Below are positions 1-64,000 of a stretch of 64,000 bases of DNA, piece after piece. The position numbers and the translations under genes are program-made. The number at the start of each line of letters is the position of its first letter. Positions within the stretch are counted from its first letter, which is position 1. The notes under the pieces are model-generated. The model was not told the origin of the DNA. It worked only from the letters and a program-made list of their open reading frames with translations, and did no database searches. This stretch comes from an uncultured Phycisphaerales bacterium (GTDB taxonomy: Bacteria; Planctomycetota; Phycisphaerae; Tepidisphaerales; Tepidisphaeraceae): NCBI GenBank assembly GCA_963758525.1, contig CAVWVQ010000005.1, forward strand, positions 256,001 to 320,000, written 5' to 3'.

Positions 1-2256
1 TTTTGATCCCTTGCAGCCGCGGCATCTTCGCGTGGCCCAGGCGCTGGCGGGCAAACTGACGATACTGCACCTCCTGCACGACGCGCCCGGGCTGCTGATA
101 GACCGCCGAGGACGGATCGAGCGGCGATGCGATCTGCTGAGTATCGAGCCCGAACGTGGATTGCAGCATCTGCTCGACGGAATCCGCAAACGCTGTTGAG
201 CCGCCGGCGGCGTCGATGATCAGCGTGCCGCCGCCAACGACGTACTTTTTGAGATCCTGGCGCTGGGCGTCGGTGAGGTTGAACGCAGCCGTTCCCGTCA
301 GATGCGCAATCGGAGCGGTCAGCTTTCCCTCGCCGATTTTGACGTCTTCCACCTGCAGCGCAATCTTCTCGGTGTTGTGCAAAATCGCCGTCAGCCGGCG
401 CCACCCGCCCGGCTCGGGGTTCCAGTTCCCCCCGTATTCCAACCGCGCGAGTTTGATGGTGCGATCGATCGGCGCGGCGGGATTTTCCGTCACTAGATAA
501 GTCTTCCCCTTGCGTTCCAACCCGGACGTATCCCTGGCATAGAGAACAATGTCGGCCAGCAATTGGAATGACTCCGGATGCAGTGCATCATTGTGGTGCT
601 GGAACGCCCGGGACAAATCCTCTTCGGGCAGCAGCATCAGCTCGCGCACGCCGTTGCTAAGTCCAAGGACCCGGGCAGGACGCTGGAACTTCGCCGCGTG
701 GTATTGCTCGTTGGCGCAGATGGGGTGCGTTGGGGGGAGTTCGCGAAATTCGTAGGGGAACAGATCGCTGCCGAGCTTGAGGAAACTGTCGGTGAATTCC
801 TTCTTATCACAGTCGGCGTTGCCGAGGATCATTCCGCCATCTTCGACAAATCGCCGGAGCTTGGCGCGTTCCGGCTCAGAGAAACTGAGCGGCTTGCCGC
901 CTTCGATGACCAGGATCGGGGCATCGTGCAGCGCCGCGGCGGGAGAGGAGAAATTCACCACCTGCCAGTTGAAGCGGGTCTCCAGACGATGGCCCATCCA
1001 GTCGACGAAGTTGAGCAGATCCTGCGGCCGTTGGTTCCACTGCTCGACCGCGGGTTTCCCCGCCTCGGCAGGCGTCGGGTATTGGAGCTTGTCGAAAAGG
1101 ACCGGGGCGTCCCGTAGGCGAGGAACAGGAGGCAGAATGGCGTCCCCGCGGCGCCGGTATCATCCCAACCCCCATTGGGCTGTTGCGCGGCCACGAGGTA
1201 GTCGGCGCCTTCCTCAAACCAGTCGACTTTTCCGAAATATCGCAGCCCGCTGGCCACGCCCACCCGCGAGATGGCAAACAGGGCATATCCCTCGTGGTGC
1301 TGTTTATAAAATTCGTGGCTGACTTCGAAGGTGTCGGCGAAATTTTTCGCCAGCCAATTCAGTCCGTTGTCGATGTGCGGATCGTCGGCGTCTCCCTTGC
1401 ATTCGCTGGCCGTATTCAGAAAACTCTGGGTGATGAAGAGCGTTGCCACCCCGGCGGCGGTCATGGACGCAGTACGCAGCCCGAGATTGGCCGCCGATCC
1501 GTTGAACATATACGACCAGGCGCCGTCTGCATATTGATGCTTCTGCCAGGCCTGCTCGGTCAGGAGCCAGAACTTCTCCGGAACCTCGTAGCCAAGGGGA
1601 ACCATCACGCTCAGACCCAGCGCCCCCATCTGGCTGACGCTGTGATCGTATTTGTCTTCGGTCTTGTCGTCCCCCCCCGGCTTAAAGGGAGAATAGTACA
1701 TCAGCCCGTCGGCCTCTCCCTTCGACCTGACCGCGCTGATGAGTAAATCGACATCCTTCTGCCCCGCGGCGCGCACCGCGGGCGTTTGCGTCAGACGGCT
1801 CCAGACGAGGCAGCGGCAGCAGGAGGCGTAGACGCCTTGCGAGGGATGGGCCATCAGAAAGCTGATCGCCGCCGAGATGTGTTTGTCCCCCGCGGGTTCG
1901 CCCGCGGAGATCAGCGCGTACACCGTCAGCGCGGTCAGCCCTGTCCATTGCTGTCCGTTGTAGCCGGACTTCGGATTCGCCGGATCTCTCGCCTGCGCCA
2001 CCTCCCAATTACCGTTTCCGTTCTGCGAGTAGAGAAACTCGATCGCCTTTTTCATCGCCGCATCGATTCGCTCGGCCCGGACCTCACTCGGCAACTTTAC
2101 AACGGCGACAGGTTTGGAGGGCTCAGGTTTCCTGGCTGCGGGCTTGGATGGCTTTGCCGCTGCCGCAGGCCTGCTCACGTTGATCGCGAGGACTCCAACC
2201 AGACAAATCAAGGGGACGTAGAAGGCAGGCACGGAGGGGCGGAGGGACGGAGGCAT
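1..2256 (-). CDS. Secreted prenyltransferase/squalene-cyclase-repeat protein fused to tandem DUF4159-like domains (partial at window edge; frameshift ~1110)
   Basis: ORF 955..2331 has a signal-like N-terminus and QW-like repeats (SQNGNGNW, HQYADGAWSY, AQQPNGGW). After ~1110 another frame reads APVLFDKLQY...WNQRPQDLLN...LRRFVEDGGMILGNADC...LKKYVVGGGTLIIDAAGG open to base 1, as in planctomycete DUF4159 fusions. Confidence 0.7.
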
Positions 2257-2374
2257 TTGATTCCCCAGAGTAGCGTTCTCCCTGTCGAGTGCAGTGCAAT
2301 TTTGCGCCAAAGAAATCAGGAAACCCGCCAAGCCAAGCCTTGATCGAACCGGTGGCCCGGCAAGCGATCGTCAT

Positions 2375-3526
2375 TCAGATCGCCCGCATGCGCAGGCGAT
2401 ACTTCAGCGGCGTGAGTCCGGTCGCTTGCTTGATGACATACGCCAAATACATCGGCGAGCCGAAGCCGCTCGCCTGCGCGACTTTCGGAATGGGCATCGA
2501 CGTTTCCGCCAGCAACTGCGTCGCCCGGGCCAGACGAACGCGGCGGATCTCCGCGGCGGGGCTGCGGCCGAGCCAATCATGGAACTTGCGCTCCAGCGAC
2601 CGGCGGGCGATGCCCACGTCACAGGCAACATCATCAACCTGGATCGGCTCGGGGGCGTGCTGCTGAATGTAGCGAACCGCGGCTTCCAGTTCGGCGTCCT
2701 CCACGCCGAGCACATCGCTGGATTGGCGGGTGATCACGTGCGTCGGCTTGATCAGCACCGGCTCCTGGGGCGTCTTCTCCCCGTCCATGATTCGGCCCAG
2801 CGTCGCCGCCGCCTCGATGCCCAATTGCTCCAACGGGATATGAATGCCAGACAGTGGAGGCGTCGTGATTTCGTAGAGAAGCTCGTCATCGTCCCCGCTC
2901 AGGACGGCAACCTCTTCAGGCACTCGCAGTCTTGCCCACGCGCATGCGTTCAACACAGCCAGCCCCTGTTGTGCCCACGTGAGGACCGCCACCGGTTTGG
3001 GCAGTTGCGCGAGCCACGCGGAAAGTTGCGACTGCTGTTGTTTCCAGCCGTGCGAGGAGCTGTTCCGGGAGCCAAGAGGAAACAATTCGCAGGGGCGTCC
3101 CTTCGTCCCCTCTGCGTAGGCGGTGTATTGCCGATGAACGTGGGCGAACCTGACCCAGCCGCAATATGCAAAGTGACGAAAACCGCGATCGACGAAATAC
3201 TCCGCGGCCATCGTTCCCGTCGCGCGGTGGTCGATGGTCACGCGCGGAAGCGTCACCCCTTCAAATTCGATGCCGGACACATTGACGATCGGAACCCGCA
3301 GCCGGCGCAGCTGCGCCGCCATGGCCGCTGAAGAAACGCGGGCGATGATCCCCTCACCGGTCCAGTTGTGCGGCGGGCGCAGCGCCTCGCTCTGCCCATG
3401 CGGCTCGACCCGAAGATGCCAGCCGTGCAGCCGTGCGTGGCGGGTGACGCCTCGCACCAGCCCCCGGCCCCAGCCGGTGGAAGTATCCACCAGCACCACC
3501 ACGCGCGGTCGGTTCAACCCCGTCAA
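2375..3526 (-). CDS. XylR-type AraC transcriptional regulator (periplasmic-binding-like domain + AraC HTH)
   Basis: N-terminal VVVLVDTSTGWGRGLVRG, central PPLSGI, C-terminal RRSLERKF...EIRRVRLARATQLL...VAQASGF. Confidence 0.9.
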   Translation of the reverse strand: MTGLNRPRVVVLVDTSTGWGRGLVRGVTRHARLHGWHLRVEPHGQSEALRPPHNWTGEGIIARVSSAAMAAQLRRLRVPIVNVSGIEFEGVTLPRVTIDHRATGTMAAEYFVDRGFRHFAYCGWVRFAHVHRQYTAYAEGTKGRPCELFPLGSRNSSSHGWKQQQSQLSAWLAQLPKPVAVLTWAQQGLAVLNACAWARLRVPEEVAVLSGDDDELLYEITTPPLSGIHIPLEQLGIEAAATLGRIMDGEKTPQEPVLIKPTHVITRQSSDVLGVEDAELEAAVRYIQQHAPEPIQVDDVACDVGIARRSLERKFHDWLGRSPAAEIRRVRLARATQLLAETSMPIPKVAQASGFGSPMYLAYVIKQATGLTPLKYRLRMRAI

Positions 3527-3544
3527 ACTAGGATCCTTCCCAAG

Positions 3545-5065
3545 TCAGTGAACATCGTCTCTCCCTCTCGCCGACGAATTCGTCGATGCCTCGGGAGTGA
3601 TAGGCCAGCCCAGCGAAACGAGAAAGGCGTCCGAATCCGCAAGGATTTGCTGACGGTAGGGCGAGTCTCCTTTACGGTATTCGTAGATCGGGTGACCTCG
3701 TCCTTCGAAGAGCTTCAGGTCACAACGTACTCCTGCGCCGGCCATGCGAGACTGATATTCTTTGATCGTCTTCACTGGGATGCAGGAATCTTGCGTTCCA
3801 AGGAATATCAGTGTGGGGGGCGTAGTTGAGGTAATATTGTGCAGGGGCGAAAACTCCCGATAACGCGCCTTGACCCGGACGTCCCCGTAGCCATCCGGGC
3901 CGTTGTCGATCACTGGATACCAGAGTATTTCGGCGCTTGGCTTCGAACTAATCGCCGAATCCTCGGCGGGATCGTCCAGGCCAGGGAGCGTGCCCGCGGC
4001 GGCGGCAACCTGCCCTCCGGCCGATGCGCCCGCGGCCACAATCCTGTTGGGATCAACGCCCAGTTGCCGCGCATGCTGGCGTATCCATCGAATCGCGGAT
4101 TTGCCATCGGTCACGCTGTCGAAGGGCGTGCTGTGATCTTTGGATTCAATTCGATAATCGGCACTGATTGCCACCATTCCCATCGCGGCGAAGTGCGCAC
4201 ATTCCGGATAGAACTGCAGCGGCGTCCCGGCCTTCCACGCCCCGCCGAAGAAGAAGACAATCGCCGGGCGGGGCTTGGCTGCATTGGGTCCGGCGGAGTC
4301 GAAGATGTGCAGCTTCAGATCGCGCCCGTCTGTCTTCTTGTACGTCACAAGGCGCGGCTCATACGAGCAGGTTGGTTTCTCAAGCACCTGTTGCAACGCC
4401 GCGAACCAGCAGCTCGCCATCTTTTCCGCACCCGCCGCGTTGGGATGAACTCGGTCCGCGACTGTGTCTGTCGCCGGATCAAAATCCTTGGCCTGATCGA
4501 CGAGCACGACGCGCTGCTGTGGCGTGTCGAGTCGTTGAGCCAGTTGTGCCAGCGCGTCATTGAGGGCGGGTATGTAGGCGTACTTGGGAAGCTCCCCGCT
4601 GTGAATCACTTGCGCCAGCAAAATGATCACGCGCGGATTGGTCCTGCGAAACGATCGGATCATCGATTCGGTGGCACTGACAATTGCCTGGACCGGTTGT
4701 TCTTCGACACTGTGGTTGTGGCCCGCATGAATCAAAACGATGTCCGCCGGGTGATCGCGAAACGATTTGGCCGCCGCTGGGGCGATGAACTCGGCATTTT
4801 TCCCCGGATAACCTTCATGAAGCAGCGTGCCGATGCGCGACTCCCCCTTTTGCGATCCGACGTATGCGATGAGGTAGCCGGCGGTGTAAAGTTTCTCCCA
4901 GAGCGCAAATCTCCAATTGGAAAATGTGGTTCCACCGGCGGTAATTGAATCACCCACCGCCATCACACGGTAGACCTTCTGTGTCGTGGTTCCCGCGGCA
5001 ACGAACGTCCGCGGCACTCCCAGAAGCAGCGCAAGATAGATGCTCAAATGGCGACTGAATCTCAT
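3545..5065 (-). CDS. Secreted bifunctional esterase: SGNH/GDSL domain + alpha/beta hydrolase
   Basis: GDSIT, GHN and DRVHPN SGNH motifs; then FFGGAW, GASAGG nucleophile elbow, GTQD and GH. Signal peptide from MRFSRH. Confidence 0.85.
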   Translation of the reverse strand: MRFSRHLSIYLALLLGVPRTFVAAGTTTQKVYRVMAVGDSITAGGTTFSNWRFALWEKLYTAGYLIAYVGSQKGESRIGTLLHEGYPGKNAEFIAPAAAKSFRDHPADIVLIHAGHNHSVEEQPVQAIVSATESMIRSFRRTNPRVIILLAQVIHSGELPKYAYIPALNDALAQLAQRLDTPQQRVVLVDQAKDFDPATDTVADRVHPNAAGAEKMASCWFAALQQVLEKPTCSYEPRLVTYKKTDGRDLKLHIFDSAGPNAAKPRPAIVFFFGGAWKAGTPLQFYPECAHFAAMGMVAISADYRIESKDHSTPFDSVTDGKSAIRWIRQHARQLGVDPNRIVAAGASAGGQVAAAAGTLPGLDDPAEDSAISSKPSAEILWYPVIDNGPDGYGDVRVKARYREFSPLHNITSTTPPTLIFLGTQDSCIPVKTIKEYQSRMAGAGVRCDLKLFEGRGHPIYEYRKGDSPYRQQILADSDAFLVSLGWPITPEASTNSSARGRDDVH

Positions 5066-5082
5066 GGGATCACCTTGCCGGA

Positions 5083-7366
5083 CTACGACTGGTAACAACG
5101 CACCTCGAACACCGCGGCCGGGACCGAGTCGCTGGGATGTTCGAGTTGAATTGCCAGAAACCGCGTTCTTGCGGCGCTCTGCAAACGCACCGTATTGCGC
5201 GTGCGATGATTCTCAACACAAGCTGCGAGCACCTGGCCGGTGTCGTCGAGAATGCGGTATTTGCGGACGCACATCGGCATGACGTCCTCCGGATGCCCCA
5301 TCAACACGGATTCCATCGGATGGTCATAGTCAGTATCAAAGGTCAGTTCGATCCGGCTGATACTTTGCGGGTGGTCCCACGAAATCGTGAGGTGCGGCCG
5401 GGAATCATTCGGATCGGCCACCCATGCGTTGGGCTGGTTCGTCGGCCGGGCAATTCCGTTCACCACGTTTTGAGGCATAAACAGATCGATCGCGGGCTCG
5501 ATCTTCATCGCCAGGTTGTGCCCGCCGGGACGACGCCGCGGAAGCCAGAACTCAAAGCTCTCCACGCCGATGTCTTCAGGCGGTTGCTGGGTTGCGCTCC
5601 TGGCAACCGCCTTGTTTGCAGCATGCGTGAGCGACAGAACTCCGGTCACACGCAGCGCGCTGGCGCGCACCGTCAACTGCCTGTTGGGACACAAAATCAC
5701 GAACGCGTAGCACGGATGGTCGATGTCCGCGTCAAAATCAATCCACACGGGCTGCTCCTCCCCCGCGCAAGCAGATCGATCGGCGCGACAGCGTCACGTC
5801 CGGCGTATGGTTGTCCGGCTTCGAAGCGATACGCAGCTCGGCCTGCAATTCCGTGGCAAGAGCGACGTCCAGCAGGAAGGACATCCGCGGCAGCTTTCCG
5901 CACGCAACCGGCAGCATCATCGCCAACGCATCAGTCAGAACAATTCTTGAGCCGGAGGGAGGAAGCGCACCCAATTTCAGCTGGCTTGATGCGGAGATTC
6001 GCGCGGATCGGCACAGGTCGTCGGGATCTTCCAGTCGCCGGCCGGGAATGTATTGGCCCATGCGGATCAAATCGCGCTGAAGCGCGCGGATCTGTTGGGC
6101 GCCGGAGATGTCTCGCGGCAGAAGGCCTTTGTTTTTGCATAGCGCCGCCGCCATTCCCACCGCCTGCGCGGCGTGGGCGCATGTCGCCATGACGCGCGAT
6201 GATCCGAATGCCACGTGCGATGCGGAAATAATGCGGCCGGCAAGGAAGAGGTTGCGAATATTCCGCGAATACATGCAGCGATACGGGATTGGGTAGACTC
6301 CCTTTGTATGCCATTGATTGCAGCCCGGCCGCTCGGAGAAGACTCCGTCAGCGGGATGCAGATCGATCGCCCAGCCGCCGAAGGCGACGTCATCCTGGTG
6401 GCGGCGCTGTTCGACCACATCCTGCTGCACCAGCATGTAGTCCCCCTCGAAGCGGCGTGATTCGCGTTTCCCGGGTATCTGTCCGATCCATTCGAGCGTG
6501 AGGTTCTCCGCCTCGGGAAACTTTCCGGAATTCTTAATGTGGTTCCACACCCCGTAAACCACTTTCCACAGCTCCCACTTGATCGTTTCAGTTTCATGCA
6601 CCGTGTCGAGCCGCCCGCCGTACTCGATCCACCAGAGCCGGCAGCCAAATTCCTTCGTGTTGAAGCAGCGGAATCGCGGAATCGTGGTCATGTCCGTCAG
6701 GGCAAAGCTCGGAGGCGTAAACTTCACCGGCTTTCCCGCGTCCTTCGAATAGAAATAGAGCGAGTGGCCCAGCAGCTCGCCATACTCTTTGGACGGGGCG
6801 AATTTCTCTCCAAACTCCTCGCTCGACTCGGCTCCCATGCGGAACGCCGCGCCGGCGAGAAAGCCGACCACGCCGTCCCCGGACGCGTCACAGAAGAGCG
6901 GCGCGCGAACGTCATACATCGTGGAGTTTTGCGAGCAGAATGCGCGGAGAGATTCGATGGTGTCGGCATCGCGCTTGGCCAGTTCACAGACGGCGGTGTT
7001 GAGCAGGAGGGTGATGTTTGGCTCTTTGACGAGCATCTCCAGAAGCAGGGCATCGACGAAAAGCGGATTGCCGTCAGGATTGCGATACATGTTCTCGACG
7101 AGGATTTCGTCGATGACGCCCCCTTCGCGCGCCCAGCGGTTGTTGTTCCCCATGTGCGACGTCGCGCCGAGGATCCACAGCCGGACTTCCGACGACGCGT
7201 TCCCGCCCGGCACCGGGCGATCGTGAACGAGCACCACCTTGATTCCCGCCCGCGCCGCGGTGATGGCGCAGCAAACCCCTGCCATCCCTGCGCCGGCGAT
7301 CGCCAGATCACAATCCAAATGGATGGTTTTGAGCGCGCGTTGATGTTCCCCTGGGGCCACGATCAT
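5083..7366 (-). CDS. FAD-dependent oxidoreductase (FAD_oxidored type), frameshift ~5768
   Basis: GAGMAG Rossmann motif, GGNASSE, DASGDG, GKRESRR, SSRVMATC. C-terminal part continues in ORF 5083..5748 (AGEEQPVWIDFD...FEVRCY). Confidence 0.85.
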
Positions 7367-8684
7367 GGCATTGCCTTAAATCCTTTCAGCGATATCGGAT
7401 TGCGGCCGCTCAGTCCAAACCACAGGATCAGCCAGGCGAGCGGATGGAGTCCGCCGGCCAGCAGGTACCAGGCATTGTAAGAGCCTGATTTCAGCAGGTT
7501 GCCGACAAATTCGTTCATGAAGATCGCACCAAGCGAGCTTCCGGCCGCGACGATGCCAAAGACGGTGGCCAGCGAGCTGGACGGGATCACGTCGACCACG
7601 AGCGCGGTGATGTTGGTCAGCCACGCCAGATGCGCCAGCGCAATCAGCGACGCCAGCGCCAGACTCCATTGCGCCGCGCCACCCAGGCCACCAGTGGTGA
7701 AAGCGGCATCACGACCGCGCACCCCAGCATCGTCATCAATCTTGCGCGTCTGGGTATCTGCCCGCGTCGAATCAGTCTTCCGGCAATGATCCCTCCCAGC
7801 AGGCTCCCGATGCCGCCGGCCAGGAACATTACCCACGTGATTCGGATATCCCCCTGCGAGAAGTGACGCGCGGTCACGAGATACTTCGGATACCAGTTTT
7901 GATAAAAGAACCAGACTGGATCGGACAACATGCGGCCGAAAAGAAGGCACCAGACCGCCGGCTGCGAGAAGGCGTTGAGCCAGCCCATTGCCGGTTCGTC
8001 GCCAGGCAGATCCAACGACATCCTGATTGCCTGGCGCGTCTCAAAGCGCCGCACCATTTCGGTTTTGATCGGGCGATAGAAAATTGCCCAGGGTACGAGC
8101 CAGAGCAGTCCGGCGATGCCTGTCAGCACGAATGCCGAGCGCCACCCGTGTGCGTCGGCGATCCAGATGATCAGCAATGGAGCGACAGTCATCCCCAGCG
8201 GCGTGCCAGACGAGTAGATGCCGATCGCCAGACCGCGCTCCCTGGCGGGAAACCATTCGGCGACCGTCTTCGGCGCCGCGGTCCAGTTACCCGCTTCCCC
8301 CAGGCCAAGCAGAAAGCGAAACATGCCCAGTGAACTGACCGACCTCGCCCAGGCGGTCATGACGTTGGCGATCGACCACCAACCGATAAACAGCGCCATG
8401 CCGAGCCGGGCTCCAAAGCGATCAACGATGAGACCGGAGCCCAACAGGGCGATGGTGTACGCGATCTGGAACGCATTCTGGATCGCGGCGTATGTCTGGT
8501 CGCTGAAGTGGAGGTCATGCTGAATCGTCGGCGCCAGCAAAGCAAACGTATTCTTATCGACGTAGTTCAAGACGCTGGCAAAGAAGAGCAGCCCGACAAT
8601 CAGCCAGCGCGTTGCTGGAAGCGCACCATCGCGGGGAGCTTCGGATTCAATTGGCCGAGGATTTGTCAGGGACTCCGCGATCAC
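7363..8684 (-). CDS. MFS transporter, ExuT/hexuronate-like, frameshift ~7678
   Basis: LNYVDK, RFLLGLGEAGNW, EWFPARERGLA, DPVWFFY; last helices in ORF 7363..7950. Confidence 0.85.
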
Positions 8685-10672
8685 CGGTGCGCCTCATTTG
8701 CGGGATGCACTTCCCGCGAAACGCGCACGTGAGGGGACAACTGCTCAGTTGAATCCGCCACGGCGTACCCCGTGGGCGTCATCAGCGTGACCTCTGTTGT
8801 GCCGGGCCCCGTTTGTGCCAGGATCGACGCTGTCCACGCAGCGTCTCCGGGCTTAAGGTCAGGAACATTCATCTCGCCGCCGTCCCACTTCAGCTTGTAT
8901 CCGCGCAGGCAATAGCTGGGGATTTCATCCGTGCCGCGCGGCTCAATTTTGACGACGCCGTTGACAACAGTCAGTGAATGCACGGGGCTGAACAGCCTGC
9001 GCACCTGCTGGTAGGCCGCCTTGGGATGACGGTCCACATCAACAACACCCCACTCCCGATTCCCTGAAGCAGGAGTACCCCTGTAGTCACTGCGATAATC
9101 GTTGAACGTCCACATCGACACGCCAATCACGTACGGATGGCCCGCGAGCGTAGCCATCGTCTTCTCGAGGCCGGGGATCGTCGCATCGCTGGCGGCGCCG
9201 ATTTGACGCGCGCCAAACTCGGAAAAGAAGATTGGCAGATCCGGCCACTTGGCGTGAAGAATTTCCGCCGCCTTTCCCGGCGCTCCGCCGTAGTAATTGT
9301 GGAGAAGGATTTCGCTGGCTGAGATCGGATCGTTCGCGGGGCCGTAGTCTTTTTGAAGTCCGCTGTTGCTGACATACGTGAGAATCCGGCTCAGGTCGAG
9401 TTCCTTTCGCGTGAAGGAGAGCATCGATCGGACGTAGGCGTCATGGTGGGTCAGCTCGTTGCCCATGCTCCAGCCGATGATGCAGGGATGGTTGTAGTCT
9501 CGTTCGATCATCTCGCGCATCCACTGCCGCGCAAGCGGATCGTCGGGCTTCATATTGGGATCCTCTTTGCCCCAGACCGGGATCTCACAGAAGATCAGCA
9601 TTCCCTTCTCGTCGAGATAGTTCAGGAGGTTTGGCGCCTGCGGGTGGTGCATCAGGCGCGCCAGATCGGCTCCCGCGCATTTCATCAGATCGATGTCGCG
9701 CCGAACCAGTTCATCGGGCTCGGTACTGCCCGTGGTGTTGCTGTCGGCGACGCGATTGAAACCGCACAGGCGCACCTTCTCCCCGTTCAGCAGCAGCGCG
9801 TCTTTGGTCACCTCGATTTTGCGAATTCCGAATAGATCGGTCCTCTCATCGACCACATCCCGCCCGATCGACAGGCTCGACGTCAATGCGTACAGGTTCG
9901 GATGATCAAAATCCCAGAGCCGAACCCGATCCTTCGACATGTTGCAGTGCGCCTGGATGATCTGCTCTGCTTTGGTTGGAATAGTCGCAGTTGCCGAGAG
10001 ATTCGGCTCCGCCGCGCCATCGATTCGGGCCGCAATCGATACCACCAGCGGCTTGTCACTCTGGTTGAGCACCTTCCAGTCCACCGACAAGTTCGCCTGC
10101 CCTTCGGAAAGGATTGGCTCGGCGCGGATATGCTGCCAGAGAAGCCGCGCATCGCCGCTGGCCATGAGCGTCACCTCCCGGCTGATTCCTCCCCAGGACC
10201 ACCACGCCCCGCGGTGGGGGGCGTTATTCGCCTCCACGAGCAGGACATTTGGGCTGTCCCACTTCACGGTGCCAGTGAGATCGAATTCAAATGGCGTGTA
10301 CCCGCCCTGGTGAGAACCAAGCTTCGCGCCGTTCAACCAGACAGTCGCCTCCTGCGAAACCGCACCAAACCGAATGCTGACGTGTTTCCCGCGCCATTCC
10401 GGCGGAGGCGCGAAAGTGCGTCGATACCAGCCGCTCCCTTTGTGCGTGCGATAGGCCGGCAGCGTGTCCCAGTTCCCCGGCACGGTGATCGAATCCCAGC
10501 CTGCATCCGAACCGGCGGCAACGGATGAATCCATCGTGAATTGCCATTGGCCGTTCAGCGATACGAGCGGGCTGCCAGCCGCCTGCGCATCCGCGGAGCC
10601 CGCACAGACTGCATCGATGCAGCAGCATGCCAGGAGAATGAAGCCCCCCAGTTTCAACGATCGGAAGTTCAT
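8681..10672 (-). CDS. Glycoside hydrolase family 2 (beta-galactosidase/beta-glucuronidase-like), secreted
   Basis: SLNGQWQF, HQGGYTPFEFD, FGIRKIE, RDYNHPCIIGWSMGNE (acid/base), FSEFG (nucleophile). Confidence 0.92.
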   Translation of the reverse strand: MNFRSLKLGGFILLACCCIDAVCAGSADAQAAGSPLVSLNGQWQFTMDSSVAAGSDAGWDSITVPGNWDTLPAYRTHKGSGWYRRTFAPPPEWRGKHVSIRFGAVSQEATVWLNGAKLGSHQGGYTPFEFDLTGTVKWDSPNVLLVEANNAPHRGAWWSWGGISREVTLMASGDARLLWQHIRAEPILSEGQANLSVDWKVLNQSDKPLVVSIAARIDGAAEPNLSATATIPTKAEQIIQAHCNMSKDRVRLWDFDHPNLYALTSSLSIGRDVVDERTDLFGIRKIEVTKDALLLNGEKVRLCGFNRVADSNTTGSTEPDELVRRDIDLMKCAGADLARLMHHPQAPNLLNYLDEKGMLIFCEIPVWGKEDPNMKPDDPLARQWMREMIERDYNHPCIIGWSMGNELTHHDAYVRSMLSFTRKELDLSRILTYVSNSGLQKDYGPANDPISASEILLHNYYGGAPGKAAEILHAKWPDLPIFFSEFGARQIGAASDATIPGLEKTMATLAGHPYVIGVSMWTFNDYRSDYRGTPASGNREWGVVDVDRHPKAAYQQVRRLFSPVHSLTVVNGVVKIEPRGTDEIPSYCLRGYKLKWDGGEMNVPDLKPGDAAWTASILAQTGPGTTEVTLMTPTGYAVADSTEQLSPHVRVSREVHPANEAHR

Positions 10673-11096
10673 TGAGTGATCCTGCTATTTCACCCGCTCG
10701 CCCGCGGACATCCGTTTTCGTGCGTTTATAGATAGCAACAGAACCAGCTCGCCGACCTCCAATTTTGCGCAATTATTTTCAGATTTTGCGCCATCGCAAG
10801 CGTCGCCCGACGCAGGGAAATCGCACTGCACATCAAGCTTGTCATTTGCACCGCCTCTGTCCGGTAAAAACACCAGAACGACGTGACAATATCTCAGTCA
10901 TAGATCCGTGTTTGTTGCAAAGGAGGGAATCAGGGATCGGGAGTTTCTTTTTTTTCCGCCGCCGGCTTTCCCTTCGTCACCCCGTCGATGGTGGCGCCAG
11001 GAACTTCTTCAGCCGCGCCGACCCGCTTGCCCCACGCCGACCACTCCCGCGACAGCATTGACCATCGCGGTGATTTTTCATGTCCAATTTTTTTTG

Positions 11097-12674
11097 TTAT
11101 TCTTCGACGTGAGCCGGTGGGTTAGGTTCTGGCGCATCCAGGGCTTTGCCAAAGTACTGTGGGTTGGGTGTCGGCATAATTGCCCCGACGTCCTTGCGCC
11201 ATTGGACGAGCTTGTCGTGAAGTTCGGTGGCTTTATTCGGGTTGGTGGCGGCGAGATTGTTTTTTTCGCCGATGTCGTCGTGCAGATTGAACAGCTCCAG
11301 CTTCCCGTCTTCGTACCACTCAATCAGCTTCCAATCTCCATCGCGAATGGCGCTGCCGGGCGATCCACCCTGGTTGCTGTAGTGCGGGTAATGCCAGAAG
11401 AGCGGACCATGCTGGACGCTGCCGCCGCAGAGCAGTGGCGCCAGGCTTACGCCGTCCACGTGCTGCTGGGGCTGTAGCGGCAAGCCGGCCAGTTGCAGGA
11501 GAGTTGGGAACAAATCAGGCGAGATCACTGGCGTGTCATTAACGGTCCCGGGCTTCGTGACGCCCGGCACGCGGAAAATCATTGGCTCACGGATTCCGCC
11601 CTCGTAAAGCCAGCCCTTCCCGCCCCGCAGCGGCAGGTTGCTGGTGGGCGATCCCTCGGCTGTGCTGAGACCGCCGTTGTCCGATGTAAAGATGACGATC
11701 GTATTCTGGGCGAGACCCAGCCGGTCCAGTGCTCCCAATACGTCGCCGATGCCCGAATCCATCGCTTCAATCATCCCGGCATAAACGGCATGATTCTGCA
11801 CCAGGCGCACCTGGCTCTTTTCTTCCTGTCCAAACTCCGCACCGGACTCCCGCAGTGTTTTCGCCTTGGCCGCATATTTTGCGATCAAATCTTTGCGTGC
11901 TTCCAGCGGAGTGTGGACGGAATAAAAACTCAAATAGGCGAGAAACGGTTTGTCGTGATGCTCTTCGATAAACTTGATGGTTTCCTGCGCAAGGCGGTGC
12001 GGCAGATTCTCCCCAACTGGCCCGTCGGGCAGCTTGGAATTGCCGTAGGGGGAGAAATACGTCTTCGGATGGCCCCAGCCGAGGCCTCCAATATTGATGT
12101 CGAAACCCTGGTGTTCCGGCCAATAAATCTCCTTGTCGCCCAGATGCCATTTGCCGGCGAAGAACGTCGCGTAGCCCTGATCCTTAAACGCCTTGGCGAG
12201 CGTTGTCTCCGACAGCGACATGTACTGTTGATAGTGAGCAGGTATTAGTTTGTGTTTTCCTCGGTACCGGGGGCCGGGCTCTGCTCCGCCGATCCATTCG
12301 GTGATTCCGGTGCGGGGCGGATACTTGCCTGTCAGAATGCTGGCGCGAGTGGGGGAGCAAACCGGGCAGGCCGCGTATCCGGATGTGAAGCGCATGCCGT
12401 CTTTGGCAAGATGATCGATATTCGGTGTCTCATAGAACGTCTTTGGATTGTTCGCGCCGATATCCATGTATCCCATGTCGTCGGCGAGAATGAATAGAAC
12501 GTTCGGTTTGATGGCCGGGGCCGTGTCTGCTTTGGTATGAACAACGGTCCATGTCAGAAGGTAGGCCGCGACGAGAACCAGCGAGGTCGCAGGCAGCAGA
12601 ACGGTACCGCGCAACTGCTGCCATCTGCCTGCAAGGGGTTGCTTATCTGAATGATGGCTTACGTTTTTGGTCAT
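11097..12674 (-). CDS. Formylglycine-dependent (S1) sulfatase
   Basis: PNVLFILADDMG, CSPTRASILTG (CxPxR), GKWHLG, SDNGG, WHYPHY. Confidence 0.93.
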   Translation of the reverse strand: MTKNVSHHSDKQPLAGRWQQLRGTVLLPATSLVLVAAYLLTWTVVHTKADTAPAIKPNVLFILADDMGYMDIGANNPKTFYETPNIDHLAKDGMRFTSGYAACPVCSPTRASILTGKYPPRTGITEWIGGAEPGPRYRGKHKLIPAHYQQYMSLSETTLAKAFKDQGYATFFAGKWHLGDKEIYWPEHQGFDINIGGLGWGHPKTYFSPYGNSKLPDGPVGENLPHRLAQETIKFIEEHHDKPFLAYLSFYSVHTPLEARKDLIAKYAAKAKTLRESGAEFGQEEKSQVRLVQNHAVYAGMIEAMDSGIGDVLGALDRLGLAQNTIVIFTSDNGGLSTAEGSPTSNLPLRGGKGWLYEGGIREPMIFRVPGVTKPGTVNDTPVISPDLFPTLLQLAGLPLQPQQHVDGVSLAPLLCGGSVQHGPLFWHYPHYSNQGGSPGSAIRDGDWKLIEWYEDGKLELFNLHDDIGEKNNLAATNPNKATELHDKLVQWRKDVGAIMPTPNPQYFGKALDAPEPNPPAHVEE

Positions 12675-12884
12675 GAATGCTTTCTTCGAGCGTTCGTTGT
12701 TCAATCGTCAGTGGCGTTGGTAGCGCCATTCGTGCTCGATCATCGCAGCTTTGGGGTGATACCCTCAACGCCGTGTAAATCGATCTTGGCGATCGCAGGC
12801 GGCTGGTTGTCGTCCGGAAATCCGGACAATGGCCTCGGCAGCAGAGCGGCGAGGCTGCCATTTATGGAATATCTCATGCTGTTC

Positions 12885-13080
12885 TTATTTTTCACTGGGT
12901 ACGGAGTCCGTATTGTCTTCATTCAACAGCTCACCAAGCGACGCGCCATTCTTTTCCATTTTCGGTTTTTTAGTGACTTTCTCGGATTGCTCCGGGGTGG
13001 TGTAGTGCGGGGAGGGCGTGTGGTCCGCGAGCATGATGTGCTCGATTTTCCGAACGATGTCCGGATGGGCGGCGGCAACC
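12885..13080 (-). pseudogene. C-terminal remnant of a sulfatase-like gene
   Basis: Reads VAAAHPDIVRKIEHIMLADHTPSPHY..., resembling the terminal helix of S1 sulfatases; no upstream sulfatase body present. Confidence 0.55.
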
Positions 13081-13388
13081 TGACGTAATGCGAAGCGTGC
13101 CGGTCGCAATGGTAATAGAAGCTGCCGGTATCTTTCAGAACGCGGTGTAGTTCCACGCACCTTGGCCGCATGTACTCGATGTACGCCTGGGTGGATTCGT
13201 GCCGGTCGTCGAATGACCGCTTCTCTTTCGTCTCTCCCCAAAAGACTTCGTAGGTTCCGATTCGAGTTAAACGGCGCGTCGATGTAAACGAGGTCAACGC
13301 ACTTCTCTGGCAGCTTGCCGAGTTGATCGAGATTGTCGCCGCAGCAGATGACGCGGGTATCGACGAGCGCGAAGGGTTTGCCCTTCAT
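13080..13388 (-). pseudogene. Truncated site-specific DNA methyltransferase (N6/N4 type), N-terminal fragment
   Basis: ICCGDNLDQL..LP..CVDLVYIDAPFNSNRN (DPPF altered to DAPF), frameshift ~13256, then YEVFWGETKEKRSFDDRH...HRVLKDTGSFYYHCDRHASHYV, ending abruptly. Confidence 0.8.
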
Positions 13389-13471
13389 GCGTGGCGAGGA
13401 TAGCTGAGCAGCGGCGACGGGTCTACCTTACGGCATCTGACATGCCCTCCCCCGGGAGGTATACTGCCAAC

Positions 13472-13744
13472 ATGAAATGGAATGAGAAATCGGTCGCAGC
13501 CGCCACGGGTATCGGATGCCTGGTGCTGTTCACGGGGCTTCTTATCGCGGATCGGATCGGCCCTGGCTTCTATGCGATTCTCGTTGCGTTCACGATGATT
13601 GTCTCCATCGCGATTTCCGCACTGCCACGCCTCCAAGAACTGACGCTCAAACTTGGACAGAAAACCCCTCACCCCCCATACGCCCTCGCAGAATCAAATT
13701 TCCTATCAGCGTACGACAGCTACGGCAAACATCCATCCTGCTGA
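13472..13744 (+). CDS. Small two-TM hypothetical membrane protein (possibly truncated)
   Basis: ATG 13472, ~11 nt after GGGAGG; two hydrophobic helices (GIGCLVLFTGLLIA; FYAILVAFTMIVSIAISAL). Confidence 0.45.
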   Translation: MKWNEKSVAAATGIGCLVLFTGLLIADRIGPGFYAILVAFTMIVSIAISALPRLQELTLKLGQKTPHPPYALAESNFLSAYDSYGKHPSC

Positions 13745-13767
13745 AACTCCTTCTAAAACAGTTGATC

Positions 13768-15378
13768 ATGAAGCCGAGATTTCTCATCCCTTTCCTGTTG
13801 ATGATGTGCTCGTCCGCACGCGCGGCCGAACTCACACTCCCTTCTGTTTTCTCCGATCACATGGTTTTGCAACGGAGTATCGCGGCGCCCATCTGGGGCA
13901 CGGCCGAGCCGGGTGAACGGGTCGTTGTGAAATTCGACGGACAGGAAAAGACAGCGACCGCGGATGGAATTGGAGACTGGGAGGTCAAGCTTGATCCGTT
14001 GCATGCTGGCGGGCCGGAAACGCTGACCGTCGCAACCACGAAAACGATCACGATCAGCGATGTCCTGGTCGGGGAGGTCTGGCTTGGTTCCGGGCAGTCC
14101 AACATGGCCTATGCGGCCAGTCATTTTTTTTCCAAATCGAATCTTGGCCAATATCGAGGCGATCTCAACCTGCTGAATGCCATCAATGCGGGTCCGTATT
14201 CTCAGATTCGAATGATTAACACGGGTGATAAAGGCTGGATAACAGCCACTCCGGGAAACCTGATCAACTTCTCCGCGCTTCTTCAGTCCTTCGGTCTTTC
14301 TTTGAACAAAAAACTGAATGTTCCCGTCGGTTTGATCATGGCCGCCCGGCCAGGTATGCCGTCTGGACGTTTCGTCACCCAGGCGGCGATTCGCCAGGAC
14401 CCTGCCTGCCAAGAGGAGATCGCCAAAGCGTCTGAGCCGGCAGCTTTGGCGGAGGCAGATCAGAAATACGCGTCTGACCTTCAAAAGTATAACGTAGCGA
14501 TGGCGGCCTGGAATGAATTGCCCGAAGAGCAAAAAAAGATTCACAAGGCTCCGTATAAGCCGTTTCCGCCGGTACGTCCCGGTGATTTGAAGGGAGCCCG
14601 AGTGGGTGAACTTCACGACCAGTTGATCAAGCCATTTTTGGGCTACGCCATTCGCGGTGTTTTGTGGGATCAGGGTGAGAGTGGGACCGATCTCCCCGGG
14701 GTTGATCAGGTTACTTTAATGCGAGTGCTGATCCAGAGTTGGCGACAGGAGTGGAAATTGGCGGATGTGTCAGGAACAAGCGTCGATTTTCCGTTCATTT
14801 ACATCCAAAAACCGAGTGGAGGAGGCTGCGCCTTCGATTACCACGACACGGTTTTTGCCCCCTTTGCAGATAAGTTTTCCCCTCTTCCCCCGGAAGTGCC
14901 CGACGACGGAGCGAGCATTGAGATGTTTCAACGGATCGCCTCTGTTCCCCATACCTTCATGGTACAGAGCAGTGATCTTGGCTCCGGATTGCACCCTTTC
15001 AACAAATCTGGTTATGGTGCGCGCGCAGCTTTTGTCGCGCTGGGCACTGTTTACGGCGAGGACGTCGAAACGTCTGGACCTGTCTATGCGAGCCATAAGA
15101 TGGAGGGTGGCAAAGTCAGGGTGAGCTTCACGCATGTGGGGCAGGGTCTTGTCTTTCGCAACGGCAATAAGCTCCAGGGCTTCGCACTGGCGGGCGCGGA
15201 CAAAAAATTCGTCTGGGCCGACGCGGTAGTCGAGGGCAACACTGTATTGGTGTCGTCGCCGCAGATTCCGCTGCCAGCCTTTGTGCGTTATGCATGGTCG
15301 ATCAACCGGGCATGGGCAAATTTGTTCAACAAGGACGGACTGCCTGCGCTGTCCTTTCGCACGGATGAGGACAACTAG
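13768..15378 (+). CDS. Sialate O-acetylesterase (SASA) family protein, secreted
   Basis: Signal peptide, LPSVFSDHMVLQR, GEVWLGSGQSNM, RGVLWDQGES, LHP.NK, VRYAW...NLFNKDGLPA.SFRTD. Confidence 0.9.
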   Translation: MKPRFLIPFLLMMCSSARAAELTLPSVFSDHMVLQRSIAAPIWGTAEPGERVVVKFDGQEKTATADGIGDWEVKLDPLHAGGPETLTVATTKTITISDVLVGEVWLGSGQSNMAYAASHFFSKSNLGQYRGDLNLLNAINAGPYSQIRMINTGDKGWITATPGNLINFSALLQSFGLSLNKKLNVPVGLIMAARPGMPSGRFVTQAAIRQDPACQEEIAKASEPAALAEADQKYASDLQKYNVAMAAWNELPEEQKKIHKAPYKPFPPVRPGDLKGARVGELHDQLIKPFLGYAIRGVLWDQGESGTDLPGVDQVTLMRVLIQSWRQEWKLADVSGTSVDFPFIYIQKPSGGGCAFDYHDTVFAPFADKFSPLPPEVPDDGASIEMFQRIASVPHTFMVQSSDLGSGLHPFNKSGYGARAAFVALGTVYGEDVETSGPVYASHKMEGGKVRVSFTHVGQGLVFRNGNKLQGFALAGADKKFVWADAVVEGNTVLVSSPQIPLPAFVRYAWSINRAWANLFNKDGLPALSFRTDEDN

Positions 15379-16608
15379 TGGCCCTGCTACGAAGTCCTGC
15401 AAGAAATTAGCAGTGCTAAGATAGTAAATGGATTCTTTTTGTTATTCACGGAGGATTTTCCATGCGCGGTCGAAGGCCTTGTCCGCTGATTCTTTCCGCA
15501 GACGATGTTCGGGCACTCGAGTGCGTTTCCCGAAGTCGGAGCCGGCCTTTCTTCCAAGTGCAGCATGCCCGCGCGGTCCTGGCAGTCGCGGGCGGCCAAT
15601 GCATTGCGACCATCGCATCCGACCTCCATTGCGACCCTTCAACCATCTGGCGACTCTGCCGGCGGTATGAGCGCAGCGGCATTGATCAACTGTTGGCGGA
15701 CCAGCCTCGCTCGGGCCGGCCCCAGCAGCTTTCCCCCCCTCCAAAGGGCGCGGATTGTCGAGTTGGCCTGCCTGGAGCCGATTGCCGAGGGGTTGCACAT
15801 GACTCATTGGACCAGCGCCGACCTGGCTCATCAGGCCGTCGTCGACGGAATCGTCGACACCATCAGCCCCAGTATGGTCCGGCGAATCCTGCAGGACGTG
15901 AACTTGCAACCGCATCGCACCCGGTACTGGCGAACCGCCCGACTCGATCCATTGTTTAAGCAGCGTGCGGAAAAAGTGCTCTGGTGCTATGCCCAAGCGG
16001 CCCATTTGGCCCACCTGGGCGTCTGGACCGTCGCGGTTGACGAAGTCCCCAACCACCAGGTCCTGGAACGAAAGCCGATCCGGCCAGCCATTCCCGGCTC
16101 GATTGAGCAGCAGGAGTTTGAGTACACCCGGCATGGGACCGTCAATCTGCTCCTGTTCCTGATCCTCCATAGCGGACGGATGGAGTCCGCCGTGGTGGCA
16201 AAGAAGGATGCCGAACATTACATCGAACAACTGCGAAGGTTCCGCAGCCGCCATCGCGGTCTTCACGGAGTGTTCTTGATTCAGGACGGAGATCCCAGTC
16301 ATACCTCGGGCGAGACCGCCGCGTATTGGGCCCAGTGTCATCACTGGTGGCGGCCCCGCTTTACCCCCGCTCACGCCTCATGGCTCAACCAAGCGGAGTT
16401 GCTGGTCGACAACTTCGGCTTGCACTACCTTCGCCGCGGCTCCTGGGAAGATCGCCAGCATTTCATCGACCATGTAACTGCCGCGTCCGACGAGTACAAT
16501 CGGCGGTATGCTCATCCGTTCCAGTGGACCTGGACCAACGAGCGGATGAGACGATGGTACGCCGAACACGTGGCCTCAATTTCTTGCACGACTTCGTAGC
16601 GGGGCCAC
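15378..16608 (+). mobile_element. IS630-family insertion sequence (~1.23 kb) with ~31-bp terminal inverted repeats, inserted at CTAG (TA duplication)
   Basis: Left end ctaGTGGCCCTGCTACGAAGTCCTGCAAGAAATT; right end reverse complement ctaGTGGCCCCGCTACGAAGTCGTGCAAGAAATT (2 mismatches). CTAG at 15375-15378 and 16608-16611. Confidence 0.92.
15462..16599 (+). CDS. IS630 transposase (HTH + DDE) in two frames joined at TTTCCCCCCC (15730-15739)
   Basis: Frame A: ARAVLAVAGG...STIWRLCRRY...PRSGRP. Frame B: VDE, EYTRHGT, IQD...H, TPAHASWLNQAE. Confidence 0.9.
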
Positions 16609-16737
16609 TAGGTCTCGCCTTTCCTGCAAACATCACTTTAAATGTCCTCTCAAATAAAGTCATGCGTCTCCCTCGATGCAGGAAACGAGGACTGCTGCCG
16701 ACAACGCCGGGATTATGCGAGAGGGCGACACGCGCCA

Positions 16738-17138
16738 ATGAGCACTCTGGATCCGCCAACTCTCTTTGCTCCGGAGCCGTCGAGGCAGCAGACCGAAGCC
16801 GCCATCCCCGACGATTGGGCGCAGGTGATGGCGTTCGCACTCGCTTGGGTCCAGGATCAGCATGTTTCAGCAGCCGATTCACGCGTGCGATGGAACGTGA
16901 GTTCGGTTCCATGATCCGGATGGACCTGCTCGACGTCGTTGAGCACCTGAAAAGTCAAAAAGTGGGAAGTACGATCGAGAACTACCTGGCGTTCACTCTT
17001 AGTGGTAGCGAGAAGCGCCCGCCCTCGGAGCGAACGTACTCAGCTTGGCCATTGGATTCAGACGAAGTTTCGCTCATACGGTTTCTCCCGTTTCTATTCG
17101 GTGGGATACGGTGGGTGTGTCGCCAGTCGCGGCCTTGA
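16738..17138 (+). pseudogene. Hypothetical protein fragment, probable frameshift ~16878
   Basis: MSTLDPP...WVQDQHVSAAD can be joined to FTRAMEREFGSMIRMDLLDVVEHLK...; no family recognised. Confidence 0.25.
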
Positions 17139-17341
17139 CCATCGCGATGATGCCGGATCTCAAAGCGGTGGGGAGTGCCGGCCAAGCGTCAATTACCGTC
17201 TGCAAGTTTGTATCGGCCGCGACTGGCAGGGATAGTGCTACTGACGCATTCGCTGCGCCGGGTTTCGAAACATGCTGATTTCTCTCGGAAAGCTGCGGTA
17301 TTGCATCGGGTTCGACCCCCTTCGCCCGCTTTTATTGCCAA

Positions 17342-18850
17342 TCATTCCTGTTGTGCCGATTCACATTTGAGTACATAGGCTAACGATTCTTTAGCGGCCT
17401 GCGGGAAATGAATTTCCGTCGCGCCGTTGGAGGACTTCCACTCGAGGGGCTCCTCGTATCCCAGCAGCGTCACTTTTGAACCGGCCGTGGGAGAGAATCC
17501 CGTCAGCGTTGCGGTGGCTGCGGGACGCTTGGTAACAATTGCGTAGACGTGCGTGTGATCATCGCTTGCGGTGTAGCGAACGTCGTCTCCTTCCGCCCAT
17601 AGCGAGCCATTCCGCGCACGGGTGTTGAAGATCGCTTCACCATTGGTCTTCAGCCACGCTCCCACTTCTTTCAACTGGGCGATCGCCGTCGGATGAAAGG
17701 CGCCGGTTGCGTCGGGGCCGATCCCGATTTCGAAATTGCCGCCCTTGGCGACCGTGTCGGCGAGGTGGCTCACCACCCAGGACGCCCCCTTGTAGTCCGC
17801 GGCCGTGGCGTCATAGGAAAAGTTCTTGCCGAGGGGGTAGATCACCATCCAGGGCATCGGGCTGTCGACCTTGCCGCGCGGAATGGTCCGCTCGGGCGTG
17901 TAGAAGTCGCCGTAGTTGCCAATGCCGCGGTTTCGAAACATCACATCGGGTTGAATTGTCCTCAGTTCCTTGATGGTTTGCTTGTACTCCGGCCAGTCTG
18001 CGGCCCCCAGTTGAATGTCGAGACAGACCATGTCGACTTTGCCGTAGTTGCTCAGGATCTCCTTCAGCTGCGCTCGGTGGCGATCGATCATTTCGCGTCG
18101 GTCGGCGGCCGTGGGTTCGGTGAAGATGGTGGCGGGACGCTTCTGGTCTTGCTCCACGGCCTTACGTTCGGTTGAAGTCGGCGTCTGCATGGGACTCCTG
18201 CCGTAGGGCCGGAAGTCCGCGTCGTACCAGTCGGTGTTGGAGAAATAGAGGTCGATTTTGATGTCGTGTTTGTGAGCCGAATCGCAGAGTTCACGGATGA
18301 TATCCCGCTTCGAGGGGGTCTCCATGACACTAAACGCCACATCGCAGTCCTCGATTGCGGGGCCGCCGGGTGCTGTCCAGTTGACGCGGTGATGCACGCG
18401 CGTTTTGGTGTCGAACAGAGAGAATCCTTCATGGTGCTTGGTGGTGATGGTGAAGCACTTGAAGCCGGAGTCTTCAAAGAAGTGCATCCATTGTTCTGGA
18501 TCGAAGTTGCTGGCCGTCCATTTGTTGGAGTTGTCGAGATACTGTTGCCGCTGTTCGTTCGAGAGCGGGAGAAAGGACCAGGATTCTCGCGAGTCGGGCA
18601 GGAAGGAATAGAGGCCCCAGTGGATCCGCACGCCGTATTTCATTTTTCGAAAGGCGTCGTACGCGGCCGCGGACGCGTGGTGATAGTCTGGGTCGGGATT
18701 CACTTCAACATACGGGTTGCCTTTGGCAACGCTGGGGGGAAATCGAAGCGTGCTCTCCCGATCGGCTACCGCATCCGCTGCCAGTGTCATCCCTGCGGCG
18801 CTGGCGACGGCGCCTACGGCCAGGATCGCCATCAGCATGCGTTTACTCAT
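17342..18850 (-). CDS. Alpha-L-fucosidase, GH29, secreted
   Basis: YGVRIHWGLYS, TTKHHEGFSLFDT, GDFYTPE, VAKGGN...IGPDATG, WLKTNGEAIFNTR. Confidence 0.92.
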   Translation of the reverse strand: MSKRMLMAILAVGAVASAAGMTLAADAVADRESTLRFPPSVAKGNPYVEVNPDPDYHHASAAAYDAFRKMKYGVRIHWGLYSFLPDSRESWSFLPLSNEQRQQYLDNSNKWTASNFDPEQWMHFFEDSGFKCFTITTKHHEGFSLFDTKTRVHHRVNWTAPGGPAIEDCDVAFSVMETPSKRDIIRELCDSAHKHDIKIDLYFSNTDWYDADFRPYGRSPMQTPTSTERKAVEQDQKRPATIFTEPTAADRREMIDRHRAQLKEILSNYGKVDMVCLDIQLGAADWPEYKQTIKELRTIQPDVMFRNRGIGNYGDFYTPERTIPRGKVDSPMPWMVIYPLGKNFSYDATAADYKGASWVVSHLADTVAKGGNFEIGIGPDATGAFHPTAIAQLKEVGAWLKTNGEAIFNTRARNGSLWAEGDDVRYTASDDHTHVYAIVTKRPAATATLTGFSPTAGSKVTLLGYEEPLEWKSSNGATEIHFPQAAKESLAYVLKCESAQQE

Positions 18851-18900
18851 CCGATTTCCTCCAAGTAATCGGATTGAATCTAACCGCGATGGGCTAACAT

Positions 18901-19809
18901 CTACACAGTGGCATCTTTCATTTCCGGCGCCACAGAATTCGCGGAGGCTCCTGTGCCCCTCGCAAAGCCAGCCAGTTCGGTCATGTTCTGCATGACATGC
19001 AAGCTCTTTGAGGGACGGAGGGCCAATGATGTGACTGCACTTCCGCCGAGGACAAAGAGCGTTCCCGACGCCGCAAGTTGTTCGGCCAGCGCGTTCACCT
19101 TATCGCGCGCTTTGGTCCCCTCAACGGTCGCCTTTACCGCCAACCACGCGATGCGGGCTTTATGTTCGCGAGCGGCGACAGCCAGCACTTCCAGCGGGGT
19201 ATCCGGCCCAAAATTCATCTCCCGGAATCCCGCCTCCGCAAGGACGGTGCCCGCCATCATGGATGGCAGAATGTAAGGGTCTCCCTGCGGCGCTGCACCC
19301 AGGGCAATTGGCGCCTCTTCGGCCGGCTGTCCCAACATTTGCCGAAGCATTCCCAACGCTTGCAGGCACATCGTTGTGGCCCGATGTTCGACGAGAACGG
19401 CACGCGGGTCATTCGGCCACAGTTCCCCAATCCGCGTCATGGCGCCCCGAATGGGACCATCACAAATCGCTGCCACGCTCAGGCCGTTCAAGAAGAGACT
19501 GGCGACGCAACCGTTTGCCGAAAGAGCATTCCCGGAGCAAAGGGCCTCGAAGAGATTCTCTTCCAGAGCCTGTGAACCGAGCATCTTCCCTGCAGCGGCA
19601 GGGAGTTTGGGCATCCCCAGCAGTTCCGGTCGAACGATTGCTGACCCCGATTCCCGCACGAACCGAATCGCCTCCGGCAGTGCAATCCGTCGATGCCCGC
19701 CGGCGGTTTTGGCAGTGCGAATGGCGCCGGTGTTGGTCCATCGACGCACGGAGCTTTCGCTGGCACCGATCGCCTCGGCAAATTCAGTCGTTGTAAGCAG
19801 TTTTTCCAT
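18901..19809 (-). CDS. MerR/excisionase-HTH + B12-binding-like transcriptional regulator (CarH/LitR-like)
   Basis: LLTTTEFAEAIGASESSVRRW...KTAGGHRR HTH; GELW-x9-EH helical-cap motif; Rossmann-like C-domain (NFGPDTP, FVLGG). Confidence 0.8.
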   Translation of the reverse strand: MEKLLTTTEFAEAIGASESSVRRWTNTGAIRTAKTAGGHRRIALPEAIRFVRESGSAIVRPELLGMPKLPAAAGKMLGSQALEENLFEALCSGNALSANGCVASLFLNGLSVAAICDGPIRGAMTRIGELWPNDPRAVLVEHRATTMCLQALGMLRQMLGQPAEEAPIALGAAPQGDPYILPSMMAGTVLAEAGFREMNFGPDTPLEVLAVAAREHKARIAWLAVKATVEGTKARDKVNALAEQLAASGTLFVLGGSAVTSLALRPSKSLHVMQNMTELAGFARGTGASANSVAPEMKDATV

Positions 19810-19954
19810 TATCGTGATTGAATTGAATGAATTATACGGTGGGCCAGGTAGATGTCTAACGCGCGTCAGGTAAATTAAAACACTCCGCTAGATCAGTCAT
19901 AATTTTAACGCCAGCTAATTTGACTGTGTCGGACGCTAGGCATAAGCTTCGACC

Positions 19955-19981
19955 GAATTGGATGATTTGGATGAATTAGCT
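19955..19981 (+). promoter_or_regulatory. Three 9-bp direct repeats upstream of folE, candidate operator
   Basis: GAATTGGAT-GATTTGGAT-GAATTAGCT just upstream of the folE RBS, in the divergent regulator/folE intergenic region. Confidence 0.35.
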
Positions 19982-19997
19982 GTTTTTGGGAGATATC

Positions 19998-20648
19998 ATG
20001 TTCTCTGAGGCCGTCTCAACATCTCTGATCCTGCAAACCTCACCTCGATTGAGGCATGGGTCAAGGGAACCATCAGACCAAATAGATCTCAGGCGAATTG
20101 AGAATGCGGTGAGGGAGATCCTCATTGCAATCGGCGAAGACCCCGACCGAGACGGGCTGATCGATACGCCCAAGCGGGTGGCCAAGTCGTATCGGGAGCT
20201 GTTCCGCGGGTTGACGGAGAATCCGTCGACGCACCTCAGTCGCACCTTCAGTCATGAGCACGATGGGATCGTGATTCTCCGCGACATCGAGTTTTCCAGC
20301 GTCTGTGAGCATCACCTGCTCCCCTTTTTCGGCAAGGCGCACATCGCCTACCAGCCGAGCAACGGTCGGGTGGTTGGTTTGTCAAAACTGGCCAGGACCG
20401 TTGATGTCTTTGCCCGAAGGCCCCAAGTGCAGGAACGGATGACCGACCAGATCGCGGATGCGCTGGTCGAACATCTCAACCCTAGAGGTGTTGCCGTCGT
20501 GATTGAAGCCCAACACATGTGCATGAAGCTGCGGGGTGTGAAAAAAACCTGCAGCACGATGCAGACCTTTGGTCTGCGAGGCTTGTTCAGGTCGGACCAG
20601 GCAAAGGGAATGCATATCACTTCACTTCTATGCCGGCACCATGCATGA
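19998..20648 (+). CDS. folE: GTP cyclohydrolase I
   Basis: [51 protein letters not shown]. Confidence 0.95.
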
Positions 20649-20777
20649 CAGTTTTGATCAGTGGCGATTTGACCCGATTCCAACAAGAACCGAACGTCTT
20701 CGCAAATATGCCGTGTGGCATGCGAGCGAATGAGGATTATCTAATTACCTCGGTCGGAAGACCGAAAGGAACTCACC

Positions 20778-21317
20778 GTGATCTTGAACAACCGTTTGTT
20801 TGTCGCTGCCCTGCTGGGGCTTGGAGTAACTTCCGGCGTCGGCATCGTTGGCTCGCAGTTTGGAGCCGTCGGGGCCTCCGCTGTAGCGGCGGATGCGCCC
20901 GCCGCTGCGCCGAAGGACATCGTCGACACCGCCGTTGCGGCGGGAAATTTCAACACGCTGGCGGCTGCGCTCAAAGCAGCCGGCTTGGTCGAAACCCTCA
21001 AGGGCGCGGGGCCCTTCACCGTCTTCGCGCCGACTGACGAGGCATTCGGCAAGCTCCCGGCTGGGACTGTTGCCGACCTTCTTAAGCCCGAAAACAAGGA
21101 GAAGCTCGTCGCGATCCTGACCTACCACGTGGTCGCTGGGAAGGAGATGGCGAAAGATGTTGCCGGTCTGTCCTCGGTCAAGACCATCAACGGCAAGGAT
21201 CTTTCCTTGAAGGTCGTTGATGGAAAGGTCATCGTCGGGGGCGCCACCGTCACAACAGCTGACATCGAAGCGTCCAACGGCGTCATCCACGTAATTGATA
21301 CCGTCCTGCTGCCTTAA
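20778..21317 (+). CDS. Secreted fasciclin (FAS1) domain protein
   Basis: [50 protein letters not shown]. Confidence 0.95.
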
Positions 21318-21344
21318 GACAAGACTCGACCTTTCCCCTCTACC

Positions 21345-21377
21345 AAGGCCGGATGTCGGAATACGACATCCGGCCTT
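21345..21377 (+). other. Perfect 14-bp-stem intergenic hairpin (terminator-like but without U-tract)
   Basis: AAGGCCGGATGTCG-gaata-CGACATCCGGCCTT between the fasciclin gene and the next small gene. Confidence 0.6.
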
Positions 21378-21393
21378 CTGAAACAGGTAAAAC

Positions 21394-21576
21394 ATGAACA
21401 AGTTGAAGGCCGCAAAACTTTTGATCGTTATTGCCGCAAGTCTGTCCTTTCTGTTTTCCGTCTATCTCTGGTTCCTGGTGGACAAGCAGAAGGGCGAGTT
21501 TGTCGGCCTGTGGGTGCCGTCGATTCTTTCTTTCGGAACTCTGATGCTCAGCGGGGGAGGATCGAGCAATGGGTGA
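21394..21576 (+). CDS. Small membrane protein (60 aa)
   Basis: Hydrophobic helix, then GEFVGLWVPSILS; AGGT RBS-like upstream. Confidence 0.7.
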   Translation: MNKLKAAKLLIVIAASLSFLFSVYLWFLVDKQKGEFVGLWVPSILSFGTLMLSGGGSSNG

Positions 21577-21706
21577 TGCGTTCATCTTCATTTTCGGATG
21601 CTTTATTATGGCATTACTCCTCCTTGCCGTTCTCTTAGTCGGCAGGATGGAGAAGACAATGTTGGACGACAACCGAGAGCGAAAGAAACCGGTTCTCGAT
21701 AGGTAG
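21569..21706 (+). CDS. Small single-TM protein (45 aa), absent from the ORF track
   Basis: MGDAFIFIFGCFIMALLLLAVLLVGRMEKTMLDDNRERKKPVLDR*; GGAGG upstream, start overlaps the previous stop (translational coupling). Confidence 0.55.
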   Translation: MGDAFIFIFGCFIMALLLLAVLLVGRMEKTMLDDNRERKKPVLDR

Positions 21707-21844
21707 CTTCAGTTTAAGCACGTGACTGAAACGAGTAAAAGTTTCAGAGGTCCTGATTCGGGCTCTCTGGAACGGTGAACGGCCGGCACAGAAATGTCGT
21801 CGCTGAGAACAACGAGGTCATGCTACGTTGAAGAACGTTTAGTA

Positions 21845-24363
21845 TCAGACGGCCGGCAAAGCGACGGGCGGATTCGGCACCACCGGCGTTTTTACAATCG
21901 ACGTGGCGTTGGTTGGATCGAAGATTCGATACGCGAGCAGCTTGATGCGGTCGTTGATCAGGAACCACACCAGGGCATAGCCCCATACAAACGCTGCCCA
22001 ACCCCAGCCGAGCGGCGTCATAAAGGCTCCGTATACCGCGATCAAGGTTGCAATGATTTGCGTTCCCACAACGGCGATCCAGAGAATCGTCGCGGGCCTG
22101 ATAGACCAGAACGGGCCGCGCGTGCGAGTCAGAAATATCGTCAGGTGGCCAGCCACGGACAGTTTCAAATACATCAAAGTTTGAATGTGTGGACGGTCGA
22201 GATGAAAGACGCGTTCACCGAGGTAAAAAAGCCCGAACGCGGACACGACGCCGATGACGCCCAGCACGGTCGAAACACCGAGCACCAGGCGCATGTTCCA
22301 TGCCTCAGGTTTGTCCTTGTAATGCACGTTGTCATACGCAATTGAAAGGATCGCTCCGTCATTGAGCGACGCCAGCATGACAATCATCACGGCGGTCAGC
22401 GGATAGAAGTTGAACACGAGGATTGCCAGCGTCATAAAGAACAGCACGCGCAGGGTTTCGGCGATGCGGTAAATGGCATAGCTGTTCATTCTCTGGAAGA
22501 TTCGACGGCTTTCCTTGATCGCGTCGATGATGACCGACAGACCGTCGGTAAGAAGGACGATGGATGCCGCGGCGCGGGCTGCGTCAGTTGCTCCGGAGAC
22601 GGCAATGCCGCAGTCCGCTTTTTTCAAAGCCGGTGCATCGTTCACGCCGTCGCCGGTCATTCCGACGATATGGCCGCGCTGCTGGAGAATGTCGACAATG
22701 TGGAACTTGTGCTCTGGAAATACCTGGGCGAAGCCGTCCGCCTTCTCGATGAGTTTCGTTTCCTCGGAAGTTTCCTGTTTTTGAGAATCACCAAGACCGC
22801 CGGCGTCAAGGATATTGGAACCGAGTCCCAGCTCTTTTGACATTTCCCGCGCGATGGCGAGAGAGTCGCCGGTCACCATCTTAATGCTCACCCCCATTTG
22901 CCGAGCGCTGGCGATGGTGGCTTTCGCCGACTCGCGCGGCGGGTCGGACAATGGCAGGATGCCCAGGAACCGCCACTTGCCTTTCTCATCTGCGCGGGCG
23001 ACGCCCAGTGATCGGAACCCACGAGCAGCGAAGTCGTTGACGGCTTTTTCAACGGCAGTCTTGATCTCGGCGGCGTTTGCCGACATTTGCAAAATCACCT
23101 GCGGGGCGCCCTTGGCCACGTCGAATTGCTTTCCGTCACTACCCTTTACTGTGGCTTGGGTGCGTTTGTGTACAGGGTCGAACGGTTGAAAATGGACGAC
23201 TTCAAAGCCTTTCAACGTCTTGTCGTCTTTCATTCCGCCCAAGACCGCCAGATCAATGGTGTCCTTATCCTCCGCGCGTGAAGCAAGAGCGCCGGCAAGG
23301 ATCACCTGGTCGGCGGGGATGTTATCGACGGTGAATGCCTCGCCCAGCGTGAGCTTGTTTTGAGTCAGCGTTCCCGTTTTATCCGAGCAAAGCACGTCCG
23401 CGCCGGCCAGTTCTTCAATCGCTACCAGGCGGCTGACAATCGCCTTCTTCTTGGCCAGCAGGCGAGCCCCGACGGCCATGGTGACGGACAACACCGTGGG
23501 CATCGCGACGGGAATGGCGGCCACGGTCAGCACCAGCGCGAACTGCAACGTGGTGAGAATTCGGTCCCCGCGATAGATCGCTACAGCGATAATGATCGCC
23601 ACCAAAGCTACGGCGAGGATGACCAGGTAATTGCCGATCTTCATGACCGCGCGCTGAAAGTGACTGACTGTCTGTACCCCTCCCACTAATTGAGCGGTCC
23701 TGCCGAAATACGTGTGCGTTCCGGTAGCGTAAACCAGGGCATCTATTTCACCGCGACGCATGATCGAGCCTGAAAACACTGCATCACCTGATTGATGCGT
23801 TGCCGGCAACGATTCTCCCGTCAGAGCGGACTGGTCGACGGCGATTTCGTCGCCCGCCAGCAAGCGTGCATCGGCGGGCACAATGTCGCCTAGTCGCAAT
23901 CGAATGACATCGCCCGGAACAAGCTCGCGCGCGGGGGCGTGATCCATTTCCCATCCCGCTTGACCTTTGCCGCAACGGCCAGTTCTTTTTTCAAGGCCGC
24001 GATCGCATTGCCCGCCTGCCGTTCTTCCCAGAATCCGACCACGCCGTTGGCGAGAAGCAAAAGGAGAATGATGAAAAAATCCGGCCAGTGGCGGACGATG
24101 CCCGACAAGGCCACGGCCGTTTCGATCATCCAAGGGATCGGACCCCAGAAATAAGACAGAAATTTCAGAAAGAGATTTGTCTTCTTTTCCGCGATTTCGT
24201 TGGGGCCGTATTGCGCCAGCCGCTTCTTGGCCTCAACGTCAGTGAGACCGTCCGGGGACGAACTCAACCGTTTTGCAACATCAGCAATTGGAAGGGTCTT
24301 TAGATCATCCTTGGCATCGGGATGCGGGTGAGCAGCCTTAGATTGAGTGGGGTCGGAAGACAT
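21845..24363 (-). CDS. Plasma-membrane proton-efflux P-type ATPase (type IIIA), frameshift ~23935
   Basis: YGPNEI, FWGPIPWMIE, DQSALTGES, IPVAMPTVLSVTMAVGA, CSDKTGTLT, PFDPV, KGAPQ, MTGDGVNDAPALK. Confidence 0.93.
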
Positions 24364-24403
24364 ATGGTTCTACTTCTCGGCTCTTGTAAACGACGAGGCA
24401 GTG

Positions 24404-24625
24404 CTAAGGCGCATTTGCCTCGGGGGTTTGCTGAATCGCACGCTTACCCGGCCTGAGGGACAGGCTGTCGGTCATCACGTACGCCAGGATCGCCGCGAGC
24501 ATCAGCGTCACTGCAATCCACACGCGCCAATCGCGATGCGCGGTTTTCCAAAAGTGATGGCGCGGATGAATGTGATCCCGTGGTTTGGCTCCCTCACTTT
24601 CCACATTATGTCTGTTAGTGCTCAT
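24404..24625 (-). CDS. Small His-rich single-TM protein (73 aa) upstream of the ATPase
   Basis: MSTNRHNVE...HIHPRHHFWKTAHRDWRVWIAVTLMLAAILAYVMT...; GGAG upstream of the ATG. Confidence 0.6.
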   Translation of the reverse strand: MSTNRHNVESEGAKPRDHIHPRHHFWKTAHRDWRVWIAVTLMLAAILAYVMTDSLSLRPGKRAIQQTPEANAP

Positions 24626-24644
24626 CTGGCTCCCGTAGTCGGCA

Positions 24645-24880
24645 TCATGAACCTTGCTCCGCAGCCTTGAGTACGGGCGCAACGCGCGCCGGTCTGGCGA
24701 CGGAGCGCGGGCGCGTTCCCGCCCGCCAATGTGCTTCGATCTGTTCGAGGGTTTTGCCCTTGGTTTCCGGAACCAGGAAAAACGCGAAGATCCACGCGCC
24801 GATGCTGACGACACCGTATAGCCAAAAGGTAGCGGTTTGCCCAACAGGTGCGTCAGCGTCAAGAACGACAGCACGCCGAG
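24645..24880 (-). pseudogene. C-terminal remnant of a sugar-porter MFS transporter
   Basis: LSFLTLTHLLG, frame change, then QTATFWLYGVVSIGAWIFAFFLVPETKGKTLEQIEAHW; PETKG is the sugar-porter C-terminal signature. No N-terminal part present. Confidence 0.75.
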
Positions 24881-25155
24881 GTGTGGGGCTTCAATTGCGT
24901 CGGCTTACTCTTTAACGGGCCTCCGACGAATAGCCGGTTACCCTTTATGGAGTCATCCGAAGATTCGAGATTCTACTGGGACCTGATTTATTTCAAGCTC
25001 CAGAGAATTGGATGATAAGCGTCTTCGTCCCGACTAAGCAAGAAGGTTGCTGAAATATACTGTCGTGAGCACGCCGCATTGGCTTCCTGTATTGGTTATG
25101 GCAACATTGCTGAAAATGCACCTGCGACAGCGATGCACAACAAAAGGACGGTTTT

Positions 25156-25685
25156 ATGACGCGTAGCATTTTCGACCCGACCGGCGATCCCGAACGCAGC
25201 GGCTCCAGATTCACGCCGCCGGACGCGGATCAGATTTCCCAGATGCCCGAGGAGTTCGTCAATCCGCCATCCTCGCTTTCGGCGGGAACCGTCGAATTTC
25301 AACCGCCTGCTGAAGAACCGGCGATTGCCGTCTCCACAGAGAACGACGGGAAGTTGCTGGTGGTCCGGATGACGGCGAAGTTGCACAAAAACGACTACCA
25401 GCACTTTGTCCCGTTTGTTGAGCAGGCTGTCCAACGGAACGGCAAGGTCCGCATGCTGGTGCAAATGCACAATTTCCACGGATGGGATGCCGGCGCCTGT
25501 GGGAAGACGTGAAGTTCGATGTGAAGCACTTCAATGACATCGAACGGCTGGCGATCGTCGGCGAATCCGCTTGGGAGAAGTGGATGGCGGCATTCTGCAA
25601 GCCGTTCACGACGGCAAAGATTCGATATTTCCCCGCGGAGCAATTGGCCGAAGCTCGCGCCTGGATCGTGGCTTCCAACGGTTAG
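25156..25685 (+). CDS. STAS/SEC14 (SpoIIAA-like) domain protein, frameshift ~25497
   Basis: KLHKNDY..FVP, GKVRMLV, FHGWDAGA joined to LWEDVKFD..HFNDIERLAIVGE..WEKWM...IRYF...EARAW. True start may be downstream of 25156. Confidence 0.8.
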
Positions 25686-25780
25686 CCGCAGCTAGTTATA
25701 CGCGTGGGCGTCAGGCGGCTCACCGGGCAATTCAGTCAAGCGCTGGCGGCCCGGGTCAACACCACGAATAACGAACCCTG

Positions 25781-27073
25781 TCAGCCTCGCGCGGGAGTCG
25801 CGCCGTTGTCGCCCGAAAAGACGCAGCGCCCCGCGAGCGTCACGCGGCTCACTGTGGTAGCGGGGTGATTGGGATCGATTGGCAGCAGCGAGCGTATGGC
25901 CGCGTCGGCGGACATGTGCGGCGACAAGCCCGAGGACGCGACCTCGATGAAGGACATCGGAAAGCCTTGTTCGAGGCTGCCGAAGCTGGTCCCCATATCC
26001 AGCAGATCAGCTGGAGCGCGCGTCGATCGGTAGAGCGCTTCGGAGGCCGTGCCGCGATCGGATCTGCCGGCGTGAACGTCGATAAACCGGCGCATCTCTG
26101 CAAGCATCGAAACCGTCGGCGAAGCTCCAACGTCGGTGGCGATCGCGTAGGGCACGTTCCATCGCGCCACCTCATCCAGCGACATGATGCCCGATCCGAG
26201 CAGCGTGTTGGATGTGGGGCAGTGCGCGATCACCGAGCCGGAATCTCGTGCAATTCGCCACTCATCGTCTGTCATATGAATGCAGTGAGCCAGAATGCAG
26301 CGGTGATCCAGCAGGCCGTCTGCGCGGTAGATGTCTGTATAATTCGCGCAGCCCGGATATAGCACGTTTTCCACAAGCGTTTTTTCAGACGATTGCTCAT
26401 TCAGATGCGTCTGGGTTCGCAAGCCATATTCGCCGGCAAGCGCCGATGCGCGCGGCGCAGGGGGGAGTTCACCGCCACCGCGAAGCGATCGGTGACGATC
26501 AGGCGGCGGCCATACCGAGTTGCCAGACGTTTGATGTCCGCCTCGAGCATCGGCTCGTCGGCGCAGATCCTGCGGGCAATTCTGGTTCATCAGCACCAGA
26601 CCGACGCTCCAGGATTCGGGAAGCATCGAGAGTGCAACCTCCGTCGCCACCGCCGAGGGTGTCATGTAGGCCGATCCGCCAACAACGCCGTGCGAGAGCG
26701 TGTCGGCGAGAAATTCGCGGACGACTTGTTCGGCATACGCTTCCGTCGCGCATTTTGCCTCTGCCGGAAAGACGTTGCGGCGCAGGCCGGCGAGCAGCTT
26801 GCCCTCTTTCGCGTCATTGGCGATTCCCTCCGTGAAGCGACCGCGGATCGGGTGTTGCGGAATATGAATATGAATGTCCAGCAGCGGCGGAAGCATTACC
26901 CCATCGCTGAGGCGCGTCGGCTGATTCGACGAACGGTTGTGAAATTCTTCAAACGAGCCGGCGAACCGGAGCACCTGGCCGGCATCGGCAGCCAGAATCC
27001 CGTCGAAATGGAAGGTGACCGATCCGTCTGCCCGCGGAATCAGCAGCGGTCCGCGCACAATTTGTTCAAGCAC
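25781..27073 (-). CDS. guaD: Guanine deaminase (amidohydrolase)
   Basis: DIHIHIPQ, QTHLNE, LAHCIH, HCPTSN..LGSG, ATDVGA. Compensating indels at ~26563 and ~26455 hide the segment IVTDRFA. Confidence 0.8.
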   Translation of the reverse strand: MLEQIVRGPLLIPRADGSVTFHFDGILAADAGQVLRFAGSFEEFHNRSSNQPTRLSDGVMLPPLLDIHIHIPQHPIRGRFTEGIANDAKEGKLLAGLRRNVFPAEAKCATEAYAEQVVREFLADTLSHGVVGGSAYMTPSAVATEVALSMLPESWSVGLVLMNQNCPQDLRRRADARGGHQTSGNSVWPPPDRHRSLRGGGELPPAPRASALAGEYGLRTQTHLNEQSSEKTLVENVLYPGCANYTDIYRADGLLDHRCILAHCIHMTDDEWRIARDSGSVIAHCPTSNTLLGSGIMSLDEVARWNVPYAIATDVGASPTVSMLAEMRRFIDVHAGRSDRGTASEALYRSTRAPADLLDMGTSFGSLEQGFPMSFIEVASSGLSPHMSADAAIRSLLPIDPNHPATTVSRVTLAGRCVFSGDNGATPARG

Positions 27074-28415
27074 CGGCCGGCCCCCTTGCAGGTTTGATCA
27101 GGCGGCCGCGAAAATCACTGGCGACGGCGCCCTTAAGAGACACAGTCCTGCCCCGCACGATCGTCCGCTCGACCATTCCCCTGAAGGCCCGGCCGACGTA
27201 CGGGCTCAGTTGATGGCGATCCAGGAGCATCTCCTTCGTCAGCGTATAGTTTCCCGATAAATCAACCAGAGCTAAATCCGCATCAAAACCCTCCGCGATC
27301 TTTCCCTTCCCCGGCAGCAGGAAGCGCTTGGCGGTGGTGGTTGCGGCAAGCCTGGCGACTTGCTCGGGTGCAATGGCCGGCTGGCGCGTGAGGAGAGAGG
27401 CCAGCGTGGATTGCACGCCGGAGACACCTCCCCAGGCAGTAAAGAAGTTGCCCGATTTCATCGCGGGGGGCGCGGGAGAGTGATCCGATCCGATCAGGTC
27501 GATCGTTCCATCGACCACCTTTTCCCAGAGCTGGTCGCCGTGCGGCGCGGCGCGGATCGGCGGCGCGCACTTGGCGGCGGGGCCGATGCGAACGACGTCT
27601 TCGTGCGTCAACATGAAATAGTGCGGGCAGGTTTCGATCGAAACATCCGCCACGCGTCGCCCCATGGCCGCCATTTCCACGCAATAGCGGTTGCTTACAT
27701 GGACGATGTGCAGTTTGCATCCAGTTGTGCTAGCCAGGAGGATCGCGCGCCCAATGGCGTCGGCCTCGGCGACCGGCTCGCGGGTGAAGACCCAGTCCTT
27801 CGCCGACAGCTCGGGCAACAGGCTTTGCATCCATTTGGTTTTGCCGGCGACGAGCTCCTGGTTTTCGGCGTGAACCGCGACCGGCAATCCCAGCTTCGCC
27901 GCCAGTTGCATGCCACGCTCCAGTGTCCAATCGTCAGCCCGTTGGAAATCATCGATGCCGCTGTCACACATGAATGCCTTGAACCCGACGACGCCGCGTT
28001 CGGCAAGCTCCTCCAGTCGATCGAGATTGCCGGGTGTCAGACCGCCCCAGAGCGCGAAATCGGTGCGGCTCGAAGCTTCCGCCGCCTGACGCTTGAGATC
28101 AAAACTCGCGCCGTCGAGGGTCGGGGGAGAGCTGTTGAGGGGCATGTCGAAAAAGCACGTTCCGCCGCCCGCCGCCAGAGCCGCCGAGCCGGTGGCGAAC
28201 CCCTCCCAATCGGTTCGGCCTGGCTCATTAAAATGGACGTGCGGGTCGATCGCGCCCGGGAAAATATGGAGCCCTCGCGCGTCGATCTCTTCCCTTGCAG
28301 GCCCAGATGGATCACCGATCTCAATAAGTTTTCCGTCGATGATCCCCAGTGACAGCGGGCGATGAGCGTCGACGCCAACGATCAGACCATTACGAATGAG
28401 CAGGTCGAATTTCAT
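27066..28415 (-). CDS. allB: Allantoinase
   Basis: DPHVHFNEPGRTDWEGF.TG..A.AAGG, DMPLNSSPPT, GFKAFM, HAEN, ETCPHY, KCAPPIR, SDHSP. Confidence 0.92.
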   Translation of the reverse strand: MKFDLLIRNGLIVGVDAHRPLSLGIIDGKLIEIGDPSGPAREEIDARGLHIFPGAIDPHVHFNEPGRTDWEGFATGSAALAAGGGTCFFDMPLNSSPPTLDGASFDLKRQAAEASSRTDFALWGGLTPGNLDRLEELAERGVVGFKAFMCDSGIDDFQRADDWTLERGMQLAAKLGLPVAVHAENQELVAGKTKWMQSLLPELSAKDWVFTREPVAEADAIGRAILLASTTGCKLHIVHVSNRYCVEMAAMGRRVADVSIETCPHYFMLTHEDVVRIGPAAKCAPPIRAAPHGDQLWEKVVDGTIDLIGSDHSPAPPAMKSGNFFTAWGGVSGVQSTLASLLTRQPAIAPEQVARLAATTTAKRFLLPGKGKIAEGFDADLALVDLSGNYTLTKEMLLDRHQLSPYVGRAFRGMVERTIVRGRTVSLKGAVASDFRGRLIKPARGPAGA

Positions 28416-28433
28416 CTCGGTTCATCGTTCGTT

Positions 28434-28787
28434 TCAGCTGCCTCGATACGTCGAATAGGCCCAGGGAGAAACCAGCAACGGCACATGATAGCCGGCCAAC
28501 GCATCGTCAATTCGAAAGAGCACAGGCACGACATCGAGAAATCTCTTCGCATCGCTCGAGCCGACCGATGCAAAATAATCGCCGACGTGAAACAGCAACC
28601 GGTACTGCCCCGCGGCAAAAAGGTCGCCACTGAGCATTGGTTCATCAGTGCGGCCATCCTGGTTGGTAATTCGATCTGAAATCGGAATCTTCTTTCCGCT
28701 CTCCAATCGGTGCAGTTCGATGCGCACCCCAGCGGCGGGTTTGCCATGTGTCGTGTCGAGCACGTGCGTCGTCAGTTTGCCGCTCAT
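28434..28787 (-). CDS. uraH: 5-hydroxyisourate hydrolase (transthyretin-like)
   Basis: LTTHVLDT..GKPA, TNQDGR, YHVPLL.SPW.YSTYRGS C-terminus. Confidence 0.96.
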   Translation of the reverse strand: MSGKLTTHVLDTTHGKPAAGVRIELHRLESGKKIPISDRITNQDGRTDEPMLSGDLFAAGQYRLLFHVGDYFASVGSSDAKRFLDVVPVLFRIDDALAGYHVPLLVSPWAYSTYRGS

Positions 28788-29641
28788 GATTCCTCCCGCT
28801 CGAGATGCCCGACGATTTTCCCCGATGGCTCATCCGTCGTCACATAAACATCATTGTTAAATTCCAGACCGAATGGTTTGAAATTGAACGGCACGCGATG
28901 CTTATTCGGCATGCGCAGGGTGATCCCCGTAATTGACGGTTCAACGGCGAGAGCGGCTTCTCCCATCGCAAACAAGGTTTGTTGAACCGCGTCACTCTTG
29001 TGCGTCGCGAACGTCTCCAGCATCGCGGTGCGAATCTTTGAAAACGCGCGGCTGAAATCAACATCGCGGCCGGCGAAGACCCACTCCGCGGAAACCTCCG
29101 TCGCCAGAATCCGGTCCGTGGTTTCCGGAAGTGTCGTGTATTGATCCCGCACAAAGCCGGTGAACGCCGAATCGGTTGTCTTAAGCACCAGCAGATCGCT
29201 CAGGCCGCCGTGAATTTCCACGCGATTCTCGTTCCGGTCGACGGCGACGAAGGCCTTGCGCAGCTCGCTCCCGGCGGATTCAAACGCGGTGGGATGTGAA
29301 ATCCCATCAACAGTGATCCGTTGCCACCGCGATTGATCGATATTGATTCGCGCCGCGCTGGCCTGCGGGTACGTCTCCACAAAGTGATCGGCGAGGCGGA
29401 GCGCGAACGATTCGGGGCTCTCCATCGAATGCTCTTTCGCCAGCAGGTAGACGGTGTTTTTGATCGAGTCGGTGGCGATGACGTTGGAATTGTCGCCGTG
29501 CGTGTAGGATCGCTCGAATGAGCCGAGCAAGATCACGCTCACGTTCATCTCCACCAGCTCGTGGCGGTCGGCGAGCCGGTGAACCCTCGTGACCCGGACG
29601 GATGACTTGCCATATTGTTGATGGAGTAATTTCGCGGGCAC
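28784..29641 (-). CDS. pucL: Factor-independent urate oxidase (uricase)
   Basis: YGK..V, ATDSIKNTVY, VLKTTDSAF.GF..D.YTTL.ET.DRI, S..VQQTL, MPNKH. Confidence 0.95.
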   Translation of the reverse strand: MPAKLLHQQYGKSSVRVTRVHRLADRHELVEMNVSVILLGSFERSYTHGDNSNVIATDSIKNTVYLLAKEHSMESPESFALRLADHFVETYPQASAARINIDQSRWQRITVDGISHPTAFESAGSELRKAFVAVDRNENRVEIHGGLSDLLVLKTTDSAFTGFVRDQYTTLPETTDRILATEVSAEWVFAGRDVDFSRAFSKIRTAMLETFATHKSDAVQQTLFAMGEAALAVEPSITGITLRMPNKHRVPFNFKPFGLEFNNDVYVTTDEPSGKIVGHLEREES

Positions 29642-29644
29642 GGT

Positions 29645-30157
29645 TCAATCCTCGCTGATCACGTCGGCCATGCGGAGCCTGGCGATCTGGTAAATCTCAT
29701 GGAGCGCCGCCGCGATTTCGGCATCGCGATCATTCCGCAATCGCGCCGGAAACGCCGCGAGAATCGCATCTTTACGGTTTTGCCTCGCGCAGATGACAAA
29801 CGGAAATCCAAAACGATCGCGATAGGCGGTGTTATACCGGTCAAACTCGGCGGCTTCAGCGGGAGTCAGCTCGGCCAATCCCGCCGCCGCCTGCTCCGTC
29901 GCGCTTTGCGGGGTTAACCGACCCTCGCGCGCCAGCCGCCCGACGAGATCCGGGTGAGCAGCGATCAATGCGAGCTGTTGCTCTTCCGTCGAATCTTCGA
30001 CGATCCTGCGCATCACCTCATGCAGATGCCCCAGCGATGAAAACGGGCGCGCAGACCATGCCCGTTCCGCAATCCACGGCGAGTGCTCGAAGAACGGACC
30101 ACATACCGTCACAAAGCTCTCGCGATCCGCAAGATTCAGCCGGCTGAGCGCCATCAT
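29645..30157 (-). CDS. uraD: OHCU decarboxylase
   Basis: FEHSPWIAE, AHPDL.G, S..EQA.AGL, N.AY..RFGFPFVIC, EI.QIA.LR. Confidence 0.95.
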   Translation of the reverse strand: MMALSRLNLADRESFVTVCGPFFEHSPWIAERAWSARPFSSLGHLHEVMRRIVEDSTEEQQLALIAAHPDLVGRLAREGRLTPQSATEQAAAGLAELTPAEAAEFDRYNTAYRDRFGFPFVICARQNRKDAILAAFPARLRNDRDAEIAAALHEIYQIARLRMADVISED

Positions 30158-31383
30158 GATTCGGTTACCATCTTTGCCAGAACATTTGCGGCCGCAGTAA
30201 TGTCTTCGATTCGGCTGAACTCCTCGGGGTTATGACTGATGCCATCTTTGCTCGCAACGAAGAGCATGGCCGTGGGAAGCAGCGGGGCGAGAATGGCGGC
30301 ATCGTGCAGGGCTCCGCTGATTGTCGTTGGAATTTCGCCACCGGCCGCACGCTGCAGCGCGGCGCAGACATCGGGGTTCATCTGGATCGGTGGCTGGTCC
30401 TCGGTGGTCATGAAGTTGAATTCCGTACCCCGGGGATTGAAGCAGACGAACTGCTCGAGTTCCTGATGAAACTGCGCCAACTTCTCCGAACTGGGACTGC
30501 GCACATCGACGGTAAACCGGACGGTGCCCGGGATGACGTTGACGGCGTTCGGCTGGCAGTCGATTTTCCCGACCGTTGCGACAATGTCCGGTCCAAGTTT
30601 TCGAGCGAGATCGTCGACTTCGCAGATCACCCTGGCGGCGAAGACGAGAGGATCGCGCCGGAAGCGCATCGGTGTGCTGCCGGCGTGGTTCGGAGCGCTT
30701 ATGAATTTCGCCTTATACTGCTTGCGGCCGGCAATGGCGGTGACCACCGCCAGGGGGACGCCGCCGGCCCACATCGCCGGTCCCTGCTCGGCATGAATTT
30801 CGATCAGGCCGTGATAGCGGGCGGGATCGAGACGATCGGCCGGCAGATTCTGTCGGCGCACGCCATCGGCGGCGCCAGCCTCGAAATATGTCTGCCCGTC
30901 GCGATTGCGGAACTGGTGGAAGAATGCGTCGTCACCGGTTCCCTCAAACGACACGCTGCGATTGACCCACAGACGACTGCCGATCATGCCGACGCCGAAT
31001 GTCGTTCCCTCCTCCTCGGCAAAGACGATCAATTCCAACGGCAGAACCTTGCCGGCGGCGCAAGCGGAGCGCAACACTTCCAGCGGACAGGTGACACCGA
31101 TCACCCCGTCGAATTTTCCGCCGGTCGGCACGCTATCGATGTGAGAGCCGCTCAGCCACACTTTCCGGTCCCAATCGATCGAGGCATGGCGGGCATGCAC
31201 ATTTCCCGCGGCGTCGATTCGCACTTTGCATTCGGCCGCCTCTGCCTGGGCAATCACATAATCGCGCGCCTGCCGCCAGGCTGGCGAGAAGGTGGGGCGG
31301 CTGCAGCCGACATCCGGTGTCGATTCATTGAAACCCGCAATGGTTTCAATGTCTTGCGAAATTCGCTCGGAGCTGATCGGCAT
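30154..31383 (-). CDS. allC: Allantoate amidohydrolase-type M20 Zn hydrolase
   Basis: GSHIDSVPTGGKFDG, EEEG..FG, EIHAEQGP, NHAGSTPM, NVIPG, SGALHDA, GISHNPEE; operon context. Confidence 0.85.
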   Translation of the reverse strand: MPISSERISQDIETIAGFNESTPDVGCSRPTFSPAWRQARDYVIAQAEAAECKVRIDAAGNVHARHASIDWDRKVWLSGSHIDSVPTGGKFDGVIGVTCPLEVLRSACAAGKVLPLELIVFAEEEGTTFGVGMIGSRLWVNRSVSFEGTGDDAFFHQFRNRDGQTYFEAGAADGVRRQNLPADRLDPARYHGLIEIHAEQGPAMWAGGVPLAVVTAIAGRKQYKAKFISAPNHAGSTPMRFRRDPLVFAARVICEVDDLARKLGPDIVATVGKIDCQPNAVNVIPGTVRFTVDVRSPSSEKLAQFHQELEQFVCFNPRGTEFNFMTTEDQPPIQMNPDVCAALQRAAGGEIPTTISGALHDAAILAPLLPTAMLFVASKDGISHNPEEFSRIEDITAAANVLAKMVTES

Positions 31384-31396
31384 GGCGCGGGTTGTC

Positions 31397-32379
31397 CTAC
31401 TTTCCAAAATCCCTTCTCCATGCAGTTCCCGTCTTCTCCATTTCGCTCTCGGCGGCGGTCCTTCGCAGACGGTGGAGCATCGGCATCCCAAGGTTCCATT
31501 CCTGCATCCAGTCTCGCGCGAAAACGCCGCTCTCCGTTTCCGTGAGGATTCGGCGGATTTCCGCTTCGTTAATCACGCGGGGGCCGCGCGTGCGAACGGC
31601 AAATTCGCAGGTTCGGCTGCAGCCCTTGGTCAGGTATTCTTCGATGCCTTTTTCGTCCATCACGTCGATGACGCTGCGCAGGCTGCGAATGGCTTTGGCA
31701 TAGGCGAAGCTCGGGGGATAGCCATTTTCAACCATCACGTTGAAGCAGGCGCGCATGAGGTGAATGGCGCCGCCGTACAGAATCTGCTCTTCGAAATTGT
31801 CCCCCTCGGTTTCGTGCTGAAAGCTCATTTCGACAACGCCGGCGCGGGTGCTGCCGACCGCTTTGGAGATCGCCAGAACGATGTCTCTGGCATCGCCGGT
31901 GGCATCCTGATCGACGCTCACGCATCCGTAGACCCCTTCCCCTTTCTGGTATTTTGCACGCACAAATGCGCCGGGAGCGTTGGGAACGTACAGGACGACA
32001 TTGACATCCTTTGGCGGTTGGACCTGGCCATAAAGCACGCTGAAGCCATGACAGAAGCAGAGGGTCTGGCCGTGCGCAGGTGAGGGGCGATGTCACGCTT
32101 GTACACGGCCGGCTGCACCGGATCGGCCAGTTCGATCAGCAGCACGTCCGCCTTGAGCGTCGCGTCGGCGACGCTCATCACATCAAAGCCGTCAGCGGCG
32201 GCGTGATCATGACTGGGGGATTCGCTCGCCGGCCGCGTGCCGATGATGACCCTGCATCCGCTGTCCCGGCAATTCGCCGCCTGGGCCTTTCCCTGGATTC
32301 CATACCCGATGACGGCGAGGGTCTTGCCCTTCAGAATTGCTAAATCGACGTCGGCATCTCTGTAGATCTTTTCCATCAT
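31397..32379 (-). CDS. Divergent ketol-acid reductoisomerase (IlvC)-like NAD(P)-dependent enzyme, frameshift ~32072
   Basis: IYRDADVDL..LKGKTLAVIGYGIQG...RDSG, FCHGF, ETEGDNFEEQ..YGG, NGYPP..AY, ESGVFARDW; several KARI catalytic residues substituted (see findings). Confidence 0.85.
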
Positions 32380-32405
32380 TGCCCTGTGTCTGGTGAGAGA
32401 ATCGT

Positions 32406-33146
32406 TCAAAGTGAAATGTCGCGGTTCACGTTTTTGTAATAGATATACCGCGACGCGGTGGGGCCCGTCGCGTAGAAGGATTGAGGACAATACGGCCCCA
32501 TCCAGATGAAGTCATCCGCCTCGACCTCCAGCCAGCGATCGTCCAGGAAGTAGAGGCCTTTGCCCTGAAGAAAATAGAGACCGTGCTCCATCACGTGGGT
32601 TTCGACAATCGGCAGACCAAAACCGGGATCGAACGTGAAAATGTTGACCGCCAGATCGTAAGCCAGGTCATCGGGGATCAGCGTCTGCAACATCGAATGC
32701 GGATTGTCGGCCCACACTTCCTTGCTGATCTGCGACTCCTGCCCGAATACCGCCTTGAACAGCCCGACGCCGGGCGCCGATTCGTATCGCTTGCGAAGAA
32801 GCAGGAGGCTCAGAGCTTCGCCAGCGGTTATTTCGATGCCGCTTCCCGGTGGGATCAGTCCAAAGCTGCCGGGGGCAAGACCGCGGTCGGGCATCCGACC
32901 CGTGCCGCTGAGGACATAGAAAAACGTCTCGGTATCCGGGTCGGCGGCGAACGAGCCGCCTTTCCCCGCCGGCAGCTCGAACAGATATTGAACGAACGCG
33001 GCGCCCAGGGGGGGCGAGGCCAGCACTTTCACCGCCGCGTCCGGCCAGCCTGGCAGACGGGACACGGGAAAGCCCTCCAGCGGCATGAGCGCATATCTCG
33101 AGCAGACTCGCGTTCGGCAATGAACCAGATCCTGCACCGCTCGCAT
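32406..33146 (-). CDS. allE: (S)-ureidoglycine aminohydrolase (bicupin)
   Basis: GAAFVQY, ETHVMEHGLY.LQG.G.Y, DFIWM..YCPQ, RYIYYKNVNRD. Confidence 0.93.
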   Translation of the reverse strand: MRAVQDLVHCRTRVCSRYALMPLEGFPVSRLPGWPDAAVKVLASPPLGAAFVQYLFELPAGKGGSFAADPDTETFFYVLSGTGRMPDRGLAPGSFGLIPPGSGIEITAGEALSLLLLRKRYESAPGVGLFKAVFGQESQISKEVWADNPHSMLQTLIPDDLAYDLAVNIFTFDPGFGLPIVETHVMEHGLYFLQGKGLYFLDDRWLEVEADDFIWMGPYCPQSFYATGPTASRYIYYKNVNRDISL

Positions 33147-33161
33147 CGACTCCCTTTCTCG

Positions 33162-34873
33162 TCAGACAAATAAATCAACAAACTGAAACGCGTCGACATC
33201 GACCAATCCGCGATCCGTCAGTTTTAACGCCGGGATGACCTCAAGTGTCATAAAGCTCATGGCCATGAACGGATCCGCCAGCGGCGACCCCAGGTCGCGG
33301 GCGGCGTTGACCACGGCGGCATATCCCGCCGCGACTTCGGCGATCGGCCGGTCGCTCATCAGGCCGGCGATCGGCAGCGGCAGTATCGCAGCCACGTGCT
33401 CTCCGACCGCCACGGCCAATCCTCCTCCGACGTCTGCCACCGCCCGGGCGGCGCATTGCATTGACACGTCATCCGCGCCGATGACCACGAGATTGTGGTG
33501 ATCGTGCGCAAAACTTCCGGCGATAGCGCCGCGCCGCAGGCCAAATCCCTGGACGAATCCAGCCGAATTGTTGCCGGTGGCCCGGTGGCGCTCGATGACA
33601 ATCATCTTCAGCACATCCGCCGCGACGTCCGCGACAGCGTTGCCGGCAACGATTTTGGCGCGCATGACGCGCTGTTCGGTGAGCAATTGATCGGGAAGCG
33701 AACCGATCACCCGGATCCGCTCACCGGTTGCTGGCACGCTCCAGCGCACGCGTTCCCAGTCGACGCGACAACGGCCCCTGACGTGCGGACCTGGAACCGC
33801 CGGCCGCAATTGAGCGACGAGCTCCCCGGATTTCGCGACCAGCGCGCCTCGGCTGAACACCAGACGCGCCTGCACATTCTGCAAGTCATCGAAGACGAAC
33901 AGATCCGCGGCGCGGCCAGGCGCGACTGCGCCAGATGGCGAAGACCAAACAGTTCAGCCGTATTCAGCGTTCCCATTCGAATCGCATCGAGCGGATCGAT
34001 TCCGAAAGCGATCGCGCGGCGAACCATCTCGTCGACTGAGCCGACGGCGAGCAACTCATTGGGCGTGCGATCGTCGGTGCAGAAGCAGATGCGGCGGCTG
34101 TTGGATCGAGTCACCACCGGCAAGAGCGCCTCGAGATTGCGCGCGTTGGTCGCTTCGCGGATCATCAGGTAAAGCCCCCGGGCCAGCTTCTCGCGCGCTT
34201 CCTCGGCGCCCACCGATTCGTGATCGCTGCCGATGCCCGCGGCGATGTAGGCATTCAGCTGGTGGCCGGTCAGTCCGGGTCCATGCCCGTCGATCGGGCG
34301 GCCCTGCATGGCGGCGAGCTTTTCCCATACGTGAGCATCTCCGGCCAGGAGGCCTGGGACGTTCATCATTTCGGCCAAACCGTGTACGACCCCGCCGGTT
34401 CGAAAATCCCGGAGATGACTTGCGGTAATCTCTCCGCCGCTGCTGGCCAGTTCGGTGGCGGGCACGCAACTGGGCGCCATCAGCGTCACTCTCAGCGGCA
34501 ATTCAGCCGACGCCTCCGCCATGAATTGGACCCCGGCGGATCCCAGCACATTGGCGATCTCGTGCGGATCGGCAACGACGGCAGTGACGCCGCGGGGAAC
34601 CAGCGCCGCGGCAAATTGCGAGGGCACGCAGAGGCTGCTTTCGATATGCACATGAGCGTCGATCAAACCCGGCGCAACAAAGGAACCGCACAAGTCGATT
34701 TGGTGAACTCCCCGGTAGCCCTTCCCGACGCCCGCGATCACCCCATCGGCGATCGCAATGTCTGCCGATTCAATCTCGCCGTTGAAAACATTGATAATTC
34801 GTCCGCCAGTGAGGACCATGTCGGCGGGCACGTGGCCCAGAGCTGCAGCGATGTAGCGGGGGGGGTTAACCAT
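33162..34873 (-). CDS. ade: Adenine deaminase, frameshift ~33932
   Basis: DAHVHIESS, DPHEIANV.G, PSCVPAT, LAEMMN, DGH.P, SDHE, CTDDR; C-domain ERH..TG, AHDHHN, LPIAGLMS, PFM.MSF..L.VIP.LKLTD.GL. Confidence 0.95.
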
Positions 34874-34945
34874 CAAAATTACGTCGCCAGTTGGCTCAAG
34901 AGACAAGGATATAGCAGAGTTGCACGTGAGAGAAATGAGACGATC

Positions 34946-35776
34946 ATGAATATTGCTGTTTTGGGTTTGGGAATCATCGGTAGTTCGTGGGCGAGAAACC
35001 TGATCGCCGATGGGCATGCAGTACGGGGCTGGAACCGGACGCCAAAGGACTTTCCCCACTACCATGCGTCCATCCAGGAGGCCGCGGATCAGGCGGAGAT
35101 CATCTTCATCGTCGTGGCTGACCCGCCGGCGGTTCAGTCCGTCCTCAATCAGATCCAGTCCAAACTCGGCCCAGGCCAACTGGTCATCCAATCCAGCACC
35201 ATCTCCGCCCATTGGACGCATCTGTTTGCCGAGCAGGTGCAGCGATCGGGCGCGTCGTTTTTGGAGGCGCCGTTTACGGGGAGCAAAGACGCGGCGGCAC
35301 AGCGCAAGACGGTTTTTTACCTGGGCGGCTCCCCGGAAGTTGTCGATCGGGCACGCCCGGTTCTCCAACCCCTGTCGACCGCCATTCTGCACATCGGGCC
35401 ACTCGGGTCCGCGTCCTCGCTGAAGCTGGCCATGAACCTCAACGTGGCGGGGGTTGCCCAAACCCTGTGCGAAAGCATCATGTTGTGTCGCAAGGCCGGG
35501 ATTTCAGACGACATTTTTTTCAACGCACTGGCTCGCAATGTCGCGCACTCGGGTTTGGCAGACCTGAAGAAACCGAAGTTGCTCCAGCACGATTACAGTC
35601 CGCAGTTTTCGCTGAAGCACATGGACAAGGATCTGCGGCTGGCGCTGGAAACCGCCGCCGATCTCGGCCTGAGCCTTGAAAAAACCGCCCAACTGAAGAA
35701 CCTCTACGCGCAGGGAATGGCTGCGGGTTGGGGGGACGATGATTTCATCGGACTGGTGCGACTTCTGGAAAAATGA
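34946..35776 (+). CDS. NAD(P)-dependent beta-hydroxyacid dehydrogenase (GlxR/glyoxylate reductase-like)
   Basis: GLGIIG, WNRT, FLEAPFTGSK, LKLAMN, PQFSLKHMDKDLRLA. Confidence 0.88.
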   Translation: MNIAVLGLGIIGSSWARNLIADGHAVRGWNRTPKDFPHYHASIQEAADQAEIIFIVVADPPAVQSVLNQIQSKLGPGQLVIQSSTISAHWTHLFAEQVQRSGASFLEAPFTGSKDAAAQRKTVFYLGGSPEVVDRARPVLQPLSTAILHIGPLGSASSLKLAMNLNVAGVAQTLCESIMLCRKAGISDDIFFNALARNVAHSGLADLKKPKLLQHDYSPQFSLKHMDKDLRLALETAADLGLSLEKTAQLKNLYAQGMAAGWGDDDFIGLVRLLEK

Positions 35777-35831
35777 GCGGCGAATGCAAGCACGCGTGAA
35801 GTGCGCTGCCGGCCCAGTGATGCCAGAACTG

Positions 35832-36290
35832 TTACGGGCCATCCCGAATTTCGGGTTCGACCAGACGCGCCAGCTGCGAGAGCGACTCCTGCCAGCCGAG
35901 GTAGCAGAATTCGACCGGGATCACTGCCGGCAACCCGGCCTGCACGATTTCCAGCTCGGTCCCGCAAGCCACTGCCCGCAGGGTAATCGTTACCTGCATC
36001 TCGCCCGGCATCGCCGGGTCCTCGAAATGATCCGTGTATCGGATACGCTGATGTGGCGTGAGCTCCGTGTACGTGCCCCCGAACGAATGGCCCTTGCCCG
36101 TGCCGAAGTTCGTAAACGACATCCGGTATCGGCCGCCCACCCGTGCGTCCATCTGCTGGACCTTACCAGTGAAGCCGTGCGGAGGAAGCCACTTAACCAT
36201 CGCTTCGGCATCGAGGAACGCTCGATAGACGCGTTCCGCCGGGGCGCGGATCACCCGGTGAAGTCGAACGGTGTTTTCAGGCGAGGGCAT
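35832..36290 (-). CDS. SRPBCC/AHSA1 domain protein
   Basis: VRLHRVIRAPAERVYRAF, WLPPHGF, DARVGG.YRMSF, CYLGWQESL..LA.LVE. Confidence 0.9.
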   Translation of the reverse strand: MPSPENTVRLHRVIRAPAERVYRAFLDAEAMVKWLPPHGFTGKVQQMDARVGGRYRMSFTNFGTGKGHSFGGTYTELTPHQRIRYTDHFEDPAMPGEMQVTITLRAVACGTELEIVQAGLPAVIPVEFCYLGWQESLSQLARLVEPEIRDGP

Positions 36291-36696
36291 GGGAATAAAC
36301 CTCCGGTTGCAACCGGCTTGAATCTATTCGATCGCACGTCATTCGCCAAAGGTTAGCCAACGACGCGACGCGGCGCCCTCCCGGCGGCACCTGGCGGGGG
36401 ATTCTCCATTCGTTCATCCGGTTTCATGCGTCCCGCCGTGGCAGCCCCAAGGAGGCGTCAGTGGCGGGCCAAGGTAACTCTTACCCATCTTGCCAGCAGG
36501 GAGCGGCGCGAAATTGGAAAGACTTTTACGCAATCGTCTGTTTGGGGTAAATAGAGAACGATCTGCGAGGCGGGAGGGGCGCAGAGACTAATCAAACCCC
36601 GTCCTCCTGCCCAAAAAACGCGCGAAATCGGCAAAAAATGCATACTTTGGAATGGTTAAGTAAGGAAAAAATATCTCCCTTTTGCGGGGAATTGAC

Positions 36697-36724
36697 TTGC
36701 CACGACTTCGATCTCCACTACTAT
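36697..36724 (+). promoter_or_regulatory. Candidate sigma70-type promoter
   Basis: TTGCCA-N16-TACTAT preceded by an AT-rich tract (36640-36690), facing the polysaccharide cluster. Confidence 0.35.
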
Positions 36725-36764
36725 GCGTCCGACAATTTAGAAGGGCGCTTTGGTACTGGGTAGG

Positions 36765-37400
36765 TGAGCAACGGCGAAAGTCGTTGTATGAAGCGAGTTC
36801 AAACGGAATGCTGGCACCGTAGATTCGACTGCTGGCTTTGGTTTGAAACTTGCTTTCCAGATCGATAGCGCACACAGGGGCGAAGTTGCACTTCGTGCGG
36901 CTCCTGTACTGGTGAACGAGAGTATTTGTGCGATCGGGCCTCTGCGCTCGACTGTTGGATTCCTCGCGACGCTTTTTCGACTGTGGCGTTTGCGAAGAAT
37001 GTTCGCAAAGGCTCCCGAGGTGGAAGCCGTCAGCGAGTCCGGTCTGGGTCGAGTGATCCTCGGCTCCCAACGCAAGCGGGCGTGACGAACGCTGCTGCGG
37101 GTCAGACCGGGCGGTGCACCGACGGGGACGGAGTCTGCGCCAAAATCAAATCGAAAAGCCTTGTGCTTTGCTGGAAAACCAATCTTCTTCATAGTTCCCC
37201 GAGGTCGCGATCGTGTTTGACGGGATTGCTGATCTGTATGTCAATGTGTCAATTTCGGCGGCTCTTGCAACCATAGCAGAAAGGATGAAAACCTCATGCT
37301 CGGGGAGCTTTAGTGAGGTTTGCCGCCGTTCGGTCGCGAAAGCAACTGAAGCAGTCCCGCTTGCGTAGTCTTCGTGTTGAATGCGTCATTCAATACGCCT
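36765..37400 (+). ncRNA. Candidate structured leader/ncRNA of unknown class
   Basis: No credible ORF; at least seven stems visible by eye, two closed by GAAA tetraloops (36768-36787, 37329-37350). Confidence 0.35.
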
Positions 37401-37478
37401 GTTTTTAGTCGTGGAATGTCTGTGTCTGGCCGCGGCCTCATGCAGGCAATTCACATTCACACTTGGAAGGTGGTCTCT

Positions 37479-37799
37479 ATGATTTACCGTAAACTACTTG
37501 TAAGTGCAGTAGTTGTGGCAAGTCTAGCCAGCCTTGGGTTCGGTTTGCCCAAGGCCTCAGCGTGCGGAAGCACGTCGTACAACCCGTTCTGCTGTCATCG
37601 GTGGTGTCAGCCCGTTTGCTGCCCCCCGCCGGTTTGCTATTACCCGCCTCCGGTGGTGATCATTATCGTGATCTACCCACCGCCGTGCTGCCCGCCTCGT
37701 TCGCCATGCACCCCGTGCTGGTCCCCGTGCCATCCGTGCTTCGGATTCGGCGGGGGCTGGGGCGGTTGGGGCGGCTTCGGCGGCTGCCGATTCGGGTAA
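37479..37799 (+). CDS. Small secreted Cys/Pro-rich protein with Gly/aromatic tail (106 aa)
   Basis: AAGGTGG RBS-like, signal peptide ending ASA, mature part with 14 Cys, PPP triplets and FGFGGGWGGWGGFGG. Confidence 0.7.
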   Translation: MIYRKLLVSAVVVASLASLGFGLPKASACGSTSYNPFCCHRWCQPVCCPPPVCYYPPPVVIIIVIYPPPCCPPRSPCTPCWSPCHPCFGFGGGWGGWGGFGGCRFG

Positions 37800-38122
37800 T
37801 TTCCGTGTTCAGTTCCTGACGCAGTGTTGCTCTGCAACACGCGGCAAGTGTCGATCTGCAGTAGTCGGAAGTCTCTCCCCGCGTCTGACGCCACGTTCGG
37901 AGGGAGATGCGCCGTATCCTGAGGTTGCAATGATCTCGCGCGCCGGCCCCACTTCAGACGACATCGCTACTGAATGCAATTCGTCTTATTCGGCACGGGG
38001 GGAACTGTTCGGACGATCTCCGACTCAGTTCCCTCCGTGTTCGGACGAACGCTTCCCTTCATCGCTTGACTATCTGAACGCGCCGCAAACACGCGGTCGT
38101 TCGCCCAATCGGAATCCAAGTC

Positions 38123-40369
38123 ATGCTTTCAAAAATATCTGATTTGCGTGTAGAACGAGTCGAAGTCCCGGCGGCGGAAAGTGCCGCCTCTCACCACCGC
38201 GCACTGCTTCCCGTGCTGTGGCGCAGACGCTGGACGCTGCTTTTGGCTGTTGTCATTTGCCTGGCCATCGCGGGGCTGTATCTGCTGAAGGCGACGAGAA
38301 TCTATACCGCCCACTCCACGATCTATCTCGAGCGCCAGGGTGTTCGCATCATGAGCGACTCGCAGGCATTTGAAGCGAAGAGCGACTCATTTCTTTACAC
38401 CCAGGCCGATGTCTTCAAGGCTGAGCCCATTCTCAATGCGGCCCTGCAAGCCGTTGACTACAAACACATGAAGACGTTTGCAGGCATCGACAATGTCATT
38501 GCGTGGCTGCAATTGGACAAGGATTTTCACGTCGAAGTCGGCAAGAAAGAGGACATTGTCACCGTCTCCATGGATTCGCCGTATCCCGAGGAGGCAGCAC
38601 AGTTCGTCAACGCGGTCGTCGATTCTTATGTCACGTACCAGAGCAAACAAAAGCGAACCACTGCGGCGGAGATGCTGAAAATCCTTCAGAAGGAGAAGAA
38701 CGAGCGAGATCAGGAGCTCGATCAGCGACTCAAGGACATGCTTGACTTCAAGAAGGCCAACGGCGCTTTGTCGTTCCAGGACAATGACAAGGGCAACATC
38801 ATTCTCGAGCGTCTGGCGACGCTGTCAAACACCTTGACCGCCGCGGAATTGATCACGCTCGATCTCTCCACACAGAAAAAGCAAGCCCAGGCGATCCTCG
38901 CCGATCCCGAGATGGTCAAGGCGTACATCGAATCGCAACAGACCAAGGAGCAAAACGGCGATAAGGAGCTTCAGGGACTGCGCGATCAGGCACAGCAATT
39001 AAATGTTTTGCTGGCGACCACGGATCAGGTCATGGGCGCCAGGTCGCAACGTCGACAGATTTATGCCGCCGACATGAAGATGGTCCAGGCGCAGATCGCT
39101 GCCAAAGAGAGGCGGTTGGTGGAAGCGCACCTGCTCGAAGTATCGCAGGAGCTGGCCGCCGCGCAGGAGAAGGAGAAACAGTTGCGTCTGGCGTTTGCCG
39201 ACCAGCAGAAGGAGGCCCTGGATCTAAATGCAAAAGCGGCGGAATATCAGCGGCTGGACGCGGACGTGGATCGCACGCAGAAGCAGTGCGACTTGCTGGA
39301 CAGCAGAATCAAGGAAGTGAACGTCAATAGCGAGGATGCCGGCGCGCTCAACATTCAGGTTCTTGAGGCGGCCCGCACGGAGGACAAGCCGACGAAGCCG
39401 CGAGTCTCGATGACGCTGAGCGTCGCCATGCTTCTTGGCATGCTGCTGGGAACTGCCATGGCCCTGGTGTTGGATTGGCTGGATCAAACCCTCCGCAGTT
39501 CTGAAGACGTCTCCATGGCATTGGGTGTTCCGATGCTCGGATTGGTGCCGCACATGCGAGGGAAGCTGTCGCAAGCTGAGCGCGGCCAGGTCATCCACCA
39601 GAATAACAGCAGCGATGTCGCCGAGGCGTATCGCACCATCCGCACGGCCTTGCACTATGGAACGAGCAAGAACGTGAAAACGATCTTGCTCACCTCGCCG
39701 GCGCCGTCGGACGGCAAATCCACCTCCGCCAGCAACCTTGCCATTGCACTGGCGCAAACAGGGCATCGCACGCTGCTGCTGGACTCAGATCTCCGCAAGC
39801 CGGTGCAACACAAGATCTATAACCTTCATGACAAGGCCGGCATAAGCGATGTGCTCGGCGGGACGGCAAAGCTGCGCGACGTGATTTATCCATCGGGCAT
39901 CGCTCGCCTCTCGATCCTGCCGGTCGGGTCAATTCCGCGGAATCCATCGGAAATGATGACGAGCAATCGCTTCGCGCAGGTAATGGAATCGTTGATTGAG
40001 GGCTTCGATCGCATCGTGATCGACACGCCTCCGGTGATGAGCGTCGCGGATGCACGCATTCTCGCTTCGGCTGCGGACGCTTCGATCCTGGTCGTGCGCT
40101 GCAACAAGTCGAAACGCAAACTGAGCATGATGGCCTTGGAAGGATTGCAAAGCGTGGGGGCCAAGGTTGTCGGCGTGATCGTGAACGACATCCCTCGCGG
40201 CAGCCGCGAGTACGGGTACGGAAAATACGGCACGTATGGGGTATACGGTGCAAGCACCGGCCGCAACGAACAGCGGAAGCTGAGCATTCCTGTCGCCGCT
40301 TCCTCGCCGGAGCACGGGCCTGGCGCTGATCCGAGCGAACTGCCGGCCGATTCAATCGTTCTTCAGTAA
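38123..40369 (+). CDS. wzc: Polysaccharide co-polymerase/BY tyrosine kinase (Wzc/GumC)
   Basis: LWRRRW + TM, coiled coil, second TM, AEAYRTIRT, Walker A SPAPSDGKST, DSDLRKP, IDTPP, Tyr cluster EYGYGKYGTYGVYG. Confidence 0.93.
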   Translation: MLSKISDLRVERVEVPAAESAASHHRALLPVLWRRRWTLLLAVVICLAIAGLYLLKATRIYTAHSTIYLERQGVRIMSDSQAFEAKSDSFLYTQADVFKAEPILNAALQAVDYKHMKTFAGIDNVIAWLQLDKDFHVEVGKKEDIVTVSMDSPYPEEAAQFVNAVVDSYVTYQSKQKRTTAAEMLKILQKEKNERDQELDQRLKDMLDFKKANGALSFQDNDKGNIILERLATLSNTLTAAELITLDLSTQKKQAQAILADPEMVKAYIESQQTKEQNGDKELQGLRDQAQQLNVLLATTDQVMGARSQRRQIYAADMKMVQAQIAAKERRLVEAHLLEVSQELAAAQEKEKQLRLAFADQQKEALDLNAKAAEYQRLDADVDRTQKQCDLLDSRIKEVNVNSEDAGALNIQVLEAARTEDKPTKPRVSMTLSVAMLLGMLLGTAMALVLDWLDQTLRSSEDVSMALGVPMLGLVPHMRGKLSQAERGQVIHQNNSSDVAEAYRTIRTALHYGTSKNVKTILLTSPAPSDGKSTSASNLAIALAQTGHRTLLLDSDLRKPVQHKIYNLHDKAGISDVLGGTAKLRDVIYPSGIARLSILPVGSIPRNPSEMMTSNRFAQVMESLIEGFDRIVIDTPPVMSVADARILASAADASILVVRCNKSKRKLSMMALEGLQSVGAKVVGVIVNDIPRGSREYGYGKYGTYGVYGASTGRNEQRKLSIPVAASSPEHGPGADPSELPADSIVLQ

Positions 40370-40407
40370 TTGGTTGATCGCTCAGGCATCTTTTCGTGCG
40401 TGAATCT

Positions 40408-43062
40408 ATGAACTTCGAAGCTGTGAGCCCGCGTGTGGATCGTTCGTCGGCAATGGCCGGTGATCGCGAAGGGTTTCGCGCCCGCAGGGTGCGGCGCGAA
40501 AACACGCAATGGAAGAGCGTCTCGTCCACCAGTCTGGATTCACCGCCGGATCGACTGGCGATTGCCGTTGAAGCGATTGTTTACATGCTCCTTCTCTTCA
40601 TGCCCGCGGCGCTAGGCGCGGTGCAACCCTGGAGCGAGACGGTTGTCTTCGCTGGAAGCCTTGTCATTGCCTTCCTGCTGGCCGTCCGGCGGTGGCGTGG
40701 CGAGAGCAATGGGGCGGCCGGCTGGACGCTGCTTCCGATCGTTCTTTTCATCGGGTTGATTCTGCTCCAGTTGGCGCATTTGCCGGCGGGAGCGCTGCGA
40801 ATCATCGCGCCTCCGACGTTCGCCATGAAGAGGGAACTGCTCTCCGATCTTCCCAATCTCGCCCAGTTGACTCACTACATGACGCTGAGTTTTTATCCTC
40901 CCGCGACCCGTCACGACCTTCGCATCGTGCTGTTTGCAACCTCACTATTTGCCGCCACGATCGAGGTGTTCCGTCGGCCCGCGCAGATCGTTCGCCTGCT
41001 CGCGGTCATTGCCGCCATTGGCGGGGCTGAAGCGGTCCTGGCGCTGATTCAGAACTTCACGGGAACGGAAAAAATCTATTGGATCATTCCCTCGGCTTAT
41101 CGGGCGGTGTGTGGCTCGTTCATCAATTACAGCAACTTTTGTCAGTTTATGAACGCGTCGATCGGCGCTGCCCTGGGATTGCTTTTGGTCAAGGCCGAAG
41201 AACTGCCGCGCGAGCGCGAAGGGTTTAATTTCGGAACGTCCTTTGCCGAAATGATCGAGTCATTCAGCACGCTCAAGCTGCAGGGCATTGCCTCATTGGC
41301 GGTGATGATCATGCTCGGCTCCATTGCGGTTTTTCTGTCGATGAGCCGTGGTGGGATTCTTTCGTTCATGGTCGGCGTCAGCGTGATGGTGCTTCTGCTG
41401 GCCCGCCGCGGACGCCTGCGCGGCTACGGTTGGCTGATGACCGTGATCGGGTTGGCGGTGTTCGTCACGTTGCTATATGGCGGATTCGAGCTTGTCTGCG
41501 ATCGGCTCGCCACCATCTACAAGTGCCCCGATCCTTCTTCGGGCCGCTTTCAAACATATAAGGACATAGCCGTTGTTTGCCGTCGATTTCCGATCATGGG
41601 AATCGGACTGGGATCACACTCTCTGGTCTATCCGATGTTCGATCGCTCCAATAACCTCAATCTGGCCGAATATGCTGACAGTGACTGGTTTCAGCTGTTC
41701 GAAGAGACGGGAATTCTGGGAATCACGCTCGTTCTCGCGTTTGTTGGACTGATCGGATTTCATCTCGCCCGCGCGATCCGTGCTGATCGTCCTGCTATTT
41801 GTACTGCCGCGTTTGGGTTGGGAGCGGGGCTGATTGCGGTCGTCGGTCACAGTTTTACCGATTTTGGCCAGCATCTCCCCGCAGACGCGGCTCTTTCCGC
41901 GATCTTCTGCGGCCTGATCGTCAATTTCTCACGCATGCCTGGCGCGGGGCAACCCAAGCCCGCATTATCCGAGTCTCCGCTCGCCGGTACTGGTTGGCTG
42001 CCGCGACTGGCGCGGGCCGTTCCCTTCATTGCGCTGACGGCTGCACTTGCCTGGGCGCTGATCAGCGCGGAAACCATGCGTGTGGCGGCCGGACACTGGG
42101 ACCAAGCCTCTGCGATGGGCGAGGCGCTGGGCCAAAAGAACTGGTTGGGAAATGATGCCGAGTACACGTCGCTCCTGCAGGAGGCGACTGCGGCTGCCGA
42201 TCTCGAGCCGGATAATGTCAATTACGAATACGGTTTGAATTGCATGCGTTGGTATGCAGTCAGCCGCGCTCCCGATGGCAGTGCGCCGGCGACCGACGGT
42301 CAAATCACCTTCACGCCGGAAGCGCTCGGCTTTATCCAGCAGATCGTCGGCGAGTTGCACGGAGCTCGGCTGCTGTGCCCGACCTTCGGCCCACTTTCTT
42401 CGTTCGCCGGCCAGTTGGAGCTGTTCGCCCTGGGCGAGCCTATCGGAGCCCAGCACGTTCGTCAGGGCTTCGCGTTGAATCCAACTCATCCGGCTGTCTG
42501 CTTCTCCGCTGCCCGGGTTGCAGCATCTGAAGGGAAATGGGACGAATCGATTCAGGAATTTCAATGCGCCTTGAGTCTGGATCGAGAGCTCTTCCCGCAG
42601 ATCCTGCCGATCTACATTCAGGCGAAGCGTCCCGATCTTGCCATCAAACTGGCTAAGAATGATCCTCAACATCTTCTCGATGCTGCCTATGCGCTGGATG
42701 CGACCGGGAAGCGAAGCGAGGACGCCGCGGTTGGAAAAGCGTTCGAGGAAACCATGGTTGAGCTCCGTGCCGACAGTCTGCAAGAAGACGCGCCGGTCTG
42801 GCTCCTGCGCGGGATGGTCGATCTCGCCGTGAAGCAGAACGATTTCAGCGGCGCGATCACCTTCATGAAACGTGCGATTGTCAAGGACTATGGCAAGCCT
42901 GACTGGCATCTTCTGCTTGCACAACTTCTGGCGCAGCAGGGACGCACGATGGACGCGGTTCACGAAGCCCGGATCACGCTTCGGCTCAACCCTGCGGCGG
43001 AGGATGCGCGTCAGTTGCTGGGAAACCTCAGCACCCGTCGCGATTTCGTCTCTGAAAACTGA
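40408..43062 (+). CDS. O-antigen ligase-like (Wzy_C) membrane protein with C-terminal TPR-like region
   Basis: Multi-TM; GSFINYSNF, SMSRGG, FPIMGIGLGS, ADSDWFQLFEETG, HSFTDF; helical TPR-like C-terminus. Confidence 0.8.
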   Translation: MNFEAVSPRVDRSSAMAGDREGFRARRVRRENTQWKSVSSTSLDSPPDRLAIAVEAIVYMLLLFMPAALGAVQPWSETVVFAGSLVIAFLLAVRRWRGESNGAAGWTLLPIVLFIGLILLQLAHLPAGALRIIAPPTFAMKRELLSDLPNLAQLTHYMTLSFYPPATRHDLRIVLFATSLFAATIEVFRRPAQIVRLLAVIAAIGGAEAVLALIQNFTGTEKIYWIIPSAYRAVCGSFINYSNFCQFMNASIGAALGLLLVKAEELPREREGFNFGTSFAEMIESFSTLKLQGIASLAVMIMLGSIAVFLSMSRGGILSFMVGVSVMVLLLARRGRLRGYGWLMTVIGLAVFVTLLYGGFELVCDRLATIYKCPDPSSGRFQTYKDIAVVCRRFPIMGIGLGSHSLVYPMFDRSNNLNLAEYADSDWFQLFEETGILGITLVLAFVGLIGFHLARAIRADRPAICTAAFGLGAGLIAVVGHSFTDFGQHLPADAALSAIFCGLIVNFSRMPGAGQPKPALSESPLAGTGWLPRLARAVPFIALTAALAWALISAETMRVAAGHWDQASAMGEALGQKNWLGNDAEYTSLLQEATAAADLEPDNVNYEYGLNCMRWYAVSRAPDGSAPATDGQITFTPEALGFIQQIVGELHGARLLCPTFGPLSSFAGQLELFALGEPIGAQHVRQGFALNPTHPAVCFSAARVAASEGKWDESIQEFQCALSLDRELFPQILPIYIQAKRPDLAIKLAKNDPQHLLDAAYALDATGKRSEDAAVGKAFEETMVELRADSLQEDAPVWLLRGMVDLAVKQNDFSGAITFMKRAIVKDYGKPDWHLLLAQLLAQQGRTMDAVHEARITLRLNPAAEDARQLLGNLSTRRDFVSEN

Positions 43063-43219
43063 TCTTCGTTGATGGGCAAGGCAGTCCCGTGCGGCAAAAT
43101 CAGATCCGGCCGCGCGACGGCCCAGTCTGACGGCGCCGCTGGGAATTCGGTTCTGCGTCGGCGTGCCGGCGTATGTATCTATCAGGGGTTAACTTCCTTT
43201 AAGTCTGGGGAGCAGATAC

Positions 43220-44838
43220 ATGAGTGCAATACAAGGTCGTACCGTTTTGCATCAGGAGATCGATCTCACCGATTTGCCTGGTGAGATCGGTTTGGGAACA
43301 AGCCTCGCTGAGGTGCTTCCGGCCTCGATGGTTTTGGCGCAGCAGCGCGCCATCGAACAGAACGGGGTCACAGGGACGGAAGATCTCTTGGCGAGTTCGC
43401 CACGGTGCTTCCCCGCTCAAAGGCGTCGCGACGCCATCTTCTTCGGTCCAAACAGATCATCTGCACCGTCTTCCCCCTCCTGGCAGCTGACGTGCTCGCG
43501 GCCTATCTGTCCGGAATCGTCTCGCTTCTGATCCTCAAAGCGATTGCCGTCGCGCCGCTGGCAAGGCTTGGCTGGGCATCGCCGGTGATTTTGCTGCCGG
43601 TCTTGATAGCCTACTGGGCAGGGGGGCTGTATCCCGGAATCGGACTGCATCCGGTCGTAGAGTTTAGAAAGATCGTCAAGCTCAATACATTTGTCTTTCT
43701 TGGAGTGCTGCTGGCGTCGATGATCGAGCTGGCGCCAGCGCGAAGCTCGGCATTTTTCGCGATCAGTTGGGCGTTCTCAGTGGCAGCGATGCCCCTCGCA
43801 CGCGGGGCAGCCCGCAACTGGAGCGCCCGTCGTTTATGGTGGGGCTATCCTGCGCTGATCATCGGGTGCAGCAAGGGCGCCGAAAAGGTTCTGGCCACTC
43901 TTCAGGAGACTCCGCGAACCGGGCTTCGTCCTGTAGGCCTGATCGACTTGTCGGAGCGCCGCGATGATGATTCGTCGATTACGATCTGTACTCGACGCGC
44001 AGCGATGGCCGATGCGCTGATCGAAAAGTTCGCGATTCCCTATGGCATCGTCGCGATGCCCGACTTGTCACGCCATGAGATTGTCGAGCTGATCAATCAC
44101 TGTTCAAGCCAGGTCCCGCATCTGCTGCTGCTGTCCAACTGCGACGATGTTCCAAGCCTGTGGAACGCGCCGAGACTTTGTGGAAGCATGCCTGGCACCG
44201 AAGTGCGCAACGGGCTGATGCTGGCAAGTCTGCGGGGGATCAAGCGGGCCATGGACTTCGGTTTCGCGGCGTCGGCGACACTGATCGCAAGTCCGCTGAT
44301 CGCTGCAATTCTGGTACTCGTGAAACTGTCCAGTCCCGGGCCGGTGTTCTACGGACACCGGAGAATTGGGCTGCAGGGCGGATCCTTCAAAGCCTGGAAG
44401 TTTCGCACGATGCACGTCGATGGCGATGAAATTCTGAGAAGGCATCTCTCATCGAACCCCGAAGCGCGCGAGGAATGGGAGCGCGATCACAAGTTGCGCA
44501 ACGATCCACGCGTGACATCCGTCGGGCGGCTCTTGCGCAAATTGAGTCTGGATGAATTGCCGCAGCTTTGGAATGTGCTGAAGGGCGAAATGAGCATGGT
44601 TGGACCGCGGCCGATCGTCGACGAGGAGGTCGAAAAATATGGCCGGGTCTATTCCCTCTATACGGGAGTCGTCCCGGGAATCACCGGGCTTTGGCAGATC
44701 TCGGGGCGCAACGATACGACCTACGGGCAGCGTGTTCGATTGGACAGTTATTACGTGCGCAACTGGTCGCCATGGCTCGACGTCTATATCCTCGCGCGGA
44801 CGCCGCTGGCCGTACTTTGCGGCAAGGGAGCCTGCTGA
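43220..44838 (+). CDS. wbaP: Undecaprenyl-phosphate sugar phosphotransferase (WbaP-like); probable frameshift ~43410, or start at GTG 43405
   Basis: KRAMD, SPGPVFY...[62 protein letters not shown]. Confidence 0.9.
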
Positions 44839-44882
44839 ACTTGTGTCGTTTTGATTAGTCGTAACCGTAGTCGCAGCACCCT

Positions 44883-46205
44883 ATGAATTCATTGTCGCAC
44901 CGCAGACTTGCAAAGGACACGACTTGGACCACGGTTGCGCTGGGCAGCCGGCTTGGGTTTCAAGCGCTCTATTACGTGCTATTGGCGCGGACTCTGGGCG
45001 CTCACGGATTAGGGGTGTTCGCAAGTGCCCTCGCCCTGGTCAACATCCTCTCTCCGTTCAGCGGCGTTGGAGCCGGAAGTCTGATCGTCAAATACGTCGC
45101 TCGTGACCGCAATGCGCTGGGCTTTTACTTTTCCCACGCGGTGAAAGCCATGATAGTCAGCGGTGCGCTGCTGGCGGCGGCATGCGTGGCGCTTCGCGGC
45201 CCAAGCCTTGGTCCGAGTGTTGGCTGGAGGGTCGTCATCCTGGTTGCCGTTTCCGAATTGATTGTGGTTCGCTATGTGGAAACGATCGTCCAGACGCTTC
45301 AAGCGATCGACCGACTCGATCTGATGGCTCACGTCCAGTTCGTGACCGGAGCCGTCCGGCTCGTTGCGGTCTTGGTCTGCCTGGGCATTGACCGCCATCC
45401 ATCGGTTGTCACTTTCTCCGGCTGCTATCTGGCTGCCGGCATCGTTTCGGCGATCCTCGCTCACGCAATGCTGGCTCGCGAGGCAGGCTCGCTGTCGGTG
45501 ACAACGCTTCCCGGATCGTCGCTTGCTAGCCGCCTGCGCGACGGCTTGCCGTTCTCCATCGGTGTCGCTTCCAAGTCGGTTTACGCTGACATCGATAAGA
45601 CGATGCTCACCCGGATGGTGTCCGCCGACGTGACCGGAATCTACACTGCCGCCTATCGTCTTGTGACTACCGTGTCGATTCCGATTCTGGCTGCTGTCAT
45701 GTCGGTCAACACGCGGCTTTTCAAGCGGGGGAAGGACGGGCTCGGTTCTGCCGTCGGGCTTGCAAGACAAATCATGCCGTATCTGCTCGCCTACGCCGTG
45801 CTCACCGGCGGTTTGATTTACCTTTGCGCTCCGATGCTCACGCTGGTCCTTGGGGAGTCGTTCGCGCCCTCGGTAGCGGTCGTCCGCTGGCTGGCGTTCG
45901 TACCGGTCATCCAGGCGGTGCATTATCTTCTCGGTGATACGCTGATGGGGGCGGATTTTCAGGGGTGGCGCAGCGCGTGCCAATGCATCGTGGCCGCCGT
46001 GAACATTGTGCTGAATCTTTGGCTGATTCCGCTGATGTCTTGGAAGGGGGCGGTGATTGCGACGTTCCTGTCCGAAGGACTGCTGGCGGTGCTGATGGTG
46101 TTCATGATTTTCCGATACATCCGCATTGAGTCCGCCGCGCAGGCTGAAACCTCGGTTGACTGCGGCTCCGACTCCTTGATGCCTGCGATCGCGGAGGTCG
46201 CGTGA
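44883..46205 (+). CDS. Wzx-type oligosaccharide flippase
   Basis: Multi-TM; LARTLG...G.F, DKTML, GIYTAAYRL, NIVLNLWLIP...GAVIAT. Confidence 0.85.
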   Translation: MNSLSHRRLAKDTTWTTVALGSRLGFQALYYVLLARTLGAHGLGVFASALALVNILSPFSGVGAGSLIVKYVARDRNALGFYFSHAVKAMIVSGALLAAACVALRGPSLGPSVGWRVVILVAVSELIVVRYVETIVQTLQAIDRLDLMAHVQFVTGAVRLVAVLVCLGIDRHPSVVTFSGCYLAAGIVSAILAHAMLAREAGSLSVTTLPGSSLASRLRDGLPFSIGVASKSVYADIDKTMLTRMVSADVTGIYTAAYRLVTTVSIPILAAVMSVNTRLFKRGKDGLGSAVGLARQIMPYLLAYAVLTGGLIYLCAPMLTLVLGESFAPSVAVVRWLAFVPVIQAVHYLLGDTLMGADFQGWRSACQCIVAAVNIVLNLWLIPLMSWKGAVIATFLSEGLLAVLMVFMIFRYIRIESAAQAETSVDCGSDSLMPAIAEVA

Positions 46206-47428
46206 AGCTGCTGATGGTCAGCGCACGCTACGCGCCTCATCTGCACGGCGGGGGCGAAATCAGCACGATGCACTTTGCCGAGATGCTCATCAATGCGGGC
46301 GTCGAGGTCACGGTGGTCACAACGCATCCGCAGGGCGAGGTCGAGAAGGATGAGATCCGGGGCGTCCGCGTCATCCGGCTGCCCAATCGAAATCTCTACT
46401 GGCAGGTCCCCGGAGTTTCGCAACCGAAGTGGAAGAAGGCTGGCTGGCACGTCCTGGACCTGTACAATATCCCCATGTATCGGGCATTGCGGAAGGTCAT
46501 CCGCCAGACGCAGCCCGACCTGATTCAGACTCATGCCTTGGAGGGGTTTTCCTGTTCGGCGTGGTCGGCGGCACGTGATGAAGGCGTCGCCGTTTGTCAC
46601 TATATTCATAGCTACTACCTGCTTTGTCCGCGCGCAACGATGCATCGAGGCGGAAACAACTGCTCATCTCAATGCGGCTCCTGCGCCGTCATCACGCAGC
46701 CCCGGCGTCGGGCATCAAAGCTCGTGGACGGAGTCATCGGAAACAGCAGATACGTCCTGGACCTGCATCTGCGGGCCGACTACTTTCCAAACGCGAAACA
46801 TCGAACGGTGATCAGCGGGTCGTATGACACAAAGATCTCCGAGAGTGACATCACCGATCGTTCGTCCGGTCCGCTTCGGCTTGGCTATCTGGGAAGGCTC
46901 GATCCCACAAAGGGTCTCGATTGGCTCGTGGAGCAGATTCGCCGCGTGAAGCCCGGCATGGTCGAACTGCTCGTCGCCGGAAAGGGCAGCGAAGACTACG
47001 AAGCGGCGCTTCGCAGCAAATCGGCGGGGCTTCCAATCCGGTTTCTCGGTCACGTGGCGCCCGGCGCTTTTTTTCCGCTCATCGAACTGCTCGTCGCCCC
47101 GTCGATCTGGAACGAGCCTCACGGCCGCATCATTTACGAGGCATACGCCCATGGCATCCCCGTCGCGGCGCCCGCCCGCGGCGGAATGCCCGAACTGATC
47201 GAAGATGGATGCAATGGATTTATCCTTCGCCCTGACTCGGATGACCTTTTATCGGTTATTCAGAAACTGGCCGGCGATGCCAACTGCCTGAAGGGGATGC
47301 GTCATCGCGCCCTCCTGAGTGCCGGTCGATTCTCATCGACGCGGATTTGCGACGAGATGATGCGATTCCTCGCCGAGATGACGCCGGCTGCAATAGTGTC
47401 ATCGCCCGTTCAATTGGCTGAAGCTTAA
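46202..47428 (+). CDS. Glycosyltransferase family 4
   Basis: GGGEIS, YLGRL...KG, PSIWNEP.G....EA...G.PV....GGMPE. Confidence 0.9.
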   Translation: MKLLMVSARYAPHLHGGGEISTMHFAEMLINAGVEVTVVTTHPQGEVEKDEIRGVRVIRLPNRNLYWQVPGVSQPKWKKAGWHVLDLYNIPMYRALRKVIRQTQPDLIQTHALEGFSCSAWSAARDEGVAVCHYIHSYYLLCPRATMHRGGNNCSSQCGSCAVITQPRRRASKLVDGVIGNSRYVLDLHLRADYFPNAKHRTVISGSYDTKISESDITDRSSGPLRLGYLGRLDPTKGLDWLVEQIRRVKPGMVELLVAGKGSEDYEAALRSKSAGLPIRFLGHVAPGAFFPLIELLVAPSIWNEPHGRIIYEAYAHGIPVAAPARGGMPELIEDGCNGFILRPDSDDLLSVIQKLAGDANCLKGMRHRALLSAGRFSSTRICDEMMRFLAEMTPAAIVSSPVQLAEA

Positions 47429-47442
47429 TAAGTTGTGATCAG

Positions 47443-48831
47443 ATGAACTCCATCGACGCCAAAATGAATGACTCTTTTCAAGCTCCCCGGGCACGTTGGC
47501 AATCTGAGCCGGCTCCTCAGGGCGTTGCAAGAATTTCAATTGCCCGGCGAGATCCTCCTGAGAAGGTCCTGTGGCATTGGAACGGCCGATTCGTTTTCAC
47601 ACCTCATGGGATCGTGCTGACCACCGTGGCGATCTCCGCGTTCTTCTGGCTGGTTCCCCTGGAAGGATTTGCCGTCACGGCAGTTCATCCGGAGCTGAGC
47701 GGCCTGTGTCTCCTGGCTGGGTGGTACCTGACAATCGTTCTCGCCGCCCGAGTCGGTTACGAACTGGGCGGCAACCTCCCGCTGGCCTCGGGTCTGATGA
47801 ACAACGAACGCATGGACATCGCTTATCTCGTCATCAGCGCCCTGGCCACCGTGGGCGTGATGGCTACCCTTCAGGCGGTGTCATCAGTTGGCGTCTCCTC
47901 TGTCATCGATGCCTTCACCAACTCGTACGCGAATTCACTCAAGTCATCGCTGTACGAGGATTATTCGGCGGGAATTTATACCCTTCGCTACGCATCGATA
48001 CTCGCGTCAGCGATCGCGATCTATCGCCTGATATTCGGGCGTGTCGATACAATTCTCGGGCAGACGCGTTACCCGGCCGCTCTGCTGCTCCTGGACATCT
48101 GGAACGTTTTGATGCTGCTCTTGAGCGCTGCAATCGCCAGCCGATTGTCGGTGATTTGCTGTATCGCCATCGTCGGGTATCTCGCGAGTCTCAGGGGAAC
48201 CCTCGGGCTGCTGAGAAATCGATATACGCTGCTGATCGCTGTTGTGATTATTGTGGCCATGGTTTTCTTCAACTACTCGCGCAATTCCCGTTATTACGGG
48301 AAGGTTTACGGAGTGGACAATCCGATTACCATGCAGTTGGGCGAAATGAAGCGATACGCGGGCGAGCCGTTTCGCGCGAGTATTGCCTGCTGCAGCGTGC
48401 TGGCGGGGAGTCAGGCCGATCGGATCGATGCGGATCTCACGCCGAAGGAAATTATTCTTCCGGGTTTTTTGATCGAGAAGGGCCGGGTGCCGCGCGAGTT
48501 GGAAATACGCTGGTACCATCGCTATGTGGATGTTGACGATTCTCTGACCACTAACTCAGCGTTTCTCGATATCATGCCTGTTCTTGGGGCCTGGGCGATT
48601 CCCTTCATCGGGTTCGTATCGCTGATGATGGGCATTGCGGCGGCGTGGCTTCCGCGGCATGGTTTCCTGCCCACCCTCTCCGCCGGTGCAATCACATACG
48701 GCTTTGCCGAACTGTGGCGCATCTATTTGTTCAACCAGGGCATCCTGATTTTTCTCATTGGTTTGCCCCTTCTTGTCGTGTTCGCCTCGCGATTCTGGAT
48801 CTCAGAACGCGGCGCTGGGCGCAGTGGGTAA
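47443..48831 (+). CDS. Putative Wzy oligosaccharide-repeat polymerase
   Basis: About 10 TM helices with a periplasmic loop (TTNSAF); sits between GT genes; no better candidate in the cluster. Confidence 0.6.
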   Translation: MNSIDAKMNDSFQAPRARWQSEPAPQGVARISIARRDPPEKVLWHWNGRFVFTPHGIVLTTVAISAFFWLVPLEGFAVTAVHPELSGLCLLAGWYLTIVLAARVGYELGGNLPLASGLMNNERMDIAYLVISALATVGVMATLQAVSSVGVSSVIDAFTNSYANSLKSSLYEDYSAGIYTLRYASILASAIAIYRLIFGRVDTILGQTRYPAALLLLDIWNVLMLLLSAAIASRLSVICCIAIVGYLASLRGTLGLLRNRYTLLIAVVIIVAMVFFNYSRNSRYYGKVYGVDNPITMQLGEMKRYAGEPFRASIACCSVLAGSQADRIDADLTPKEIILPGFLIEKGRVPRELEIRWYHRYVDVDDSLTTNSAFLDIMPVLGAWAIPFIGFVSLMMGIAAAWLPRHGFLPTLSAGAITYGFAELWRIYLFNQGILIFLIGLPLLVVFASRFWISERGAGRSG

Positions 48832-48834
48832 TCC

Positions 48835-49851
48835 ATGCAGATCATCGTGGATGCAAGATGGGTCGGGATCTACGGAATCCAACGGTACGCCGCCGAGGTC
48901 CTTCGCAGGGCTCCATCAAATGCGCAGTCCGTCAACTTGGTTGGCGGCCCGTCCCCGAGCAGCCCGCTCAGCCCCTTCTGGCTGTCGCGGAAGTTGGCCT
49001 GCTGCGGGCAAGGCGTCTTCTTTTCGCCGGGATATATGCCTCCCGCTTTCTCGGCTCGCTCCTATGTAGTCACTCTGCACGACCTGATTCCCTTGCGGAG
49101 TGCGACCAAGCTGCTCGCCGCCAAGCGCGCGTTCTTTCAGTTTGTGGTCAGACCGGCTGCAAGACGAGCGGCCCGGATCCTCACGGTTTCGGAATTCTCC
49201 CGAAGGGAAATCATCGACTGGCTCGATGTGCCACCGGAACGCGTGGTGGTAGTCGGCAACGGCGTCGATCCGAAATACTGCCCGGGAGAAGACCAATCCA
49301 AATACACGTTTCCATACGTTCTATATGTTGGCGGCAACAAGCCTCATAAGAACCTCAGGCGTTTGATGGCAGCATTCGCCTCGCCAGCGATCCCGTCGGA
49401 GTTCAAGCTGGTATTAAGTGGTGATTCCAACAGTGAGCTTGCCTCGATCATCTGCGAATTGGGCATCGGTGAACGCATTGTCTTCGCCGGTCGCCTTTCC
49501 GAGGATGAATTGGTAAGGCTCTATCGCGGGGCAGCGGCCCTGGCGCTGGTGTCCTTATACGAAGGTTTTGGGCTGCCGATTCTCGAGGCGATGGCCTGCG
49601 GGACTCCGGTGGTCACATCGAACTCCAGTTCGCTTCCGGAAGTCGCGGGCGAGGCAGCCGTATACGTCGATCCAATCTCGATCGACTCGATTGCCGGCGG
49701 AATCTCGGTCGTATTGCGCGATGAATCGCTGCGCAGCCGGCTGCGGCAGGCAGGGCTCGAACGAGCGGGGCGGTTTAGTTGGGACCGAACTGCCGGTCGC
49801 GTGTGGGATGTCGTCGAGCAGGTGACGAACGAGAAAGCGGGCGTTGCGTGA
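48835..49851 (+). CDS. Glycosyltransferase family 4 (mannosyltransferase-like)
   Basis: TLHDL, TVSEFS, PHKNL, SLYEGFGLPILEAMACGTPV..SN.SSLPEV.G, FSW. Confidence 0.92.
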   Translation: MQIIVDARWVGIYGIQRYAAEVLRRAPSNAQSVNLVGGPSPSSPLSPFWLSRKLACCGQGVFFSPGYMPPAFSARSYVVTLHDLIPLRSATKLLAAKRAFFQFVVRPAARRAARILTVSEFSRREIIDWLDVPPERVVVVGNGVDPKYCPGEDQSKYTFPYVLYVGGNKPHKNLRRLMAAFASPAIPSEFKLVLSGDSNSELASIICELGIGERIVFAGRLSEDELVRLYRGAAALALVSLYEGFGLPILEAMACGTPVVTSNSSSLPEVAGEAAVYVDPISIDSIAGGISVVLRDESLRSRLRQAGLERAGRFSWDRTAGRVWDVVEQVTNEKAGVA

Positions 49852-51016
49852 AGACTGCGATTGTTCACGAATGGTTTTCCACCTACGCCGGCTCCGAGCG
49901 CGTCGTGGAGCAAATGCTCCAGCTCTATCCGGATGCAGACCTTTACGCATTGGTGGATTTTCTGCCTGAGAAAGAGCGCGGATTTCTGGAGGGACGGTCC
50001 GTCAGCACATCCTTTATTCAGAGATTGCCATTTGCTCGCAGGCGTTTTCGCGGATACCTGCCGCTGATGCCGCTGGCGATCGAGCAGTTTGATTTGGCAG
50101 GGTATGACCTGATTCTGTCCTCCAATCATGCCGTGGCAAAGGGCGTGATTCGCGGACCCGACCAGGTGCATATCAGTTATGTGCACACGCCGATGCGGTA
50201 CGCGTGGGATCTGCAGCACCAATATCTTCGCGAGTCGAACCTGGAGCACGGACTTCGCAGTTGGATCACAAGAGCCATTCTTCATTATGTTCGCAACTGG
50301 GATAGTTCGGCGGCCGGTCGCGTCGATCGCCTGGTCGCGAACAGCCGCTATGTCGTGCGCCGCATCTGGGCGCATATCGCCGCGAGGCGACGGTGATTCA
50401 TCCGCCGGTCGACGTGGACGCATTTTCGCTCTGCGAGGAGAAAGAAGACTTTTACGTAGCGGCTTCCCGCCTCGTTCCGTACAAGCGGATGCCGATGATT
50501 GCCGAGGCATTCGCAAAGATGCCGACTCGCAGGCTGGTCATCATTGGTGACGGTCCCGAAATGAACCGCGTGAGGGCCGCCGCTGCCCCAAACATTCAAG
50601 TGCTCGGCTATCAGCCATTCACGGTGCTCCGCGATTACCTGCAGCGTGCCAAAGCGCTGGTGTTCGCGGCGGAAGAGGATTTTGGAATCCTTCCCGTCGA
50701 GGCGATGGCCTGTGGAACTCCCGTCATCGCGTACGCCCGCGGCGGAATTCTGGATATCGTCGTTCCCGGCCAGACCGGGGTATTCTTTGAAGAGCAATCG
50801 GTCGAGGGGATTATCGATGCAGTTGAATCGGCCGACCCCGAATTGCGGCAATTCGACCCCGCGGCAATTCGTTCTCATGCCGAGCTTTACGGTCCCGAAC
50901 GTTTTCGCTCGGAGTTTTCCGCTGTGGTCGCCGCTGAAACCGCCAAATGGCGTAACCGCCGGCTCACCGAACGATTATTGCCTCCAGAACCCGCCAACCA
51001 GTATGCCGCATCCTGA
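49848..51016 (+). CDS. Glycosyltransferase family 4 (WbaZ-like), frameshift ~50370
   Basis: AIVHEW....GSERV, YVHTPMRYAWD, then VIHPPVD, SRLVPYKR, EEDFGI.PVEAMACGTPVIA. Confidence 0.9.
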
Positions 51017-51026
51017 GAGGAATGTT

Positions 51027-51752
51027 ATGTGCCGTCCAAATGACAAAGCCGTTAAAATAAATCGTTGTTCTCACATCCACGCGGCGCTCAATGACTCCAT
51101 CAACGAACTGCTGGAGCAGCACGGGCCCAAGGGCGGATCGCTCCTGGATATCGGGTGCTGGGACGGAGCGACGACGATGTCGTACGCGGCTTCGCTGAAA
51201 ACCGCCCAGTTAAGTGGAGTGGAGTGCATGCCCGTGCCGGCCGAGTCCGCCAAGGCGAAGGGGATCACCATCATCGACGCCAATCTCGAGACTGACATTC
51301 TCGCATGCGCCGATGAATCCATAGACATCGCCGTGTGCAATCAGGTATTCGAGCACCTCAAAGACATCTTCCATCCCATGGACGAGATTGCCCGGGTCTT
51401 GAAGACAGGCGGGCTGCTGGTCATCTCTGTCCCCAATCTCGCAAGTTTTCACAATCGCTGCATGCTGGCGCTAGGGTTGCAGCCGTCCTCGATTCGGATT
51501 TGGGGCCCGCACGTGCGAGGGTACAGCCTCAACGAATTTACGAAGTTCTGCACCACTGGAGGGTGCTTTGAAGTAGTCGACATCAGGGGGGTCGGCTTTT
51601 ATCCGTTCTCGCCCAAGGGTGGCGGAAATCTTCTCGGGAACGTCTGGAAGACTGCGTGCCATACACCCATCTGGGTATTGCGCAGGACTGCTGAACGCGG
51701 GACTTCGTTTCGCAATATGTACCAGTCGATGGGTCAGCAGACTTTGATGTAA
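51027..51752 (+). CDS. Class I SAM-dependent methyltransferase
   Basis: LLDIGCWDG motif I, NQVFEHL, RVLKTGG.LVISVPN; last gene of the polysaccharide cluster. Confidence 0.85.
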   Translation: MCRPNDKAVKINRCSHIHAALNDSINELLEQHGPKGGSLLDIGCWDGATTMSYAASLKTAQLSGVECMPVPAESAKAKGITIIDANLETDILACADESIDIAVCNQVFEHLKDIFHPMDEIARVLKTGGLLVISVPNLASFHNRCMLALGLQPSSIRIWGPHVRGYSLNEFTKFCTTGGCFEVVDIRGVGFYPFSPKGGGNLLGNVWKTACHTPIWVLRRTAERGTSFRNMYQSMGQQTLM

Positions 51753-51919
51753 ATACCAAACTATTCGCGGCTCCGCCCTGGAGAAGGCCGGCCGCTCGAA
51801 TGTTTCACGCGGAAAATGCCTGCATCGGCGATGGTCGCCGATGCTGAACGGTGGAATTCGCCCCCGATTAAAATGCTCGGGGACGCAGTTGCAACTTTTG
51901 AAGATACGGCAGGGAGATT

Positions 51920-54900
51920 ATGCATCTTAGTAAAATTGATAACGGTCGGGCTCGAGCGCGAAAAACGAAGCTGTGGGATCGCATCGGCGATGCCTCTGCC
52001 GCAGTGGTCGAGGGACTGGAAAAGCGGGTACTGATGTCGGTCAACGTATTGACCTACCGCAATGACCCAAACAGTGACGGGGCTAACAGCAACGAAGTCC
52101 AGCTCAGCTCCGCCAACGTTAAGGTGGGTTCGTTCGGGAAACTCTCGACGACATCCGTGGACGGAAACGTCTATGCCCAGCCGCTGATCGACACTGGCGT
52201 TACGATCGCTACGGGTGTGAATACCACCGCGGGATCCGCGGGGGTGCATGACGTGGCCTATGTGGCGACGGAGAACGATTCGCTCTATGCAATCGATGCG
52301 TCCGTCGGCGGCAAAGGTAAGATACTCTGGCAGCGCAGCTTCCTCGAACAAACCCCCAATGGCAACGTTAATCCGGGCAGCGGCTCGGGTGTGCTCGGCG
52401 ATCAGGACGAATCACTTGCCAACACGACCGTCGTTGACACGCTGACAACCACCGACGTCGGTGTTGCGGACATCAGCCCGACCATCGGAATCACCGGAAC
52501 ACCGGTGATCGATCCAGCGAACAACGCAATCTACCTGGTCGTCAAGACCAAGGAATCGACTGTGGTCAACGGCGTGACCACCACCTACTTCGTGCAGCGA
52601 CTCCACGCCATCAACTTGTCCGATGGCACGGATGTCGTTGCGCCGTATGTGATCGGTACGACAATTGATGTGAAAAGCGGCAACACGGATACATACACGA
52701 ACAACTCGCCGATCTACGTGTACGGTACTGGCGACGGATCGGTGACCGACCCTTATAACGGCACGGGCAAGAAGGTGGTGCAGTTCAACGCCTTACGTGA
52801 GGCGGAACGCCAGGCCCTAAGCCTCGTGAACGGGCAACTCTATGTGAGCTGGGCCTCGCATGGCGACAATGGGCCGTATCATGGCTTCATCGCCCGCTGG
52901 AACGTGTCCGATCTGCAAGGCACTGATTCGGCCGGCGGCTTCCAGCTCAACGGAGTTCTCTGCTCTTCGCCCAACGACGGCGAATCAGGATTCTGGGGCG
53001 GAGGCGGCCGGCTGGTCTTCGAGCCCAATCCCAGTGGTTCAAGCCAGCCCACCAGTGACACCTTCTACGCGTTGACGGGAAACGGAACCGGCGGGGCGCC
53101 GGTCCTGAATGCCCAGGGATTCCCCAGCAACGCCAACTACAACGAAGCTCTCATCAAGGTCCAGCCGGATGCAACGACGAGCCCTGCCAACCAGAATTCC
53201 AATGGCTGGGGGATGAAAATTACCGACTACTTCATTCCCTACAATGTCACCGCGCTCGATGGCGCTGACTCCGATTTCGGCTCGGGCGCACCGCGCTATT
53301 ACCCGATTACGCTGCGGGGACGTCTGAGCCGCAACACCTGATGGTCGTCGGCGGAAAAGAAGGGAAGCTCTACCTGGTCAACCGCGATAACCTCGGTCAT
53401 TTCAGCGCCAATGGCGATAACGTGGTGAACGCCGTCCCCAATGGCTCGGGACAAAATACGCCAGCGACGGTCATCGGCGGCCTGCTGAGCACGCCCACAT
53501 ATTACAACGGGTTTCTCTACGCAGTTCCGGGCTACTCGGGCACCGCTACGCAATACGCGATCAGCTCGACAGGGATTATCTCCGCAGTCTCGCAAGCTCC
53601 CGAGGCGTCGTTCGCATCACTTGGCGGTTCCCCGTCGATATCCTCCAACGGCACCAGCAACGGGATTGTCTGGATATCTGATCGCAACAACAGCCAATTG
53701 ATCGCCTACGATGCGAGCTCGCTGTCCAACGAGTTGTGGAATAGCGGAAAGGCCGCTGGCGGCGCCGATACCCTGGGGGCGCCGACGAAGTTTTCCAATC
53801 CGACCATCGCCAATGGCGAAGTCTATGTCGGCACGGCAAACAGCTTTGTTGTCTACGGGCTCACACCACCTGCATCGGCGCCGCCGTTGGCGCCCACGCT
53901 CAGCGCCGTGACCGTCTCGGGATCCTCGGTTAATCTCAGTTGGACTGATACGACAGCCGCCCCAAATACGGCGAGCCTCTACTACATCTACGAGTCGACG
54001 AATGGAACCGCCGGTCCATTCAATCAGATCACCACGGCTCCCGCCGGAGCCACATCTATTTCAATCGGAGGTCTGAGCGGGCAGACGAGTTACACGTTTG
54101 AAATCCGAGGCTTCAATGGATTTGGCGGCTCCAGCTATTCGCCCTACTCGAACCCCGCCAGCGCACTGACGGGCTCGCAAAATTATACCGTCGACTTCAC
54201 CGGCGGCTTTGCCAATGCTTCCAACGTCCTGCAGTTGAACGGTTCCACTGCCGTTAATTCCACCTCCCTGGAGCTCACCGACGGCGGCGGCTTCGAGGCA
54301 GGAAGCGCCTTCACGAAGAGCGAGGTTGATGTCTCTTCGTTCAACAGCCAGTTCACCTTTAACACCACCGCCAACGAATCATCGGCCGACGGCTTTACGT
54401 TTACCATTCAGAACAGCGCGCAACGGCCCTGGGGATTTCGGGCGCGGGCTTGGGTTACGGCGAGGGCTCTCCGGGCGCAGGCGGGGGCATTCCAAATAGC
54501 GTTGCCGTGAAATTCGATCTGTACGACAACGGGGGGGAGGGAATCAACTCCACCGGGCTGTACCAGGACGGCGCCGCCCCGATCAGCGCGGGCTCGATTG
54601 ACCTGACCCCCAGCGGCATCGATCTGCACAGCGGCGACCCGTTCCAGGTCAACATGAGTTACAGCGACAACACGCTCACTGTGCTGATCACGGATGAGAC
54701 CACCCAGAAAACGGCAACGCAAACTTATACCGTCAACATCCCCCAAGTGATCGGCTCCAATGCCGCGTATATCGGGTTCACCGGCGGAACGGGCGGAATC
54801 ACTTCAACCAACAACATCACCACCTGGCAGTACAACTCCACTACTCCAGTCTCTCCCAACGCGCCTACCGGCCTGGGTTCCGTTCCCGCAACAGCGACTT

Positions 54901-57900
54901 CGGTAACACTGAATTGGAACGCCAACTCCAGCAATCAGACTGGATACCATTTGGACAGGGCGACTGATCCCAATTTCACGCAGAGCTTGATCACCGAGAA
55001 TTTGCCCGCCACGCCCGCTTCGTTTATTGACGGAGCCGCTGGCCTGGCGCCGGGAAGCACTTATTACTACCGCTTGCGCACTTTCAACGGCGCGGGCGAC
55101 TCGGGCAATTCAAACACGGCACAGGTGACGATCCCGCTTGCCCCGGCCAAGCCGACGCTTCAGCAGGTGGATGATGTCACAACCAACGAGATCGATATCA
55201 GCTGGCAGGACAATGCGGGCAACACCGCCCAGGGTTACCATATCTTCAAGGCGGTCAATCACGGTGCGTTCAACCTGGCGGCCTCGCTCCCGCCCACCTC
55301 GCGGCCGGCGACCAGTGAATACGACTGGAGCGACACGAATCTCAGCCCCGGAAATTACTACGAATACCATATCGTGGCGTACAACACCTCCGGCAACAAC
55401 GACTTCGCGGGCGTCAACGCAACGACCATCACCACTCCGCCGACAGGGCTCACCGCCGTCAATTCCAACACCGGCTCGGTCACGCTCAACTGGACGCCTC
55501 CCTCTATCGGAGCGGCGACCTACAACATCTATCGCAGCATGACCAGTGGCGGCGAAGGGGCCACCACACCAATCAAGACTGGCGTCACCGGGACGGTCCA
55601 AAGCAACGGCACTGTCAGCTACTCGGACAGCAGCGGTGTCAACAACACGACTTATTACTACGAAGTGTCGGCGGTCAACGCCAACACCAATATTACGCCC
55701 ACGATTTCCTCTGAGAGCCTGGTCTCCAACGAGGCAAACGTACTCTTCGTCACGCCGCCGGCGAACACCCCGTCAACTCCGACGGCGGTCCCCGGGAATC
55801 AGGCCATCAGCGTGATTTGGCCGACCGTCGCCAATGCCACCAGTTACAGCATCTATCGCTCCACCGCCGCCGGTCAGGAAACGCTGTACCAAAGCAACCT
55901 GCCCGCGACAGGTGGGCAATCCGGCGTCTTCACGGATTTCTCCGTAACCGCGGGCACGACCTATTTCTACAAGGTGTGCGCCAGCAATGGTGGGGGGCCC
56001 AGCGCACTTTCCCCCGAAGCGTCCAGCGTCGCGGTCGGCGCCAGCACGCTGTCGGACTCGGACATCGGAGAGTCCCAGGCCGGATCGATCAATGTCAAAA
56101 ATGGCACGTACACAATCACCGCTGGAGGCCTCGACATCTTCGGAACTGCCGATCAGTTTAATTACGACGCAGGCACGGTTCTTCCAACCAACTCGGTCAT
56201 CGAAACGGAGGTAACCAACATCCAGAACATCACCGCTTACACCAAGGCCGGTGTGATGTATCGCGCCAATAACTCCGATCACAATTACATGGACCCGGGC
56301 GCGGCTGAAGTTTCAATGCTCGCCACGCCGGGCGCCGGCGTGCTGTTCGAATATCGCCTGGGGTATCAGGCATTCACCACGAGCGTGAAGGATATGACGG
56401 TCCCCGCTCCCAGCGCATCGGCCCCAGTTTGGCTCGAAGTCGTGCGCACCGGGAATAATTACAGCGGCTTCTACAGCCTCAATGGCTTGACTTGGGTGCA
56501 GGTCGGGACGGCCACCACCGTCAATCTTGGCAATACTCCGGTTGCCGGAATTGGCGTCACCTCGCACAACAACACGCTGACGGCCACGGCCAGCTTCACC
56601 AACGTCTTGATCCCCTCTGTGGTTAGCCTGCCGGCGGTACCAACAGGCGTAACCGCGATCCCGGGAAGCAGTTCGGTCAGCGTCGTCTTCCCGAACGTTC
56701 CCAAGGCAACCAGCTACAACATCTATCGCTCGACCACCTCCGGCGGAGAAGCGATCTACAAGAGCGGAATCCTCGCCAGTGGTGGGACCTCCACGCTCTT
56801 CACGGATACGAATGTGACCAACGGCACCACGTACTACTACAAGGTCACCGCTCTCAACGCCGCGGGGGAAACCGCCCCGTCAACTGAATCATCGGCGACG
56901 CCCGTGGCGGCGGGCGCTCTGCGGGACGCCGATATCGGCGGGCTCGCCCCGTCTGCCGGGTCCGCGGTCGGCAGCGGAACGATCACGCTCTCCGGTGGTG
57001 GCGCCGACATCTTCGGAAATTCAGACCAGTTCAACTTCGATTCATCCGCCGGAGCCACGGGCAATACGGCCCTGACGACGGAAATCACCAGCCTCTCCAA
57101 TACCAACCCCTTCACCAAGGCCGGCCTCATGCTCCGAAGTGACGGGAGCCCCGGCTCGGCCCAGGTATCTGTGCTGGCCACTCCGGGCAATGGCGTGATG
57201 TTCGAATGGCGCGCGGTTGCTGGAAATGCGTCGGTCAGCGTCAAGGATTCAACCGTTCCGATTCCCACCGCATCCAACCCTGTTTGGCTGCAACTCATTA
57301 GAATCGGAAACAGCTTCAGTGCCTTCTACAGTCTCAACGGCTCGGCATGGGTGCAGGTCGGGACGGCTCAAACCGTCAGCCTGAGCCCGACACCATTGGC
57401 CGGGCTTGCGATCACGTCACATAACACTGGCAAGCTTGCCACCGCCACCTTCACCAATACCTCGATTCCCGGATCAACCGCCGCACCGGCGATTCCCACC
57501 GGCATTACTGCCGTGGCCGCCGGTACGGCCGTAAGCCTGCTCTTCCCCTCCGTCAGCGGTGCGACCAGCTACAACATCTATCGCTCAACCAGCGCAGGTG
57601 GGGAGACACTCTACAAGAGCGGCGTCACGCCCGGTGGTGGCGCCTCGACTCTCTTCACCGACACAGCTGTCACCGCCGGTACGAAGTATTACTACAAGGT
57701 GACCGCCCTGGCTGGCGGAGCCGAAAGCGGGCAGTCCAGCGAGGTCGTTGCCACTCCGACCGCGTTGGGGACGCTCGCCGATGCGGACATTGGCATCGGA
57801 TCCGATCCGGCGGGTAACGCCAGCTTGAGCAATGGGACTTACACCGTCTCGGGCAGCGGCGGCGACATCTTCAACAAGGCTGACGCCTTCAATTTTGACT

Positions 57901-58343
57901 CGACAACGACCACCGGTGACACGACGCTTATTACCAAAGTGACGAGTCTCTCCAGTCCGAGCAACACCAGTTCAGTCGCCAAGGCGGGCGTGATGTTCCG
58001 CGCCAGCTCGGATCCAAAGGCCGCGGAAGTCTCTCTCGTCGCCACTCCGGGCGAAGGGGTCTTCTTCCAGTGGCGATCCACGTACGGCGGAGTGTCCAAC
58101 AGTGTCAAGGTGCTGGGTATCTCCGGACCGACAGCGGCCAAACCGGTCTGGGTGCAACTGGTGCGGACGGGCAGCACGTTCACTGCCTTCTACAGCGCCG
58201 ACGGTGTTTCTTGGATCCAGATCGGCACCCCGCAGACGATCGCGCTCTCCAGCCTGCCCAGCGCGGCGCTGACCGGATTGGCCGTCACTTCCCACAACGA
58301 CAGCCAGCTCGCGACCGCCACGTTTACGAACGTCGTCATGTGA
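51920..58343 (+). CDS. Giant secreted multidomain protein (~2100 aa): LEPR-XLL motif, PQQ-like propeller, FN3 repeats, L-type lectin, three concanavalin/DUF1349-like modules; frameshifts ~53294 and ~54419
   Basis: EGLEKRVLMS; VDGNVYAQPL, GITGTPVID, DSDFGSG, GKEGKLYL; ADGFTF..Q lectin motif; FN3 (YNIYRST, YYYKVTA); three repeats of DIFG..DQFN...KAG.M.R...GLAVTSHN. ORFs 51920..53341, 53341..54510 and 54450..58343 join across single indels. Confidence 0.8.
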
Positions 58344-58394
58344 TCGAGGCAGTCAGCCACAGATCGCGGCCTTGCGCCGCAATCCCAAACTCAC

Positions 58395-58428
58395 AGACCC
58401 CGCCGGATTCCGGCGGGGTCTTTTATTT
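58395..58428 (+). terminator. Intrinsic terminator between convergent genes
   Basis: AGACCCCGCCGGA-T-TCCGGCGGGGTCT followed by TTTATTT. Confidence 0.85.
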
Positions 58429-59517
58429 CGTGGGTGCAACGAACAGTCCGACCGCTCCCGCCGTGATGCAGATCTGTTTGCTCCTCGTATTGCGTGCAAC
58501 AACATTTTTCGCGTACCCGTCAAAGTGCCAGAAAGCGGGATCGCTATTCCCGTCCGCGTTGCCGACATGCACGAGAACCGCGTGCTTGCACCCCTCCACC
58601 GTCATCCCGTCTACCGCAACACCTCGGCTGGCGGCGATTGTCTGTTTGTATGAGCTGCCGTTGGAAACCGAGGAACTGATTTCGATCGCGGAGCCGATCG
58701 CGTTGGTCACGATCAGATTGGAAACGCTGACGTTCAAACTCCCCGCGATACGGCACCCGTTGGAACGCGAATTGGTCGAACGAATGTTGGCGGCAATGGA
58801 ATCGCTGTTCGACCATGCTCCCAGAGACGGCTCGCTGAATGGCCCCTTCCCGGTAGTCGGTCCGTAGTACGTGACGAAGGCGAGTGTGTCGTCCCCTGTG
58901 TTGATGCCGGTTATATCGTCAGCGCGCACACGCCGGCAGGCGTTGAAGTGGAGGCCGTCGGCCAACGTGTTCACAGCCGTGAAATTCCCAACGCTCACGT
59001 CGCTGCAGCCCATGAAGACGGCGCCCGCTTGCGGAGCGCCTTCGACGGTCACGTTGCGCACAACGACGTCCCCAATCTGCTGTGATTCGCTTGGATATCC
59101 GCGCAATTCAATTCCGAATCCGAATCCGCGTTGGCTGGGAAACGTCTTCCATTTCACGTGCGCGTTCAGTACCGCGATGTTCCGCGCCCGCCCTTGGATC
59201 AGAATGCCGTTGCCAGTGCCCAGGCCGTCCCGAAGATTGTCCATCAGAAGCATTGCTCCGGCATCAAACTGAACGGTGAGGTTGCTGACGTTGTCGAACC
59301 TGGCGGCGGTGCCGGGAGTTGCATGCCGATAGATGCCGGCGGGAAAGAGAAGCGTTCCCGATCGGTTGGCGCTCAGAGCCTTTGCTGCGCTCTGAATCGC
59401 CGACCCATCGTCGGCAACTCCGTCACCGACGGCCCCGAATGCGCGGACGTCGAAGACGGCGGCGACTGCCGTTGCCGGAGAGCATGATTCGGTCTGTCGT
59501 GAGTCCGGATCATTCAT
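58423..59517 (-). CDS. Right-handed beta-helix glycoside hydrolase-like protein, paralogue 4
   Basis: FDVRAFGAVGDGVADD...LLFPAG.Y (Pectate_lyase_3-type start); NTLADGLHF...NTGDDTLAF. Confidence 0.8.
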   Translation of the reverse strand: MNDPDSRQTESCSPATAVAAVFDVRAFGAVGDGVADDGSAIQSAAKALSANRSGTLLFPAGIYRHATPGTAARFDNVSNLTVQFDAGAMLLMDNLRDGLGTGNGILIQGRARNIAVLNAHVKWKTFPSQRGFGFGIELRGYPSESQQIGDVVVRNVTVEGAPQAGAVFMGCSDVSVGNFTAVNTLADGLHFNACRRVRADDITGINTGDDTLAFVTYYGPTTGKGPFSEPSLGAWSNSDSIAANIRSTNSRSNGCRIAGSLNVSVSNLIVTNAIGSAIEISSSVSNGSSYKQTIAASRGVAVDGMTVEGCKHAVLVHVGNADGNSDPAFWHFDGYAKNVVARNTRSKQICITAGAVGLFVAPTK

Positions 59518-59527
59518 CGTGCCCAGT

Positions 59528-61126
59528 TTATAAGAGAGCGGCTGTGATGGGAGCGAGAACCGGCTCGTTCTTCTTTTTCAAGTCTGCTGCCGGCCGTGGT
59601 TTTTTTGCTTTCGTTCTGCGCGGGCGAGCGGGCCGCTTCTTCACCTTTCGTTGATGATGAGCTGGCGACGCCGCGGTTGTCTCTGCCGCGGCGGGAGCGC
59701 CAGGCAGCGAAGAGACGGTTGCAACCGTACCCGTGGCGTTCGCGGCCGCAACAGGAGCAACTGAACTTGTGCTCTGGGTCACGGGAGTAGCGGTCGGGCC
59801 GGACGAACTGCCCGTGGAAGTTGTGCCGCTGGCGGGACTGGAGGTTGTGGTCGGGCTGGGCGCTGTAGTGGTGGAAGTCGCACCCCCGGTGGCGATGGAA
59901 CCCGCTGGTCCGGAAGAGCTGGGAGCGGAAACCGAGCCAACGGGAGCGATATTGAGTCCCAGGGCCCCCTGGGTGATCGCTACCGGAATACTTCGAGTAT
60001 CGCTTGCCGAAATGTTGCTCACCGACGCACCGAATTGCCAGTACGTGGGGTCGTCGCTGTTGCTGGCGTCGCCGCCAACATTTGCAAGAAACGCATGATA
60101 ACAGCCGGAAACCTTCAGCCCGTTGACCACGATGCCTCGGCTGGCGGCATAAGTCCACATATAAGAACTGCCGTTGGCGATCGAGGAGTCGACTTCGAGC
60201 CCAGAGCCTATGGCATTTGACACATTCAGATTGGAGATGCTTACGTTCATGCCTCCGCTGATCCGGCAGCCGTTCGCGTGAGAGTTGGTCGAGTAGATGT
60301 CGGTCGCCGTTGAATTCGAGTCGGACCAGGCGCCCAGGGTGTTCTCGCTGAAAGGCCCGGCTCCTGTGGTCGGACCCTTATAGGTGACGAATGCCAGGGT
60401 GTCGTCGCCGGTGTTGATGCCGGTGATCTGGTCGGCAGTGACATGACGGCAGGCGTTGAAGTGCAGCCCGTCGGCCAACGTGTTCATTGCCGTGAAGTTT
60501 TGCACGGTCACGTCACTGCAACCCATGAAGACGGCGCCGGTTTGCGGCGCCCCTTCAACCGTGATATTTTGAAGGACTGCATCCTCGATCGTTTGCGAGT
60601 CGCTCGGGTACCCGAGGAATTCCAGGCCCGATCCGAAGCCCCGCTGCAAGGGAACTGTCGCCCACTTGATGTGAGCGCCAATTACCGAAACATTCGTCGC
60701 GGGACCTTTGATCAGAATGCCGTGCCCGGTGCCCAGGCCGTCCGCAAGATTATCCATCAGCAGCGTCGACCCGCCGTCAAATTCAATCTTCAGATTGCTG
60801 ATGCCGTCAAAAGTGATGGCAGTGCCCGGCGTGGCGTCGCGATAGGTGCCGGCGGGAAAGAGCAATGTGCCCGAACCATTCTCCACCAGCGCGTTTACGG
60901 CGGCGGTGATCGCCGGCTCGTCATTTGTCTTGCCATCGCCCAGTGCGCCATAAGAACGCACGTCGAAGACAGCTGAGGTCGCGGTCCCCGCCACTGCCGA
61001 AAAGAGGACTCGGGATTCCATCGTTTCGATGGATACCGGAGCGGCAGGTGTGCCCCCTGGCCTCACATTCCGCGAAGCACCCAATCGCCATTTCCGCGTT
61101 TGCGGATGGGTTACAACATTGTCCAT
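59528..61126 (-). CDS. Beta-helix glycoside hydrolase-like protein, paralogue 3, with LEPR-XLL motif and Ser/Thr-rich + basic tail
   Basis: IETMESRVLFS; same core motifs; tail TSTTTAPSPTTTSS...QRKVKKRPARPRRTKAKK. Confidence 0.82.
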   Translation of the reverse strand: MDNVVTHPQTRKWRLGASRNVRPGGTPAAPVSIETMESRVLFSAVAGTATSAVFDVRSYGALGDGKTNDEPAITAAVNALVENGSGTLLFPAGTYRDATPGTAITFDGISNLKIEFDGGSTLLMDNLADGLGTGHGILIKGPATNVSVIGAHIKWATVPLQRGFGSGLEFLGYPSDSQTIEDAVLQNITVEGAPQTGAVFMGCSDVTVQNFTAMNTLADGLHFNACRHVTADQITGINTGDDTLAFVTYKGPTTGAGPFSENTLGAWSDSNSTATDIYSTNSHANGCRISGGMNVSISNLNVSNAIGSGLEVDSSIANGSSYMWTYAASRGIVVNGLKVSGCYHAFLANVGGDASNSDDPTYWQFGASVSNISASDTRSIPVAITQGALGLNIAPVGSVSAPSSSGPAGSIATGGATSTTTAPSPTTTSSPASGTTSTGSSSGPTATPVTQSTSSVAPVAAANATGTVATVSSLPGAPAAAETTAASPAHHQRKVKKRPARPRRTKAKKPRPAADLKKKNEPVLAPITAALL

Positions 61127-61294
61127 GGCTCTTCAATCGGTTCAACAGAGTCCCCGCTTCTCAGCAACTTCCCTCAAAAGCTCGACGCTGAAGGTATTGT
61201 CGGCAATCCGTACGACTGAAGTCGCATAACCCGGAAACTCGCCAGGAATCAGACTTCATTCACTCCACTCCCGAGCGGGTGTCATTCGCTGCCC

Positions 61295-62914
61295 CTATTG
61301 CAGCAGCGTCCGCTCCTCCACTTCCAGCAGCGTGATGGTTCTCCCATGCATGTGCTGGCCGGTCGCTCGGACGCCGGACCGGACCCTTGGGCCGACCTTT
61401 GTTCTCGGCCGCGTCGGGGTCGCCTTAATGATCGTGGCTGAGCCTGACGTTCCCTTGCCACTGATGGTGGCGGCGATCGGCGTTTGGACGACCGACTTCG
61501 AGGAAGGTATCGAGCTCGCGCTGGTAGTGACGCTCTCAACGGTGCCGGGTGAACTGGAGCCGGACGCAGCACTGCCCGCACCCGTAGCAGCCGCTGCCGT
61601 AGAACTGGAGCTGTCATCGGCAACGATAGGAGTGGTCCCGGCACTGGAGCCCGAAGCAGGAGAGCTGGCAACTGCAGGCGCTGAAGCGGAGCTGGCGGCG
61701 GCGCTTGAGCCAACAGGATCGATCACCAGGCCGGTCGCGCCAGGCGTGATGGTAACGGGGGTGCTTCTCGTGCCCTGCGCTACCACGTTGCTGACGGTTC
61801 CGCCAAATGCCCAGAACGTTGGATCGGTGTTGCCGGCGGCATCGCTGACTTCCAGGAGCACGGCGTGATAACAGCCGGTCACGTTCAGCCCATCCACGGT
61901 GACGCCCTTACTGCCGCCGATCGTCCACGAGAAGGTCGTGCCGTTGGCAATCGAAGAACCGATTTCCACGCCGGAGCCGATGGCGTTGATCACCGTGAGG
62001 TTCGATACGCTGACGTTGAGCACACCGGAGATTCGGCAGCCATTCGCATGGGAGTTGGTCGAAGTAATGTTGGTGGCGGTTGAATTGGAGTCTGACCATT
62101 CGCCGAGCGATGGCTCGCTATAGGGTGCGGTGGCGGTGGTTGGGCCGTAATACGTCACAAATGCGAGAGTGTCGTCGCCGGTGTTTACGCCGGTGATGTG
62201 ATCCGCAGTGACGTGACGGCAGGCATTGAAGTGCAGGCCGTCCGCCAGCGTGTTCATTGCGGTGTAATTCTCGACGTTGACGTCGCTGCAACCCATGAAG
62301 ATCGTGCCTGCCTGTGGTGCCCCTTCGATGGTGACGTTCTCCACGGATGCATTTTCGATCGTCTTCGCATCGCTGGGATATCCCTTGAATTCTATGCCGA
62401 AGCCAAAGCTGCGCACGCTGGGCAGCGTCTTCCATTTGATGTGCGCGCCGATCACCGAGTCATTGCTCGCGTGTCCTTGAATCAGGATCCCGTTGCCGGT
62501 GCCGCTGCCTGATTTGAGATTATCCATCAATAGCGTTGCGCCGCCGTCGAACTCAACGGTCAGATTGCTGATACCGTCAAAGCGCACGGCAGAGCCCGGC
62601 GTGGCGTCGCGGTAGGTTCCTGCGGGGAAAAGGAGCGTTCCGGACCCGTGCGCCGACAGCGCCTTTGCTGCCGCGGTGATGGCCGCTTCGTCGTTGGTGA
62701 CCCCATTGCCAGTAGCGCCGTAACTTTTGACGTTGAAGATGACAGGCGTTGGCAGGGCGGCAACAGTGGAAAACAGAGCGCGCGATTCCAGCGTTTCGAT
62801 CGCCGCCCGAAGCAGCGAAATGCTGTGCAACGCGTCAACTTTGCCACGCCTGAGCGACGACGAATTTCGATCCGAGTGAACGAGCGTGACGAGTTTGCTT
62901 ATTGGGGTGAGCAT
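61295..62914 (-). CDS. Beta-helix glycoside hydrolase-like protein, paralogue 2, with LEPR-XLL motif and Ser/Ala-rich tail
   Basis: IETLESRALFS; same core motifs; tail SSAAASSAS...PTRPRTKVGPRVRSG. Confidence 0.82.
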   Translation of the reverse strand: MLTPISKLVTLVHSDRNSSSLRRGKVDALHSISLLRAAIETLESRALFSTVAALPTPVIFNVKSYGATGNGVTNDEAAITAAAKALSAHGSGTLLFPAGTYRDATPGSAVRFDGISNLTVEFDGGATLLMDNLKSGSGTGNGILIQGHASNDSVIGAHIKWKTLPSVRSFGFGIEFKGYPSDAKTIENASVENVTIEGAPQAGTIFMGCSDVNVENYTAMNTLADGLHFNACRHVTADHITGVNTGDDTLAFVTYYGPTTATAPYSEPSLGEWSDSNSTATNITSTNSHANGCRISGVLNVSVSNLTVINAIGSGVEIGSSIANGTTFSWTIGGSKGVTVDGLNVTGCYHAVLLEVSDAAGNTDPTFWAFGGTVSNVVAQGTRSTPVTITPGATGLVIDPVGSSAAASSASAPAVASSPASGSSAGTTPIVADDSSSSTAAAATGAGSAASGSSSPGTVESVTTSASSIPSSKSVVQTPIAATISGKGTSGSATIIKATPTRPRTKVGPRVRSGVRATGQHMHGRTITLLEVEERTLLQ

Positions 62915-63069
62915 GCTCTCAAATCGGCACGCCCGAGCCGGCGGACTTGAGCCACGCGCGGAGAAAATTGATTTGTTAAATCTTTGTCGACGATCAATTC
63001 CGCACAAACCGTACAAGGGGCAGGGTCGAGCGGCCGCGGCCGTTGCGCCGGCAAGATCGTGACAGCGAC

Positions 63070-64000
63070 TTACTTGATCGCACTGACGACCACGCCCAGC
63101 GCGCTGGGCGACACTGATACGGCAACGCTTCTGGTCCTGCGCGCCACGACGTTCTTGACAGAACCATCAAACTGCCAGAACGCAGGATCGCTCGCGCGAC
63201 TTCCATTGCCGACATTGACGAGAACCGCGTGTTTGCAGCCTCTGACGGTTACGCCGTTGACGGCAAAGCCACGGCTGGCTCCGCTGGTCCAACTGTACGT
63301 GCTGCCGTTGGCGATAGTGGAATCAATTTCAATCCCGGCTCCAATCGCGTTGACGACATTCAAGTTCGAAATGCTGACATTCAGATCGCCGGTGATTCGA
63401 CAGCCGTTGGCGTGGGAATCGATGGAACGAACATGCGTGGCCGTCGAATTGGAATCCGACCATTCACCCAAAGCGGGCTCACTGAACGGTCCAGCACCGC
63501 TGGTAGCGCCAGCGTAAGTGACAAAGGCGAGCGTGTCGTCGCCGGTGTTCCTCCCGGTGATGTTGCTTGCTGTCACGCGCCTGCAGGCGTTGAAGTGCAG
63601 ACCATCCGCCAGCGTGTTGATCGCCGTGAAATTCTGCACGGTAACATCGCTGCATCCCATGAAGATTGTGCCCGCCTGAGGTGCGGCTTTGATGATTGCA
63701 TTTCGGACGACGGCATTTTCGATCGTTTGTGCATCACTGGGGTATCCGCGAAATTCAATGCCGAATCCAAACCCCCGTTGTGCTGGTACCTTCTTCCATT
63801 TGACGTGCGCGCCGATCACGGCATCGTTGCTTGAGTGGCCCTGGATCAGGATGCCGTCTCCGGTGCCAAGCCCGGCGGTGAGGTTGTCCATAAGCAACGT
63901 GGAGCCGCCCAGAAACCTGATTGTGAGGTTGCTGATGCCATCGAAGCGCACCGCGGTGCCGGGCGTCGCATCACGATAGATGCCCGTGGGGAACAGAAGC
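63070..64000 (-). CDS. Beta-helix glycoside hydrolase-like protein, paralogue 1 (5' end beyond window)
   Basis: Open to the window end (LLFPTGIYRDATPGTAVRFDG...); same NTLADGLHFNACR/NTGDDTLAFVTY core. Confidence 0.8.
   Translation of the reverse strand, partial: LLFPTGIYRDATPGTAVRFDGISNLTIRFLGGSTLLMDNLTAGLGTGDGILIQGHSSNDAVIGAHVKWKKVPAQRGFGFGIEFRGYPSDAQTIENAVVRNAIIKAAPQAGTIFMGCSDVTVQNFTAINTLADGLHFNACRRVTASNITGRNTGDDTLAFVTYAGATSGAGPFSEPALGEWSDSNSTATHVRSIDSHANGCRITGDLNVSISNLNVVNAIGAGIEIDSTIANGSTYSWTSGASRGFAVNGVTVRGCKHAVLVNVGNGSRASDPAFWQFDGSVKNVVARRTRSVAVSVSPSALGVVVSAIK

Follow-up and report, generated by a model that had tools for sequence, protein, structure and literature searches.

A remodelled ketol-acid reductoisomerase family at the ureidoglycolate step of bacterial purine breakdown

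The window analysed here, a stretch of 64,000 nucleotides from an uncultured Phycisphaerales bacterium, carries a purine-degradation operon in which the ureidoglycolate step is probably taken by gene X, a remodelled paralogue of class I ketol-acid reductoisomerase (KARI, IlvC). Gene X belongs to a real, conserved and misannotated enzyme family, set apart by its fold, by a fixed set of residue changes, by its gene context and by its exclusion of ureidoglycolate amidohydrolase (UAH). As to the reaction, sequence and context give about an even chance that X is an NAD(P)H-dependent reductase acting on C2 of (S)-ureidoglycolate, its product being N-carbamoylglycine (hydantoate), from which a ureido-cleaving neighbour would release glycine. 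Three fates of ureidoglycolate have been named, through an amidohydrolase, a lyase and a dehydrogenase (PMC3793230; PMC3527362; these and all articles below are cited from the available parts of their text).

The window operon and the break in gene X

Gene X (31397..32379, minus strand, about 326 aa) stands in a tightly packed run that reads ade-allE-X-M20-uraD-uox-uraH-allB-guaD on the minus strand, with 26 bp between allE and X and about 14 bp between X and the M20 gene. The first-pass annotation, which had placed an IlvC-fold gene tightly between allE and the M20 gene of a purine operon, is borne out in both gene order and gaps. On the same strand, allE (32406..33146) encodes an (S)-ureidoglycine aminohydrolase of the UGLYAH type (TIGR03214, 255.5 bits against a cut-off of 200), and the M20 gene (30154..31383) a carbamoylase-family amidohydrolase (TIGR01879, 303.8 bits against 204) of an X-specific clade. 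The remaining genes, likewise on the minus strand, are the OHCU decarboxylase gene uraD (29645..30157, TIGR03164), the uricase gene pucL/uox (28784..29641, TIGR03383), the HIU hydrolase gene uraH (28434..28787, TIGR02962) and the allantoinase gene allB (27066..28415, TIGR03178), each above its cut-off, together with guaD for guanine deaminase (25781..27073), matched in two stretches, and ade for adenine deaminase (33162..34897), frameshifted near 33932, both below cut-off. A reading of AllE as a UGLYAH2 allantoicase was rejected, as NF040771 scores 169 against a cut-off of 350 and the active-site columns are those found in AllE of operons that carry AAH and UAH. No promoter-like site was seen in the window operon, and terminator-like sites fell below chance. 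Divergent from ade lies a gene of the beta-hydroxyacid dehydrogenase family (34922-35776, plus strand), which is not conserved in the 80 related loci.

The reading frame of X is split, with KARI_N at 32074-32379 and the rest of KARI_N together with KARI_C at 31397-32071. A DNA alignment with five relatives located the indel, earlier suspected near ~32072, as one base missing at 32071/32072. This base is present in a near-identical contig (three other letters in 252; depth 3.3; a single contig), the frame is intact in 80 of 80 related loci, and ade is frameshifted too, so that the break is probably an assembly error; a pseudogene was rejected. An mgtA-like ATPase gene near 21845-24363 also seems to be split over two frames, and together with the split ade and the two stretches of guaD this suggests uncorrected assembly indels.

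A KARI fold with a rebuilt active site

Profile searches match X to KARI families alone and not to the Ldh_2/sulfolactate-dehydrogenase-like fold, its separate halves scoring 214.9 and 105.2 against 336 for PRK05479 and 196.2 and 78.8 against 226 for TIGR00465. A fold search with X returned class I KARIs, the ESM Atlas gave KARI clusters only, and databases name the protein 'ketol-acid reductoisomerase'; in the monomer model the mean pLDDT is 69, with C-terminal stretches below 50 and a swapped C-domain of low confidence. The motifs GYGIQG, HGF, VPNAPG, EGDNFEEQ and AYAKAIRS are present as the first-pass annotation had read them, that is, with GYGxQG, HGF and GDNFEEQ kept and VPNAPG and AYAKAIRS changed. 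A canonical ilvC with APKGPG and AYFECVHE was found on another contig of the same genome (G000:C3:4188812); X is 39.7% identical to it and 89.6% identical to its nearest database relative, the break being read as an unknown residue. In a tree with 21 KARIs, all 29 sampled X members form one clade (FastTree support 1.0), and a second KARI is encoded in 50 of 50 carriers, sampled from the 80 near genomes described below; the idea of a remodelled paralogue is thereby upheld, and X is not the sole ilvC of these genomes.

Residues are given in S. aureus numbering, carried over through the own-genome IlvC with the offset read from the motifs. All 29 X members keep D190, E194, S251, T253 and P132 and carry the substitutions K130N, E226K, E230S, H229R, K232R, G193E, L191N, C199Y and N252R; L233 has become Ser or Thr, and S249 is mostly Arg. 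Among the 21 KARIs, E226 and E230 are invariably Glu, and K130, presumably an important active-site residue of the enzyme, is kept in 20. In class I KARI the equivalents of D190 and E194 hold Mg(I), and D190, E226 and E230 hold Mg(II) (PMC5940873); L233, L237 and S249 form the wall of a hydrophobic pocket and S251 takes part in ligand binding (PMC12202844), the roles of the Mg(I) ligands and of the carboxylate-binding S251 being described also in PMC13753588. The residue pattern of X thus implies that site I and the carboxylate clamp survive, that site II is lost and that the pocket has turned polar and basic. Compared with IlvC (EC 1.1.1.86; PDB 7q03, 5w3k), X has the same Rossmann domain followed by KARI_C at roughly 40% identity, with GxGxQG, H107 and the five kept residues, whereas the nine invariant substitutions, Ser/Thr at 233, the separate clade, the purine context and the ever-present second KARI distinguish it.

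The cofactor loop has the R-x4-S-x-S form of the NADPH type, by the rule in PMC5940873, in 56 of 80 near members; in distant members the Arg is mostly absent and many loops end in Asp. The loop residues suggest that near members use NADPH and distant members NADH. That KARI folds have been repurposed before, as was noted in the first-pass annotation, is borne out by BurG and ApnO, in which the scaffold has been reused for other chemistry (PMC13753588). ApnO shares with KARI only the site I residues, and BurG keeps the equivalent of E230, unlike X (PMC13753588). By E-value X is much closer to true KARIs (1e-78 to 1e-84) than to BurG (1e-46). PanG belongs to distinct domain families, to which X has no match.

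Distribution, exclusion of known enzymes and partners

Our near set comprises the 80 closest loci, from Planctomycetota, Verrucomicrobiota and Spirochaetota, with own-genome loci removed from the counts. In this set allE lies upstream of X in 75 loci and an M20 gene downstream in 73, the misses being mostly contig ends (true exceptions are L015, L041, L014 and L072), and with purine context recurring across phyla the proposed tie to purine genes holds. Replacement of AAH by X was rejected, as AllE, which needs ureidoglycine, stands beside X in those 75 loci. A scan of 41 of 64 database parts for the EGDNFEEQ motif, which reaches carriers of this word at an identity of at least about 57%, added members at 57-69% identity and puts the family at an estimated 190 or so species-representative genome records; two of the 118 new pattern loci among the matches listed (L283, L291) were chance matches. 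The distant members, by the names in the sequence records, are from Chloroflexota, Actinomycetota, Clostridia, Synergistaceae, Desulfovibrio, Rhodothermales, Gammaproteobacteria and Pirellulaceae, so that X spans some ten bacterial groups, with Rubripirellula obstinata and Wukongibacter baidiensis as cultured carriers. The carrier genomes are mostly incomplete assemblies and related to one another, and counts over them are not independent; X occurred in 0 of 300 other genomes of a phylum sample, which therefore gave no co-occurrence test. A solitary X, with no purine gene in the surrounding 10 kb or so, was seen in a Ventosimonas assembly (L387, G444:C24), and one planctomycete assembly has two X-M20 clusters (G327:C2, G327:C70).

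A search of 99 carriers, 51 near and 48 distant, turned up no UAH orthologue (0/99), the best matches being 35% and 39% identical to a query that true UAHs match at 54-77%. As a control, 80 loci were collected with an allE query; the 74 without X have an AAH-type M20 (QxR, Gly) in 49 cases, UAH (Tyr) in 40 and both in 29, and none of 50 control allE genomes has X, UAH being in the locus in 40 of these. The placement of X at the ureidoglycolate step, in mutual exclusion with the known enzymes and above all with UAH, is in this way sustained. The two serve the same step, operons carrying either AAH, AllE and UAH or X with a distinct cleaver; UAH (EC 3.5.1.116; PDB 4pxb) is an M20 hydrolase, whereas X has an NAD(P)-binding redox fold that needs a partner to release nitrogen. 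In Verrucomicrobiota, Planctomycetota, Chloroflexota and Bacteroidota, AAH-allE-UAH operons include bacterial orthologues of UAH that match the Arabidopsis enzyme at E 1e-133 (L169-L237, 40 of 74 loci). Genes for allA, allD, allFGH and UAH were found in 0 of 47 distant loci and in 0 of 80 metagenome loci from the transcarbamylase search described below, and HpxZ in 0 of 51 carrier genomes. An AllG gene unlinked to X is present in 7 of the 50 near carriers and in 18 of the 48 distant ones; weak matches to the AllA family (E 1e-7 to 1e-13) occur in 7 of 50 carriers and urease in 11 of 51. The own genome (90.9% complete) showed neither AllA nor AllG, and its Ldh_2 gene, flanked by genes for a 2-hydroxyacid dehydrogenase and an SDR, scores well short of the AllD cut-off. 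In five genomes searched, urea carboxylase (one fragmented copy) and glcD gave nothing over cut-off, and gcvP was present in all five, which is common and not discriminating; the allantoicase search matched no control and is therefore uninformative.

The M20 proteins linked to X form a clade of their own, RxQ being found in 71 of 71 and Leu in 68 of 71, and across the partner M20s the UAH Tyr is replaced by Leu, Phe, Val or Ser, whereas control AAHs have QxR and Gly at the Tyr423 position in 49 of 49 and control UAHs Tyr in 40 of 40. These determinants are those of PMC13751858, in whose available text neither 'reductoisomerase' nor 'oxalurate' occurs. The X-linked proteins are 29-37% identical to AAH or UAH (30-36% to UAH) and hold the His/Asn/Arg/His substrate-binding set in 71, 71, 71 and 69 of 71 cases; Leu is found also in 9 of 9 M20s of pyrimidine context, with whose clade the second M20 of the own genome, encoded beside an mmsA-like gene, groups. 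By motif the window M20 is neither AAH nor UAH. It had been taken for AllC as the single M20, and it does stand as a candidate for the allantoate step, but the AAH hallmarks (QxR, Gly) are absent and it would be an atypical enzyme. We infer that it accepts allantoate as well as what X produces, a bifunctionality that fits the hybrid motif and the fact that 23 of 51 carriers have just one M20 of this family; an AAH-type gene occurs in only 2 of 51 near carriers. The AllE of verrucomicrobial X loci nests among AllE of operons without X, which indicates that X and its M20 travel together.

The distant set consists of 47 genomes with loci of 3-70 kb, in which the allantoate step is represented by AAH (3/47), by a UGTCase-like pseudo-ATCase (18/47) or by allantoicase (4/47; no allE in the three such loci inspected), the first two routes running on through AllE. 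The substrate of X would be ureidoglycolate, as the common product of these three upstream routes. A neighbour that cleaves ureido or N-acyl groups is found in 41 of the 47, namely AOTCase-like in 22, ArgE/DapE-like in 24 and, in 10, an M20 whose residue at the Tyr site is Phe, Val or Ser (one, from G417, scored by hand); the six loci without a cleaver include some that are short or at contig ends, and 15 have both ArgE-like and AOTCase-like genes, an apparent redundancy that speaks against the glycine route. Genes are named here in their order along the locus. The Rubripirellula locus (L380) has AAH, allE, uox, allB, uraH, X and an ArgE-like gene, three loci (L374, L385, L390) have allantoinase, racemase, allantoicase, M20 and X, and the Wukongibacter locus (L371) has allE, M20, X, allantoinase, a transporter and a true AllC, the M20 beside X thus being a second one. 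In L375, L382 and L383 the run is UGTCase-like, carbamate kinase, hydantoinase, allE, X, AOTCase-like, fixCX, etfBA and an oxidase. Clusters in which pseudo-ATCase, AOTCase-like, carbamate kinase, ETF, FixCX and glycine/sarcosine-oxidase-like flavoprotein genes surround X were seen in Chloroflexota (L375, L382, L383, L388, L399) and Spirochaetota (L381). The arrangement recalls the UGTCase route of Rubrobacter xylanophilus, for which the available text of PMC4016543 describes no enzymatic step after ureidoglycolate; with pseudo-ATCase (STRT/HPTQ) and carbamate kinase upstream of X in 18 of 47, X and the AOTCase-like protein would extend it.

The oxidase is similar to oxidases of sarcosine, dimethylglycine and glycine; it was present in 15 of 47 distant genomes, each time together with the transcarbamylase. 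When the transcarbamylase itself served as the query, the 80 metagenome loci retrieved included X in 38 and the oxidase in 38, and gcvT-like genes follow the module in eight, all with X; GcvT, GcvH, GcvPA and SHMT copies in transcarbamylase loci pass their cut-offs, and in one actinobacterial genome the genes around X include gcvT-SHMT, a glycerate kinase gene, lipA and lpd. The AOTCase-like family is a candidate glycine/sarcosine carbamoyltransferase. A GcvT-SHMT fusion of 882 aa lies in the same cluster as X at L373:15198-17843, and a small thioredoxin-like gene separates X from the transcarbamylase in 21 of 80 metagenome loci (L424-L503; also L261, L276, L284). Of 42 metagenome loci that combine allE with the transcarbamylase, 12 have no X, and in several of these the two genes are immediate neighbours. 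In the clusters with gcvT, a gene resembling cytosine/creatinine deaminase stands before it, and at other loci the transcarbamylase has creatininase-, ADI- and arginase-like genes beside it. From these neighbours, the oxidase and glycine-cleavage genes may serve creatinine/sarcosine breakdown, which would leave the transcarbamylase a (methyl)glycine enzyme yet may weaken its link to X. Genes like ADI or amidinotransferase lie near the AOTCase-like gene without X at L431:2810-3661, L466:6838-7719 and L496:7840-8769, directly upstream in L431 and L496, possibly as part of a route that reaches the same intermediate by deimination of guanidinoacetate or creatine.

The fate of ureidoglycolate

In the proposed reduction, the Mg(I) site (D190/E194) and S251 would hold the carboxylate and the C2 hydroxyl, the hydroxyl would leave to give an N-carbamoyl imine, and hydride would be delivered to C2, the carbon that KARI already reduces. 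A hydroxamate inhibitor bound to KARI loses its hydroxyl with NADPH (PMC13753588); our search found no precedent for a ureidoglycolate-type reduction in the KARI fold. In the window, the M20 would carry out both ureido hydrolyses, first on allantoate and later on N-carbamoylglycine, with a yield of three NH3 and glycine, urease not being needed and glyoxylate not being set free. For anaerobes, the corresponding proposal is that ATP is made from N-carbamoylglycine by way of an AOTCase-like transcarbamylase and carbamate kinase.

The cleaver in 41 of 47 genomes, including 22 of the 25 that have an allantoate step of their own, indicates that the product of X keeps its ureido group, and the partners, from enzyme families whose substrates are N-carbamoyl or N-acyl amino acids and glycine, favour reduction over oxidation. 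The first-pass annotation had proposed a ureidoglycolate dehydrogenase or a glyoxylate/oxalurate reductase; oxidation of ureidoglycolate is disfavoured by these partners, together with the zero counts for allA/D/FGH (0/47) and HpxZ (0/51); urease in only 11 of 51 carriers is counted for glycine as well. By a rough estimate from redox values, reduction and oxidation of ureidoglycolate are both favourable, so thermodynamics do not decide. Against glycine count the 12 of 42 loci without X, the AllG genes in some carriers, the 6 of 47 without a cleaver and the bifunctionality demanded of the window M20.

The oxidative alternative, rather unlikely in our estimate, makes X a non-homologous analogue of AllD that forms oxalurate with NAD(P)+, which a neighbour would cleave to oxamate. 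It draws equally on the substrate evidence and the exclusion of UAH, its chemistry is simpler, ApnO provides a precedent for C2 hydroxy-acid oxidation in a KARI fold (PMC13753588), hydroxyoxamate inhibitors are bound in solved KARIs according to PDB entry titles, and oxamate can be a dead end (PMC11326118), to which the AllG of 18 of 48 distant carriers may be added. AllD (EC 1.1.1.154) would share with X nicotinamide chemistry at C2 of the same substrate, but it is a member of the sulfolactate-dehydrogenase-like family with a preference for NAD+ and supplies oxamate transcarbamylase (PMC3527362), whereas X has the KARI fold and is unlinked to allFGH; the E. coli oxamate transcarbamylase is in turn unrelated to the OTCase fold (PMC11326118). 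Oxalurate would moreover require three unrelated amino-acid-acting families each to be recruited to an acylurea, with allFGH and HpxZ lacking from the loci and genomes counted above, and it leaves the glycine-oxidase-like and glycine-cleavage neighbours unexplained.

It is improbable that the partner cleaves ureidoglycolate first, or that urea leaves, and that X reduces the remaining iminoacetate to glycine or glyoxylate to glycolate, a reductive urea-lyase being included here. Such a sequence is suggested by loci in which allE adjoins the transcarbamylase without X, KARI-fold enzymes do reduce small 2-oxo acids, as ApnO does hydroxypyruvate (PMC13753588), and the iminoacetate form accounts for the glycine genes equally. 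Yet it predicts X together with a true UAH, a combination met neither in the 50 controls nor in the 99 carriers, the partner M20s are without the Tyr that recognises ureidoglycolate, and for the 40 of 51 genomes that lack urease, nitrogen released as urea would be lost. That X is an ordinary acetohydroxy-acid reductoisomerase or ketopantoate reductase, in the operon by chance, is highly improbable despite its full KARI fold, its identity to IlvC and its database name, since both Mg(II) glutamates and K130 are replaced in every member sampled and a second KARI and purine neighbours recur across carriers and phyla.

Reduction to N-carbamoylglycine can be widened to a fourth fate of ureidoglycolate, to which we give somewhat less than an even chance: a KARI-derived reductase would lead through N-carbamoylglycine to glycine, aerobes, the bacterium of the window among them, recovering all four nitrogens by a urease-free route of three genes with a bifunctional M20, and anaerobes gaining, by the first glycine carbamoyltransferase, a second carbamoyl phosphate and ATP, with electrons passing to ETF/FixCX. 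In the literature searched, largely its non-subscription part, no link between KARI and purines or between N-carbamoylglycine and purine breakdown was found.

The X family marks a further branch at ureidoglycolate that has been hidden under the label 'ketol-acid reductoisomerase', most likely one that opens from purines to glycine. Should the glycine route be true, it would mean a new reaction and substrates for three orphan partner families, it would explain nitrogen recovery without urease, and it would show the KARI scaffold turned to an imine-type reduction, by which purine catabolism would be joined directly to glycine metabolism.
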